In this document: positions 1 through 64,000 of the stretch, in pieces
How positions within the stretch are numbered: position 1 is the first letter of the stretch
How the letters are laid out: each line of letters opens with the position of its first letter
Assembly: GCA_051313645.2 (NCBI GenBank)
Contig: JBNRSN020000005.1
Location: 264,988,001-265,052,000, forward strand
Direction: 5' to 3'
From: Centroscyllium fabricii
Lineage: Eukaryota
DNA: 64,000 bases
The notes under the pieces: model-generated
Database searches by the model: none
Told to the model about the DNA's origin: nothing
The model's input: the letters and a program-made list of their open reading frames with translations, nothing else
Position numbers and translations under genes: made by a program

Positions 1-1513
1 AGCGTGGCGTACGTGTCGGAGTTCCGGGCTCGGCAGTGGGACGCTGCGTGGGTCTGGTGTGCCGGCCCTGTGGAGCATAGGATGGTCGACATGTTGTGGA
101 TGTCGACCAGGCGGCGTCGGGTAACGTCGACCAGGAGGCCGTGGGCGCACAAAGTCGGCCCCGAGTAGGGGTATTTTGACTTGGGCTGTGATGAAGTCCC
201 ACTTGTACGTGTGGCCTGCTAGCTTGATGGTAAGCTGGCGGGTGCCGAACGTAACTATCTCGGAGCCGTTTGCTGCTTCGAGTGGTGGGCCTTGGGTGCC
301 TTGCTTGGTTTCTGCGGGGGAGGCTGGCACGATGCTGTGCTGCGCGCCTGTGTCGCAGAGGAAGCGGAGGCCTGAGCCACTGTCCGTGACGAAGAGCAGT
401 GCTCCGGAGCGGCCTACGGACATGGTGGGGCTTGGGCTGGTTTGGGGTTTGAAGGTGCAGGGCTGGACGCAGCGCTGCGCTTTTGCTTCAAACCTGGTGT
501 GGTAGTAGCACCAGCCTGTGGTGCGTGGCTTTTTGTGGGTCCGCACCGGTCTGGGTTGGGACCTGGGGCCGGGCCTTGGGTGCGCGTAGTACTGCTCCGG
601 TGGAGCGGCGGTGGGTTGGCACGTGGCGGCTCGGGTGCGCTCGGCCCTCATCAGCTTGTCGGCCTCCTGAGCCAGTTGCTCCTTGGTATAGTGCTCAAGG
701 ACCGTCAGAGCCGGTCTGACGGAGGGGGGCAGTTTGAGGAGGAACAAGGTGTGCTTAATGGTGGCCGGGTCGCAATTGAGCGCTTCCATTTGGGCCCAGA
801 GGTCCGATGGGTCTGCGTCTCCGAGTTCGGGGAGGTTAATGAGCTGGCAGTCGCGCTCAAATTGGGTGGGGGTGAATTTTTGTAGCAGCGCGGCCTTAAG
901 CGTTTCATACCTGCCAGCAGTTGGCTCGTGCTGTATGGATGACCACATTCGGTCGATCGTGGGCTGTGAAAGGGCCGCGAAGAGCAGGCTGTATCGATCG
1001 TCCCCCTGCACGCCATGGATGCGGTAGGTGTTCTCTGTGTTGAGGAACCAGGCCGCTGGACGGAGTTCCCAGAACTCTGGTAAGTTTGGGATTTGTCCCC
1101 GTCTGTGGAGTCGTGCTGTTTGGCTCCCTGCTGGCATGGTGGTTGTGATTCAACTGAGGCAGCTTGGCCCTCAGTCCTGCAGCGACTGCTTCATTGTTCC
1201 CTTGGAATTCGTTCCAACTATCGAGGTCACCACTGTAGAGGCATGCAGGCCTGAAGAACCACGCTGGACACAGAAGATTCGGAAAACAATCGTTTAATAT
1301 TAACTCAGCTATGGCCAGGTAGCGAAAGAGACTGAGCCACCTGGAACCAAGGTGTTTAAAGGACCCGCGGTTGGTGACGTCACTGCCGGGTGTCCACCTG
1401 GCGACGTCATCATGCCGGAAGTCGCGGTGACGTCATCACGCCGCCCGGCGGGCGGGGCCGTCTCGCAGTACTCCCGAGGCGGATTCGATGGTCCTGGTGG
1501 GCATGTCGCCACA
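1..1513 (-). mobile_element. 5' part of a CsRn1-clade-like Ty3/gypsy LTR retrotransposon (LTR 1234-1513, gag-protease running off the window)
   Basis: TG...CA LTR followed by ATAT; minus-strand PBS TGGTGACCTCGA; gag motif [19 protein letters not shown] and protease LCDTGAQHS; homologous to 35494-37221; apparent frameshift near 150. Confidence 0.9.
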
Positions 1514-2064
1514 ATATACAGCATTCACCTCCCACCCTGTTGTCTGAACTGCATATGTAACAATGATCTTGGAATTGTATGAACTTTAACATTTTGTATT
1601 AATGCAAAAATTACAAAAATAAAGCAATTTCCACTTCAGTGCCAAGCACTTGGTTTCATTTTTTGATTCTTCGATTCTATCAACAACTTGAATGTGATGT
1701 TGAGAGGTAATAGATATCGGCCACAGACTCCATTACAATTAACATGGCATGGAGGTATAAACTGCTTTATTTCTGTAATTTCTTCAGAACCCTTCTGATC
1801 ACTCAACTGATTGAAGTGGCAAGTAGCTGGGCCATACGCCAGGTTTGAAGTTCAATCACTTGTAGACTGCATTGCCTGATCTCAGCTGGTGCAGTAATTT
1901 GGGGTGGAAAATTGGGCAGAGTTTCTTTTCCTGTTGGCTATCCAGTGACCCACGTCCTGCTCGTGCAAGCATGAGAATGTTGGATGTGTACTGCTTTGGG
2001 CTATGCTCCATGGTGCTTCAATTCCTGCCAGTAATGTCAAAAAATGTGCCCCAATATCTTCCAG

Positions 2065-2147
2065 GGACCGGATGACCAGAAATGATGCTATTGGAACAGC
2101 ATATTTGTTCCTCTCCAAGATTGCTTCATCTGGAGGTGAAGTTGAAG
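2065..2147 (+). CDS. MYOF: Myoferlin-like ferlin exon (end of C2C): (W)DRMTRNDAIGTAYLFLSKIASSGGEVE
   Basis: ccag|...GAAG|gttagt; 83 nt, phase 2 to 1; resembles MYOF [27 protein letters not shown] (recalled). FER1L5 paralogue not excluded. Confidence 0.85.
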
Positions 2148-4615
2148 GTTAGTGCATTTTTTTTCTCAATATACTGGTATTCTAGATTATTTACAGCTGG
2201 AAACAGTGGGGGGGATTTTCATGTCCCCGTGAGGCGGGGTTTTCAGCGGGTCGGCCGGCAAAATAGCGCAACCAGTGGGTCGTGACCGCCGCCGGATCAC
2301 CGCCACTTTAACATTTTCTCCCGCCCTGATTCCCCACCCCGAAACCTTGTGGCCGGCGGGGATGGGCTGCCACCTCGTTAAGGGCCCTTAATTGGCATGT
2401 TTAATGCCATTTTTAGCTGTTTCCCACCCATTCTCTGTCACCTTCAACCCCGCTAGGTGAAACCCAGCGGGAGCACAGCGCTGGTCATTATTTTCTCCAA
2501 GGTGGGGAAGGGCATGCTGCAAAATGCTTGGCATGCCTCCAGCACCTTAGAGGAGTAAGTGACTCTGTGGTGGGTGCACCAGCTGTGGGCAAAAACTAAG
2601 AAATCTCAGCTTTGCACATTTCCTCACAGCCGGTGCGAGCTGTCAAGGATTTGGAGTCCGCCCGCCCACCTGTCGGTCACCAGCAGTTGACCTTTCCCAT
2701 TGGTTCCACTCGACTGTGATGTCACAGTGGAGTGTTTCCATGGGAACTGTCAACAACCAGTGCTGGGACTGTCAATCAAACTGCTTGAGCCCTGCTGCAG
2801 CCTGACTCGATTGAGTCAATTACCACCGGCTGCCACAGGCAGCGATTTAAGAACTCAATTAAATCAAAATTGTATGGGGTTCCCAGGTCTCTGGCCAGGC
2901 GGGACAGGAACCCGCCCCGACCAATCCCCACCAGGTTCCTGCACTTCCGGCAAAATCCCCATCAGTTATACAGCACAGAAAGAGGCCCTCCACTGTTAGT
3001 TCTGGATAGAAGATAGTGTGCTGTAATCTCTAATCCAAGTGTGTTTGGGGGGGGCCAAATGCAGTGGTGATGTTCCTGATGAATGATGACCACACTTGGA
3101 GTGACAGTAATATGTTAGAATTTATACAAACCGCCATTCGGCCTTGGTTGGATTTCTTGGGTGCTCAAGCGAGATGTGCCTGAAAATGCACGTGGTCGCT
3201 GTGTGCACCACTATTGAATGCTATATGCACGGTTTGGTTTATATTCCAATCTGCATTCTCCTACTGAAAATTATATAATGGCACAATAGGCCTTTTGTGG
3301 AGTAGGCAAAAATAATTTACTAAGTGACCGCTTGTGTGGCATGTAGTTCCTGACATGAAGCTGATTTATTTTTGTATATTCCAGGAATTCCAAATGTGTT
3401 TCAGATTGTGATTTTTGTGAAAGGACTGCACTTGTTAAGCATAGCCAGTTTTCTTAGGAAACCCGTTGGTGTATGAAGGTAGTGAAGAATGTGTACTGTA
3501 GCAGCAAAATGATTGTTTTAGCAACCTACAGCGATCATTTTGCTGCCTGTTCTCTGGTGTAGCACAAGTGAATTTTCAGTCAATGTCTTCCAATTGTTTT
3601 GCTACCTTTTTTCCAAAATCTGGACCCTGGTTTAAAAGTGCTGCAGCAGGTTATTAACGGGTCACCCTTCGCTGCACAGACACATGTACAGGACTCTTAA
3701 TACTGGGTAAAAAGAAGGGGAATAATACACTGGAGGAGTAACAGGTAGGCTGTGATGGTTTCAGTTCCTCCTTTTCTGGGGGGGTTTTCCAGCCCTCTTC
3801 CCCTTTCCCTGAAAAAGCCACTTCATTTATACAACTGTAGTATTGTCAACAGGAGATAATTCATAAATGCCTCGAGCAATTCATAAATGCCTCGCGCTGC
3901 ATTTGAAATATGTCTTGCAAAATAAATGAAGTGCAGGACTGTGGGCATTCCTTCAGGCCCAATGATCCACCATGTTTGCAAGAATTCTGTACTTCATCAC
4001 AGCTCTACGTTGGTTTCAGAAGAAAATGAAGAATGGAGCATTTCACATGCTGCTCTTTAAGACCATAAGTTGTCCAGACATTGTGATGCAGATTTATTTT
4101 TCCAAAGTACCTCCATGAAGCAACCTTTTCAAAACCTTTTTTTGTCTTTTTTAAAGAAATGTACCTGGTAGTCTTGTTACAACCTTGCCATCAAACACTA
4201 CAATGACTTGCTGATGGACTGGACAATGCTCCCATGATACAGGCTTTTGTTTATGGCCTGCTATTTAAATGGAAAGATTGGAAGATTTAGATTTAGCAAC
4301 AAATTGCAGAACACCTTGTTCAAGAAAAATTGTATCAACATTTTACATATTTTATGCTAGTGTCTATGGTTAAACTTGCATTTTGACCTTCCAACTGAGC
4401 GATTATCTTGTTAACTAATATTAAGCATTGTAAACATGTTGCATCTTTATTTTAGCCATTACAGCATCTTGAAGTTGAAAGGACATACTAATGAACCTTT
4501 ATTTAGCAGCATCCATTTTGAAGTATATGGAGTAACTGTTGCCAAAGGAATAGAATTTTTTGGCATTCAGGATATTTTTTACTCTAGCTAATCAAATTTG
4601 CGTCTCCACCCCCCC

Positions 4616-4867
4616 TGACGTATCGTCAATTATGATACAAAGACTAAAGTTACCTCAACTGAAGGCTTTTATTAACTATAGAATGGAGCGAGTCTCAGCT
4701 GAGCTCGGGTCTGTACTGACTGGGGGATGGTAGGCAATTACCTATATACCTGGACTCGGGGGAGGAGTCAGGTGGGTCAGCTGAGGCAGGCTCCTGTATA
4801 CAGATATCTACATATGTACAGTGGTGCATTATGGTACCATTACAGTGGTGAAATACAGGTTTGCAAC
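4616..4867 (-). mobile_element. Solo LTR related to the 20927-28191 gypsy LTR
   Basis: Starts TGACGTATCGTCAAT like that LTR, shares GGCTTTTATTA and GGGGAGGAGT; flanked by C-runs on both sides (possible CCCCC TSD); right end approximate. Confidence 0.7.
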
Positions 4868-4973
4868 CCCCCCCCCTGAAACCGAGCACCTTCTATGGTT
4901 TTTGTTAGCTGGTTACTGGAATAAATATCGGCAAGACTTGTAGTGTTTTCTAAACAACATCATCTCTTTCTAG

Positions 4974-5012
4974 ACTGCCTCAGAAGCTGCAGGCCTGTGG
5001 CACGTAGACCAG
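4974..5012 (+). CDS. MYOF: Candidate 39-nt symmetric cassette micro-exon (D)CLRSCRPVARRP(G)
   Basis: ctaaac branch-like site, catctctttctag| acceptor, CAG|gtaact donor; exactly 39 nt, phase 1-1, no stop; sits where MYOF/DYSF have a small alternative exon. Confidence 0.6.
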
Positions 5013-5464
5013 GTAACTTCCTTCCAGTCCAGCTGATGGTATGGAGGTGGGCAACAGCAGCCTGCAAATGACCATCACTTCCCCTCCCCCACTCCCCAAC
5101 CTCACAAGGTGCATGGTTTCACTTGATACATACCCACAGCACTGTGTGGAAGAGGAAGGAGAATCTGGCCTGGCAATTAATTACACAGTGGTGCTGCACA
5201 CTGGTGTTCCATGGTGATGTAGTATAAGTTAATTGTGTAGCTGGTTTTATGCAGTACCTACAACATTCAGTGACTGCTTGATGACCTTGAACTTTTTGTG
5301 ATGTTCTAACTTATTTTTGTTTCCCTACAATCCAGATGATGAGGGAATTGGGGCTTCTCCAGCAAATGAAGGTTTTATTTCTTGGTCTAATCTTTGAAGC
5401 TCCATTGCCAAAAGGGAGATTTAGATTGGGCTGGGGAAGGATAAAGCTGATGCACAAACATGTA

Positions 5465-5817
5465 CAGGTTGAGCACCGGTAATCCGGCACCCGATGGTCC
5501 GGCACCTTCAGTGGTCCGGCACGAATGGAAACCGGCGCTCTTCATTTTGCGGAGCAGCTGCTTGGTGGCGCCACTGTTTCCCGCGAAGGGTGGGCGAGCG
5601 GCAAAGGCGTTTGGGTTGCTGCTTTTTTTAGGTTCTCTAAGTCTTCTACCCGCGGGCCCCGGGGAGTGTTCTACCCGGGGAGTGTTCTACCCGCGGGCCC
5701 CGGGCCGTGTTCTACCCGCGGGCCCCGGGCCGTGTTCTACCCGCGCGCTCCCCCGAACATTCAGTGGTCCGGCACCGGCCTGGTCCCGAGGGTGCCGGAT
5801 TACCGGTGCTCAACCTG
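5465..5817. mobile_element. Tigger/pogo-like MITE
   Basis: Perfect 28-bp TIR CAGGTTGAGCACCGGTAATCCGGCACCC, TA on both sides; internal ~25-bp GC-rich tandem repeat. Confidence 0.9.
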
Positions 5818-7965
5818 TATTACTGACTGGGTGAATTTGACTTTAAAACTTATACAATAATGCAGAGACTTTTGGCAATGGATGTTTTCACGTGATGGCT
5901 ATTGAGCTTCTTAGCTAGCTTGGCAACCTTTCTGCTTCATTTTTATAGGCTCTGCAACCTGCAATACTAGGTATACAAGTTTTTCAATGTAGTCCCAACT
6001 GTGCATTAAATGGTAATATTTTAAACTCTGTTTATATATCCCACTTAAGTGCCAGATTGGGATGGAAAATGGCACTGCTAAAACAGCCTGGCACCATTTG
6101 GTTTTTACCTGCCTGCCCTCAAACTACTTTCCAGTTTCTCTCCTTTCCCTTCCATTCCTGAATGTAGTGGCTCATATCTAGGTTATGGCTATTTGTTGTT
6201 GGCTGCCCTCCAGTACCTTGGTGAGCCCGTACAGTGCCAACTGATCCTGTCCACAAACATGTGCTCCATGCAGGGGTTACTGGGTAGCAATCAGGAGTGG
6301 GATCCTTGGCCAAGTTGGTTTGTTTTTGCCCCCTCTTTGGACCCAAAGATACTGAAGTTAATTGTGATTCCTATCTGAGATTGGTTAATCTAGCGCAGGC
6401 CATGGATTGTACTTGAGACTTTCCTGGTTTGTACAGCTTGGTTTGATACCAAGGCGTATTTACTCGCTGACCAATTGAAGTCCATCACAGTAGTCCCAGT
6501 ACATAGTTGTTTCAAATAGATCTTTAGCTGCTTCCCAGTTATCTTCTGAAATTTTTATAGGACAGTGTTTTGTACAAGATGCAACCATATAGCATCCATT
6601 AAATTATTATTTTTAAAATTTGTATTGTATTATTTTCATTTTTCCTGCCCAATTATTTGAGCAAAACTAAATTATGAAAACCATTATTTGCCACTCGCTA
6701 TTATCCAGGGTGGAATTCCACTATGCTGTCGACATGCACATTGGTCCTACATGCTTTGGCTGAGAGCTACTTGAATTGCTTGCAAGCACCTTGTACACCA
6801 AATCGGCTTTTTGCATTGTTGTGCTAAGTCTTGTTCCACAGAAACAAACTGTTGAATCATGACTTGAAAATATACATTGGTGACTGCTTAAGATTAGACA
6901 CAATTACTGGTTGCTATTTGATCTTTTGTTGGGTGCAATTTCAAAGAATTATGATTGTCAATGTGCTGTTTCCTGGGCATGAATAAGAACATTGATTTCT
7001 TTCCTCATATTTCATTTTGTTTAGAATTTTTCATTTTCATCTGTCTTATCCTATCTCTGGGTCCATTACTCTAGTCCCACCTGTGTGCGTGTGCACTGTA
7101 CTGCATTTAGATGTGAGACTTGAGAATGGTGCATCAACTTCAATTCTCCCCATCATAAGTTAGGTAACTTTTCCCCAACTTTAGCACCTTTTTGGTGACC
7201 CTTTAGTGCCCTCAAAGGGAACAGTCATGAGGTGGTCTATGCCAACTACAACTCTGCTGCCCGCTGTTTGAGCAATTTGAAGGGAGTTTCGATAGTGTCT
7301 TATTGGTTTGATCTTAACCAACAGATGTGAGCTGTAAGTTGTCTTTTTATATTGGGGAAACCAAGGGCATGGGATTACAGCAGATGACTGATGCACTCGT
7401 TGTATTTTAGCACATGTGACAAATAAAATTTGAATTTAAGGAGCTAGCACTTACAGGCACACTTGGCCTCCTTGTACTGAAATTTCTACTGTGTATGTGT
7501 TTGCCCAAGCTATTTTTCTGTCATTGTGAATAACTCTTAGTACTATGGGTTCACTTGGACACCTTCCCGAAGTAACCATTAAATGATCATTTCCAGTGAT
7601 GTTTAGAAAATACTGAAAATCTGCCCATTCTTCAACCCCCCCCCCCCCCCCCAAAAGCTATAAGAACCATAACATTCCTCTGTCGGTCATCAAGTTCTGT
7701 GGGCTTCTTGTCCCTTGTGTATCTGATTGCATCATCTCTCCTATTTTGCCACATATTCTTGCTCTTCTCACCTTTCTTAGTTTTCACTGGCAGCAGATCC
7801 ATGCTGATTTGCCCCTCAATGACTTGCTCCTCTTCCCAGGTAGAATTCAGCACAATGCATAGCCAACAAGTGCTAATTATAGCAGTTCCATAGTCTTTCG
7901 CGTCCTTGAGTGAGGACAGCTACAATTTTATTGTGACTCGTGGTGGAGACTTTTTTTTCTTAATA

Positions 7966-8505
7966 CAGGTACGCAATCCTTTATCCGAAGACCTCGGGAC
8001 CGGGCGGTCTTCGGTTTTCGGATAATTCGGTTTTCGGGTTGGTGCCCAGTGCGCATTGCCGTGTTGAATTGTGCACTGAAACTAGCAACCGTCACTGGGC
8101 CAGCTCCAGCAGTGTCCGCTCCCCTAGCAACCATCACCGGGCCAGCTCCAGCAGCATCCGCTCCCCTAGCAACCATCACCGGGCCAGCTCCAGCAGTCAT
8201 CTTGGCAGCTAGGATGTCGGTGGTCAGCAGCATCGCCGTGAAAATGAACCTCGGCTCCTTGAGGAGGAGGAGGAGGAAACGGATGAAAACTTTCAGCGTT
8301 CGGATTCTAACCATCCTGGCTAGTAGGGACAGGTGACCATACCCAATTTCCAGCTACTTCAGATCCAGAAAACAGCACAATATCCCCAGCTGATAAAGAA
8401 AATGAAGTTATTTTGGCGCAAATGAGGTCATGTGACGCTCCGAAAAAACTTCGGTTTTTGGAGCTTTTCGGTTTTCGGAGTTGCGGATAAGGGATTGTGT
8501 ACCTG
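7966..8505. mobile_element. Tigger/pogo-like MITE, second family
   Basis: TA|CAGGTACGCAATCCTTTATCCG ... CGGATAAGGGATTGTGTACCTG|TA; internal 42-bp tandem repeat. Confidence 0.85.
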
Positions 8506-9594
8506 TACTCTGAAATGCAACTTGACCTAATGTCGAGTTTGGACAACGTGCAATTTCCTCTTAATTTTGGATTTTAAAACTTTATTAAAGGAATTTAAAA
8601 GAAATTGTGTCTAACTCTTGATGCTGGTTTGTAGTTTACTGAATTCTGTGGTTGCATTACAAGTCTCTTGATTTGAAAACTGTCCTTGTCCACTTCAGTA
8701 CTGCTACATGCTTTCCGTTAAACTTGGTTTATGCTGACTTGAAATGGGATGCTTGGGTTCTGGTTAGATGATTCCATGGCGGCATTTTTGGTTTTAAAGT
8801 TGATCAGTATTTTGCTTCAGAGTTTCCCCTTGGGGCCTCGGACCTTTATACATATCTGCTGAAAGGGAAAGAGCGAGCAATCGACTTTCCGTGACTCCAT
8901 GCTTTTCCAGTGGAAGTGACACTTGGACCATGGAGCAACAGCAATTATACAAAAGACTTATCACACGACAGCTTCTGGTTTTTATTTTCTCTTCTCCGCC
9001 TACTCGGTGGGGGCTGAAAAATATCATCTTGCCAAGTGCACTGATGGGAACTGATAAAATGCAATTAACTGCAAATGATGGATGCAATAAGCAGGCAAGA
9101 TTTGCTTGCACAATTGCATAACTGTGCAGGAAGTATAAATGGTTTGTTGCCTGATTCAGGAGATTATTTGCAGACTTTTTGGGGGGAATTATTATTTTTC
9201 TAGCCAGTACTAAATAAATCTGTACAATTATTCCTTTCCCCACCCTGTACCTGTCCCAACAATGGCATGCAACAATAGCCAACCTAAATCAGTGGGGCCT
9301 CCAAGTGAGTCTGGTAAATGAAAGCAACAGTTCCTGGCTAGAAAACATTCTGTTGAAAGAACTTTCACTTTACTGCCAAAGCAGGGAATTATTAATGCAT
9401 CACGATACTTGTTTCAAATGATAAACCGGAAAAACCTTTTTTTGGTCCTAGAGATAAACCAACCTTAATTGCAACGCATATTATGCATCCTGTGCGTATG
9501 CTTGCAAACTAGCTTACTAACCAATTATTAGAGAATGTGTTTTTAAAAATACCATTGATGTATATTTTGTTGATCACCTTCTGTATTTTGATAG

Positions 9595-9719
9595 GGGAAA
9601 CCGGAGATGAAGAAGTAGGATTTCTTCCAGCCTTTGGGCCTTGTTATGTAAACTTTTATGGGAGCCCCAGGGAATTCACAGGCTTTGCTGATCCTTATGA
9701 AGACTTGAACAAGGGGCAG
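9595..9719 (+). CDS. MYOF: Ferlin exon [42 protein letters not shown]
   Basis: atag|...CAG|gttagt; 125 nt, phase 1 to 0; ferlin motif FGPCYxNxYGSPRE. Confidence 0.92.
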
Positions 9720-11030
9720 GTTAGTTAGAAATACCATCTGTTTGGTGCTCACTATCTGAATTAGCCACAAAATGTAAATGTACCTCATCCCTTGTACGAA
9801 CAAAATCACTGCCATGTGTCTGAGTTCAATTGGTAGGTGGTTGACCATGAACGTGTATCGACATGCACCGTTGATAGTTGTCTTATTGCAAACGCTTTTG
9901 GAAAAGAATTGGCCATGTCTGATGTATTTTTGCAGCAAACCTTACTAATTGTCACATGCTGTTAATGTTATCCTGGTAGGCCTGGAGTTTTCTCCATACT
10001 TGGGGAGGGGCGGGGGGGGGAATTTTGACCAAAACAAAAAGTAGGTTTGGGGAGTGGAATTGTTAAAAATCGGATTCTCGACTATAACCTACCTCCAGCC
10101 CGTCCACTTCTGGTTTTAGCGGGGGCGGGCAACCAACCTGCTCCCAGGGAGCGGGATGTCAATTGAAATATTGCAATGAGGCAGGAAGCTGCTTTTTTTT
10201 TAAAAACCTATCTTATTTTTAACTGCATGTGGACGGGTTTTACACAATTTGTGAAACCCAGCAGTTATAGCAAGTGCCTTTCCACTTCCTGGATCCAGGG
10301 TCCTGAGCTAACCCACCCCCTGCAACCAGGAACCCCCACCCCAGCAATGATGCTGAGGCTGGCCACTATCTTCCCTCCCTCCCCCTCCTTTCCACCCCCC
10401 GCCCCTCCCAGCGATCTGCCGGTGCCTGATCTTTCTTTCACCCCTGATCCTCTGCCCAACGTACCCCCCTCTGACCCTTTTAATGGCCTGGCCCCCCATG
10501 CAAACCCTCCCACCCTCTCTGTGGCTGCAGGCCTACCCACCCACTGCCAGCTACTGTCTCAATGCCAATCAGGCCCTGCCGTTAAAGTCAGCAGGGCTTG
10601 CAGGAAACCCAGCTTCCTGACTGCCTCTGAGCCCCCAACCCACCTTCCTCCTTTAAATTCCAGCCTCATAATCTGCACCCAAACCAATTACGTATCTTAA
10701 ACGATCAGGAATTTTGAGCGCAAGTAAGCTATATGCATAACTACAATATACCAAAGTATCCTCTATCTTTTATGGCCCAGATTAATCTCTGCCCATAAAG
10801 CTGGCCGTGCGATCAGCTCTTGAATGCTCCTTGTATTCTCCAGTTGCACTTGCTTACAGTCTCCCAGGTTGCAACCAGAATTTCGCGCACAGCAGGAAAG
10901 GCTCATTCTTCTGGTGGTGCAAATTTCCTGCGTTTTTTAGAACTTTATCCCCACAGAGACATGCTCTGTGTTTTCTATTTCTTCTAATACATTTTAATGA
11001 CGCAAGCATAAGTCACATCTGAGGGATACT

Positions 11031-11580
11031 TTGGCCCTCCATTTACCACAGCCACTGATCTGCTCAACCATTCCACCTCCACCCTTTAATGCCCCTGTCC
11101 CCAACAAAACCTTTACCCTCTCCCATCCTTGGCACTTCATCCTGGTATGCATCCATCTTCAATCCCTCCAGTTTAAGGGCTGCAGACCTGAATATCTGAC
11201 AGATACAGCTAGTTTTGCCATCATTCACCAAATCTGGTTGGACCACAATGAGCAATATTATCTGCCAAAACTGCCCACTACAAGATCAGGCTGGAGAGCC
11301 AAGATAACCCTCTAACTCTCTTTTCCCCCCCCCCCCCCCCCCCCCACGACCAACCATCTCCTTAAACTCCCCTGCCCTCTCCTCACTCCCCTCCAAGTGC
11401 GAGGTAGTAGTGAGCTTCTTTGTCACTAAGATCAAAGCCACTCTGCTACTCCCTGCACTCTCTTACCCAGCCATGAACCTGTCTTTTTTTTTTGTTTGTT
11501 TTTCTCCTATCTCGCCCCTTTTTTTCTGAGCTCACCTTGTGCATGAGACCCACCTCCTGTTCCCTTGACCCCATCATGAG
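11031..11580 (+). mobile_element. Degenerate L2-like LINE relic
   Basis: Pyrimidine-rich decayed coding-like sequence with CCCACCTCCTGTTCCCTTGACCCC (PTSCSLDP-like); recognition only. Confidence 0.4.
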
Positions 11581-12704
11581 TATTTCTAGCCAATGCCACA
11601 AATGAAGCAGTGGCTAAGTGATGGTCAAACGTTACTGTTTTGCTGATTTAAAAATGCAAGAATAAGTACTAGTGTTAACCCAGCTGGTAAATGAAACTTG
11701 TAACTGAGTCAGAGGGTAGCAGGTGCTCGGTCTTTGACTTAGCTGGCGTCGGTCAGATCGCCGGATTTTCCTTCTCTACTCCCAGGGATGCTACAGTTGG
11801 CCTCTGGGACCCTGGACTTCGCAAGAGAAATCGGCCAGGGTTCCTGTACCTGATTGTTGTCCAGTGCACCATGCTGGGTGGGAAATGTGGCTGTATGTCT
11901 GAAGACCGACTGTGGCTTCACCACCTCTTACCCACACCCCACCCCCAGGCTCCACCAGCTTGCTAATGCTCCCCAGGCTGACGGCATGAAATGTCTGCTT
12001 CAATGGTGTTGTCTCGGAAGATGTTGTCTCAGAAGGTGACTATCCCCTGCAGAGCTGTACCACTGCAGAAATCCGCATCTTCAGGCCAGGAGCAATAAAA
12101 GTTTTTGAATCCTGAATGTAGCCTGTTACTTGTTTGATTTATGGCGGGGCGGCGAATTTGATTTGATCGCCAGGAACCACACTTGAGTCTTCTAGTGAAT
12201 TTCAAGCGCATTTTGCTAATTTTCCTGCATTCTGTTGAAGCTTTCTAACCAATCCAGACATATGTCAGGCACTTGTATTGAGTGAGTGAGGTTCCTGAGA
12301 GTTCTGATCTGCATCAGGAACAGAACTGGTTATAGATGAGATGCTGCAGATGTTTCTTTCAACAGTGTTGTATCCAGCTGCAAATTACTGAACAGTTTGA
12401 GCATCACTACTTGCAGCAACTAGATAATCGGGCTGCTCAGCCTGCAGCCTTGAAATGTGAATCAGTGCCTGCATTGCCTTGCAACAAGCAGGCAATCTTG
12501 ATGCACTCCAGGTGTCGGAGCAGAAACCACTGACAATTCCTCATCGTACTGACCAAGGCCAGGGAGCAAACTGCCCACCATCCTGTTGATCAGGAGATGG
12601 AGGAGAAATTAATACTAATCAACTCTTGTGAATTTCTAGATTGCTTAGAATTTGAAACTGAAAAGATTTTTTTAAACTGGTGCTAATATTTCTTTTGCTT
12701 TTAG

Positions 12705-12818
12705 GGTGAGGGAGTTGCATATCGTGGTAGACTACTGGTTGAACTGATCACCAAGCTTGATGCTAATCCAGAGAAGAAGTTGGAGGACATACCCAGTGAT
12801 GATGTTTTGGTGGTTCAG
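12705..12818 (+). CDS. MYOF: Ferlin exon [38 protein letters not shown]
   Basis: tttag|...CAG|gtcagt; 114 nt, phase 0-0; GEGVAYRGR motif. Confidence 0.92.
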
Positions 12819-13316
12819 GTCAGTTGTACAGCACACTTGTGTTCAGTTAACTGGTTATTCTCTGTAAACCTGTGACTTTTAAAGCAATCTAATGGCTGCA
12901 GTGATAAAGAATAAAGAACTGGGCGTTTGACGAAGACCCACGTCAACTTGCATTCCATACCTTGGTTCCACTCCATGGTCCGACATAAATCCACAAATGC
13001 AGATTTTCCAGCTTCAGGCAGTTACACTAACCACCTGCATGTGATGGAATCTAACCTTATTCTTGTACTCCTCCTTGTTCTGTGGTCTCTGCATGACCTT
13101 TTGTACATGAAGGCTTTTTTTGTCCTTGCTGTACTTGCCTTGCCGCCCACATTGTGTGTTTTTTCTCTACTGCTTTCCTAGTGGTAACTGGTTACTTGGT
13201 GTTCCTGAAAGTGATCCATTTATCTTCTGTTCTAGAAGTCTGTTCATCCCAGTCCCCTCATTCCCTCAAAATCCACTTTAGGAAAATTGATGGTTGATGT
13301 GAGACTCCTCTCTGTC

Positions 13317-13790
13317 GGTGGCTTAGTGGTTGTCACTAGACTAGTGAGCCAGAGGCTCAGTCAAATGCTCTGAGGATATGGGTTCAAATCCCACCACGGC
13401 AGCTGGTGGAATTTAAATTCAATTCAATTTAATTCTGGAATTAAATCTTTGGCTTATTAATGGCGACCATGATACCATTGTCGATTGTTGCAAAAAACCA
13501 TCTGATTCATTAATGTCCTTTAGGGAAGGAAATCTGCCGTCCTTACCTGGTCTGGCCTACACGTGACTCCAGACCCACAGCAATGTGGTTGACTCTTAAT
13601 GCCCTCTGAAATGGCCTAGCAAGCCATTCAGTTGTAAACAACCACTATGCAACATTGTGGGTGTACCTACACCATATGGACTGCAGTGGTTCAAGAAAGT
13701 GGCTCACCACCATCTTCTCAAGGGCAATTAGGGATGGGCACTAAATGCAGGCCTCGCCAGTCAGCGACGCCCACAACCCATCAATGAATT
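13317..13790 (+). mobile_element. tRNA-derived SINE with LINE-derived 3' tail
   Basis: A-box-like TGGCTTAGTGG, B-box GGTTCAAATCC, tail GGGCAATTAGGGATGGGCA shared with LINE fragments at ~17510-17630 and ~56060-56160. Confidence 0.75.
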
Positions 13791-14120
13791 TAAAAAAATA
13801 GTGCAAGCCTGACATTATACTTCATATTGTGATCACTATTTCTAAGCTAACCTGCTCAAGTATTGCCTGAATATTGTATAACCAGTCTAATACAGCCTCT
13901 TTCTCTTTCCTCCACCACCTTTTTTCTTTCACTGCCACATACGCCCCTCTCCCCCTCAGAGTAGGTTCCATAATCATTTAAGTCATGTAACATTCCATTA
14001 TCATGTTCAGAAACTGTTTTCTCTTACTCCCATTATAATCCTCCTAATTTAGCCTTGATAAATTGGAGTCTCTGTGACCATTGTGTGCGCTCTCTCGATT
14101 TCCTTACTTGATTGTTACTT

Positions 14121-14852
14121 CAGGTTGAAGTTCATTAATCCGGCACCTGAAAAGCCAGCAGCTTCAGTCGTTCGGCACAGATTTTCCTGACTGCCTGGCG
14201 CATGCGCAGACAATTCAAAATGACCGCCGTTGGGGCTGGGCTTCTCTTTCACCTAACATATAATCACTGGATCCCGGCTTAGTGACCACCCCGATGCTGA
14301 TGGTGAATCCCAGGCCCAGAAGATCAGCTGTTGTGCCAGCTGCCTTTCGCAGGATGTGATACAGGCAATGCTCGGTGCCCATCGCTGCCGGAGGCCCCTG
14401 CCTGGCTGCGTGCTGACGTCACTGCGTTCCGAAGCTGGCGTTCAGTGGCGTCACGTGAGCCGCACATTGGGCCTCTGGCCTGCTGGAACCGTGCAGCCCG
14501 CTCCCTGAACCACAGCGGAATCGATGGCTGCGTGCTGACGTCACCGCGTTTTGAAGCTGGCATGCGGTGGTGTCACGTGAGCCGGGCTTGAGCCGCACAT
14601 TGGGCCTCAGGCCCGCTGGAGCCATGCAGCTCGCTCCGTGACCCGCAGCAGAATAGAGTGCGAGTTCCACCCGACCTTTGGGCCGAAAATCAACTGCCAG
14701 GTACCGGCGAGCGCATGCGCAGAGCATTGAAAATTTAGTCGGCCATTTTGAATGTTCTGTGCATGCGCTGCCTTGACTTCAATAATTCGTCGTTTCCAAC
14801 AATCTGGCAGGGTGCTGGTCCCGACCCTGCCGGATTAATGAACTGCAACATG
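14121..14852. mobile_element. Tigger/pogo-like MITE (degenerate TIRs)
   Basis: CAGGTTGAAGTTCATTAATCCGGCA ... GCCGGATTAATGAACTGCAACATG|TA; internal duplicated segment. Confidence 0.7.
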
Positions 14853-15314
14853 TATAAGGTTAAGGAAATGCAAAGCTGGCTGTTTAATCTAGTGGAGAAA
14901 ATTGCTCGAACTACTTCGTGGCTATCTTGCAGGTCAGTTTTGCTGGCCTTGTGAAGAGATTTTGCCTCTTGGGGTGCATGTGTAGGTTCACCATAGAATG
15001 CATCATTCAATAACATGACAACTTAGAATATATAATCCAGAAATCAAAACTCCTTGCAGTCGTGCTGCAGCTGAATCCATGTAAAAGACATACAAAACAT
15101 TAAAGCTTCCTGTTTTTGTCCCACTGCTGCACAATTCGGTGGCAAACTGGGGTAGGGGCTACTATGTTTGATGCTGGAGACACCCATTTGAATAATAGAT
15201 GTGGGTTTTGCAAGTGATACTGCATTTCATCATTTATACTATCTTTTTCAGAAGTTTTAAATTATTTGTGGGTCTTTGGTGAAGTTAATCCGAATCCTCC
15301 TGTTCCTCTTCCAG

Positions 15315-15492
15315 AAATATCAACGCCGGCGCAAGTATAGTCTTTCTGCTGTTTTTTATGCTGCAACAATGCAGCGAGAAGTTGGAGATGCCATCCAGTT
15401 TGAAGTCAGCATTGGCAATTATGGCAACAAATTTGACAAAACATGCAGGCCTTTAGCTTCTACTACTCAATACAGTCGAGCAGTGTTTGATG
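15315..15492 (+). CDS. MYOF: Ferlin exon [14 protein letters not shown]...[13 protein letters not shown]...[11 protein letters not shown]
   Basis: ccag|...G|gtgagt; 178 nt, phase 0 to 1; near-identical to recalled MYOF sequence. Confidence 0.95.
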
Positions 15493-16662
15493 GTGAGTAT
15501 CCGTACTGTGAATCCATGACCGTCGAGACTAATATTTCCATTATAAAACACATCCATGCTAATATTCAAATGAATCATCATGAATTTTTTTTAAGCAAGA
15601 TGTGTATTCTTTGCTCTGCAAATTAATTTCGAACTGTAATTTTAAAGTGCTGTCTTCTCTCCATTGGGGGGGCATTTTCGCAGGTGTGGGGAAATGGTGG
15701 GTTTTGGACAGATCCAGTTTCTCTCTCGAATGTTCAAGGGCCTGGGAGCCCCACAAAATTTTGGCTTAATTGGCCAATTAATTGCCCGCGTGTCGGAGCC
15801 CCTGCCAATTGACTGATTCCAGTCAGAAAGCAGCGGTGCTGCAGCTGACAGCCGACAGCCGGAGGTTTGATTGACGGGGCTAAGGACTGTTGTTAGTTTC
15901 TATGGGAACAGTGCATTGTGACATCACAATGGAGTGCAACCAATCTCAAAGCCCAAGTGGGTTGAGTGACCGGTCTAAGGACTCGCTGGAAAGCTCTCGC
16001 AGTTGGGGGCTGTCTCTCTCTGAAGCATTTCCATTCATCTGTCAGGTAAGTTTGTGGAAGGTTTTTTCCACAGCTGCTCTTCAGACAAGGGAGTCACTTA
16101 CACCTCCAGGGTATTGAAGGCCTGGAAGGCATTCTGCTACAGGTGCTTCAATGCCTTGAAGGTGAAAGTGACCAAGCCAAATGTGATCCCGCTAGGTTTC
16201 ACCAGCGGGGTTTCAGTATGGCGGGGTATGGGTGGGAAGGGCTTCAAAATTGCGAGGGGCCCTTAAAATGGGATTACCCGTGGCAATTAAGGGCCCCTAA
16301 TGAGCACAACGATCAACCTTGCCGGTGGCGGGCGGGAAAGATTCAGGCCAGCTAGAAATGCCGGCTGAAAACTGCTGGCTGGTATCTGGTGAGAGGGGTC
16401 GGAACCCCCCCCCCCCCCCCCCCCCGCCTGGTTTTGCAATTTTGAACCCCCCCGTCCACATTATGTCTGTTAAACATAATTGCCACACTAGTGTACTTTG
16501 ATCACCTTGAAGTGTGCAAAAATACCCAGCAGTACATTAATGGATTGTGTTCTTCCAAACTTCAGGTTGTATCTGCAACATTTTGAGCTGTGTAGTGCCG
16601 ATTAAAGCAGTCTACTTGATCGGCACCCCATCCACCAGCTTAAACATCCACTCTCTTCACCA

Positions 16663-17258
16663 TCGGGTCCTCTACATCGGGGAGACCAAACGCAGATTGG
16701 GTGACCGCTTCGCGGAAAACCTCTTCAGTCCGTAAGGGGGACACCAAGCTCCTGGTGGCCTGTCACTTTAATTCTCCATTACACTCCCATTCAGATCTCA
16801 CTGTCTGTGGCCTGTTGCATTGTTCCACGGAAGCTCAGCCTAAACTCGAGGAACAGCAACTCCTCTTTTGCTTAGGCACTCTACAGCCCTCTGGACTAAA
16901 CAGAGTTCAACAATTGTAGATCATAACCTCGGCCCCCACTACACTTTTTTTTACAGATATACATGTTCTCTCTTTCAATCCACACTTTTGTCTGGGCTTT
17001 TTTCTTTACTATGCTAAAGCTGTTCACACCTATTCTGAGCCATCCTGTGTTTCTTCAATTTCTCTGCATATCTCTTATCTCCCTGCCTTCTAGCCCCCCC
17101 ACCCCTTTCCCCAGCCCCCACCAGCTTTAAAATCTATCTCCCCTCCTGGCCTCTCGTTTTGAAAAAAGGTCATCGACCTGAAACATCAACTCTGTTTCTC
17201 TCTCCACCGATGCTGCCTGGCCTGTTGAGTTTCTCCAGCGTTTTCTGTTGTTATTTCC
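16663..17258 (+). mobile_element. 5'-truncated Penelope-like element: GIY-YIG endonuclease relic plus pseudo-LTR
   Basis: LYIGETKRRLGDRFAE...VACHFN...KLEEQQLLFCLGTLQPSGLN; flanked by CTCTTCACCA (16653-16662, 17259-17268); interrupts a LINE 3' fragment. Confidence 0.85.
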
Positions 17259-17739
17259 CTCTTCACCACCAATGTACCATGGCTGCAATGTGTACTATCT
17301 ACAGGATGCGCTGCAGAAAGTTGCCAGGGCTTCTTCGGCAGCACCTCCCAAACCAGCGGCCTCCACCACCTAGAAGGGCAAGGGCAGCAGGTGTATGTGT
17401 ACACCATCACCTTCAAATTCCTTTGCATGTCACACACTATCCTGACTTAGACGTGCATCGCCATTCCTTCATTGCCTCTGTCAAAATCCTGGAACTCCCT
17501 ACCTCCGAGCATTGTGAGTGTCCTCACCACATGGACTGCAGCAGTTCACGAAGGCCCACCACTACCTTAACGGCAATTGTGGATGGGCTATAAATGCCAG
17601 CCTTGCCAGTGACTCCCACATCGCATGAGTGTTTTTTTTAAGAAGTACTTGGATGAAGCACTATTAATTTAGTCTGTCACTATTGCCAAGAACAATTTAA
17701 GGTGATCAGTCACACATCCTACAAGAAGCACATTGTTGA

Positions 17740-18150
17740 ATAGAAAGAACTTGCAGTTGTATAGTGCCAGAAATTCCAAAGCTCTTCACTACAAATTAAT
17801 TGCTTTTCAAATGTAGTCCTGTTTTATGGGCAAACGTAGCAGACAAAATTGTCCACAGCAAACTCCTGAAGACCGCTTTGAGATAAATTACTTCATCTGT
17901 TTTTGGAGGTGTTGATTGAGGAGCAAATGGTGGCCAGGACTTGGATTCCCCACTCCTCGAATAGCGACATGGGACCTTTTGCAACCACATGAAGAGGAGA
18001 CTGGGCCTTGGCTTAACATCTGCAAAAGGCAACACCTTTGACAGTGCAGCACTCCCTCATTACTGCACTGCAATATCAGCCTACATTATGTGCTCCAGTC
18101 CTTTGGAGTGGGATTTTAATTGCCTTCTGACTCAAGTGAGTGCTCCCAAA
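17740..18150 (-). mobile_element. DeuSINE (SacSINE1/AmnSINE1-like) relic
   Basis: Minus strand reads GAGGGAGTGCTGCACTGTCAAAGGTG...GTTAAGCCAAGGCCC, similar to the recalled Deu domain. Confidence 0.55.
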
Positions 18151-19745
18151 TGAGTCAATGGATGGTTTTTTTTAAATACATTCGTTGAAATGTATTTCCA
18201 TGTTCTACAACAAGTTGGTCAATATGCTAAATAAGCTCGTAATACTGAATTGAAGAGTTTTGTTCATTTGAAACACTTGCCAGTTTACTAAAATAATGCA
18301 ACATAATCCCATAAATATTTTATCGCAGGATCTGCTGAAAGCCCCTCAGCCATCTGGTCTTATCCTTCCACAATGCCCATAAAGGCATTTAAAGTTCAGG
18401 GTCCTGACCGCAAAGCCTCTTGGCAACCTGCTCCAGCCGTTCTTCTAAGGAGATACGTCCTGCTAGCTGCCCTTTGCAGCCCTGAACCTGTGACCCCCCC
18501 ACCCCCACCCGTTCTGCAGCCCCTGTCGTGTCTATAAATATTGTTTTGGGTTTCATTTTTCGATTTCAGTTAAGTAACTTCTACGCCTCCAAGGTCCCCA
18601 CTGAGGCCCTTTCAAGGCTGGCGAGCCCAAGCTTTTCAAATGATTTCTCATGGCTCTGGCACCAAGTACCTCATTTGTGGTAACAAGATCAAAACAATAA
18701 TTGAATTTTGTGATCATCTGTTTCCAGCAGTTACCTGCCTCAATTATGGCTGTACAAAATGGTATATTGCTGCATTAGGTTAGCTGTTCTGTTTGATCGC
18801 AATCCATACTGCGAGCTGATTCGAAGTGGTGGTGGATAATTGACATCTGCACCCATGGGCCAAGGGGAAAATTGACCAGGATTCCTGTTCCTGAATGCTA
18901 TCCAGTAATTCCTTCTGCAAATATAGCATTCGTCTGCTGACACTGGCCCTCAAGGCTCATACAATGACTATGGGTTACCACTGGACAGCTGATTCTGTGG
19001 AGCTGTAACCCAGCAAGGATTCCATGCCTATCAGAGGGGAAAAATGTATGCATGGCTAAAGGACTCAAAACTAAGGGTAGGGGGTGAAAGGATGCATTTC
19101 CAGTTGATGGGATGTGGCTAATGGTGTGCCTCAAGAAATGAGGAGTGATGCATACTGAGCAAAACCATAGTCAAAGGAAGCAAATCTGGGGTGTCCAATC
19201 TGCAGCTTCTGGTCATGTACAATGTTATTTCCTGGTTTGTTCACATTGTGGGTCTAGAGGTTTAGAAAACTTTTTCTTTTTTTTTTTTAGGTTTTACTAT
19301 TGTCTTACTGATGGATACTTCCTAAATTGGAACATTTGATTTAAACTTTATACTTGGCTCCCAAGGTTCCATGGAAGCCCCTGCGTGGCTCAAAGACAAA
19401 AGCTTCCACACTACTGCCCTAAATGGCAAGACTGTTTCAGATCTTGGGCTTCAAATGCATAGATTTTTGAAGGTGGGAGTGTAGGTCTATAAAGCTAATA
19501 GCAGTCTGGGTTTTGTATCTGCCACACGTGGTTACTGAGGCTACGATGGTGTTGTTTAAAAGGGAAGTATTCACAAAGGAAAGGGCAGGTAAATGGGATT
19601 AGAGTAGAAAGCCAGCAATGGCACAGCGGGCTGAATCTCTCGCTCCTGTGCTGCAATTTCTATAAAGAAAGCAAGGAACACTTTTTAGACACTAACCGGG
19701 CCATCATTCTATCTGCTAAGTCACGATCTTCTTTATTTCTGTCAG

Positions 19746-19870
19746 GTAACCATTACTATTTTCTACCGTGGGCCAACACAAAACCTGTGGTGACGCTGAC
19801 CTCTTACTGGGAAGATATAAGTCATCGGTTGGATTCGGTGAACATCATCTTAAAAATGATCTGCAGAGTG
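19746..19870 (+). CDS. MYOF: Ferlin exon GNHYYFLPWANTKPVVTLTSYWEDISHRLDSVNIILKMICRV
   Basis: tcag|...GTG|gtaagc; 125 nt, phase 1 to 0. Confidence 0.93.
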
Positions 19871-20118
19871 GTAAGCGTTTCCCTTTTTTATATATATATA
19901 AAAATAAAAATAAAAATAAAAAAATTCTTTCCACCCGTCTCCTCCCCTGATTTTTACCATGAAGTCTTTTCATCTTGATACATTTTGTGCAGAATAAACT
20001 ACGACGAGGTTCCTGGTGGGTTTTTCCAGCTAAAGTTGCCTCCTGCTGAAAATAAATTGCCTTGCTTTTATTTTTTCAGTTAAGTTGCAATGTCTGTAGA
20101 TGTCAACCAAATCACAAT

Positions 20119-20906
20119 GGCCCAAAAATTAGCCTTGGAGGCTTCCTGCGAGTGCAAGCCTCCGAGGTCCATTTACCCTGCGCTCCTGCCATTCTCCAAT
20201 TCTGGGATTTGAAATCCCGATTTGGAGTGCTGCCCCAGGCGCCGCACTGAGGCAACTCAGCGACGGAGTTAGTGCGAGAGCCCGCGCGGGACCACGTGGT
20301 CCGCGGGGAGCCAATGAATGGCAGGAATCCTCCATTCATAACTTTAACAGAGATCTGTGTAAGTTATGAAAAGGAAGAGCCTCAAAAACATCACAAACTA
20401 AAATTAAAAAAATTAACCACATTTTTTAACATGTTTATTTTTTGTTTAAAATAGGTAATTTTTGAAAAATGTTTTAAAGATTTTAACTCTCCTAAAAAAT
20501 ACTTACCTCTTTAAAGTTTAAAAAAATTAAAAACCTGTTTTAAAAAAAAAAAACAAAAAAAACAAAAAAAAAAACTTAAATTCTATAAAATAAAGACTTG
20601 CCTGCTAAAAAGGGGTCGTTACGGCTGATATTTTCAGGCGTAAAATCTTCAATACTTACCCCAATTAAAAAAACTCTGCAAAAAATCGGAAGTGCACTGC
20701 GCACCTACCTCCTGGTGTGCAAAAAATCGGAAGTGCACTGCGCACCTCCTGGTGTGCAGGCCAACGCGATTCAGCTCCCGACCCCCCGCTGGTTGTCTTC
20801 GGAATTGCAGGTATCCCAGGGAAATGGCATCTACCTGCAATTCCAGGGCCGCATGCGTGAGTACTCACACGCACTGCGGCCCCGCGGTCATCGGAATTTC
20901 TGCCCC
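20119..20906. mobile_element. Non-autonomous PIF/Harbinger-like element
   Basis: AAT|GGCCCAAAAATT ... AATTTCTGCCCC|AAT, 3-bp TSD; related to 52632-53743. Confidence 0.65.
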
Positions 20907-22323
20907 AATATGGGCGGCACAGTGGTTGACGTATCGTCAATAGTCTTAATAAAACCAAAGACGAGTAGTGACCTTAACTAGAGGCTTTTATTAGCTTACA
21001 ACGGAGCTACGCTCCGATCGAACATCAGGTACAGAATGAATGGGGGCCGGTCAGTCCCCACCTAGAAGGCACTCACCTGAGGGGAGGAGTTAGAGGTGTG
21101 GCTGACCTGACCCCGCGACAGTGTCGCAATACAGGACAGTTGCATCATGCACCCGACCGCTATACATACATGTAATATTGGTAACAATATTAGGGTGGTA
21201 ATAATAGTACATATAAAGGTTACCACATTCACCCCTTCTTTGAAAATCAAGTCCGGCGGGGTGAATGGACAGAGCAGTTCATGATTAGCTTATCCGGCGG
21301 TCGCGTCTGTCTGGAGGACCGCCGGGTCTCTGTCAAATGTTCTGGTTCCTGCAGCATCGGCGGCACTGGAGCCGGTGGTGGTGGCAGCGGCGCTGGTGCT
21401 AGTACGGTAGGTGGTGGCGGTGGGTCCAAGCCCTGCGGTTGCTGCTGTGCCTGCAGCTGGTCATCCGAGTCTTGGTCCTCGGCTGGCAATGGCGGGGGCT
21501 CCGAACCATACGGTAGTGGCGGCCAGCTTCCGGTGGGTTGTGGGTCGTGTATCGGCCAGTGGTCGATATGTAGTGGCTGGAGGTGGCCGAAATATAGTGG
21601 CTGGGCGGGCTGCTGCCCGACCAGGGGCTCTGCTGTGGTGCTCCCGGCAGGCGCTAGGTCCTTGATGGAGACGGTATCCTCGCGCCCGTCCGGGAACTGT
21701 GCGTACTGCGGGTTGGCGTGCAGCAGCTGCACCTTGTCTACCAGGGGGTCGATCTTATGGCCGCGGACGTGCTTCCTAAGCAAGACCGGCCCCGGCATCG
21801 TGAGCCACGGTGGAAGGGCTGTCCCTGAAGTCGACTTCCTGGGGAATGAAAAAATGTAATCGTGAGGTGTGGCGCTGGTGGCCGTACACAACAGAGAGCG
21901 TATCGAGTGCAGCGCATCAGGGAGGACTGCCTGCCAACGGGACACTGGAAGGCCTCTGGACTTCAGGGCCAGGGTGACCGCCTTCCAGATGATCCCGTTC
22001 TCCCTTTCTACCTGGCCGTTCCCCCGGGGGTTGTAACTGGTCGTTCTGCTCGAGGCAACCCCTTTCTGGAGCAGAAACTGACGCAGTTCGTCGCTCATGA
22101 ACGCCGCCCCCCGGTCGCTATGGATGTAGCTGGGGAGACCGAAAATAGCGAACAGCGTGGTGAAGTGTTTGATCACCGTTGCGCTCGTCATATCTGGGCA
22201 GGGGAAGGGGAAGCGGGAGAACTCGTCTACGACCGTGAGGAAGTGCGAGTGGTGGGGAGGGGGCCTTTGAAGTCCACGCTTAGACGTTCAAAGGGGCGGG
22301 TGGCCTTAATGAGATGCGCCGTA

Positions 22324-22550
22324 TGTAATGATATTGAGACTTCTGGCAGGAAGTCGGATGAACTCTGCTTATGAACTTCCAGTGACATCACTTCCTGTAC
22401 GTCACTTCCTGTGTAGTAGTATAAATTCTGCTGCTATTCAGTCTGAGATAATGCTTCCCTATGTAAATATGTTAAAACTCTCAACACTGTAGATAGCTGA
22501 TTAAAGCTTTGCTTAAAGTATTTGATGTGTAAGTCGCTTTTGTCACATCA
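22324..22550 (+). mobile_element. Solo LTR inserted in the gypsy integrase
   Basis: TGTAATG...CACATCA, TATAAA and ATTAAA motifs, TSD CCGTA/CCGTG; removal restores ...KPQFFRPDT|AHLIKATRPFERLSVDFKGPLP. Confidence 0.85.
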
Positions 22551-23814
22551 CCGTGTCTGGCCTAAAAAATTGGGGTTTGCACTCTGCGCAAACAGGGCAC
22601 TCTCAGGTCATAGCCTTGATCTCCGTGATGGAGTAGGGGAGGCTACGGGATTTTACGAAGTGGGCAAGTCTGGTGACACCCGGGTGGCAGAGGCGGTCGT
22701 GGAGTTCCTTCAGCCGGTCTAGCTGGGCACTGGCGCATGTTCCCCTGGACAGTGCGTCCGGGGGTTCATTGAGTTTGCCTGGTCGGTAAAGAATGTTGTA
22801 CTCGTAAGTCGAGAGCTCGATCCGCCACCGCAGGATCTTATCATTCTTAATTTTACCCTTTTGTTTATTATTAAACATAAAGGCGACCGACCGTTGGTCG
22901 GTGAGCAGGGTAAAACGCTTACTGGCCAGGTAATGACGCCAGTAGCGCACGGCCTCCACGATGGCCTGGGCCTCCTTTTCCACTGCAGAGTGGCGAATTT
23001 TGGGTCCCTGTAAGGTGCGGGAGAAAAACGCTATGGGCCTGCCTGCCTGATTCAGGGTGGCGGCAAGGGCAAAGTCCGAAGCGTCACTCTCCACCTGGAA
23101 AGCGATGGATTCATCAACGGCGTGCATGGTCGCCTTGATAATGTCTTCCTTGATCCGGGCGAATGCCGTATGGGCTTCTACCGAGAGGGGGTAGGCGGCA
23201 GCCTTAAGGAGCGGTCTGGCCTTATCTGCGAACTGGGGAACCCATTGCGCGTAATAAGAGAAAAATCCCAGACATCTCTTCAGGGCCTTGGGGTTGTGAG
23301 GAAGGGGCAGTTCCTGTAAGGGGCGCATACGCTGTGGGTTGGGGCCGAGGACCCTGTTTTCCACCACGTATCCGAGGATGGCGAGCCGATCTGTACTAAA
23401 GACACACTTGTCTTTGTTGTATGTGAGATCTAGCCGTTTTGCCGTGTGGAGGAATTTGGCCAGATTGGCATCGTGGTCCTGCTGGTCATGGCCACAGATG
23501 GTCACGTTGTCCAGGTAGGGGAAAGTGTCCTGCAACCCGTTCTGGTCAACCATGCGGTCCATCTCCCTCTGGAATACCGACACTCCGTTGGTCACGCCGA
23601 AGGGGACCCGGAGGAAGTGGTAGAGCCGACCGTTCGCCTCGAAGGCGGTGTACGGGCAGTCGGCTTTCCGGATCGGGAGTTGGTGATACGCCGACTTAAG
23701 GTCGATTGTGGAGAACACCTTGTATTGGGCGATCTGGTTAACCATTTCCGAGATGCGGGGGAGGGGGTAGGCATCGAGCCCGGTGTAGCGGTTAATGGTC
23801 TGGCTGTAATCGAG

Positions 23815-26079
23815 AACATAGAACATACAGCACTGTACAGGCCCTTGGGCCTTCAATGTAGTCCCGCGCTTAGTCCGTCTGATTTTTCCTGTCCCCCCTA
23901 CTCTTCCTTCCCCTCCATGTACCTATCTATCATCCTTTTAAAAGCTCCCAGACTGTCCACATCCACTATTTCAGATGGTAGCCTATTCCACTCCCGGCCC
24001 ACTCTGTTTGAAGAACTTGCCCCTGCCATCCCTTCTGAATCTTCCTCCTTGAATCTTGTGTTCGTGCCCTCTTGTTGTCGTTCTTCCCACCCGGGGAAAC
24101 AGTCTCTGCACGTTTACTCTATCGATCCCCTTCATCATTTTAAACATCTCTATTAAGTCCCCCCTCTTCCTTCTCCGTTCCAGGGAGAAGAGTCCCAGCT
24201 CCCTCAACCTCTCCTCGTACGACTTTCCCCCCATTCCCGGCAGCATCCTTGTGAATCTCCTCTGTACCCTCTCCAACGCCTCCACATCCCTCCTGTAGTA
24301 CGGTGCCCAGAACTGCACACAGAACTCCAAGTGTGGTCTCACCAGTGACCTGTACAGCTGTAGCATGACCTCCCGGTTCTTAAACTCCATTCCCCTGTTG
24401 ATGAAGGCCAATACACCATAGACCTTTTTTACTGCCTTATCCACCTGGGTGGCAGCCTTCAATGATCTGTGTACATATACTCCCAGATCCCTTTGCTCCT
24501 CTGCTTCGCTCAGGACCCTGCCGTTGACCCTATATTCCCTATTCCTATTTGCCCTACCGAAGTGTATCACCTCGCATTTCCCCGTGTTGAACTCCATTTG
24601 CCATTCTTCTGCCCAGCTCTGCATCCTATCTATATCCCTCTGAAGCCTTCTACTTCCTTCCTCCTCATCCACTACTCCCCCAATCTTTGTGTCATCTGCA
24701 AATTTGCTGACCCACTCCTCAGTCCCCTCCTCCAAGTCATTGATAAAGATTACAAATAGTAGTGGCCCCAACACCGACCCCTGTGGCGCCCCACTGGTGA
24801 CCAGTCTCCAACCCGAGTATTGGCCCTCTACCACTACCCTCTGCTTTCTCTGAGCCAGCCAGTTCTCAATCCATCTCAATACTTTGTTGTTTACCCCGCA
24901 ACTCCTTACTTTCTTCATGAGTCGACCGTGCGGGACCTTGTCGAACGCCTTGCTGAAGTCCATAGATATGACATCAACCGCCTTTCCCTCGTCCACACAC
25001 TTGGTCACCTCTTCAAAGAATTCTATCAGGTTGGTCAGGCACGATTTGCCCTTAACGAATCCATGCTGACTGCTCCTGATTAATTTGCCCCTTTCTAGAT
25101 GGTCGTAGATCCTGTCCCTCAGGACCCTTTCCATCACCTTTCCGACCACCGAGGTAAGGCTGACTGGTCTGTAGTTCCCTGGCACGTCCCTGCTCCCCTT
25201 TTTAAATATGGGAACCACATTCGCCCCTCTCCAGTCCTCCGGGACTATCCCCGAGGATAGCGAGGAACTAAAGATAGAGGTCAGTGGCTCTGCGATTTCG
25301 TTCCTCGCTTCCCAGAGAATCCTTGGATATATCCCGTCCGGCCCAGGAGATTTGTCTACCTTCAGTTTCTCCAAAATATCTAATACCTCCTCCCTCTGAA
25401 TATTTACTTCCCCCATCCTTTCCCCTTGTATCTTGCACTCCTCCTCTACTTTTAGTTCCCTCTCCCTTGTGAACACGGACGCAAAATATTCATTTAGTGC
25501 TTCCCCAATTTCCTCTGACTCCGTGCACATTTCTTCCTTGCTGTCTTTGATCGGCCCTACTCTTATCCTAGTCATCCTTTTATTTCTTACGTAAGCATAG
25601 AAAGCCTTGGGGTTCTCCTTTATCCTTCCCGCTAATGCCTTCTCATGCCCTCCCTTTGTCTTCCTTAGCCCATTCTTCAGTTCTTTCCTTGCTTCTTTGT
25701 ACTCCTTTCCCGCCCATGCTGTACACTGCTTTCTCATTCTATCATATGCCTCCTTCTTCTCTACTAAATGTTCTACCTCTTTCGTGATCCACGGTTCTCT
25801 CCTCTTTCCCTTGTTTCCCATCCTACTCGGGACATGCTTATCCAGGGCTTTCATAATTTGCTCCCTGAACACTCCATTTTTCTTCCGTTCCCCTCCCAGC
25901 AAGTTCCCGTTCCCAATCGAGGTTAGCTAAATCCTGCCTAACCCTGTCGTAATTTCCCCTCCCCCAGCTGTATACCTTACCCTGCCTCATGCTCCTATCC
26001 TTCTCCATTACTATTGTGAACGTCACCGAGTTGTGGTCACTGTCCCCAAAGTGCTCCCTTACCCCCAGTTCTACCACTT
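23815..26079 (-). mobile_element. 5'-truncated CR1 LINE inserted in the gypsy RT
   Basis: ORF2 RT (PQGSVLGP, KFADDTK) 23983-25902 and endonuclease tail SDHN; CTATGTT-type tail; removal restores gypsy GEKHRMV|LDYSQTIN. Confidence 0.95.
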
Positions 26080-28191
26080 GACCATCCGATGTTTCTCGCC
26101 AGTCTTAACCACTACAACCTGGGCCCTCCAGGGGCTGGTGCTGGCTTCAATTATCCCCTCCTTCAGCATACGCCCGACCTCCGACCTGATAAACGTCCGA
26201 TCCCCTGCACTGTACTGCCGACTCTTAGTAGCAATGGGCTTGCAGTTGGGGTCGAGGTTGGCGAACAGTGAGGGGGGGTCGACTTTCAGGGTGGAGACGC
26301 CGCAGGCCGGGCTCCGCTTTGGGAAGAGATTGTCCCGGCTACTGACGGTGAGGGGGGGCAGGGTCCCGCCGAACTCCATTGTCAAGCTCTTAAGGTGGCA
26401 CTGGAAATCCAGTCCCAGTAAGACTGGGGAGCACAACTGTTTGAGAATGTACAATTTAAAATTACGGTACACGCAGCCCTTAACTGTGAGCGTGACGGAG
26501 CAGTAACCGGTGACGTCCGTGGTGTGGGACTGTGAAGCAAGGGAGACTTGGTAGCGCGTGGGCAGGATCTGCAGTCCGTAGCGCTGCGCTGTATCGGGGT
26601 GAATGAAGCTCTCTGTGCTTCCGGTGTCGAACAGGCAGTTAGTGGCGTGGCCGTTGACTTTAATCCCCATCATGGAATTTGATAGGGTGTGCGGCCTAGT
26701 CTGATCGACTTTCGGGATGGCTGAGGTCGAAGTGTGTGTGTGTGGGAGCCCTCCGCTGGTCGGGGCCGTACACAAGATGGCGGCGCCCGTGGTTCGCACA
26801 TGGCCGGCCTCTGGGGACAAAATGGCGCCGCCGGAGAGTCACATGGCTGGCCGCTGAAGACAAGATGGCGGCGCCCGTGGTTCGCACGCAGCGTGCCGCG
26901 CTGGGCGGGATGCCGGCCTTGGGGGGTCGCGCGTGGCTGAGTTTGGCGTGCCGTGGGTGCAGCCGACCTCTGCCGCATCAGGGTGGGAGACGGGGGCGCT
27001 TGTACTCTACCCCCGGACCGTCGCTGGGTCGCGCTGCAGTTGCAGCTTACCTGAGGCCAAGGGCTGGTGTTGGAGCTTTCGCAGGCCGCGCTGTTGTACC
27101 TGGAGCTGGGCGCCGGGGCTTATCTGCAGGCCTTGGCGTAGTGTCCTTCCTTTGAGCACCTTTCGTAGGTCGCGGTCTTCGCTGGGCATCTCGCCCGTGG
27201 GTGTTGTCCCTGGCCGCAGAAGTAGCATTTCTTCTCCGCCGGCGTCTTCGCAGCTGCCGCTGCCATTGTGGGGGTCTCGACCCGTTGTGGGGCTGCCCAC
27301 GCATTGTCGACGGCCTGTGGGTTTGGGCCGCCGTACGCCTGCAGCTTGCGGCGTGCGCCCTCCACAGCGTTGGCGATGGAGATCGCCTCCTCCAGAGTTA
27401 AAGCGTCCTTTTCCAGCAGCCGCTGGCGTGCCTCTGCGGACCTGAGTCCCGTTACATAGGCGTCCCGGACGAGGAGGTTCGCCTCCTCTTCTGCCGTTCG
27501 TGGTTTGCAGCCACAGACCCGGACAAGGGCTTGGAGCGCTTGCTCGAACTGCTCATTTGACTCACTCGGTAGTTGTGGTCTGGTCGCGAGCACGTGTCTG
27601 GCGTAGACTGAGTGGACCGGGCGCTCGCAGCATTTCCTCAGTTTAGCCACCGCATCGGGGTACGTTGTGGCATCACGGATGAAGGAGAATACCTGGCTGG
27701 AGATCCCAGACCGGAGAACATGTAGCTTGTTCTCCTCAGTTGTAGCCTTGGCGGCGTCCATGTAGGCCTCCAGGAGACCGAACCAGTGTTTGAAGGTGTT
27801 GGCGGCGGCTGTGTCCTGTGGACTAATGTCCAGCTTTTCGGGTTTTACAGCGCCGCTCTCCATTTTAGAATTTTGCTAAGCTAATAAAATTGACGTATCG
27901 TCAATAGTCTTAATAAAACCAAAGACGAGTAGTGACCTTAACTAGAGGCTTTTATTAGCTTACAATGGAGCTGCGCTCCGATCGAACATCAGGTACAGAA
28001 TGAATGGGGGCCGGTCAGTCCCCACCTATAAGGCACTCACCTGAGGGGAGGAGTTACAGGTGTGGCTGACCTGACCCCGCGACAGTGTCGCAATACAGGA
28101 CAGTTGCATCATGCACCCGACCGCTATACATACATATAATATTGGTAACAATATTAGGGTGGTAATAATAGTACATATAACGGTTACCACA

Positions 28192-28682
28192 GTGGTTAGC
28201 ACTGTTGCCTTACAGCACTAGAGACCCAGGTTCAAATCCAGCCTCGGGTACTATCTGTGTGGAGTTTGCACATTCTCCCCGTGTCTGCGTGGGTTTCCTC
28301 CGTGTGCTCCGGTTTCCTCCCACAGTCCAAAGATGTGCAGGTTAGGTTGATTGGCCAGGATAAATTGACCCTTGGTGTTAGGGGGATTGAATATGTGGGG
28401 TTACGGGGATAGAAACATAGAAACTAGGAGCAGGAGTAGGCCATTCGGCCCTTCGAGCCTGCTCCGCCATTCAATGAGATCATGGCTGATCATCCAAACC
28501 CAGCACCCCGCCCCTGCCCTGATAGGGTGGGATATGTGTCGGTGTAGGCTCGATAGGGATCGAGGGATATGGGGAGAGCGTAGGCGGGGGGTGCTGGGTT
28601 TGGATGATCAGCCATGATCTCATTGAATGGCGGAGCAGGCTCGAAGGGCTGAATGGCCTACTCCAATCTTTTATGTTTCTAT
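28192..28682 (+). mobile_element. HE1-like V-SINE whose 5' head (20912-20926) is split off by the gypsy insertion
   Basis: GGGCGGCACAGTGGT|TAGCACTG, B-box GGTTCAAATCC, V-domain GTGGAGTTTGCACATTCTCCCCGTGTCTGCGTGGGTTTCCTCC, CR1-type tail. Confidence 0.85.
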
Positions 28683-28749
28683 ACCATCAGATGTCCTCTG
28701 CTGCATCTTTTAATTTGTGACATTTCCAGCCATCCCTGATCAACTCAAG

Positions 28750-29074
28750 ATGGGAGCAGGAGTAGGCCATTCGGCCTTTTGCGCCTGCTCCGCCATTTTG
28801 ACGATATCATGGCTGATCATCCAAACCCAACACCCCCAACTCTAAGAACTATATCTCACACACATACTCATGGGCAATTTGTAATCTCTCCAATTCACCT
28901 AACCTGCATGTCTTTGGGTGGTGGGAAGAAACCGGAGTACCCGGAGGAAACCCACACGAACATGGGGAGAACATGCAAACTCCGTGCAGAGGTGTCCCGG
29001 GCCAAGCAGGATTCGAACCCAGGAGATCCTTATTGTGAGGCAGCAGTGCGAACCACTGCGCCACCATGTTGCCC
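28750..29074 (-). mobile_element. HE1-like V-SINE, second subfamily
   Basis: Reverse-complement tRNA head, V-domain and CR1-type tail; similar copy at 57761-58120. Confidence 0.8.
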
Positions 29075-29414
29075 TGACAGTAACTGATTTTATTTTCACA
29101 TTGTGTACTTGTTTTTTAAAATTGTAAGTCCTGCCCAACAATTGGGGCACGCCAGCTCCGTTTCAGTCCTTCAATTTTGACTGGGCACAACTATCCGTTT
29201 CCTTAGATCACTGAAAAAATGACTTCCTTCTAGTGATCCCCTCTGCCATCAACGTATTTACCTTCTATTTTCATTTGAAGTAAGAAAAGGATTTTCACAC
29301 AAGCGGGTGATAACCCGATCAGCATACGTTATCGCCCATTCATATTCAATTTCCCATTGACGGTACCTCTAAAGTCAGCAACTAACTGCAAATATAAACA
29401 AAGCCGGTCTCCTT

Positions 29415-30690
29415 GACTGACTTGGATAGAGAACTGGTTGGCAGACAGGAAGCAAAGAGTTGGCATAAACTGGTCTTTTTCCCGAGTGGCAGGCAGTGAC
29501 TAGCGGGGTGCAGCCGGGATCGGTCCTTGGACCCCAGCTATTCACAATATATATTAATGATCTGGACGAGGGAACTAGATGTAATATCTCCAAGTTTGCA
29601 GACGACACAAAGCTGGGTGGGCGTGTGTGCTGTGAGGAGGATGCTGAGAAACTCCAGTATGATTTGGACAGGTTGGGTGATTGGGCAGAAGCATGGCAGA
29701 TGCAATATAATGTGGATAAATGCGAGGTTATCCACTTTAGTGTTAAAAACAGGAAGGCAGATTATTATCTGAATGGCAATAGATTGGGAGAAGGGGAAGT
29801 GCAACAAGACCTGGGTGTCCTTGTGCACCAGTCGCTGAAGGCATGCATGCAGGTACAGCAGGCGGTTAAGAAGGCAAATGGTATGTTGGCCTTCGTAGCG
29901 AGAGGGTTTGAGTACAGGAACAAGGATGTCTTGCTGTAGTTGTACAGGGCAGTGGTGAGACCACACCTTGAGTATTGTGTGCAGTTTTGGTTGCTGTATC
30001 TAAGGAAGTATGTTCTTGCCACGGAGGGAGTGCAGCGAAAATTCACCAGGCTGATACCTGGGATGGTAGGAATGACATGTGAGGAGAGATTGGATTGATT
30101 GGGCTTCTACTCACTGGAGTTTAGAAGAATGAGAGGGGATCTCATTGAAACTTACAAAATTCTAACAGGACTAGACAGACCAGATGCAGGAAGGATGTTC
30201 CCGATGGCCGGGGAGTCCAGAACCAGGGGTCACTGTCTTAGGATAAGAGATAACGATGAGTGTAATGCACTGTCATGATAGGCTGGTGGATATGCTTTAC
30301 TGCTGCAGTAAAGACACCAGCCTCTGAGTATAAAAGGAAGCCATCTTGACCACATGGCCAGAGTGCACTGAGCAAGCAAGGAATTCAGATCTAATTAAAA
30401 GTACTAGAGAGAATCTCATCTCGTGTGGCTCTCAGTAATTTTAATGTTAAGATAGTAACATTGCAATGAGGAGGATTTTTTTCACCCCAGAGTGATGAAC
30501 CTGTGGAATTCTCAACCACAGAAGGCAGTGGAGGCCAGTTCATTAAATGTATTCAGGAAGGAGTTAGATATATTTCTTAAGGCTAAAGGGATCAAGGGAT
30601 ATGGAGAGAAGGCAGGGACAGGGTACTGAATTTGGATGATCAGCCATGAACGCAAGGGGCCGAATGACCTGCTCCTGCTCCTATCTTTCT
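29415..30690 (+). mobile_element. 5'-truncated CR1 LINE (pseudogenised RT)
   Basis: GSVLGPQLFTIYINDL...ISKFADDTKLGG; in-frame stops; 3' tail shared with HE1-like SINEs. Confidence 0.9.
30261..30465 (+). mobile_element. Solo LTR within the CR1
   Basis: TGTAATG...CATTGCA, TATAAAA, ATTAAA, 5-bp TSD ATGAG. Confidence 0.8.
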
Positions 30691-31085
30691 CTCTGTCTCA
30701 GCATCAGTGGGAATGTTGCCTCAAAGCAGTTTGCTGTTGGGTGAAGGTGGCCAAAAGATAGTTGCTAGTAGGTTGAATGTTTTGAAGTGGTCTCTCTTGG
30801 CTCTGCATAGGGCAGTAAAGGAGATTTGCAGTCACTGATGTGTGCTGACCCACTCACACTCACTCATGCAGAGTTCTCTTAAAATTGATCCTGCCTGTAA
30901 TTTAAAGGGAGCAGTTACCGTTGCAGTAAAACTGGGGGTCGTTGTTGAAGCATTGATTCAGGAGGCAGTTCACCAACATAAACACAACATTTTAAAGCTG
31001 GCACTTTTTCTGCAAATCTGCCTACAGTGATTGACTAAAAGTAAAAGTCAATTTTTTTTCTTAATCTTTTTATTCTTTCTTCCAG

Positions 31086-31192
31086 GAAGATAGCTTAAAG
31101 ATGCTGAAGAGTGCTATTCAGGCCAAACTTGATGAACAACGCCTGGCTGAGATCTGGTTGAGAGTTATTGAACAAGTCATAGAAGATTGCAG
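31086..31192 (+). CDS. MYOF: Ferlin exon (FerA) EDSLKMLKSAIQAKLDEQRLAEIWLRVIEQVIEDC
   Basis: ttccag|...AG|gtaaaa; 107 nt, phase 0 to 2. Confidence 0.88.
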
Positions 31193-31795
31193 GTAAAAAA
31201 AACAATCATACCCAGCATTGTAAAACTATTTCCTATATGAGATACTTTGAGAGCTGTGCAGTCTCCTGATGGGCTATTGATACAACTGGATTGTATGAAT
31301 GGACAGATCCTTGTAATATCTTGTATATTTATGAGGTAAACTTTGCCATCATTGCTGCTCCAGCACTATTGGATGTGGTAGTGCAGTGGCTATGGTACTA
31401 GACTGGCAACCCAAAGATTGTGCTCTGCTCCAACCATGGTAAATTGTGAAACTGACAAGTTATGGACTGGCACCAGAGAAATTGACTGTGAAAGCTGCTA
31501 GATTGTTTTTTTCCCCACATATAAACAAACCCTAACTGGTCCACTAATGGCCGAGGCCAATGCTACATGGTTAACTCGTGATGACCTCCTGAAACCATTC
31601 AGTTGCCGGAACAATTGCTATGAAGTAAGATGGGGGTGGGAATGTGACTATATTAATACAGCCTTGCTGGTGTTTCCCAACCTGAGAATTTAAAAAACTG
31701 TGTAGATGGGACACAGCCAGTTAAAAGTTTCTCCAAAGCTGCTATAAATGTTATCCTCCAACAGGAGACATTCCAGCAAGTATCCCGAGATGAAA

Positions 31796-32169
31796 TAGAA
31801 ACATAGAAACTAGGAGCAGGAGTAGGCGATTCGGCCCTTCGAGCCTGCTCCGCCATTCAATGAGATCATGGCTGATCATCCAAACCCAGCACCCCGCCCC
31901 TGCTCTCACCCTATATCAACACATATCCCACCCTATCCCCGTAACCCCACATATTCAATCCCCCTAACACTAAGGGTCAATTTATCATGGACAATCAACC
32001 TAACCCGCACATCTTTGGACTGTGGGAGGAAACCGGAGCACCCGGAGGAAACCCACGCAGACACGGGGAGAATGTGCAAACTCCACACAGATAGTACCCG
32101 AGGCTGGATTTGAACCCGGGTCTCCAGTGCTGAGACAACAGTGCTAACCACTGAGCCACCGTGCCACCC
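31796..32169 (-). mobile_element. HE1-like V-SINE
   Basis: Near-complete reverse-complement copy of the 28192 family. Confidence 0.85.
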
Positions 32170-32647
32170 ATCTTGTGGCTGGTTGAACAACAGTGAAACT
32201 TCTGTAACATTTTCATTCCCCCCCCCAAATCTATGCCATGTTAATATTTACAGCACCAGTAGATTAAGTGTTCTGGTTCAGCCAGTGTGCATTAATAAAT
32301 TAGATTGCAGTCGTTGAAATGATCTGTTGGGATAAGCAGTTGAAAATATCAGTGCAGACGACATCTCAAAATTGACTCTTGTACTTGTTGGGAGTACAGA
32401 AAGACTTGGAGCAATTCTATTCTGCAGTACCAAAAATCAAAGTAAGATTCCAGAGCCCATTGTTGTGCTTCAAACACCTTGGTTGATATTGTTCATGGGA
32501 GCGCTATATAGTTCATTAACTCTCAAATAGATTTCTTTGGTTCAACTGCTAATGAAAGATCTGATGTGGAGGTGCCGGTGTTGGACTGGGGTGGACAATT
32601 GTAAGAAGTCACAACACCAGGTTATAGTCCAACAGTTTTATTTGAAA

Positions 32648-32684
32648 TCACAAGCTTTCGGAGCACAGCTCCTTCCTCAGGTGA
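32648..32684 (-). ncRNA. Minimal type-I hammerhead ribozyme motif
   Basis: UCAC-CUGAGGA-A-GGAGC-UGU-GCUCC-GAAA-GCUU-GUGA: stem I, core, stem II and palindromic stem III. Confidence 0.65.
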
Positions 32685-34786
32685 AGTGATATATTGTTGT
32701 GCCGCAGGCCTTTAGAAACTACACGGAGCCAGAGCTAAGAGAAAACACGTCTTTACTGAACAGAGTTAAACAAGAAAGAGGCAGAACTACTGAGTACAAG
32801 CATATTCAAACCGTCCCGCCGTTGGTGACGTCATCACGTCCGCCGACGTAGTCGCATCACCCGGATGAGCGGGCTGTGCTCCGCGGAGCCCCGTTGGCGG
32901 ATTCGATATCCCAGCGGGTGTGCCGCCACACAGCTCCCCCCAGAATCCGTCCGGGAGTAATAGTGCAAAATGTTTGTGTGCCGTTGGGGCGGTCGGATGA
33001 TGCGGCCGGACTGTGTTGCTAGCTGCTTCTGGTTCTGCGTTGGAGTGTGGGCGGGTTTTGGTGCGGGAGGGCGACCGCGTTGCGGTGGTTGTGCGGGGAC
33101 CGTGGTCTCGCCCGCTCTCTCGTGCCGGCTTGAGCCGGTCTATTGTTACCGTTTCAGTCCTTTTGCCCATTTGTAATTCAAAAGTCTTATCTCCCGCCCG
33201 AAGCACTCTATATGGGCCATCGTAAGGTGGCTGTAAAGTGGCTCTGTGCCCGTCTCGCCGGATGAACACCCATTTGGCATTTTTGATGTCTTCTGGCACC
33301 CAAGCTGCCGGCTCTCCATGCCTGGTAGTGGTTGAAAGGCTCGTGCAGGGTTTGCCCAGTCCTTTAAATACTGGTCTGCTGACCAGGGGGCGTTGGCCTC
33401 AGCCAGAAATTCGCCCGGTACCGTTAAAGCCTGGCCGTAGACGAGCTCTGCTACTGAGGCGTTGAGGTCCTCTTTGACTGCCGAGCGCAGCCCGAGGAGG
33501 ACCCATGGAAGGCGGTCGGTCCATGAAGCGTCTTTCAGCGTGGCCCAAAGTGATGCCTTCATTGAGCGGTGGAACCGTTCGCATAGGCCGTTCGCCTGTG
33601 GATGGTATGCGGTGGTCCTGTGTAGTGTCACCCCAAGGTCGCGGGCGATGGCCGCCCATAGTGTCGACGTAAACTGGGGTCCTCTGTCGGAGGTGATGTC
33701 TGTGGGCACGCCGAATCGGGCGACCCATGTGGCGATGAACGCCCTGGCCAGGTCCGTGGTGTTGGTGGCAGTGAGGGGAACTGCTTCAGGCCAGCGAGTG
33801 TTGCGGTCGACCATGGTCAGTAGGTGCGTGTGGCCGCGAGATGCTGGTAGTGGCCCGACGAGGTCAATATGGACGTGGTCAAAGCGTCTGGCCGGTACCT
33901 TAAAATTTTCCAGCGGTGCCCTGATGTGCTTGTGCACTTTGGAGCGCTGGCAGGCTCTGCAGGAGGTGGCCCAGGCGCGGACGTCTTTGCGCAGGCCGCG
34001 CCATACAAACCGGGCCGATATGAGTTTAGTGGACGCGCGGGCGCCGGGGTGGGACAGGTCGTGGAGGGTCGTAAAGATTCGTTCCCTCCAAGCGAGGGGT
34101 ACGACGGGCCTGGGTTGCGATAACGAAACGTCGCAGCAAACGACGGTGGCAGCGGGGCCGTGCGCGACATTGGCCAAGCGTAGGCCAGGAAGTTTAGTGG
34201 CCGCGTTGAGTAGGTCGGGGTCGGCCAGCTGGTCCGCGGCCAGTTGGGCGTAATCAACTGCCATTTGGGCGGCGTTGATGGTGGGGCGTGAAAGGCAGTC
34301 AGCGACCACGTTGTCGCGGCCGGAAATGTGTTGAATGTCGGTTGTAAATTCCGACACGGCCGTGATTTGGCGCTGCTGCCTGGCCGACCAGGGTTCAGCG
34401 GCCTTAGCCATCGCAAACGTGAGTGGCTTGTGGTCGGTGAAGGCTGTAAAGTGTCGGCCCTCCAGGAGGAAACGAAAATGTCGCACCGCCAGATGGAGAG
34501 CCAGTAGCTCCCTATCAAAGGCGCTGTATTTTACCTCTGGGGGCCGGAGTTGCCGGCTGAAAAAGGCCAGGGGTTGCCACGCGTTGCCGGTCCACTGCTC
34601 AAAAACGGCCCCGACCGCGTAGTCGGAGGCGTCGGTGGTAAGGGCTACTCTGGCGTTGGGCCTAGGGTGGGCTAGGAGGGTGGCGTTTGCCAGGGCGGTT
34701 TTAGTTGCGGTGAAGGCGGTGGCGGCGTCGGCCGTCCACGCGACCGCAGCCTTGTTGGACTGCCCGCGGGTGGCCTGGTATAAGGG

Positions 34787-35112
34787 CCCTGTGACTGCAC
34801 CCTTTTGATGTGTCTTTTTTGCTTTAAAAAAGGAAAGAAAAAATCTCACTGTTTTGCAATTGTGCCCCATTGTTCGCAGACTGAGGTGTTAAGGTATGCT
34901 AATATGCTTGTGTGCTCTAGGGTTGGATGTATGGGATCAAATTTCTCCCCTCCCCCATGTGTGTGATCTTTGACTTCAGTTTCTCTTTGCCTGACGAAGG
35001 GGCAGACGCTCCGAAAGCTTGTGATTTAAAATAAAACGTTGAACTTTAAACCTGGTGTTGTGTGACTTTTTGCATTTGTCCACCCCAGTCCAACACCGGC
35101 ACCTCCGCATTA
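34787..35112 (+). mobile_element. Penelope-type pLTR fragment inserted in gypsy pol
   Basis: 11-bp TSD TGGTATAAGGG (34776-34786, 35113-35123); contains a hammerhead-like core. Confidence 0.8.
34991..35024 (+). ncRNA. Minimal hammerhead ribozyme motif (stem I degenerate)
   Basis: CUGACGA-A-GGGGC-AGAC-GCUCC-GAAA-GCUU-GUGA. Confidence 0.55.
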
Positions 35113-38027
35113 TGGTATAAGGGGGCCATGAGAGCGGCTGCTCCCGGGATGAAGCGGTTATAAAAATTAACCATGCCTAAGAATTCCTGCAGCCCCTTAA
35201 TAGAGTGCGGGTGGGGGAATTCTTGTACCGCCTGTGCCTTAGAGGGCAGGGGTATGGCCCCTGCTTGGGAAATGCGGTGGCCGAGGAAGTCGATGGTCTC
35301 GAGGCCGAATTTGCATTTGATGGGGCTTAGGATAAGGCCGTGTTCGGTGAGGCGCTGGAACAGGGTCCTGAGGTGCAGGAGGTGTTCCTGGGGGGAGGTG
35401 CTGGCCACGAGAATGTCGTCTAAATAGACGAAAATGAACTTCAAGTCCCGTAGGACTGAGTCCATGAGGCGCTGGAAGGCCTGGGCCGCATTTTTAAGGC
35501 CGAAGGGCATCCTCAGAAACTGAGAGTCCGAAGGGGGTAATTACGGCCGTTTTGGGAATGTCCACCGGGTGTACGGGCACCTGGTGGTAGCCACGCACCA
35601 GGTCGATCTTAGAAAAGATCGTGCGCCCTGCCAATCTGGCGGAAAAATCCTGGATGTGGGGTACGGGGTACCTATCCGGGGTGGTGGCGTTGTTGAGGCG
35701 GCGGTAGTCGCCGCAGGGGCGCCAACCTCCGTCGGGCTTGGGGGCTATGTGGAGCGGAGAGGACCAGGGGCTGCTGGAGCGGCGGATTATACCGAGTTGT
35801 TCCATAGTGCGGAACTCGGTGATTGCGATCTCCAGCTTGGCTGGGTCGAGCCTACGGGCGTGTGCATGGACCGGAGGACCTGTGGTCATTATAAAGTGTT
35901 CCACCCCGTGTTTGGCCTTGCGGGCGGTGAACGTGGGGTTGGTAAGGGCAGGGAATTCCGCCAGGAGTGTGCCGTAGGCATCGGGGTCCCTGGAGCGGCA
36001 TTGGGCTGCCGCGTGGGCCAGGAGTGCAGGCCCTGTGGAACATGGGATGGTCGTCATGGTGTTTAAATTCACCAGGCGGCGCCGAGTTACATCGACCAGT
36101 AGGCCGTTGGCGCAGAGGAAGTCTGCCCCGAGGAGGGGAGAGGTGACCTGGGCCGTTACAAACTCCCAGGTATACGTGTGGCTTGCAAGGGTTATAGTAA
36201 GCTTGCGGGTGCCATACGTTTTTATATTGGACCCGTTGGCTGCCGCTAGTGGCGGGCCCCGGGTGCCTCGTTTGGTTTCTGCAGGGGAGGCTGGCACGAT
36301 GCTGTGCTGCGCGCCTGTGTCGCAGAGAAACCTGAGGCCGGTACCGCTGTCTGTGACGAAGAGCAGTGCTCCTGTGTGGCCTACAGACATGGTGGAGGCT
36401 GAGTTGGGTCTGGGTTTAAACGCGCATGGCTGTAAGCAGCGGTGCGCTTTGTGCTCAAACCGCGTGTGATAGTAGCACCAGCCGGTGCTAGAGGGACGCG
36501 GTTGTCTAGGCGGGCGCGGGGCCCTAGGTTCGGGCGTAAAATTGTGCCTGGGGGGTGAATAGTTGCGCGGGCGCGGGGCCCTAGGTTCAGGCGTAAAATT
36601 GTGCCTGGGGGGTGAATAGCTGCGCTCTACCAATGCCGAGTTAGGGACGCACGTGGTGGAGCTGGTGCGCTGCGCTGCCATCAGCCTGTCGGCTTCCTCG
36701 CCGAGTTCATCGTCGCTGCGATGGGCTAGGGCCGCCAAGGCCGGTCTGATGGCGCGGGGCAATTTGAGGAGGAAGACTGTGCGAAATAGGGTGGCAGGAT
36801 TGGGAGTGAGCGCCTGCATCTGACCTAGGAGGTCCGATGGGTCTGCGTCCCCGAGTTCGGGGAGGTCGAGGAGCTGGCAGTCGAGCTCAAACTGGGAAAG
36901 GGTAAACTTCTTAATTAGCGCGGCCTTAAGCGTTTCATACCTGCCTGCAGAGGGCACGCGCTGGATCTTTGACCACATCCTATCGATGGTCGTTTGTGGC
37001 AGGGCTGTGAACACCAAGTCGTAGCGGTCGTCCCCGTTGATGCCATGTGAACGGCAGCTGGCTTCTATGCAGCTAAACCAGGCCGCTGGCCGTTGCTCCC
37101 AGAACTCGGGCAAAACAAGTCCGCGCCTGGTGCTCTGTCCAGCTCCTTGTGATCGTGGAGCTTGGTTCCTTGTGTTGGGCATGTTTTCGTAAAAAAAAAG
37201 TCCTTGGCTGGAGTTCCCCAATCCTGTGGCAGCTTTTTTTCTTTACTGGAATTCGTTCCAGTTATCGAGGTCACCACTGTTGTGCCGCAGGCCTTTAGAA
37301 ACTACACGGAGCCAGAGCTAAGAGAAAACATGTCTTTACTGAACAGAGTTAAACAAGAAAGAGGCAGAACTACTGAGTACAAGCATATTCAAACCGTCCC
37401 GCCGTTGGTGACGTCATCACGTCCGCCGACGTGGTGACGTAGTCGCATCACCCGGATGAGCGGGCTGTGCTCCGCGGAGCCCCGTTGGCGGATTCGATAT
37501 CCCAGCGGGTGTGCCGCCACAATATACATATTAAAATATATATAAATGGCAGAACAAGCCAAAGACGATAGTCTGGGTGACTCAAAGTTCTGCGATTTCC
37601 AGTAAGAAAAATCCTTTTTTTTTTTTTTTTTAAATCATTGTGGGTTTTTCCACAAACAGCAGACTAACATTTGACCCTTTGTGACTGCACCCTTTGATCT
37701 CAGGCTGACTGATATGTTAGAACACCTTTGATTGCTTTGATGTCTCTCTGCTGAGGTGTTATGTGAAACGGTTGGAGAGACCACCTGGTGTTGTGACTTC
37801 TTCCAAATGAAAGATCTGGTTGAAGTTATTGAACAAGTCATAAACCTGCAACAGAATTGTTACCTTCTGTTTTCACTGCATTCTTCATTCTCTATTCAAG
37901 CATAGAGTACTAGCTATTCCCTTCTCATTTTTTTAATTCAGTAAATTTTTAGCAAACCAGTTAGTTGGTTGAGGCTGGTGATCCCTCTGCTGCAAGTCTT
38001 GTTCTTGAATCTGCCCTCTGATTTCAG

Positions 38028-38220
38028 CCAACCTCTGCCGGAGATCGAAGGTAAACCTAACGTAACACAGCTTGATCTGCAAATCCTAAAGCTTCGTAAA
38101 ACCACTCTGGAAGGTATCCTTAACTCTGCAAACCGTATGCGTATGGAGGCAGAGGATCTGCAAGAGACAATCGTTGATATTGAAGACTGGCTAGACAGAC
38201 TTCAGTCATTGGCTGAAGAG
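38028..38220 (+). CDS. MYOF: Ferlin exon (FerA) SQPLPEIEGKPNVTQLDLQI...IEDWLDRLQSLAEE
   Basis: tttcag|...GAG|gttagt; 193 nt, phase 2 to 0. Confidence 0.92.
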
Positions 38221-39756
38221 GTTAGTGGGCAAACTTGCAATGGCTAAACCTAGTATTCTCTTCCATCTACCTATCTGCATGAGTGTTCATTTTAGTTCAA
38301 TCATTTAAAAGGAGCTTTGATGTTTTTGGGGGGGCAATCTACTTGGAGGAAACCAACATAACCGTATTTTAAAACGGCTGTCATTTATATAGCGGCTTTT
38401 ACATGGTTAAATGTCCCAAGGTGCTTCACAGGAGTGTTATCAAACAAAATTTGATACTGCACCATATAAGGACAGGTGACAAAAAGCTTGATCAAAGAGG
38501 TCGGTTTTAAGGCACGTCTTCAAGGAGGAGAGAGGTGTTTAGGGAGGGTATTCTAGAGCTTGGGGGCCCAGGCAGCTGAAGGCATGGCTGACAATGGTGG
38601 AGTGATTAAAATTGGGGATTCGCAGGAGGCCAAAATTGGAGGAAGTTGCTGCGCTTCCAGTACTGGATGTCAGAGAAGCTGCGTGATAAATCGAAGGTAA
38701 TGGAGGGGTCAAGAGAGGTGCTGGTGAGGTAGAGCTAAAACTAATGTTTTACAGCATTTGATAGGTTTTTAATAACATTTAAATTGCCTTGTATAAACTT
38801 TTGTAAAAGGTTGCTGTACTGTGAAAGGCACCAGAAAAGATGAGATTCATGATCGATGACATTCAAAATCCATAATCTTAGGTTTTGAGCACTAGTCTTT
38901 GCAGTTGAGTTGTTTCAGTGTTAAATAGAAAATAAAAAATGCATTGGGGGGCAAACTCTTATCCTGCTCTACACATTTCATAGTCTCTCCTGTGCATTTT
39001 TCTTATCATTGCAAGGTGCATTTATACTGTAACAATAATGTTGCTGTGAAGCAATTTAGTGTTGGAGCTGTCTTGCTCCATTTCACCCCAAGTTAAATCC
39101 TGACTCTGGATTTACATTACTATAATATTGGTGTGAAGTGAAACCGCTTCACCTACTATTGTTTACTTGTACTCCAGATATTGTAGTGTAACTGTACCCT
39201 TAGAGATTGGAAGTAATGCGCTGAATACAATGGATACTGTTTGAATAGAATTTTGATCTTGTATGCAAGATTAAAGTTGCAAGTAATGAGTCATTACATG
39301 TGTGGTATAATAGTTGGCATTCACCCATTTTGTCTCTTTCACCTCCCCTCCTCATTCTGAATACAGTTTCACAGGTCCTGGCAACACTCCAAATGGTCAT
39401 TCTTCATGCATGAGCCTAGAGTATAAGCTGATTATTTGACTGCCAGGATGCAGCATAGCCGCGCATCTAGCATCCATACGCACGCACTTTGCTGATTTCA
39501 TTTCTTCCTGCCCTTAGTCCGAATAACTCTGGACAATTGTCGAAGCCCAATCTCTGCCCTAGCTGAGTACGAACTCCGCACAGGCCAGGGTTTAAACTGG
39601 GGACCTTCTTCATTCAGTACAGATTCACATAGACTATGAAGTGTATTCATCTGCTAACCCACCAGGGGAGCCTGAATTTGCTAGATTAACTTCTACACTT
39701 AGCTTAGTTGGAAAGAGCCTGTTACTATGGCAAACCATTTTTTTTTGCCCTAACAG

Positions 39757-39912
39757 CCACAAAATAGCATGCCTGACATAATCATCTGGATGATATGCGA
39801 CGAGAAACGAGTTGCATATGCACGAATTCCAGCTCATGAGGTGCTTTACTCAACTACCAAAGAAGAAGCCTGCGGCAGATATTGTGGAAAGACACAGACC
39901 ATATTTCTGAAG
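39757..39912 (+). CDS. MYOF: Ferlin exon (FerB) [32 protein letters not shown]...[10 protein letters not shown]
   Basis: taacag|...AAG|gtagat; 156 nt, phase 0-0. Confidence 0.95.
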
Positions 39913-41202
39913 GTAGATTTGAGTCTGGCACTTGACATTAATGATAACTCTGTTTAATACTCTTCATAAAGAAGCAGAAATCATTTATTTTGGCTTTTGT
40001 TTTGTGAAGCCTTGCATAAGTTAATACTATGGTATTGTATGTTCGAGGTTTGCCCTGTATGGATAATGCATCTTGCCATATTAGGCACAAATATTCTCAT
40101 TAGCTTCTTTGGTCTTGCTACTTAGGATACTGTTTTACTTATTTTCTGGCTCTTGTAACTCATTGTACACATGTTTAAACTTCCCAGCTGGATTAAGCCT
40201 CATATTATCTGGTGCTTGTGAATTTGGTTTCAAGAAATATATTCAAATAACTTGTTTATTAACGACCAAGTCACTTAACAATTGGGTTTCTTCTGTGCTA
40301 AATTGTACATTGTTCTGTCAATAGCCAATGAGGAGACAATTCATTATTTAATTCAGAATCTGTTCTATCCAGTTATTAAAGGGTGCTGAAGAAACTTGTT
40401 AAAACTGGTTACTTAGCAACTATTGGAACCCAACTGCTATTTTAGTTTTTGATCATTCTAACCTCATTCAGTGATTGGGCTGTTTTTACGAAAGCCAACA
40501 ATTTCTTATCCAGGCCAAAATATTCTACTTTGCCACCTGAAGCCGATGGGTTAGAATTTCCGCAAAGGTCTCCCGCCATAATTGCAGTGGAAACCCTGTT
40601 GAAACGGTGCAAGCGATCACTTGCGCTGGTTTTCTCTCGTTTCTGCCAATCTCACGCTGAAGTTGTTAGGAGATTGGGAGAAGTGGATGGAAATTGCAGG
40701 TGAATGGACCCAATTCCACAGGCACCTGGCAGCCTCTGAACCAAGTGGCTGTTCCTTGAGGTTGAATAAGGAGTATCGGCAGGTTAATGACAGTGGGGGA
40801 CATCACCAAGTTCATCCTGTCTTTGCCCAACTTGCATATATGAAGATTTTCCATCCAGAGTTACTGGATAACTTTTGTGGGCAGAAACATTGTCCAAATT
40901 ATGTTTCTTTTTAGTTTTCTGTCTTCCCTCCCCAATCCTGGCCTAAGCTAAGTGGTTCTGCTGCCAAATGCCCCACTGCCACCCAACCTGAAATAAGTTA
41001 ACTCCGCAAAGCCCAAACCTGGTTTGTGTAGGTCACGACCATACCACAGTATCATTGACGACTGAGGTAGGATTTTTGAAGATTTAAATATATCTTAATT
41101 GGTGATCGCAATGGTACCAGATAATTGGTACATTGCCTATTCAGACTGTGTTTGGTTTTAATGAATGTTCGGACGGACTAACCCTTCCTTCTGTTCTTCT
41201 AG

Positions 41203-41334
41203 TACATGCAAGGCAAGAACAAGGATTCCAAAATTCCCACTCAGTTACGTGTCCGCTTTTGGCTTGGACTCTCGGCTGTTGAGAGCAAATTCAACAGCTT
41301 TTCAGAGGGCAACTTCAGTGTATTTTCTGAATTG
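41203..41334 (+). CDS. MYOF: Ferlin exon YMQGKNKDSKIPTQLRVRFWLGLSAVESKFNSFSEGNFSVFSEL
   Basis: ttctag|...TTG|gtaaac; 132 nt, phase 0-0. Confidence 0.92.
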
Positions 41335-41504
41335 GTAAACCAGCAGCATTTTTTTTTTTTATTATTCCTTTGCAGTAGAATGAGTTAATACAAAAAGATG
41401 CAGATAGCACATTGTAAATGTAGAACAGAAATACCTGTCCAGTCCAGTACTGTACCTATGTGGCCCGTGACTTTCCCCCATCAATGGGCAGGATTCCAGA
41501 CCAT

Positions 41505-42120
41505 TGCAGTAATATCTTTTTATTAATTTTGGCCACCAGTCCCACGTAGTTTTAGCACTTGAACTCCAATTTGTCCTGGTACTTAATCATTTTGTTTTTG
41601 TCACTAAATTCTCTGCCATTATACAACAGTCCCCTCACACAATTGGGAATGGTGCTGAATTTGGGGGGGGGGGGGCGGACAAGAAAACCTATTTTCATTG
41701 TTGTGCATTGAACGCCAATGGGATTCCACATTCCTACGTCCCATTGGCCAGTCAAGAGGAGTTAACTTGGCACTACTGAAGTTTCGCAATACAACATTTT
41801 TAATCCATGTAGTGTGGTAGACTGTTGCTCCCAATATGTTTCTTCCTTTGCATTGAAGCCCACAGTTTGCCATTTTGGACCTTTTGTCATGGGCAGTATT
41901 CATGTCATGTCATCTCGCACTGAGGGAAGGAAAATCAAGAGAGATTTAACTGTGGTCTTGGTTGTGCTCTCATGTCCGGTGCACCATTGTCAGAGACCTG
42001 GGTGAAGCTCGCTCACTTTTATATGCAGTAATATCTTTTTATTAATTTTGGCCACCAGTCCCACGTAGTTTTAGCACTTGAACTCCAATTTGCCCTGGTA
42101 CTTAATCATTTTGTTTTTGT
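41505..42120. repeat. 97-bp direct repeat (41505-41601 and 42024-42120) around a 422-bp spacer
   Basis: The copies differ at one position by eye. Confidence 0.9.
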
Positions 42121-42337
42121 GTAGGATATTTTATTTAATATGTTTGTGCTTAACCAGACACTGATACATTTTTTAAATTACTAAGTTACTTACTTCCTCT
42201 CTGTTAATGAATAATTGTTCTCCTTATTATACACATCTTAAATTTACACTTGGCAAATGTCTCAAATTAGGGGTCAGCATTTAATGTTCCTTTTACCCAC
42301 TTTTTAATGCCTGTTAATCTTTCTTCTGTGCAAATAG

Positions 42338-42501
42338 TATGAAAACCAAGCACAGATACTGGGCAAATGGGGCACTGGTGGGCTTGTGGGTCGCTACAAG
42401 TGTTCTGATGTAACTGGCAAAATAAAACTGAAGAGGGAACGCTTCATGCCCCCGAGAGGGTGGGAATGGGAAGGCGACTGGTTCATTGATCCTGAAAGAA
42501 G
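42338..42501 (+). CDS. MYOF: Ferlin exon (outer DysF-N) YENQAQILGKWG...SDVTGKIKLKRERFMPPRGWEWEGDWFIDPER
   Basis: aatag|...AG|gtcaga; 164 nt, phase 0 to 2. Confidence 0.94.
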
Positions 42502-43890
42502 GTCAGACATTTTCTTTAATCTAAATATTTATTGGCTACAATAACTCTCATACTTTGTGTGGCCTAAATTAGAAAAATAATTTACTGAAGAAAAGCAATG
42601 TTAGAATATTTTACTCTCGTGTGCACCTGTATCTTTGGCCACTCTATGGGTCGGTGTATAACAGCTACATATTCAGAGCTTTACCCTGCTTAATCTTCCT
42701 TTGCTATTTCCTTTTTTTTTTTCACCCCTCCCTGAGCAGCAGCAGGTTATCGGTTAGGTTTGCCCCTCCCCTGTCCAACATGGCCAAATACTCATCGTGG
42801 TTCCCCGCCCCCTCCCCCAGTACTTTCCCATTTATGGGACACTGCCTCTCGCTACTGCACTTAACTCTTCGGCCCAGAAGGGGGCATTCACTGACCATGT
42901 TTTATTCATCAATTGTACTCGAAGTGCACTTGAATAAATTAATTTGAAAACATTCTGGTTATGCCAGTTCACTGCCAGCTGGTGGCAGCAGACCACACCA
43001 GATACAGTTCAAGAGGCGGCCTTGGTGTTTCTGATACTGTTGAGTAATAAGTAACTTGTATTTATCCGGTGTATTTAACATTAAATGTGCCAAGCTGATC
43101 GAGAGGAGAAATGGATGGGAAACAATAGTAGCTGATTTAGGAGAGATGAGTGATAGCATAATTAAAGAGTGAGATTTTGAGGAAGCTTTTAAAGGAAGGG
43201 AGAGATTGGAACGCCCTTCCTAAAGCCCTATTAGCTGTTTGAGAATCATGCTGAGATGGCTGACGGCTCTGCCACGGTAATGTAGCAGAGGGAGGGAAGG
43301 ATGGACATTGGACTGAACGTACTGTTGGACGAGGTTGGTGAACTGGGGCCGTGGGAAGATTTGTAAATTAAGGTTTTCAATTAGAAACATAAAAACTAGG
43401 AGCAGGAGTAGGCCATTCGGCCCTTCGAGCCTGCTCCGCCATTCAATGAGATCATGGCTGATCATCGAAACTCAGCACCCTGTCCCTGCCTTGTCCCAAC
43501 ATCCCTCGATCCCTAAGCTGAAGGGCCTCTTTTTGTGCTGTAGAACTCTATGACCACAAAATATCATGAGTAAAACCATTCCCTTTCCTAATGTTGGATG
43601 AAGTAATCATGCAAGTTCAACAACAGAAGGCACCATCTCAGCCGCCATTATATTCATTAGGCTAAAAGCCTCCAGATGATCAAATAGAATCACACCAAAC
43701 TGCAATGGTTTTCTGTAAAATGCAGAGATTACACCTTACTGATGGTTTAGTGAAACCAAACATATGGTGTATTCTACTGCCACGCTGCCCATAAAGTTTA
43801 AGTAGCTGCTCACCCAGTTTCGTGATGTCTGAGAAAAAGGAGTCCTTGGTGGCCACATCTTTACCGTTCCATCATTCCCCAAACTATTGC

Positions 43891-44280
43891 ATAGAAACAT
43901 AGAAGATAGGAGCAGGAGTAGGCCATTTGGCCCTTCGAGCCTGCTCCGCCATTCAATGAGATTATGGCTGATCATCCAAACCCAGCACGCTGTCCCTGCC
44001 TTGTCCCAATATCCCTCGATCCCGCACCGACACACACCCCACCCTATCCCCGTAACCCCACATATTTAATCCCCCTAACACTAAGGGTCAATTTATCATG
44101 GCCAATCAACCTAACCTGCACATCTTTGGACTGTGGGAGGAAACCGGAGCACCCGGAGGAAAACCACGCAGACACGGGGCGAATGTGCAAACTCCACACA
44201 GATAGTACCCGAGGCCGGATTTGACCCCGGGTCTCCAGTGCTGAGACAACAGTGCTAACCACTATGCCACCGTGCCGCCC
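43891..44280 (-). mobile_element. HE1-like V-SINE
   Basis: Full tRNA head, V-domain and tail in reverse complement; a tail-only copy lies at ~43382-43515. Confidence 0.85.
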
Positions 44281-46760
44281 TTCTGTGCATTCGGAGGCCA
44301 GGGAGCCAGTGGAGGCGGGTTGAGAAACGGGGTAATGGGCAAGTAGGAGTTGGTGTGGAACAGAATTTGGGTGGCATAGGACAGAAATATTCAGGCTCAT
44401 TAGTATTCTTCCCATTTAATGAGCATGTCATGGATGTTTAGGAAGGATACATCTTTTATCACAACTTGTGCTGATTTTGAAATAAACGAAATATACTTTT
44501 TAAACATGGAAACTTAGAAGATAGCAGCAGAGTAGGCCATTCGGCCCCTTGAGCCTGCTCCGCCATTTAATGATCTCGGCTGATAATCCAAACTCAGTAC
44601 CTTGTCCCTGCCTTCTCCCCATATCCCTTGATCCCTTTAGCTTTAAGAAATATATCTAACTCCTTCTTGAATATATTTAATGAACTGGCCTCCACTGCCT
44701 TCTGTGGCAGAGAATTCCACAGCTTCACCACTCTGGGTGAAGAAATTCCTCCTCATCTCAGTCCGAAATGGCTACCCCTTATCCTTAGACTGTGACCCCT
44801 GGTTCTGGACTCCCTGGCCATCGGGCACATCCTTCCTGCATCTACTTTGTTCGGACCTGTTAGAATTTTATAAGTTTCAATGAGATCCCCTCTCATTCTT
44901 CTAAATTCCAGCAAATACAAGCCTAATTGACCCAATCTCTGTCATTCCTGCCATCCCAGGTATCAGTCTAGTGAATCTTCGCTGCACTCCTTCCATGGTG
45001 AGAACATCCTTCCTCAGATAAGGTGACCAAAACTGCGCACAATGCTCGAGGTGTGGTCTCACCAAGGCCTTGCAACTGCAGCAAGACATCCTTGTTCCTG
45101 TACTCTAATCCTCTCTCCATGAAGGCCAACATACCATTTGCCTTCTTAACCACCTGCATGCTTACCTTTAGTGACTGGTGCACAAGGGCACCAGGTCTCG
45201 TTGCACTTCCCCTTCTCTCAATCTATTACCGTTCAGATAATAATCTGCCTTCCTGTTTTTGCCACCAAGTGGATAACCTTGCATTTATCCACATTATACT
45301 GCATCCTGCCATGCATCCGCCCAATCACCCATCCTGTCCAAATCATACTGGAGTTTCTCTGCGTCCTCCTCACAGCGCACACTCCCACCCAGCTTTGTGT
45401 CGTCTGCAAACTTGAGATATTACATCTAGTTCCCTCGTCTAGATCGTTAATATATATATTGTGAATAGCTGGGGTCCTAGCACTAATCCCTGTGGTACCC
45501 CACTAGTCACTACCTGCCACTCGCAGAAAGACCCGTTTATTCCAACTCTTTCTTCCTGTTTGCCAACCAGTTCTCTATTGAAGTCAGTACCTTACCCCCA
45601 ATCGCATGTGCTTTAACTTTGCACGCCAATCTCTTATGTGGGGCCTTCTGAAAGTCCAAATATACCACATCCACTGGTTCGCCCTTATCTATTCTACCAG
45701 TTACATCCTCAAATTCCAGTAGATTAGTTCAGCACGATTTACCTTTTGTAAATCCATGTTGACTTTGTTCAATCCTGTGACTGTTTTCCAAGTGCTCTGC
45801 TATTAAATCTTTTTTATAATGGACTCTAGCATCTTCCCCACTACTGATGTCAGGCTTACCAGTCTATAATTACCCGTTTTCTCTCTGCCACCTTTTTTAA
45901 ATGGTGGGATTACATTAGCTACCCTCCAATCCATGGGAACTGTTCCAGAGTCTTATCGAATTTTGGAAGGTGACCAGCAATGCATCTACTATTTATAGCG
46001 CCACTTCCTTAAGTACCCTAGGATGTAGATTATCAGGCCCTGGGGATTTATCGGCCTTCAGTCTTGTCAATTTCCCCAACAAATACTGATTTCTTTCAGT
46101 TCCTCCCTCTCATTAGACCCTATGTTCCCTGACCTCTCGGAGGTTATTTGTGTCCTCCTTTGTGAAGACAGAACCAAGTATATATTGAATTGGTCTGCCA
46201 TTTGTTTGTTCCTCATTATAAATTCCCCTGATTCTGACTGCAAGGGACCTATGTTCGACTTCACCAATCTTTTTCTCTTTACATATCTATAGAAGCTTTT
46301 ACAGTCAGTTTTTTGTTCCCTGCAAGCTTACTCTCATTCTATTTTCCCCTCTTAATTAGTCCCTTTGTCCTCCTTTGCTGAATCGTAAACTGCTCCCAAT
46401 CCTCAGGTTTTCTGCTTTTTCTGGCCAGTTTATATGTCCTCTCCTTGGATCTTATACTTTCCCTAATTTCCCTTGTTAGCCACGGTTGAATTAGCTTTTT
46501 ATTTTTATGCCAAACAGGAATGAACAAATTCTGTAGTTCATCCATGTGATCTTTAAATGTTTGCCATTGCCTATCCACAGTCAACACATTCCCAATCCAT
46601 CCTAGCCAACTCGTGGCTCATACCATCGTAGTTTCCTTTATTTAAATTCAGAACCCTAGTCTAAGTCAACTACTTCACACTCAATCTTATATCAAATCAC
46701 TCCTCCCCAAGGGACCTCTCACAACAAGATTGCTAATTAATCCTTTCTCATTACATAATA

Positions 46761-47457
46761 CAGGTTGAGCACCGTTAATCCGTGTCCCGAATAGCCGGCA
46801 GCTTCAGTCTGCCGGCACAAACTGCCCCGACTGCACTGCGCATGCGCAAAATGGCAGCCCCCATCGTGGCTTCAGCGAATGATCTGCGCATGCGCTCGGC
46901 GCATGCGCAGATCATTCAAAACAGCTGCGGGTGTTTTGAATGATCTGCGCATGCGTCACCGGACGGTTAGCGCATGCGCAGATAATTCAATACGGCCGCC
47001 CGTTATTTTCTCGATCCGAAACAACAGAAATCTCTGGAGAAACTCAGCAGGCCAGGCAGCATCTGAAGAAAGGTCATCGACCTGAAACGTTAACTCTGCT
47101 TCTCTCTCCACCAATGCTGCCTGGCCTGCTGAGTTTCTCCAGCGTTTTCTGTTATTACTTCAAAATGATCATAGTCACACAGCTGTTGCTTAGTGACTGA
47201 GGCGGACAGTCACTAAGCAACAGCTGTCAGCCTGAGTCCCGCTCGGCGGCAGCAGCAACCCCAAAGGCGATGGAGAGGGACGGTGGACCCAGGCCCGATC
47301 TGCGCATGCGCGCGCCAGCCAATCGCAATGCTACGCGCATGCGCGCGGCCATTTTGCCTGGCGCGCATGCGCAGTGTCCAAACTCGTTCTCCTGGTTTTT
47401 TCCATTTCCCGGCACGGGCCTGGTCCCGCCCGTGCCCGATTAACGGTGCTCAACCTG
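46761..47457. mobile_element. Tigger/pogo-like MITE carrying a Penelope pLTR (~47018-47160)
   Basis: TA|CAGGTTGAGCACCGTTAATC ... GATTAACGGTGCTCAACCTG|TA. Confidence 0.85.
47063..47097 (+). ncRNA. Minimal hammerhead ribozyme motif, second Penelope family
   Basis: CUGAAGA-A-AGGUC-AUC-GACCU-GAAA-CGUU-AACU; degenerate copies at ~17160 and 49374. Confidence 0.55.
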
Positions 47458-48777
47458 TACCAAGTCTAAGATGGCCTGATTTCTAGTTGGTTCTCTGCAT
47501 ATTGGATCAGGAAACCATCCCATATACGCTCTAGGAATTCCTCCTCCACAGTATTGTTACTTACTTGGTTAGCCCAATCTATATATAGATTCAAGTCACC
47601 CATGATAACTGCTGTGCCCTTATTGCACTCGTCTCTAATGTCCCATTTAATGCCATCCCCAACCTCCGCATTACTGTTAGGGGTCTGTATACAACTCTCT
47701 CTAAAATTTTCGGCCCCTTGGTATTTCTCAGCTCTACCCATACAGATTCCACCATCCGAGCCAATATCCTTCCTTACTATTGTTAATCTCCCAACCAGCA
47801 AACCACGCCTCCTTTTCCTCTGTGCCTGTCCTTCATTCCTGGATGTTGAATTACCAGCCTTGGTCACCCTGGAGCCATGTTTCCGTAATCCCAATTATCT
47901 CACATCCGTTTAGATCTATTTGTGCAGCTAATTCATCCACCTTATTATGAATGCTCCTTGCATTCAGACACAAAGCCTTCAGGCTTATTTTTTTTAACAC
48001 TTAGTCCTTTTAGAGTTATTATTTACTGTGGCCCTGTTTGATTTACACGCATGATTTCTCTGCCTTCCAGTCCTGTCTTTGTTTCTATCCTTGCTTCCCT
48101 TTCCTCTGTCTCCCTGCACAGGTTCCCAACCCCCTGCCATTTTACTATCTCCAAAATACTACCTCTACTGTATTCTACACTTACTGGTGCTGATTAGAAC
48201 AAAGTGCAATGATCCACACCACCTGAGATTATTTTTAGCCTTGTCAAAACTGAACTGAATCTATTTTTCCATAGTTTGAAAATGTAAGGGTTAAATTCTA
48301 AAGGAATCTTATAAATGGAAAACAGAACAATGGATCTAGATCGCTGCTTCTAAAGTCTAAGTTATTAATTGTTATTGTTGGACTCTCTACAGCCTCAGGA
48401 GTGGAAAATTCCTCAACTAGGCAGAGGCTTACTTACCCTCCAGCTTTGAACTGACGAACCAGACCTCTTCCCCAGTTTATAATATCTCCCCTCCAGTCCT
48501 CCATGGTTTCCTTCTGATTTTGTTGCTGCATTTGTTCAGGAATGATTTCCTTTTGCTTGAAGTTTGAAAACTTTGGTTTGGGCAAGATCTCTTTTTTTTC
48601 TTTTTTCCTGTATCTTAAGGAAACTCTCTTGCCTCTGCTAACTTTAAAACCTCCCAGTAACACCAGTTCTTCATTGACTTTTCCAGCACTATTGAAATTT
48701 TTTCCCCTCTTGCCACTGCTCCCACTTTCCCTTGGTCTGGATGTATAATCTGTCAGAGGGGAGGAATGATGCCAATA

Positions 48778-49113
48778 CAGGTACACAACCCTTTATCCGA
48801 AAACCTCGGGACCAGGCGGGTCTCGGTTTTCGGATAAATACGGTTTTTAGAGTTGGCCCCAGTGCACATGTGCAGATTGCATGCGAATGCACATTTCCGT
48901 GTTTGCAGCCCAGCTCGCAGTCGGGGAATGGCAGATCGGCCGTCTGCGGGGGGGGGCGATCGGCCGTCTGCGGGGGGGGGCGATCGGCCGTTTGCTTCCT
49001 CAGCATGGCGTCAACAGCACGAGATCGGGACAGGAACGTGTTTTTTCTGCTGCAGCTTCTATTTATTTAAGAAAAACGTTTTTTGGAGTTGCGGATAAGG
49101 GATTGTGTACCTG
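48778..49113. mobile_element. Tigger/pogo-like MITE, same termini as 7966-8505
   Basis: TA|CAGGTACACAACCCTTTATCCG ... CGGATAAGGGATTGTGTACCTG|TA; internal 24-bp repeat GATCGGCCGTCTGCGGGGGGGGGC. Confidence 0.85.
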
Positions 49114-49373
49114 TACTACCCCACCAGTGCCACTGCTGGGACCAGAGCCAGCAGTGCACTCATTCACTTCTATTGAGGCATGGGAGCGGTGGGCAAGCCC
49201 TTTAGAGTCTACCCATATATACAGCGGGACCTGACGAGAGGAGAGCGGAAGACTGAGACCAGCTGTGTCTCCCTTCTCAGCAAGTGAGGGCCTGGGTTCA
49301 ACGGCAGCTGCCTCTGTCGTCACACAAACGTTCGGGTGAGCGGAGACACGAGGTCAGAGTCTGGACCAGAGTT

Positions 49374-49498
49374 GAAGAAAGGTCATCGACCTGAAACGTT
49401 AACTGTTTCTCTCTCCACCGATGCTGCCTGGCCTGCTGAGTTTCTCCAGCATTTTCTGTTATTTCAGATTTCCAGCATCTGCAGTATTTTGCTATTAT
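49374..49498 (+). mobile_element. Short Penelope pLTR insertion
   Basis: 9-bp TSD ACCAGAGTT (49365-49373, 49499-49507); same sequence family as 17160-17256 and 47063-47160. Confidence 0.8.
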
Positions 49499-49729
49499 AC
49501 CAGAGTTTCCAGCTTTCTCCACTCGATCCCACCTTTACGCGATGGTGTATTTTTCTTTAAATCCTGGACTATGCCAGACCCCCCTGAAACCCTCTTGCAG
49601 ACCTGCTGTGAACCCCTGCTTTAGACCAAATGAAGAGAAGAGGAGAGGCCAGATAAATAGTGAAAAGAAAGATACTTGAATTTCCTATAGAATAAAATAT
49701 ACCATAACTTGGCTTTTTTTTGCGAATAG

Positions 49730-49844
49730 TTTGCTAACAGAAGCTGATGCTGGTCACACAGAATTTATTGATGAAGTTTATGAAAATAACTCCAGCTATC
49801 CTGGAGCTGAATGGAAAGTAGCAGAGGAGCCTTACACTGATCTG
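49730..49844 (+). CDS. MYOF: Ferlin exon SLLTEADAGHTEFIDEVYENNSSYPGAEWKVAEEPYTDL
   Basis: aatag|...CTG|gtgcgt; 115 nt, phase 2 to 0. Confidence 0.93.
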
Positions 49845-50771
49845 GTGCGTATTGTAATATTTTCAGTGTCTGCATTTATTGCACTAGAACCATCTGTGAC
49901 ATAAAATCATGCAATCGAGGGAAAGCCATCAACCAAGAGTGTAGTTTGAGAGTTCTCTTGCACAGTGGTGTGTTCTCCATCTACAGTTGGATAAGACTTG
50001 GTAACATTTAAAGTAATATTTCAATGTCATAAACTTATTAATCTGCTTTTATTTGAATTGGCGTTTTTGTTACTTTATTACGTAGGGAACCTGGATGTGT
50101 TGCTAGTCTGGCATGGGTGTAAGTTCAAACTCTGATTTGAGTAAGCGTGCTCTCTGCAAAAACCATGCAACCCACACGTGTACTTTTTCTGGCCCCTGCC
50201 ACTGGTGGTGTTAATGATTTAACGATCCCATGAGCTCTTCAACTCTTGCAGTCATTTGAAAATGTGACACTTTAGCAGACTGTGAATAGATCCATACATT
50301 TATTACAGATTTACAAGCTGCTGCACCACCCTGTGCAGTGTTACTGGGCCAGAAGAGATGTTCATACCAAGAACACAAATACTGTTACAGGTGTACCTGT
50401 GTACACTTTCTTTCATTCAAAATATTTTCCCAGAATACTAATGACAGACCTTGGGGCAGCATTACTTGTACTCCCAGACAGTGTTGCTACCTGAGGCTTG
50501 GCCATTTGCAAGCTGAAATTTAAATGCCAAGTTGACAACTGCTTGAATCAAGCGCTCAAACCATTTGCCAACAGATAGCCTAATGCAATTTCTGCAAGTC
50601 TTTCTGTGTGCTTGGTTACCTTTTTGTATTATGGTTTTCTTATTTCATGCTTTCAAGAAATCACTAACTTGAAGTCAACTTTTGTGACTATACAGTTTAC
50701 TAACTATAAGGCTGTTTCTAATCCTGTTTAGTTAAGAGTTCCTTAAGGTTTGCTTTTATTTTCTTTAATAG

Positions 50772-50874
50772 AATGGTGAAAAGTCTTCGTCCAAAGAGGA
50801 GATTGAGATTCCACGTGGCTGGCATTGGGTGGGCGAGTGGGAGTATGATGTCAATCGAGCTGTGGATGAGCAAG
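50772..50874 (+). CDS. MYOF: Ferlin exon (inner DysF) [34 protein letters not shown]
   Basis: taatag|...G|gtgatt; 103 nt, phase 0 to 1. Confidence 0.9.
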
Positions 50875-52631
50875 GTGATTTTTGATATCAACCTACTGTT
50901 GTATGTGGGGAAGATGTTTAATTGTTCCAGGCTGGATTTTTTTAATGAATTTCTTCTCTTCCCGCTTCTCACCTCAAACATTTATTGGAAGAAAAAAGGG
51001 GAGAAAGAGTTTATCTCTCACTGGTGTCCATCCAAAGTAGCAACAAGCTATTTAAATTTTTTTATTTTCAACCCAATCTTTATAATTTCCTTTCATCACT
51101 TTGCAATAGTTTCAAAAATGGTAATATTGAGATGTAACCATATCTTAGTTCAGACACCTCAATAATGTTCCTCCTCAAAATTGATTTATTGATTAGCCTT
51201 ATTGATGGGTCAAGTGCCATCCTTTTCAATATGCTGCATCCTCAATTCTGTATAGGTGTTTCACCTGTTCAATGTAAATGTTGTACTTTTTAAGACAGGT
51301 GTTGCATTTCTTAACACTGCTGACAAACTTTAATTAAAAGATCATTTTGTGCCTGTTTTGGTGTGTAAGCCAAATGCTTTGATCTGTTTACTAGATAATG
51401 TTGTGAAGTAGTTGTGTAGGATGTCTTGCTGGCTAAGGTTGGGCAGAGCATGTTTCTGTTGCCATTCATTGCATCTGGACAAAATGCAGCTGGTCTTGGA
51501 TACTGAGTGTAGAGCTAACCACGATAAAACCCAAACTCCGATTGTTGGTGGGAATTTTTGGAGGGCTGCTCACAATGAGTTCAAGTTTATTGTCACATGT
51601 ACTAAATACAATCTAGACAGTGAAACGCTTACTGCGATCCGAACGCACCGCACAACAAGGACATTAAGCTGCCTGGCACGCACGAGCCCGCAAGACGTCA
51701 GCCATTCTCCGGCGCCATCATAGTGGGTCCCATTCCTGCTCCAGCTACTCAGTTTGATGTTAATTGTCCTCTACCGCTCCGTTAACTTGCTCTGCCGCTG
51801 TTTCTTCCGTTGTTTTCTTGACTTGACTCCTTTCAGCCCGACACCATGCTGTTCCCCTGAATCCATGGAGCTCCGAACTCCAGGAGTAACACTGAAACCA
51901 TGAGGCATTGAAAGTACTTACTGACACAATTATGCTGATGTGGTGAAATGTTTATAAATCGAGTTAAAACTCTAATCTTGGTCTTGTAGAAATCAACAGA
52001 TTTCTAGCAAAAACAAGGTCCACACAGGAACAATTCAAAAATAGGTCTTTACTCAATGCCAGTGTCGAAGGGACTGCCTCGGCAGCCCTGTGCCCAATGT
52101 GGTGATGTCATCACGTTGGCCCACGTTTTCCCATGCTCTTAAAGGGGCCATGCCCCGTATATACAAAGAATACATTTACAGTACAATGATACCTAACACC
52201 ATGGTCGATGTCCAGCTGGTATTAGGACTTTGTATATATTTGGGGTGTACATAATTCTCTAACTATCAGACAGTGGACCTGCCACAGTCTGATCGGAAAA
52301 ACCCTAAGCAGCCTCTTGGCCTAAATCTGTATTGGAAATAATTTTTTATGGCATGTTCTGCTTTGCTAAGCTTTTTCTAAATATAAAATTGTACATGCAG
52401 CATTCCAGAGATGTGTTGGTGCCCAAAATAGAAATATTGGGTGCTCGTCTCGCACTAGCCCAGGAACTAGTGATTAATTAATCTTGCTGTACCTGTTCAA
52501 CTGCTTAAAGCATCAATGGTTTGGAGCTGATAAATTTAACAAATGATTCTTCTGCCATATGTGTTTGACTGACTTTATTGAGATTTTTGATGAGCTAAGA
52601 TTGGGTGGATGAGAGCAGTGCAGTTGATATT

Positions 52632-53743
52632 GGCCCAGAAATTGCAGTGGAGCCTTCGTGTGGGTGCAGTACCTGCTTAACGCACTTGAACTGCCCATAT
52701 TCAGTTTTGCTTTTTTGCACTCCGAAATTGCAGTTAGCCCAGCCTGTCTGAGCTCTCTGCGAGTTTCATGGGCATCTGAAGGGCGTAATTCGTGCAAGAT
52801 GGCTTTGGCAGGCAGGTGGTCTCAAATCAGTGGAACCAATTCTCCGTTCAAAACTTCCACAGAGAAATCTGTGCAAGTTCTGAAAGGAGAGATTGCCCAA
52901 AAGACATCTAAACTCAAAAATAAAAATTTTAAAACACCACTTTTTTAACATTACCCCAACTAACACAACTAACCGATTTTAAAGAAAAAATAAAAATTTA
53001 CAGAAAAAAATGTCAACTTTCAACAGGTCTAAAAAAAAATACTTACCTGTCTTTAAAGTTATCAAAAATTAAAAACCTGAAAAAACATTTAAAATCAAAA
53101 AGAAACATAGGACCAGGCCATTCGGCCCTTCGAGCCTGCTCCGCCATTCAATGAGATCATGACTGATCAGCCAAACCCAGCACCCCGCCCGCTCCCCTTA
53201 TCCCCATCGAGCCTGCATCGACACATATCCCACCCTATCCCCATAACCCCACATATTCAATCCCCCGAACACTAAGGGTCAATTTATCATGGCCAATCAG
53301 CCTAACCTGCACATCTTTGGACTGTGGGAGGAAACCGGAGCACCCGGAGGAAACCCACGCAGACACGGAATGTGCAAACTCCACACATAGTACCCGAGGC
53401 TGGATTTGAACCCGGGTCTCAAGTGCTGTGAGGCAACAGTGCTAACCACTATGCCACCGTGCCGTAAAGTACACACTTGCCAGATAAAAACAGCTACATA
53501 CGACTGCTTTTTCCCAGCATATTAAATCCTGGTCTTGGTCCGTAGAAAAACTAAATCGGAATGTCTGGGCGCAACCCGTAGTTCGCTGCTTCCTGCGCTG
53601 GACCTCGCAGGAACTCCAACCCCCCCAGCTGGCCAGCATAGGAAAACCTTAAGCAGCGCTACCGGCTGCTTCCTGCGGGTTTAAGCTCTGGTGCGCTCGC
53701 ACCGAGCTTAAACCCGATATGGGCAGACTGGAATTTCTGGCCC
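52632..53743. mobile_element. Non-autonomous PIF/Harbinger-like element containing an HE1-like SINE (53101-53464, minus)
   Basis: ATT|GGCCCAGAAATTGCAG ... CTGGAATTTCTGGCCC|ATT, 14/16 TIR, 3-bp TSD. Confidence 0.7.
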
Positions 53744-53746
53744 ATT

Positions 53747-55490
53747 GTGAATATGGACATTCAAAGGGCATGTGATGAAGTGCCACATATTAGGCTTGTT
53801 AGCAAAGTTGAAGCCCATGGGATAAAAGGGGCAGTAGCAGCAGGGATGCAAAAAGGGATAAAAAACTGTTGTGGTTTTGGACTGGAGGGCAGTGTACAGT
53901 GGCGATCCCCAGCGATCAGCACTAGTACTGCTGGTGTTTATGATGTACATTTAGTGACTTGGATTTGGGGGTACTTGGAAGTGTAGTAAACAGTGAGAAA
54001 GATAGTTATAGACTTCAAGAGGATATAGACAGGCTGGTGGAATGAGTGGACACGTGACAGATGAAATTCAATGCAGTAAAGTGTGTGGTGGTGCATTTTG
54101 GTAGGAAGAATGAGGAGAGACTATTAAAACTAAATGGTACAATTTTAAAGGGGGTGGAAGAAAAGGGACACCTAGGTGTTTGTGCACAAATCTTTGAAGG
54201 TGGCAGGACAGGTTAACAAAGCAGTTAATAAAGTGCAGGTCGGACACCGTTAATCCAGCACCGGCGGGAACAGGCCAGTGCCGGACTAGTGAAAAATCCG
54301 AACGATTGAAGCTTCAGCGAGCGCATGCGCAGACCATTCAAAATGACTGCCGTGCACGTTGGTGGCCATTTTGAATTGTCTGCGCATGTGCTCGGCGAAG
54401 CCTCAATCATTCAGGGAGAGGCCCGGGCATGCACAGCCAAGTGCAGTGGCCATTTTGCGCATGTGCAGACCAGTCGGCCGGATTAGTTCCGGACTACTGA
54501 AGTTTCCGGATTAACGGTACTGGACCTGTTTATGGGATCCTGGGCTTTATAAATAGAGGCATGAGTATAAAAGCCAGGAAGTTATGCTAAACTTGTAGAA
54601 AATACTAGTTTGACTGCAGCTGGAGCATTGTGTCCCATTCTGGGCACCACACTTTAGGAAGGATGTGATGGTTTTGGAGAGGGTACAGAAGAGATTTCTT
54701 AGAATGGTTCCAGGGATGAGGGATTAGACTGGAGAAGCTGGGGTGGTTGTCCTTGGAGCAGAGAAGGTCAAGAGGAGATTTGAGATGATCATGAAGGATT
54801 TAGAGTAAATACAGGAAACTCTTCATTATCCGGCACCTAAATATCCGGATTTCTCTTAGCCGGCAAAATTCTCATCCGAAAACACCACCTCAATAACCAG
54901 CAATGTTGCTGAGTCCCGAGTCTCCTGTGGTGGCTGAGTTAATCAGTGGCGGTAGTTCTCCAAACTGCCACAATCCACATCCATGTAACACAACATTCTG
55001 TAGGTGAATACCCAATTACTGTACACTGCACATTTCTTGATTTTTTTAAATTTTTCTTTGTTTAAAAAAAAAAAAAAAAAGCCTCTAGATAACCCTCTCC
55101 GTTATCCAGAAATTTTGATAAACCGGCAACACGCCGGTCCCATCGTTGTCGGATAATAGTTTCCTGTAAAGAGAAACTGCTTCCAATGGCTGAAGGGTTG
55201 ATGACCAGAGCGCACAGATTTAAGGTGATTGGCAAAAGAACCAGAGGCGACATGAGAAAAAACTCTTTTACGCAGCGAGTAGTTAGGATTTGGGATGTGC
55301 TGCTTGATCGGGCGGTGGATACAGATTCAATAGTGGCCTTCAAAAGGAAACTGGATAAATACTTGGAGAAAAAAATTGCAGGCATATTGGGAAAGAGTGG
55401 GGGGTGGGACTAACTGGATCGCTCTTCGAAAGAGCCGGCACGGACTCGGTGGATAGAATGGCCTCCTGTGTTCTACTGTTGTATGATTCA
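53747..55490 (+). mobile_element. Degenerate CR1 LINE interrupted by two MITEs (54236-54528 and 54812-55166)
   Basis: Decayed RT and 3' segments; MITEs have CAGG...CCTG termini, and the second is TA-flanked. Confidence 0.75.
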
Positions 55491-56821
55491 TATCTAACCC
55501 AGATGATTTGGCATGGGGGAAATTTACCCAAAAATTACTGAATTGAACTGAATTCAAGGAAGTGCTGTTGAATAGCATCCTTTTATTGAAGGGAGCTAAT
55601 GCACCAATTCTGGTGGGATTTGTTTTAACCTGCTGCTACTCAACGTTTGGTTGTGAATCATGCTTTTTATTAAATGGTAGAAATATATAAGTGGGATCAA
55701 CTGTTGTGTGTTGGCAGTTGTAATGTATCCGTGAGGGCTGTGTGGCACACTGGCTGTAGCTCTGAAGATTTTTCCTTTGAGTGTTTATCCATTTCCCTTT
55801 TGAAAGTTACTATTGAATCTGCTTCCACTGCCCTTTCAGGCAATGCATTCCAGATCATAACTTGCTGTGTTTTCTGCAACAACAAAAAAAAACAATTATC
55901 CTCATCTCGCCTTTGGTTCTTTTGCCGATTTATCCTCTGGTTACTGACCCTCCTGCCATTGGAGACATTTGAATTGCTGTATTAAATCTCCCCTTAACCT
56001 TTTCTGCTCCAAGGAGAATAATCCCAGCTTCTCGAGTCTTTCTTAAAAAATGTTATGGGATGTGGGTGTCGTTGGAAAGGTCAGCATTTATTGCCCATCC
56101 CTAATTGCTCTTGAAGGTGGTGGTGTGCCGCCTTCTTGAACTGCTGCAGTCCTTGTGGTGAAGGTACTCCCACCGTGCAGTTGGGGAGGGAGTTCCAGGA
56201 TTTTGACCCAGTGACTATGAAGGATCGGTGACCTATTTCTAAATCAGGATGATATGTGACTTGGAGGGGAACTGTCCCAAAGGAAACTTGCCAGATTCAC
56301 TAATGCCAGAAAGACCAATAGCAAATCTGACAAGCTTACTCTGGAGCTGCCACTGGTTGCGCACGTCAGGAGCTGCCAGCACTGGCATGGCTCAAACCAA
56401 ACCGTATCCGAACAGCTACAGGTGTTACAGTACAGAACCCCACTCAAGTTTGTTTCTCTTGTTTTAAAAGGTGCAGATTTTTCTAATTTCTAAAAAAAAA
56501 TTGTGCTTCTCAGATTGGGTAACAAATCACAGGATATGTCATGGTCTGTCATGCTGTGACAAATCAATAACCTTGGTTTTACCTCCTACACCGTAATTCA
56601 TAATTAAGTTCACTTATCACATTTTGTTATACTCTCCTGAAAAGCGTGGGAGACACAATCTGCAGAGTTGCTTTCACCCTCCTAATACCATGACTAACAT
56701 GATTGAATAACTCTGCTTTCCAAATTGTGACTTTTGAAACTTGCTACTGTTTCGAAGTTGTTGGTGAGTTTTATCCATTTTGTGTCTTTTTCAATTTTTT
56801 TTCCCCTTCTATACATTGCAG

Positions 56822-56964
56822 GTTGGGAGTACGGAATAACAATACCCCCAGATGACAAACCCAAATCCTGGGTCTCGACAGAGAAAATGTATCATACCCA
56901 CAGGCGTAGGCGCTGGGTGCGACGGCGTAAGAAAGACAGTCAGCAAACTGAACTGCCATCAAAG
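56822..56964 (+). CDS. MYOF: Ferlin exon (inner DysF-C) [48 protein letters not shown]
   Basis: tgcag|...AAG|gtgtgt; 143 nt, phase 1 to 0. Confidence 0.94.
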
Positions 56965-57353
56965 GTGTGTTCTGACGGACTGTAGAAACCGTTTGAAAGT
57001 TGCAACAAGCAGTAAAGCGATGTCAAAGCTGCCTATCGTGCTGCAAGGGTTTGGGTGTGACCCCAAAGCTCTTGGATTGTCGAAATAGTCCATTGAAATA
57101 TTTCTCCTAGAAATCCATTTTTGTTCCATGACTTTGGATTGCTTTCCCCTCTGACCCCCTCTGTCTGTGAAACTTGTACATTCATGTAATTAGTTACATT
57201 ACTGGTTGTGTGCCTTTAGCTGCGGAAGCCAAGTTAATTCTAGTGATAAAACCTAAAATAGCAACAGCAGCTTATCGGCACCGTGCAAGTATTGTTGATC
57301 TGTTGCTGATATTTTGCCTTTTCTGTTGGCTTTGACTTGCTTCCAACTTGAAG

Positions 57354-57527
57354 AGCAAATCGCCTGACCAGGGTTCCGAAGGGTGGGAATATGCATCTCT
57401 GATTGGCTGGAACTTTCACTTCAAGCAGCGGAAATCAGATACTTACAAACGCAGAAGATGGAGGAGAAAAATGGCCCCATCTGGACGACTTGGGGCTGCA
57501 GCAGTCTTTAAACTCGAAGGTGCTCTT
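57354..57527 (+). CDS. MYOF: Ferlin exon (outer DysF-C) SKSPDQGSEGWEYASLIGWNFH...RRRWRRKMAP...FKLEGAL
   Basis: ttgaag|...CTT|gtaagt; 174 nt, phase 0-0. Confidence 0.9.
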
Positions 57528-57639
57528 GTAAGTATTGGGATTTCTTCTTTAAAATGAGGTAACACCTTCTCTGTCTGTGAAACTTGCATATTCTTGTAGT
57601 TAGTTAAATTACTGGATGGGGTCGTACTAGATAGTGTCT

Positions 57640-58953
57640 TTGTAGTGTACATTAATGATTTGGATATGAATGTAAAAGGTATGATAAGTAAGTTCACAGA
57701 TGACATGAAAATTGGTGGGGTGGTAAATAGCAAGGAGGGAAGCCTCAGTCTGCAGGACGCACAAACACAGAAGATAGGAGCAGGAGTAGGCCATTCGGCC
57801 CTTCGAGCCTGCTCCGCCATTCAATGAGATCATGGCTGATAATCCAAACCCAGCACCCACCACCTACCCTCTCCCCATATCCCCCGATACCCCCAAATCT
57901 AAGAACTATATCTCACACACAGTCATGGGCAATTTTTTTTTGTATCTCCAATTCACCTAAGCTGCATGTCTGAGTGGTGGGAGGAAACCGGAGTACCCGG
58001 GGGAAACCCACACTAACACGGGGAGAACATGCAAACTCCACGCAGAGTTCCCAGGCCAAGCAGGATTCGAACCCAGGAGCTCCTTATTGCGAGGCAGCAG
58101 TGCTAACCACTGCCACCGTGACGTTATAGATGGGTTGGTCAGATGGCGGGGGAACAGTGGCAAATGTAACTTAACCCTGAAAAGTGTGAGGTGATGCATT
58201 TTGGGAGGACTAACAAAGCAATAACGATGACCCTGGGAAAGACAGTGGGACCTTGGTGTGCATGTATGTATACATAGATCCCTGAAGGCAGCAGGACAGG
58301 TGGATAAGGTGGTTAAAAAGGCATATGGGATAATTGCCTTCATTAGCTGAGGCATAGAATATAAGAGCAGGGAGGTTATGATGGAGCTGCACAAAACGCT
58401 GGTAGGTCACAGCTGGAATACTGTGTGCAGTTCTGGTCGCCACACTATAGGAAGGATGTGATTGCTTTGGAGAGGGTGCAGAGGAGATTCACCAGGATGT
58501 TACCTGGGCTGGAGCACTTCAGCTATGATTAAAGACTGGACAGGCTGGGGTTGTTTTCCTTGGAGCAGAGAAGGCTGAGGGGGGACCTGATTGAGGTGTA
58601 CAAAATTATGAGGGGCATAGATAGGGTAGATAGAAAGGAACTGTTCCCCTTAGTAGAGGGGTCAATAACCAGGGGGCATAGTTTCAAGGTCAGGGGCAGG
58701 AGGTTTAGAGAGGATTTGCGGAAGAACCTTTTCACCCAGAGGGTGGTTGGAATCTGGAACTCACTGCCTGAGAGGGTGGTCGAGGCAGGAACCCTGAACA
58801 TTCAAGAAGCATTTTAGATGAGCACTTGAAATGCCACAGCATACAAGGCTACGGACCAAATGCTGGAAAATGGGATTAGAATAGACAGGGCTTGATGGCT
58901 GCCACGGACACGATGGGCCGAAGGGCCTCTTTCTGTGCTGTATGACTCTGACT
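57640..58953 (+). mobile_element. Degenerate CR1 LINE with an HE1-like SINE inserted (57761-58120, minus)
   Basis: YINDLD...ISKFTDDMKIGG and FSLEQRRLRGDLIEVYKIM. Confidence 0.85.
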
Positions 58954-59368
58954 CTGGATCGGGAACTGTTCTCAAAGGTTAACTTCTAATCTGTTAATTT
59001 GTGCAATTTTTTAAAATCAATGCAATTTTCTGTACTTGGTTTATTCCATGTGATGTCTGATGTAATACTTTATTGCAAACAAAAACTTTTATTCAGCTTT
59101 CTGAGGATCTGGTGAGCTGTACAACAAGGATTATTGTGTTGCTTCACAGCCATTTAAGCACAAACAACATTTCGCGATGTTCACTGTAGTTGTAACTGGT
59201 GTATTCCAGGATTTGTGGGTTTAGATTTGCGTTTGAATTATGTAATGCTTTCAAAGTTTGGCATGCCTTTGTGTGATGTGGCTATGGAGTGGAGCTGTCT
59301 GGGTGGGGGGGGGGGGGGGGGAATAAATGACCCTAAAGAGATTGTTTGTGGTTTGTTGTCTTTTTAAG

Positions 59369-59459
59369 GCTCCAGCTTCTGGTGAGGATGGTGATAAATC
59401 ACCAACTACAGAATCTGTGTTCGGAGCAAGTGCCCCCATGATCTCCTGTGTGTTTGACC
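59369..59459 (+). CDS. MYOF: Ferlin exon APASGEDGDKSPTTESVFGASAPMISCVFD
   Basis: tttaag|...C|gtaagt; 91 nt, phase 0 to 1; resembles MYOF VFGANTPIVSCNFD. Confidence 0.85.
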
Positions 59460-59906
59460 GTAAGTAAAACCTTACTGCTCTGAGCACCCTGCCACAATGC
59501 CGTAGACTATCTTCCACCAGTAGCTGTGTGGAGGAGTAAAGGCTGATCTTCCTGTGAAATTATTCACCAAAACTATTGATGTCTTCCACTAACGACTCAA
59601 TGCTGTACTCATTGTGCCTCCCCCATCACTGCCTCCTCTTCTCCCCCCCACACCCCCCACCGCACCATTACCCTGAAATCGGTCTTCCTGTTTTTTCCCA
59701 ATTTGTAATGATGTTTTAAAGCTACTGTATTTACCGTGGTAGATATTGAATAAAAATGTGTATTTTAAGCACTAGGCTATTCCCATTTACTTTTGCTCTT
59801 CAATTTATATACATGTTGCTGGAAGGAGGCATTGAGTCAATGTTTTGGCAGTGGCTACTGAAGTGTGTGTGTGTTTAATTTGTAACCGGGGCATGCATTC
59901 ACACTA

Positions 59907-60212
59907 CAGGTTGAGCACCGGTAATCTGGCACCTTCAGTGGTCCGGCACAAATTAAAACCGGCAACCTTCAGTTTTCGGAGCAGCTGCTCAGTGGCGTCA
60001 CCGTTTCCCGCGAAGGGTGGGCGAATGCCGAAGGCGTCAGACATTTGGGTTTCTGGTTTTTTTTAAGGCTTGCAAGTGTTCTACCCTGGGCTCCCTCCCG
60101 GGGAGTGTTCTACCTGCGCCCTCCGGGCTCCAGGGAGTGCACTCCCCCGAACCTTCAGTGGTTCGGAATTTTCAGTGGTCCCGAGGATGCCGGATTACCG
60201 GTGCTCGATCTG
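59907..60212. mobile_element. MITE of the 5465-5817 family
   Basis: TA|CAGGTTGAGCACCGGTAATC ... GGATTACCGGTGCTCGATCTG|TA; internal sequence homologous. Confidence 0.85.
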
Positions 60213-60475
60213 TATAACTGTCGTGCTGGTGTGAAGCAACTTCACTTTGCAGCAGTATTAGTTATCATGTAAATGCTGGCTGAATCTAGAGTTGGGGCTT
60301 GACTAGCCAGTGGAGCAAAGCAGGGTGGGGCTCTCCAGAGGAGGAGCTTTTTTTCTGCTTCACTTCAGTGTCAGTTTGGGCCTTCACACTGGATTAACAC
60401 TTCACACCGACACTTAATTTGAGAGCGTAATCTAGACTAGAGCACCCTTTTGGTAATGCTGGTGTTTTGTTCCAG

Positions 60476-60553
60476 GGCCTTTAATCTATCACCTCCGTTG
60501 CTATGTTTATCAAGCAAGAGCCATAGTTGCGATGGACAAAGACAGCTTTTCAG
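60476..60553 (+). CDS. MYOF: Ferlin exon (C2D start) [26 protein letters not shown]
   Basis: ttccag|...G|gtatgt; 78 nt, phase 1-1. Confidence 0.93.
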
Positions 60554-62304
60554 GTATGTGTTTGTCAAGCTTCATCCAGTAAAGATTATTTAACAAACTG
60601 TTAGAAATATTGTCATGTTGTGTATCTGAACTCCTTGCATCATAAAAAAATCTTGGATGTATATGAAAAAAAAACTTGAACCTGTCCTTTTTGTGGGTAT
60701 TCTGTTCAAAGGCTGTGGGTCTATCCCACAGTAGTGATGTGCTACCAAAAATGTGTAATTCTGAGAATTAATTCTACAGAAAGGAGTAGCTGATCATCTG
60801 TAGTACAACCTCCAGTACAAAATGGAAAGTGCAGGAGTTCAACCATAGCTCTGCCACGCGTTTGATCACTTGTCTCCAATCCTTCAGTTCAGGATCTTTT
60901 TAAAAAGTAATTGTTTTGTTTAAATCTTCAGGGAAATTGTTTCCCTGTTCTCTTTTAACATGCAGCAAGATCTTTACAAATATTATGATAAAGTTTATCA
61001 TGAATGTGGAGTGCCCTCAGTTCCCAGGTCCAGGGAGGAGGACATGGGCAAGGAGACTTGTTGCCTCCGGTTCGTGCCTCCGCTACATCACCCTGGGATT
61101 TCTGGGCTTTCGCAAAATAACCTGCGACAGGCGCACTAAGGATGCTAATCAGGCAGGAAGAGGTGTTTGCAGGGTGTCCTGCAGCATCTTAAAGATAAAA
61201 GGAGACCAAATGGAACTAACTTTCTGATCCCCAGTGCAATCTTTGGGCCTTCTGGCTGCTGCTGCTCGAATAGGCCCAGATGCTGGTGACCAGGCTCTTG
61301 GGTGTAGAATTATGCTCCTGTTCCCCAGTGTAAGGTGCAGCGAAGGGCAGACCTGTGCCATGCAAATAGCCTAAGCCAGGAAAGTTGAGCAGACATTTGC
61401 ACGGTGCAGAAGGTACCTTGTGACTCTGACACCTGGGCGAGAAGTCGCTCCTCATGTTTTAGGTTTTGAATATCTAGGCTCAAGTGTCATTGTTCCAACT
61501 CACTCTAAGTTGTTGCATTTCTCTGGGGTCCAATGCAAATGCAGTACTACTGTAAATTTCAGTTTGTGCTCTCGCTCTCAATTCTAGGCAATTGTGTGGC
61601 AGTATTTAAGTTTCATTTTGCTAGGTGCATTTATAACATAGGATTACACTCAAACTTTCACATTTTCCTGTTTAAAAAAAAAAAAAAAAAAAGTTTAAAA
61701 AAATTTGCTGCATCAAAAAGTAGTTGGCAAAAGAGGAGTTAAATGCCTTGAACTCTGTTATTGAAGGCTGACCTGCAGATGACCTAAACAATAACTTCTG
61801 GAACTGGGTTGAAAGCTTGTACAGGAAATAGTCATGTTCAGCAAGTACCTGCTGTACAGATAAGGGTGATTAAGCGCTGTAGATAATGCCAGAGCCCAAA
61901 GATGTTGGCTCCTCAATGTCCAATGAGATGGAAGCAACCATAAATATCAACAGGTAGAAATTCTAGCCTACCCTGGTCGTACAAAGTTGCAGTGTTTAGT
62001 GGGCTGCAGCCCATCTGTACAGAATAGTTAGTTAGAAGTCACGAACTTCCTCCAAGTATTTGACAGTATATGCTGGAGGCCAACCTTTACTAACCAGCTG
62101 CACATCTTTTGTTATAAGTAGTTTGGGATATTTTTGAGGGAAGGCTGTATTGTGAGGAGAAATGCTGCGCAGATTGATAGCAATTGCAAATTCTCATCCT
62201 TTTCCCCTTCAGTTCATCTAACTTTCTCCTCGCCTGTCCTGAAGGTGTTAACTCATACATATCAACTGTTTGTCTTTCATCAAATGATCAGCGTTTGCGG
62301 GCAG

Positions 62305-62589
62305 TGTGATGAACCATTTGGTGTGGTTCACACTGTGCTATTATTGTATATAGTTGGGTTAATATATCTGTACCTTTCTGGATTATTGTATATAGTTTGT
62401 GTTAATAAATCTGTACCTTTCTGTAAGGACCTGGACCGGCTGACCCTGCCTCTGGGTATGAGTATAAAGGAGAATGCTCTGCCCACCTGGCTCTCATTCC
62501 GGGCGGACTCATCGCAGACTAGGTTCAGTTCTTTGTGAATAAAAGCCTTTCGTTAGAACAAGCTGTCTGCTCTGATTTGAGGCACTTCA
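62305..62589 (+). mobile_element. Solo LTR
   Basis: TG...CA, 5-bp TSD GGCAG, TATAAA and AATAAAAGCCT. Confidence 0.85.
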
Positions 62590-63678
62590 GGCAGTATCTG
62601 CTTGTTTGTGTTGGCAGACGACTAAAGAAAGGCCCCAGTAGCACATCCGGCTCCCACCTACTGTTCCTCCAGGATTGAATGTCACCGCACGCTGTGGGTG
62701 GGAGTTCCAGTCTGTGGTGAGGGAAGGGTGCCTCTTGTCATTATAGTAACTCTATAAACCAATTCAGGAAAATCCTTGCATTTTTCTCAATCTTGCACAA
62801 CATAAGTGGAGTGTTGCATACACCAGCTGAAGTTATGACGAGCCTGTGCCTCGCTACACTCGAAAGAAACGTCGCAGAATTATGCTCAGGACTGTGTTTG
62901 AACGGTCAGTTTTGGGGTTTTCCAGGTTGTCATGTGTGGTATCTGGCCTAAGTGACCATTCTTCATGTGAGCTGGGACAGTGAATTGTCAGCAAGCCTTT
63001 TAACTGCTGAGGCGAGGGGGATATCCCAGCCAAGCATGACCCTGTCCTCACTCGACTTCTGCACAAAGGCACCTGGTAACACGAGTCACTGGATAGCAAT
63101 CAGGACCAAGAGCCTTGGGGGTTTTTTGTTCTCCCTTGCCCTGCACGCTTCCTAGTCCAGAGTTGCGGAGACCAATTGTTGTGCTTCAACTGCAATCGGC
63201 AGCCTTCAATGAGGAGGGGCAGTGAATGAAGGGGATGAAGGGGTGTGGCATTGTATAAAACATTAGCAATAAGCTCTAGACAATTGCAGGCATCAATTAA
63301 TATAGTTGTAAATCATTCAAAATTGCTCTTGTTTTGAAATATGAATCGATTCAATTGTCTAACTGTTCATTTTGATTCCAGTTATTCTATTGCATGAGTT
63401 CCACTAGCACTTTTGCTTTTAATGGAATATGACGACCTTCAGCTTTTCTGTTGGCTTCTCACCAATAGGGGTGATTCTTCAATCGAGCACTCTGGGAGCA
63501 TGCAGCTTGGGAAGCAGCGGAGATACGGGTTGTGATTTTCCAATCTATTAATTACAATTATCACAGGCTGTGCCTCTTCCCCGGTTTCCCAAGCTTCGGC
63601 GTACTGGACTGCACTGCACAATCTCCCCTAAAGTATTTTTGCTTTCTCAGGTTTTTACCTATCACTTTATTTTTGCAG

Positions 63679-63860
63679 ATCCATACGCTCATGTTTCATT
63701 TCTTCATCAAAGCAAGACAACCGAAGTCAAAAAATCCACTCTGAACCCAACCTGGGACCAGACCCTGATTTTCAATGATATTGATATCTACGGCAGCCCT
63801 GAAAACATCATTAAAAATCCACCGAATGTGATGATTGAGATATATGATGAAGACCAAGTT
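63679..63860 (+). CDS. MYOF: Ferlin exon (C2D) [32 protein letters not shown]...IEIYDEDQV
   Basis: tgcag|...GTT|gtatgt; 182 nt, phase 1 to 0; C2 motif TLNPTWDQ. Confidence 0.95.
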
Positions 63861-63964
63861 GTATGTGTTGCTTTAATTTTGGTTTTGTTGTGTTTTGTGT
63901 TTTTTGCCTGTCAGTAGAGGAAAAGAGGGAAGATATTAAATTTGTTAACTTGTTGTTTGCCCAG

Positions 63965-64000
63965 GGAAAAGATGAATTTCTGGGCAGATGTATCTGTCCT
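63965..64000 (+). CDS. MYOF: Ferlin exon start GKDEFLGRCICP (runs off window)
   Basis: cccag| acceptor, phase 0; C2D motif DEFLGR. Confidence 0.9.

What the first reader, a model, noticed from the sequence alone, without database searches (positions are those of the whole stretch)
27877..27962. Gypsy element with no tRNA PBS: leader is complementary to its own LTR poly(A) signal
Seen: one nt after the 5' LTR on the element strand the sequence is TTTTATTAGCTTA, not TGG. It is the perfect 13-nt complement of TAAGCTAATAAAA located 60 nt upstream inside the LTR, which contains the AATAAA. A 7-bp hairpin (ATTGACG-TAT-CGTCAAT) spans the LTR end inside that loop. The geometry would put a primer 3' end next to the LTR boundary. 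Known: Tf1/sushi elements self-prime using the extreme 5' end of their mRNA. Inference: here the pairing partner appears to be internal and is the poly(A) signal itself, so one helix could both prime reverse transcription and block premature polyadenylation at the 5' LTR only. No chromodomain is evident in the integrase tail, so this may be an independent self-priming lineage.
Basis: partly seen in the sequence, partly recalled or inferred. Interest (0 to 1): 0.72.

Follow-up and report, generated by a model that had tools for sequence, protein, structure and literature searches.

The report
Self-priming Gypsy retrotransposon clade in animals
This dead jumping gene and some two dozen related families carry, where a borrowed tRNA would normally bind, a short sequence that pairs with the element's own end-repeat, so they likely start copying themselves with a piece of their own RNA, apparently having arrived at this trick separately from the known self-priming group.

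Summary
Observation confirmed. A Ty3/Gypsy element (28191-20927, minus strand, dead: a CR1 sits in its RT) has no TGG primer site. One base after the 5' LTR, 13 nt pair perfectly with an LTR segment holding its only AATAAA. Across 24 hand-picked families (23 different leaders), 305 of 312 cells pair with their own LTR (215 when leaders are swapped), always in the same register. A second short helix starts right where the primer end would be (21 of 24). Self-priming is therefore likely (0.85), though untested. The element has no chromodomain, and RT-RNase H trees put it apart from sushi-type elements of the same genome (AU p 0.02-0.04). In sushi controls a TATA box lies 30 nt before the partner; here TATA-like boxes lie 68-95 nt before it, which favours an internal primer, but no start site was mapped. 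A canonical poly(A) hexamer ends the partner in 16 of 24 families, so the dual role is plausible but not general. The 7-bp hairpin is real but family-specific. This scan reported a similar self-priming clade on other DNA before; I found no paper describing it.

The parts
27891..28191 (-). 5' LTR, 301 bp, TG...CA
   Evidence: TSD ACCAC at 28192-28196 and 20922-20926
28025..28030 (-). Weak TATA-like slot (TATAGG); an initiator-like A lies 29 nt on, at 28001. Predicted start site, inferred only
   Evidence: sequence; CTTATAGG in 27 of 29 copies read, 80 nt before the partner's 3' end in 29 of 29; motif names recalled
27950..27962 (-). Partner segment in the LTR, the predicted self-primer, TAAGCTAATAAAA
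27951..27956 (-). AATAAA, the only canonical poly(A) hexamer of this LTR; followed by CA at +17/18 and a GU/U-rich tract
   Evidence: sequence; use as a signal not shown
27935..27949 (-). Second helix GCCT...AGGT, starting at the first base 3' of the partner
   Evidence: stem of at least 4 bp in 21 of 24 families, 6.8 expected
27889..27905 (.). 7-bp hairpin over the LTR end; family-specific, shares base 27889 with the leader helix
27890..27890 (-). One-base spacer after CA, unpaired
   Evidence: unpaired in 24 of 24 families
27877..27889 (-). Primer-binding-site position, TTTTATTAGCTTA, complementary to the partner
   Evidence: identical in 28 of the 30 best own-genome loci (one is the window itself), one change in 1, 1 not read
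27120..27863 (-). gag (ATG at 27863), two zinc-knuckle-like motifs, the second decayed
   Evidence: no Pfam hit; knuckles read by eye
26074..26838 (-). Aspartyl protease and start of RT
   Evidence: PF13975, PF13650
23814..26078 (-). CR1-type LINE inserted inside the RT gene (ends approximate); this copy is dead
   Evidence: CR1 label recalled
22606..23811 (-). RT (DYSQTIN, active site YLDN) and RNase H
   Evidence: PF00078, PF17917, PF17919
21250..22287 (-). Integrase core with a Pro/Gln-rich tail; no chromodomain, no Tf2-type SH3
   Evidence: PF00665 only; tail has 0 families at E 0.1
21228..21240 (-). Polypurine tract
   Evidence: sequence
20927..21227 (-). 3' LTR; carries the partner and AATAAA (20986-20998) but no leader to pair with

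Best explanation
This is a dead copy of a widespread animal Ty3/Gypsy clade, without a chromodomain, whose primer site pairs with a segment of its own LTR and which likely primes reverse transcription with that piece of its own RNA. SHOWN in sequence: a 13-bp core helix (up to 19 bp) between an LTR segment and the sequence one base after the LTR, conserved by compensatory change, with a second short helix abutting the partner's 3' end. INFERRED, by analogy with Tf1: the RNA folds back, the element's RNase H cuts at the junction of the two helices just 3' of the partner's terminal A-run, and RT extends that new 3' end across the spacer and U5 to make minus-strand strong-stop DNA of about 20-70 nt. 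Copying of the primer during plus-strand synthesis would also explain why the primer site tracks changes in the LTR. INFERRED with less certainty (about 0.6): in the shark families transcription starts 20-60 nt upstream of the helix, so the primer is internal, unlike Tf1. INFERRED (about 0.45): where the partner ends in AATAAA or ATTAAA, the helix also masks the poly(A) signal of the 5' LTR while the 3' LTR copy stays free.
For: Helix and its rarity. Family-wide, no TGG. Relatives: at least 12 of 13 paired in 30 of 39 gag starts from metagenome and GTDB contigs and in 37 of 49 other own-genome copies. In 24 family representatives 305 of 312 cells pair, against a mean of 215.5 and a maximum of 244 in 10,000 leader swaps; at least 12 of 13 in 23 of 24 self pairs against 26 of 552 cross pairs; columns 4-13 each show two to four Watson-Crick pair types. 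Compensatory changes between close relatives: L073 vs L075, L142 vs L140, L175/L177 vs L171, L160 vs the window. Sharp 3' edge: spacer paired in 0 of 24, positions 1-13 in 22-24 of 24, positions 14-16 in 14-15, background from 17. Second helix: 21 of 24 against 6.8 expected, maximum 13. Controls in the same genome: tRNA-type TGG sites in the second window element and in Mag-type elements; an 11-nt self-complementary site in sushi-type elements. Separate lineage. Internal primer.
Against: No RNA, cleavage or cDNA data; every mechanistic step is inferred. The 24 representatives were hand-picked, mostly the best-preserved copy of each family, and the anchor was the best-scoring CA near gag, which inflates self scores (the LTR end was confirmed independently by 5'/3' LTR alignment for the window and about ten distant loci). 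9 of 39 distant and 12 of 49 own-genome starts scored below 12 of 13; some have a mutated CA or leader with the helix still visible, and six distant ones were left out of the family set. Related families share history, so swap tests are not probabilities. No TATA-like box at a consistent distance in the 20 families from outside the window's genome, none near the partner in the L160 family, and L086 has one that would fit a Tf1-like start. No specific pairing beyond the helix to show that upstream sequence is transcribed (p 0.13-0.53). No canonical hexamer in the partner in 8 of 24 families; in L042 and L048 the hexamer is only 20-23 nt from the LTR end, leaving no room for a downstream element. 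The trees use four lineages only and flag long branches.
Confidence: 0.85

Rival explanations
1. Plain Tf1 geometry: self-priming as above, but transcription starts at or one base before the 5' end of the helix, so the primer is simply the first 13-19 nt of the RNA.
For: Pairing falls to background beyond position 16, and no specific pairing extends further upstream. Several helices begin at a purine after a pyrimidine, as start sites do (L160, L090, L096; rule recalled). Most families from outside the genome have no TATA box to argue otherwise.
Against: The TATA-like box is 68 nt (window family) and about 92-97 nt (L140 family, 21 of 24 copies) before the partner's 5' end, against 30 nt in sushi controls. 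Position 13 is a T in 22 of 24 families, an unusual first base.
Confidence: 0.35
2. The pairing partner is the copy in the 3' LTR, or in a second RNA molecule: the RNA circularises or dimerises, is cut after the hexamer near its 3' end, and primes from there.
For: Both LTRs carry the partner. If the start site is upstream, the partner lies in R and is present at both ends of the RNA. Sequence covariation cannot tell the two copies apart.
Against: The local fold-back over 21-68 nt is kinetically favoured (inference). Cutting the 3' copy would remove part of the R needed for strand transfer (inference).
Confidence: 0.08
3. The helix only masks the 5' LTR poly(A) signal, or is a packaging or translation structure, and priming uses some other, unseen primer.
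For: A canonical hexamer ends the partner in 16 of 24 families.
Against: A mask would not need to start exactly one base after CA in all 24 families with no pairing of the spacer; the helix persists where the hexamer is absent or lies outside it; no TGG site exists in the leader.
Confidence: 0.05
4. A host tRNA half or other small RNA primes, and the LTR match is a by-product. The partner resembles an anticodon loop (CT-AAT-AA), and plant Bianca elements use a half tRNA-Ile (PMC6317226, passages).
For: Anticodon-loop look of the partner in the window and L040 families (by eye; tRNA sequences recalled).
Against: 23 different leaders each match their own LTR best or equal best in 23 of 24 cases; one conserved host RNA cannot do that. 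No Rfam match in the region. The direct tRNA scan was too thin to count: 12 distinct tRNA calls, nearly all Cys and Lys, best match 5 nt.
Confidence: 0.03

Closest known systems
Tf1, Tf2 (S. pombe), Tj1 (S. japonicus) and the Tf1/sushi/Tcn1 chromoviruses
   Same: No tRNA site; the primer-site position is complementary to the element's own LTR (PMC4600332, PMC5341516, PMC6317226, passages read). Sushi-type elements of this genome show an 11-nt helix one base after CA.
   Different: No chromodomain or Tf2-type SH3; separate RT-RNase H lineage; helix 13-19 bp over a 21-68 nt loop, against 11 bp over 123-221 nt in the sushi controls; the partner overlaps the poly(A) hexamer in most families; the TATA-like box is not 30 nt before the partner. 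The Tf1 11-nt figure and cleavage details are recalled: the primary papers were not held.
Plant Ty1/copia TAR lineage (Houba, Osr-1)
   Same: Self-priming predicted from LTR complementarity, showing that the mechanism is thought to have arisen more than once (PMC6317226, passages).
   Different: Other superfamily and hosts.
Cigr-1 clade of Ty3/Gypsy (Ciona; molluscs)
   Different: Not tested: no Cigr-1 reference sequence was available, and the passages read say nothing on its primer site.
Mag-type Gypsy elements
   Same: Two-knuckle gag (by eye); nearest of the three comparison lineages in the quartet trees.
   Different: Deep branch with a long-branch warning; Mag-type elements of this genome have a TGG tRNA site. 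The Mag label is recalled.
Saci2/lennie clade of flatworms
   Same: Compact chromodomain-less Gypsy elements with variable primer sites (PMC12471100, PMC4558846, passages).
   Different: Reported with tRNA sites and 4-bp TSDs; this element has a 5-bp TSD and no tRNA site.

Membership tests
Ty3/Gypsy LTR retrotransposons | TG...CA LTRs, TSD, polypurine tract | tested here: met
Ty3/Gypsy LTR retrotransposons | Domain order gag-PR-RT-RNase H-IN | tested here: met
   Ty3 RT is the best PDB hit, E 5e-43
tRNA-primed Gypsy elements | TGG-initiated site complementary to a tRNA 3' end | tested here: not met
   controls with TGG
Tf1/sushi self-priming chromoviruses | Primer-site position complementary to own LTR | tested here: met
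Tf1/sushi self-priming chromoviruses | Chromodomain and Tf2-type SH3 after the integrase core | tested here: not met
   none in the window tail; PF00385 and PF24626 found in both sushi controls scanned
Tf1/sushi self-priming chromoviruses | RT-RNase H groups with sushi-type elements | tested here: not met
   sushi joins the CsRN1-like lineage (98/97 and 97/94); AU p 0.0225 and 0.0369; four lineages only, long-branch warning, no Tf1 itself
Tf1/sushi self-priming chromoviruses | Primer is the extreme 5' end of the RNA | tested here: inconclusive
   TATA spacing suggests internal in shark families; no start-site data
Tf1/sushi self-priming chromoviruses | RNase H cleavage releases the primer | not testable with these tools
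   needs biochemistry or cDNA intermediates
Cigr-1 clade | RT phylogeny with Ciona Cigr-1 | not testable with these tools
   no reference sequence; motif searches in two papers' supplements found nothing
Saci2/lennie clade | tRNA site and 4-bp TSD | tested here: not met
   5-bp TSD, no TGG; features
Mag lineage | RT-RNase H inside the Mag lineage | tested here: inconclusive
   separate 100/100 clade, sister to Mag-type rows only in a four-lineage tree

The most novel reading that the evidence does not exclude
A large, animal-wide Gypsy clade invented self-priming independently of Tf1/sushi, using an internal R segment that ends in the poly(A) hexamer: one fold masks the 5' LTR poly(A) signal in the nucleus and then, in the particle, presents a two-helix junction that the element's RNase H cuts to release the primer.
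Probability: 0.35. Interest if true: 0.8.

Novelty: new variant of a known kind. Interest (0 to 1): 0.62.

Why it matters
Self-priming has been shown experimentally only in fission-yeast Tf elements and is treated as a hallmark of the Tf1/sushi chromoviruses (plus a predicted plant copia lineage). A further, very widespread animal lineage with its own geometry would show convergent escape from host tRNA, and so from control by tRNA fragments (inference). It gives dozens of natural sequence variants of one RNA-RNA cleavage substrate, with a sharply defined cut position and a conserved flanking helix, for asking how an RNase H cuts duplex RNA. It may also be a compact answer to how an LTR silences its 5' poly(A) signal. 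Practically, annotation tools that require a tRNA site will miss or misclassify an abundant repeat class.

Tried and rejected
Start-site mapping: no RNA holder listed, so no reads were laid. Poly(A)-site evidence from tailed genomic copies: two pattern searches gave 2 and 4 matches. L220 looked like a tailed transcript but is a whole provirus with a CR1 inserted in its 3' LTR, with the U5 remainder after the CR1; L232/L233 is an A-run before a SINE head; the other three are unrelated DNA. All rejected. Extended pairing upstream of the helix (including CTCCATT with the gag start region, seen) is not family-specific. I first read the partner as an 11-nt primer starting at an initiator-like AG; rejected because position 12 covaries and positions 12-16 pair. 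A splice-junction primer, as noted for BEL elements, is not needed: the partner is contiguous in the LTR. Viral contigs gave no relative. The tRNA scan was uninformative. A three-group tree could not test independence and was replaced by four-lineage trees. Clade naming through supplements failed (one PDF supplement of PMC6238403 could not be read and may bear on the name). Of 12 sushi-type regions fetched, 6 gave LTR pairs; others held nested elements of the focal clade.

Full report
Anatomy. The finding lies at the 5' LTR-leader junction of a Ty3/Gypsy element on the minus strand: 5' LTR 28191-27891, gag from 27863, protease, RT-RNase H, integrase, polypurine tract, 3' LTR 21227-20927, with a 5-bp TSD ACCAC. 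The LTRs differ at 6 of 301 positions. A CR1-type LINE of about 2.3 kb interrupts RT, so this copy is dead. The closest named proteins are from a catshark (78-79%), so the host is probably a cartilaginous fish (inference). The genome search saw 3083 candidates for the LTR-gag junction and scored 40.

Observation. One A after the terminal CA comes TTTTATTAGCTTA (27889-27877), the exact complement of TAAGCTAATAAAA (27962-27950), 60 nt upstream, which holds the LTR's only canonical poly(A) hexamer. The 13-mer occurs three times in the window, all in this element, against 0.10 expected; the region folds with z -4.5. Among the 30 best own-genome loci (one is the window) the leader is identical in 28, differs by one base in 1, and was not read in 1; none read begins TGG. 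The 7-bp hairpin exists but shares its last base with the helix and is absent from the predicted folds.

Relatives. The RT has 1282 relatives at E 0.001 among 3189 candidates; named hits come from corals, an anemone, sharks and a ray, a sea slug, a nematode, flatworms, a spider and a ctenophore. I saw no DNA for those named hits. DNA came from 80 metagenome and 11 GTDB-contig loci of unknown host (none from viral contigs) and from 49 further own-genome copies found with a distant gag. Of the 91 distant loci, 39 gag starts had enough upstream DNA. Anchoring at the best-scoring CA plus one base, at least 12 of 13 positions pair with the element's own upstream sequence in 30 of 39 distant and 37 of 49 own-genome starts. 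Some misses have a mutated CA or leader with the helix still visible; L056, L065, L067, L071b, L080 and L097 were left out of the family set. 5'/3' LTR alignment, independent of the hypothesis, put the LTR end at that CA in about ten distant loci.

Covariation. I picked 24 family representatives by hand, mostly the best-preserved copy. They have 23 different leaders. 305 of 312 cells pair; swapping leaders among families gives a mean of 215.5 and a maximum of 244 in 10,000 trials. 23 of 24 self pairs reach 12 of 13, against 26 of 552 cross pairs. Columns 4-13 each hold two to four Watson-Crick pair types. Close relatives show matched double changes: L073 against L075, L142 against L140, L175/L177 against L171, L160 against the window. 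Selection of representatives and shared ancestry inflate these numbers, but the variety of pair types is not what chance or one host RNA would give. The register is sharp: the spacer pairs in 0 of 24, positions 1-13 in 22-24, positions 14-16 in 14-15, and background follows. The loop is 21-68 nt. The base after the partner starts a second stem of at least 4 bp in 21 of 24 families (6.8 expected, maximum 13 in 500 shuffles); it is mostly conserved in sequence, so it has little covariation of its own.

Controls in the same genome. The second Gypsy of the window has a TGG site, as do Mag-type elements (5 of 6 regions gave LTR pairs, all followed by TTGGC). Sushi-type elements, found by PF24626 and shown to carry a chromodomain (2 of 2 scanned), have a self-complementary site one base after CA: 11 nt in 3 of the 6 with LTR pairs, shorter in decayed copies, loop 123-221 nt, well upstream of their AGTAAA. 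The labels sushi, Mag and CsRN1-like are recalled from motifs and Pfam domains, not from reference sequences.

Is the partner internal? In the sushi controls TATTTA begins exactly 30 nt before the partner in 7 of 9 LTRs printed (mutated in 2), as expected if the partner is the RNA's 5' end. In the window family a weaker TATAGG lies 68 nt before the partner, with an initiator-like A 29 nt on at 28001 (27 of 29 copies). In the L140 family TATAAAT(A/G) lies 104-109 nt before the partner's 3' end in 21 of 24 copies; in the L171 family TATAAA lies at 64 nt in 2 of 8; the L160 family has none nearby; the 20 outside families show no consistent box, and L086 would fit a Tf1-like start. Specific pairing upstream of the helix, which would prove transcription there, was not found. 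So an internal primer is favoured for the shark families, at about 0.6, and unmapped.

Poly(A) role. AATAAA or ATTAAA ends the partner in 16 of 24 families; 8 lack it, and L032, L033 and L113 have a canonical hexamer downstream, outside the helix. In the window family the layout is textbook (hexamer, CA at +17/18, GU/U-rich tract; recalled rule), but in L042 and L048 the hexamer is 20-23 nt from the LTR end. Searches for tailed genomic copies gave no valid case. Masking is plausible for many families, not a defining trait.

Lineage. The integrase tail has no Pfam family at E 0.1, while sushi controls give Chromo and SH3_Tf2-1. RT-RNase H trees give the focal clade full support (17 rows). With four lineages, sushi joins the tRNA-primed CsRN1-like elements (98/97 under LG+G4, 14 rows; 97/94 under a mixture model, 11 rows), and forcing the two self-complementary groups together is rejected at AU p 0.0225 and 0.0369. 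Rows with short RT coverage and near-duplicates were left out; both trees flag long branches and lack Tf1 itself. Two origins, or one origin and two losses, are needed on this topology. RT reads YLDN in this copy and many relatives, YLDD in others.

Mechanism. Shown: the helices, their register and covariation, the absence of a tRNA site. Inferred from Tf1/Tf2 (PMC5341516 and PMC4600332, passages): fold-back, cleavage by the element's own RT/RNase H at the 3' end of the partner, extension across U5. Inferred here: the cut falls at the junction of two abutting helices; plus-strand copying of the primer could regenerate the primer site and so produce the covariation; the primer is internal; the helix masks the 5' hexamer.

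Literature. Passages read: PMC3601003, PMC6317226, PMC4600332, PMC13524379 (supplements searched), PMC6238403 (supplements searched, 27, one PDF unreadable), PMC12471100 (abstract and passages), PMC4558846, PMC6934838, PMC5341516, PMC5006619, PMC11042837 (reference list only). Levin 1995, Lin and Levin 1997 and 1998, and Esnault and Levin 2015 were not held; Butler 2001 was seen only as a citation. These passages place self-priming in Tf1/sushi/Tcn1 chromoviruses, fungal relatives and the plant copia TAR lineage. Nine searches found no paper describing it in a chromodomain-less animal Gypsy clade; subscription journals, GyDB and Repbase were not searchable, so this is not proof of absence. Earlier notes of this scan describe what looks like the same clade in other genomes (62 notes hold the words, 8 shown) and one names a YLDN clade of this genome Cigr-1; these are unchecked AI notes and I could not test the name.

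Verdict. Real, conserved and very likely functional: a new variant of self-priming in a separate, widespread Gypsy clade. The internal-primer and poly(A)-masking parts are the novel, unproven steps. Interest 0.62.

Noticed in passing
window 22606-23811 (-) and related loci: The RT active site reads YLDN rather than YxDD in this copy and many relatives, and YLDD in others.
   Followed up: partly
window 28035-28058 (-): The LTR holds a branch-point-like TAAC, a pyrimidine tract and CAG/GTGAGT, which reads as an acceptor and a perfect splice donor back to back, just upstream of the TATA-like slot (motifs recalled).
   Followed up: no
window 32695-37521 (-): A second Gypsy element (DUF7041 gag, CsRN1-like by recall) with LTRs 99-100% alike and an ordinary TGG primer site; it has many near-identical relatives with long open frames in the genome.
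   Followed up: partly
L151, about 125 nt upstream of gag: A window-family-like LTR end sits fused at the partner segment of an L171-family LTR, as if inserted or recombined at that site.
   Followed up: no
L220 / L228-L229: A CR1 inserted in a 3' LTR 16-18 nt after AATAAA with a run of about 17 A at its 5' junction, mimicking a poly(A) tail.
   Followed up: yes
L113-L120, GTDB genome contigs: Contigs of several bacterial MAGs carry whole animal-type Gypsy elements with LTRs, probably host contamination.
   Followed up: no
L042, L048, L104: The loop between partner and leader is only 21-24 nt, implying a very short strong-stop DNA.
   Followed up: no
window 28192-28400 and 20800-20926: The element is inserted into a SINE, splitting it at ACCAC (SINE label recalled).
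   Followed up: no
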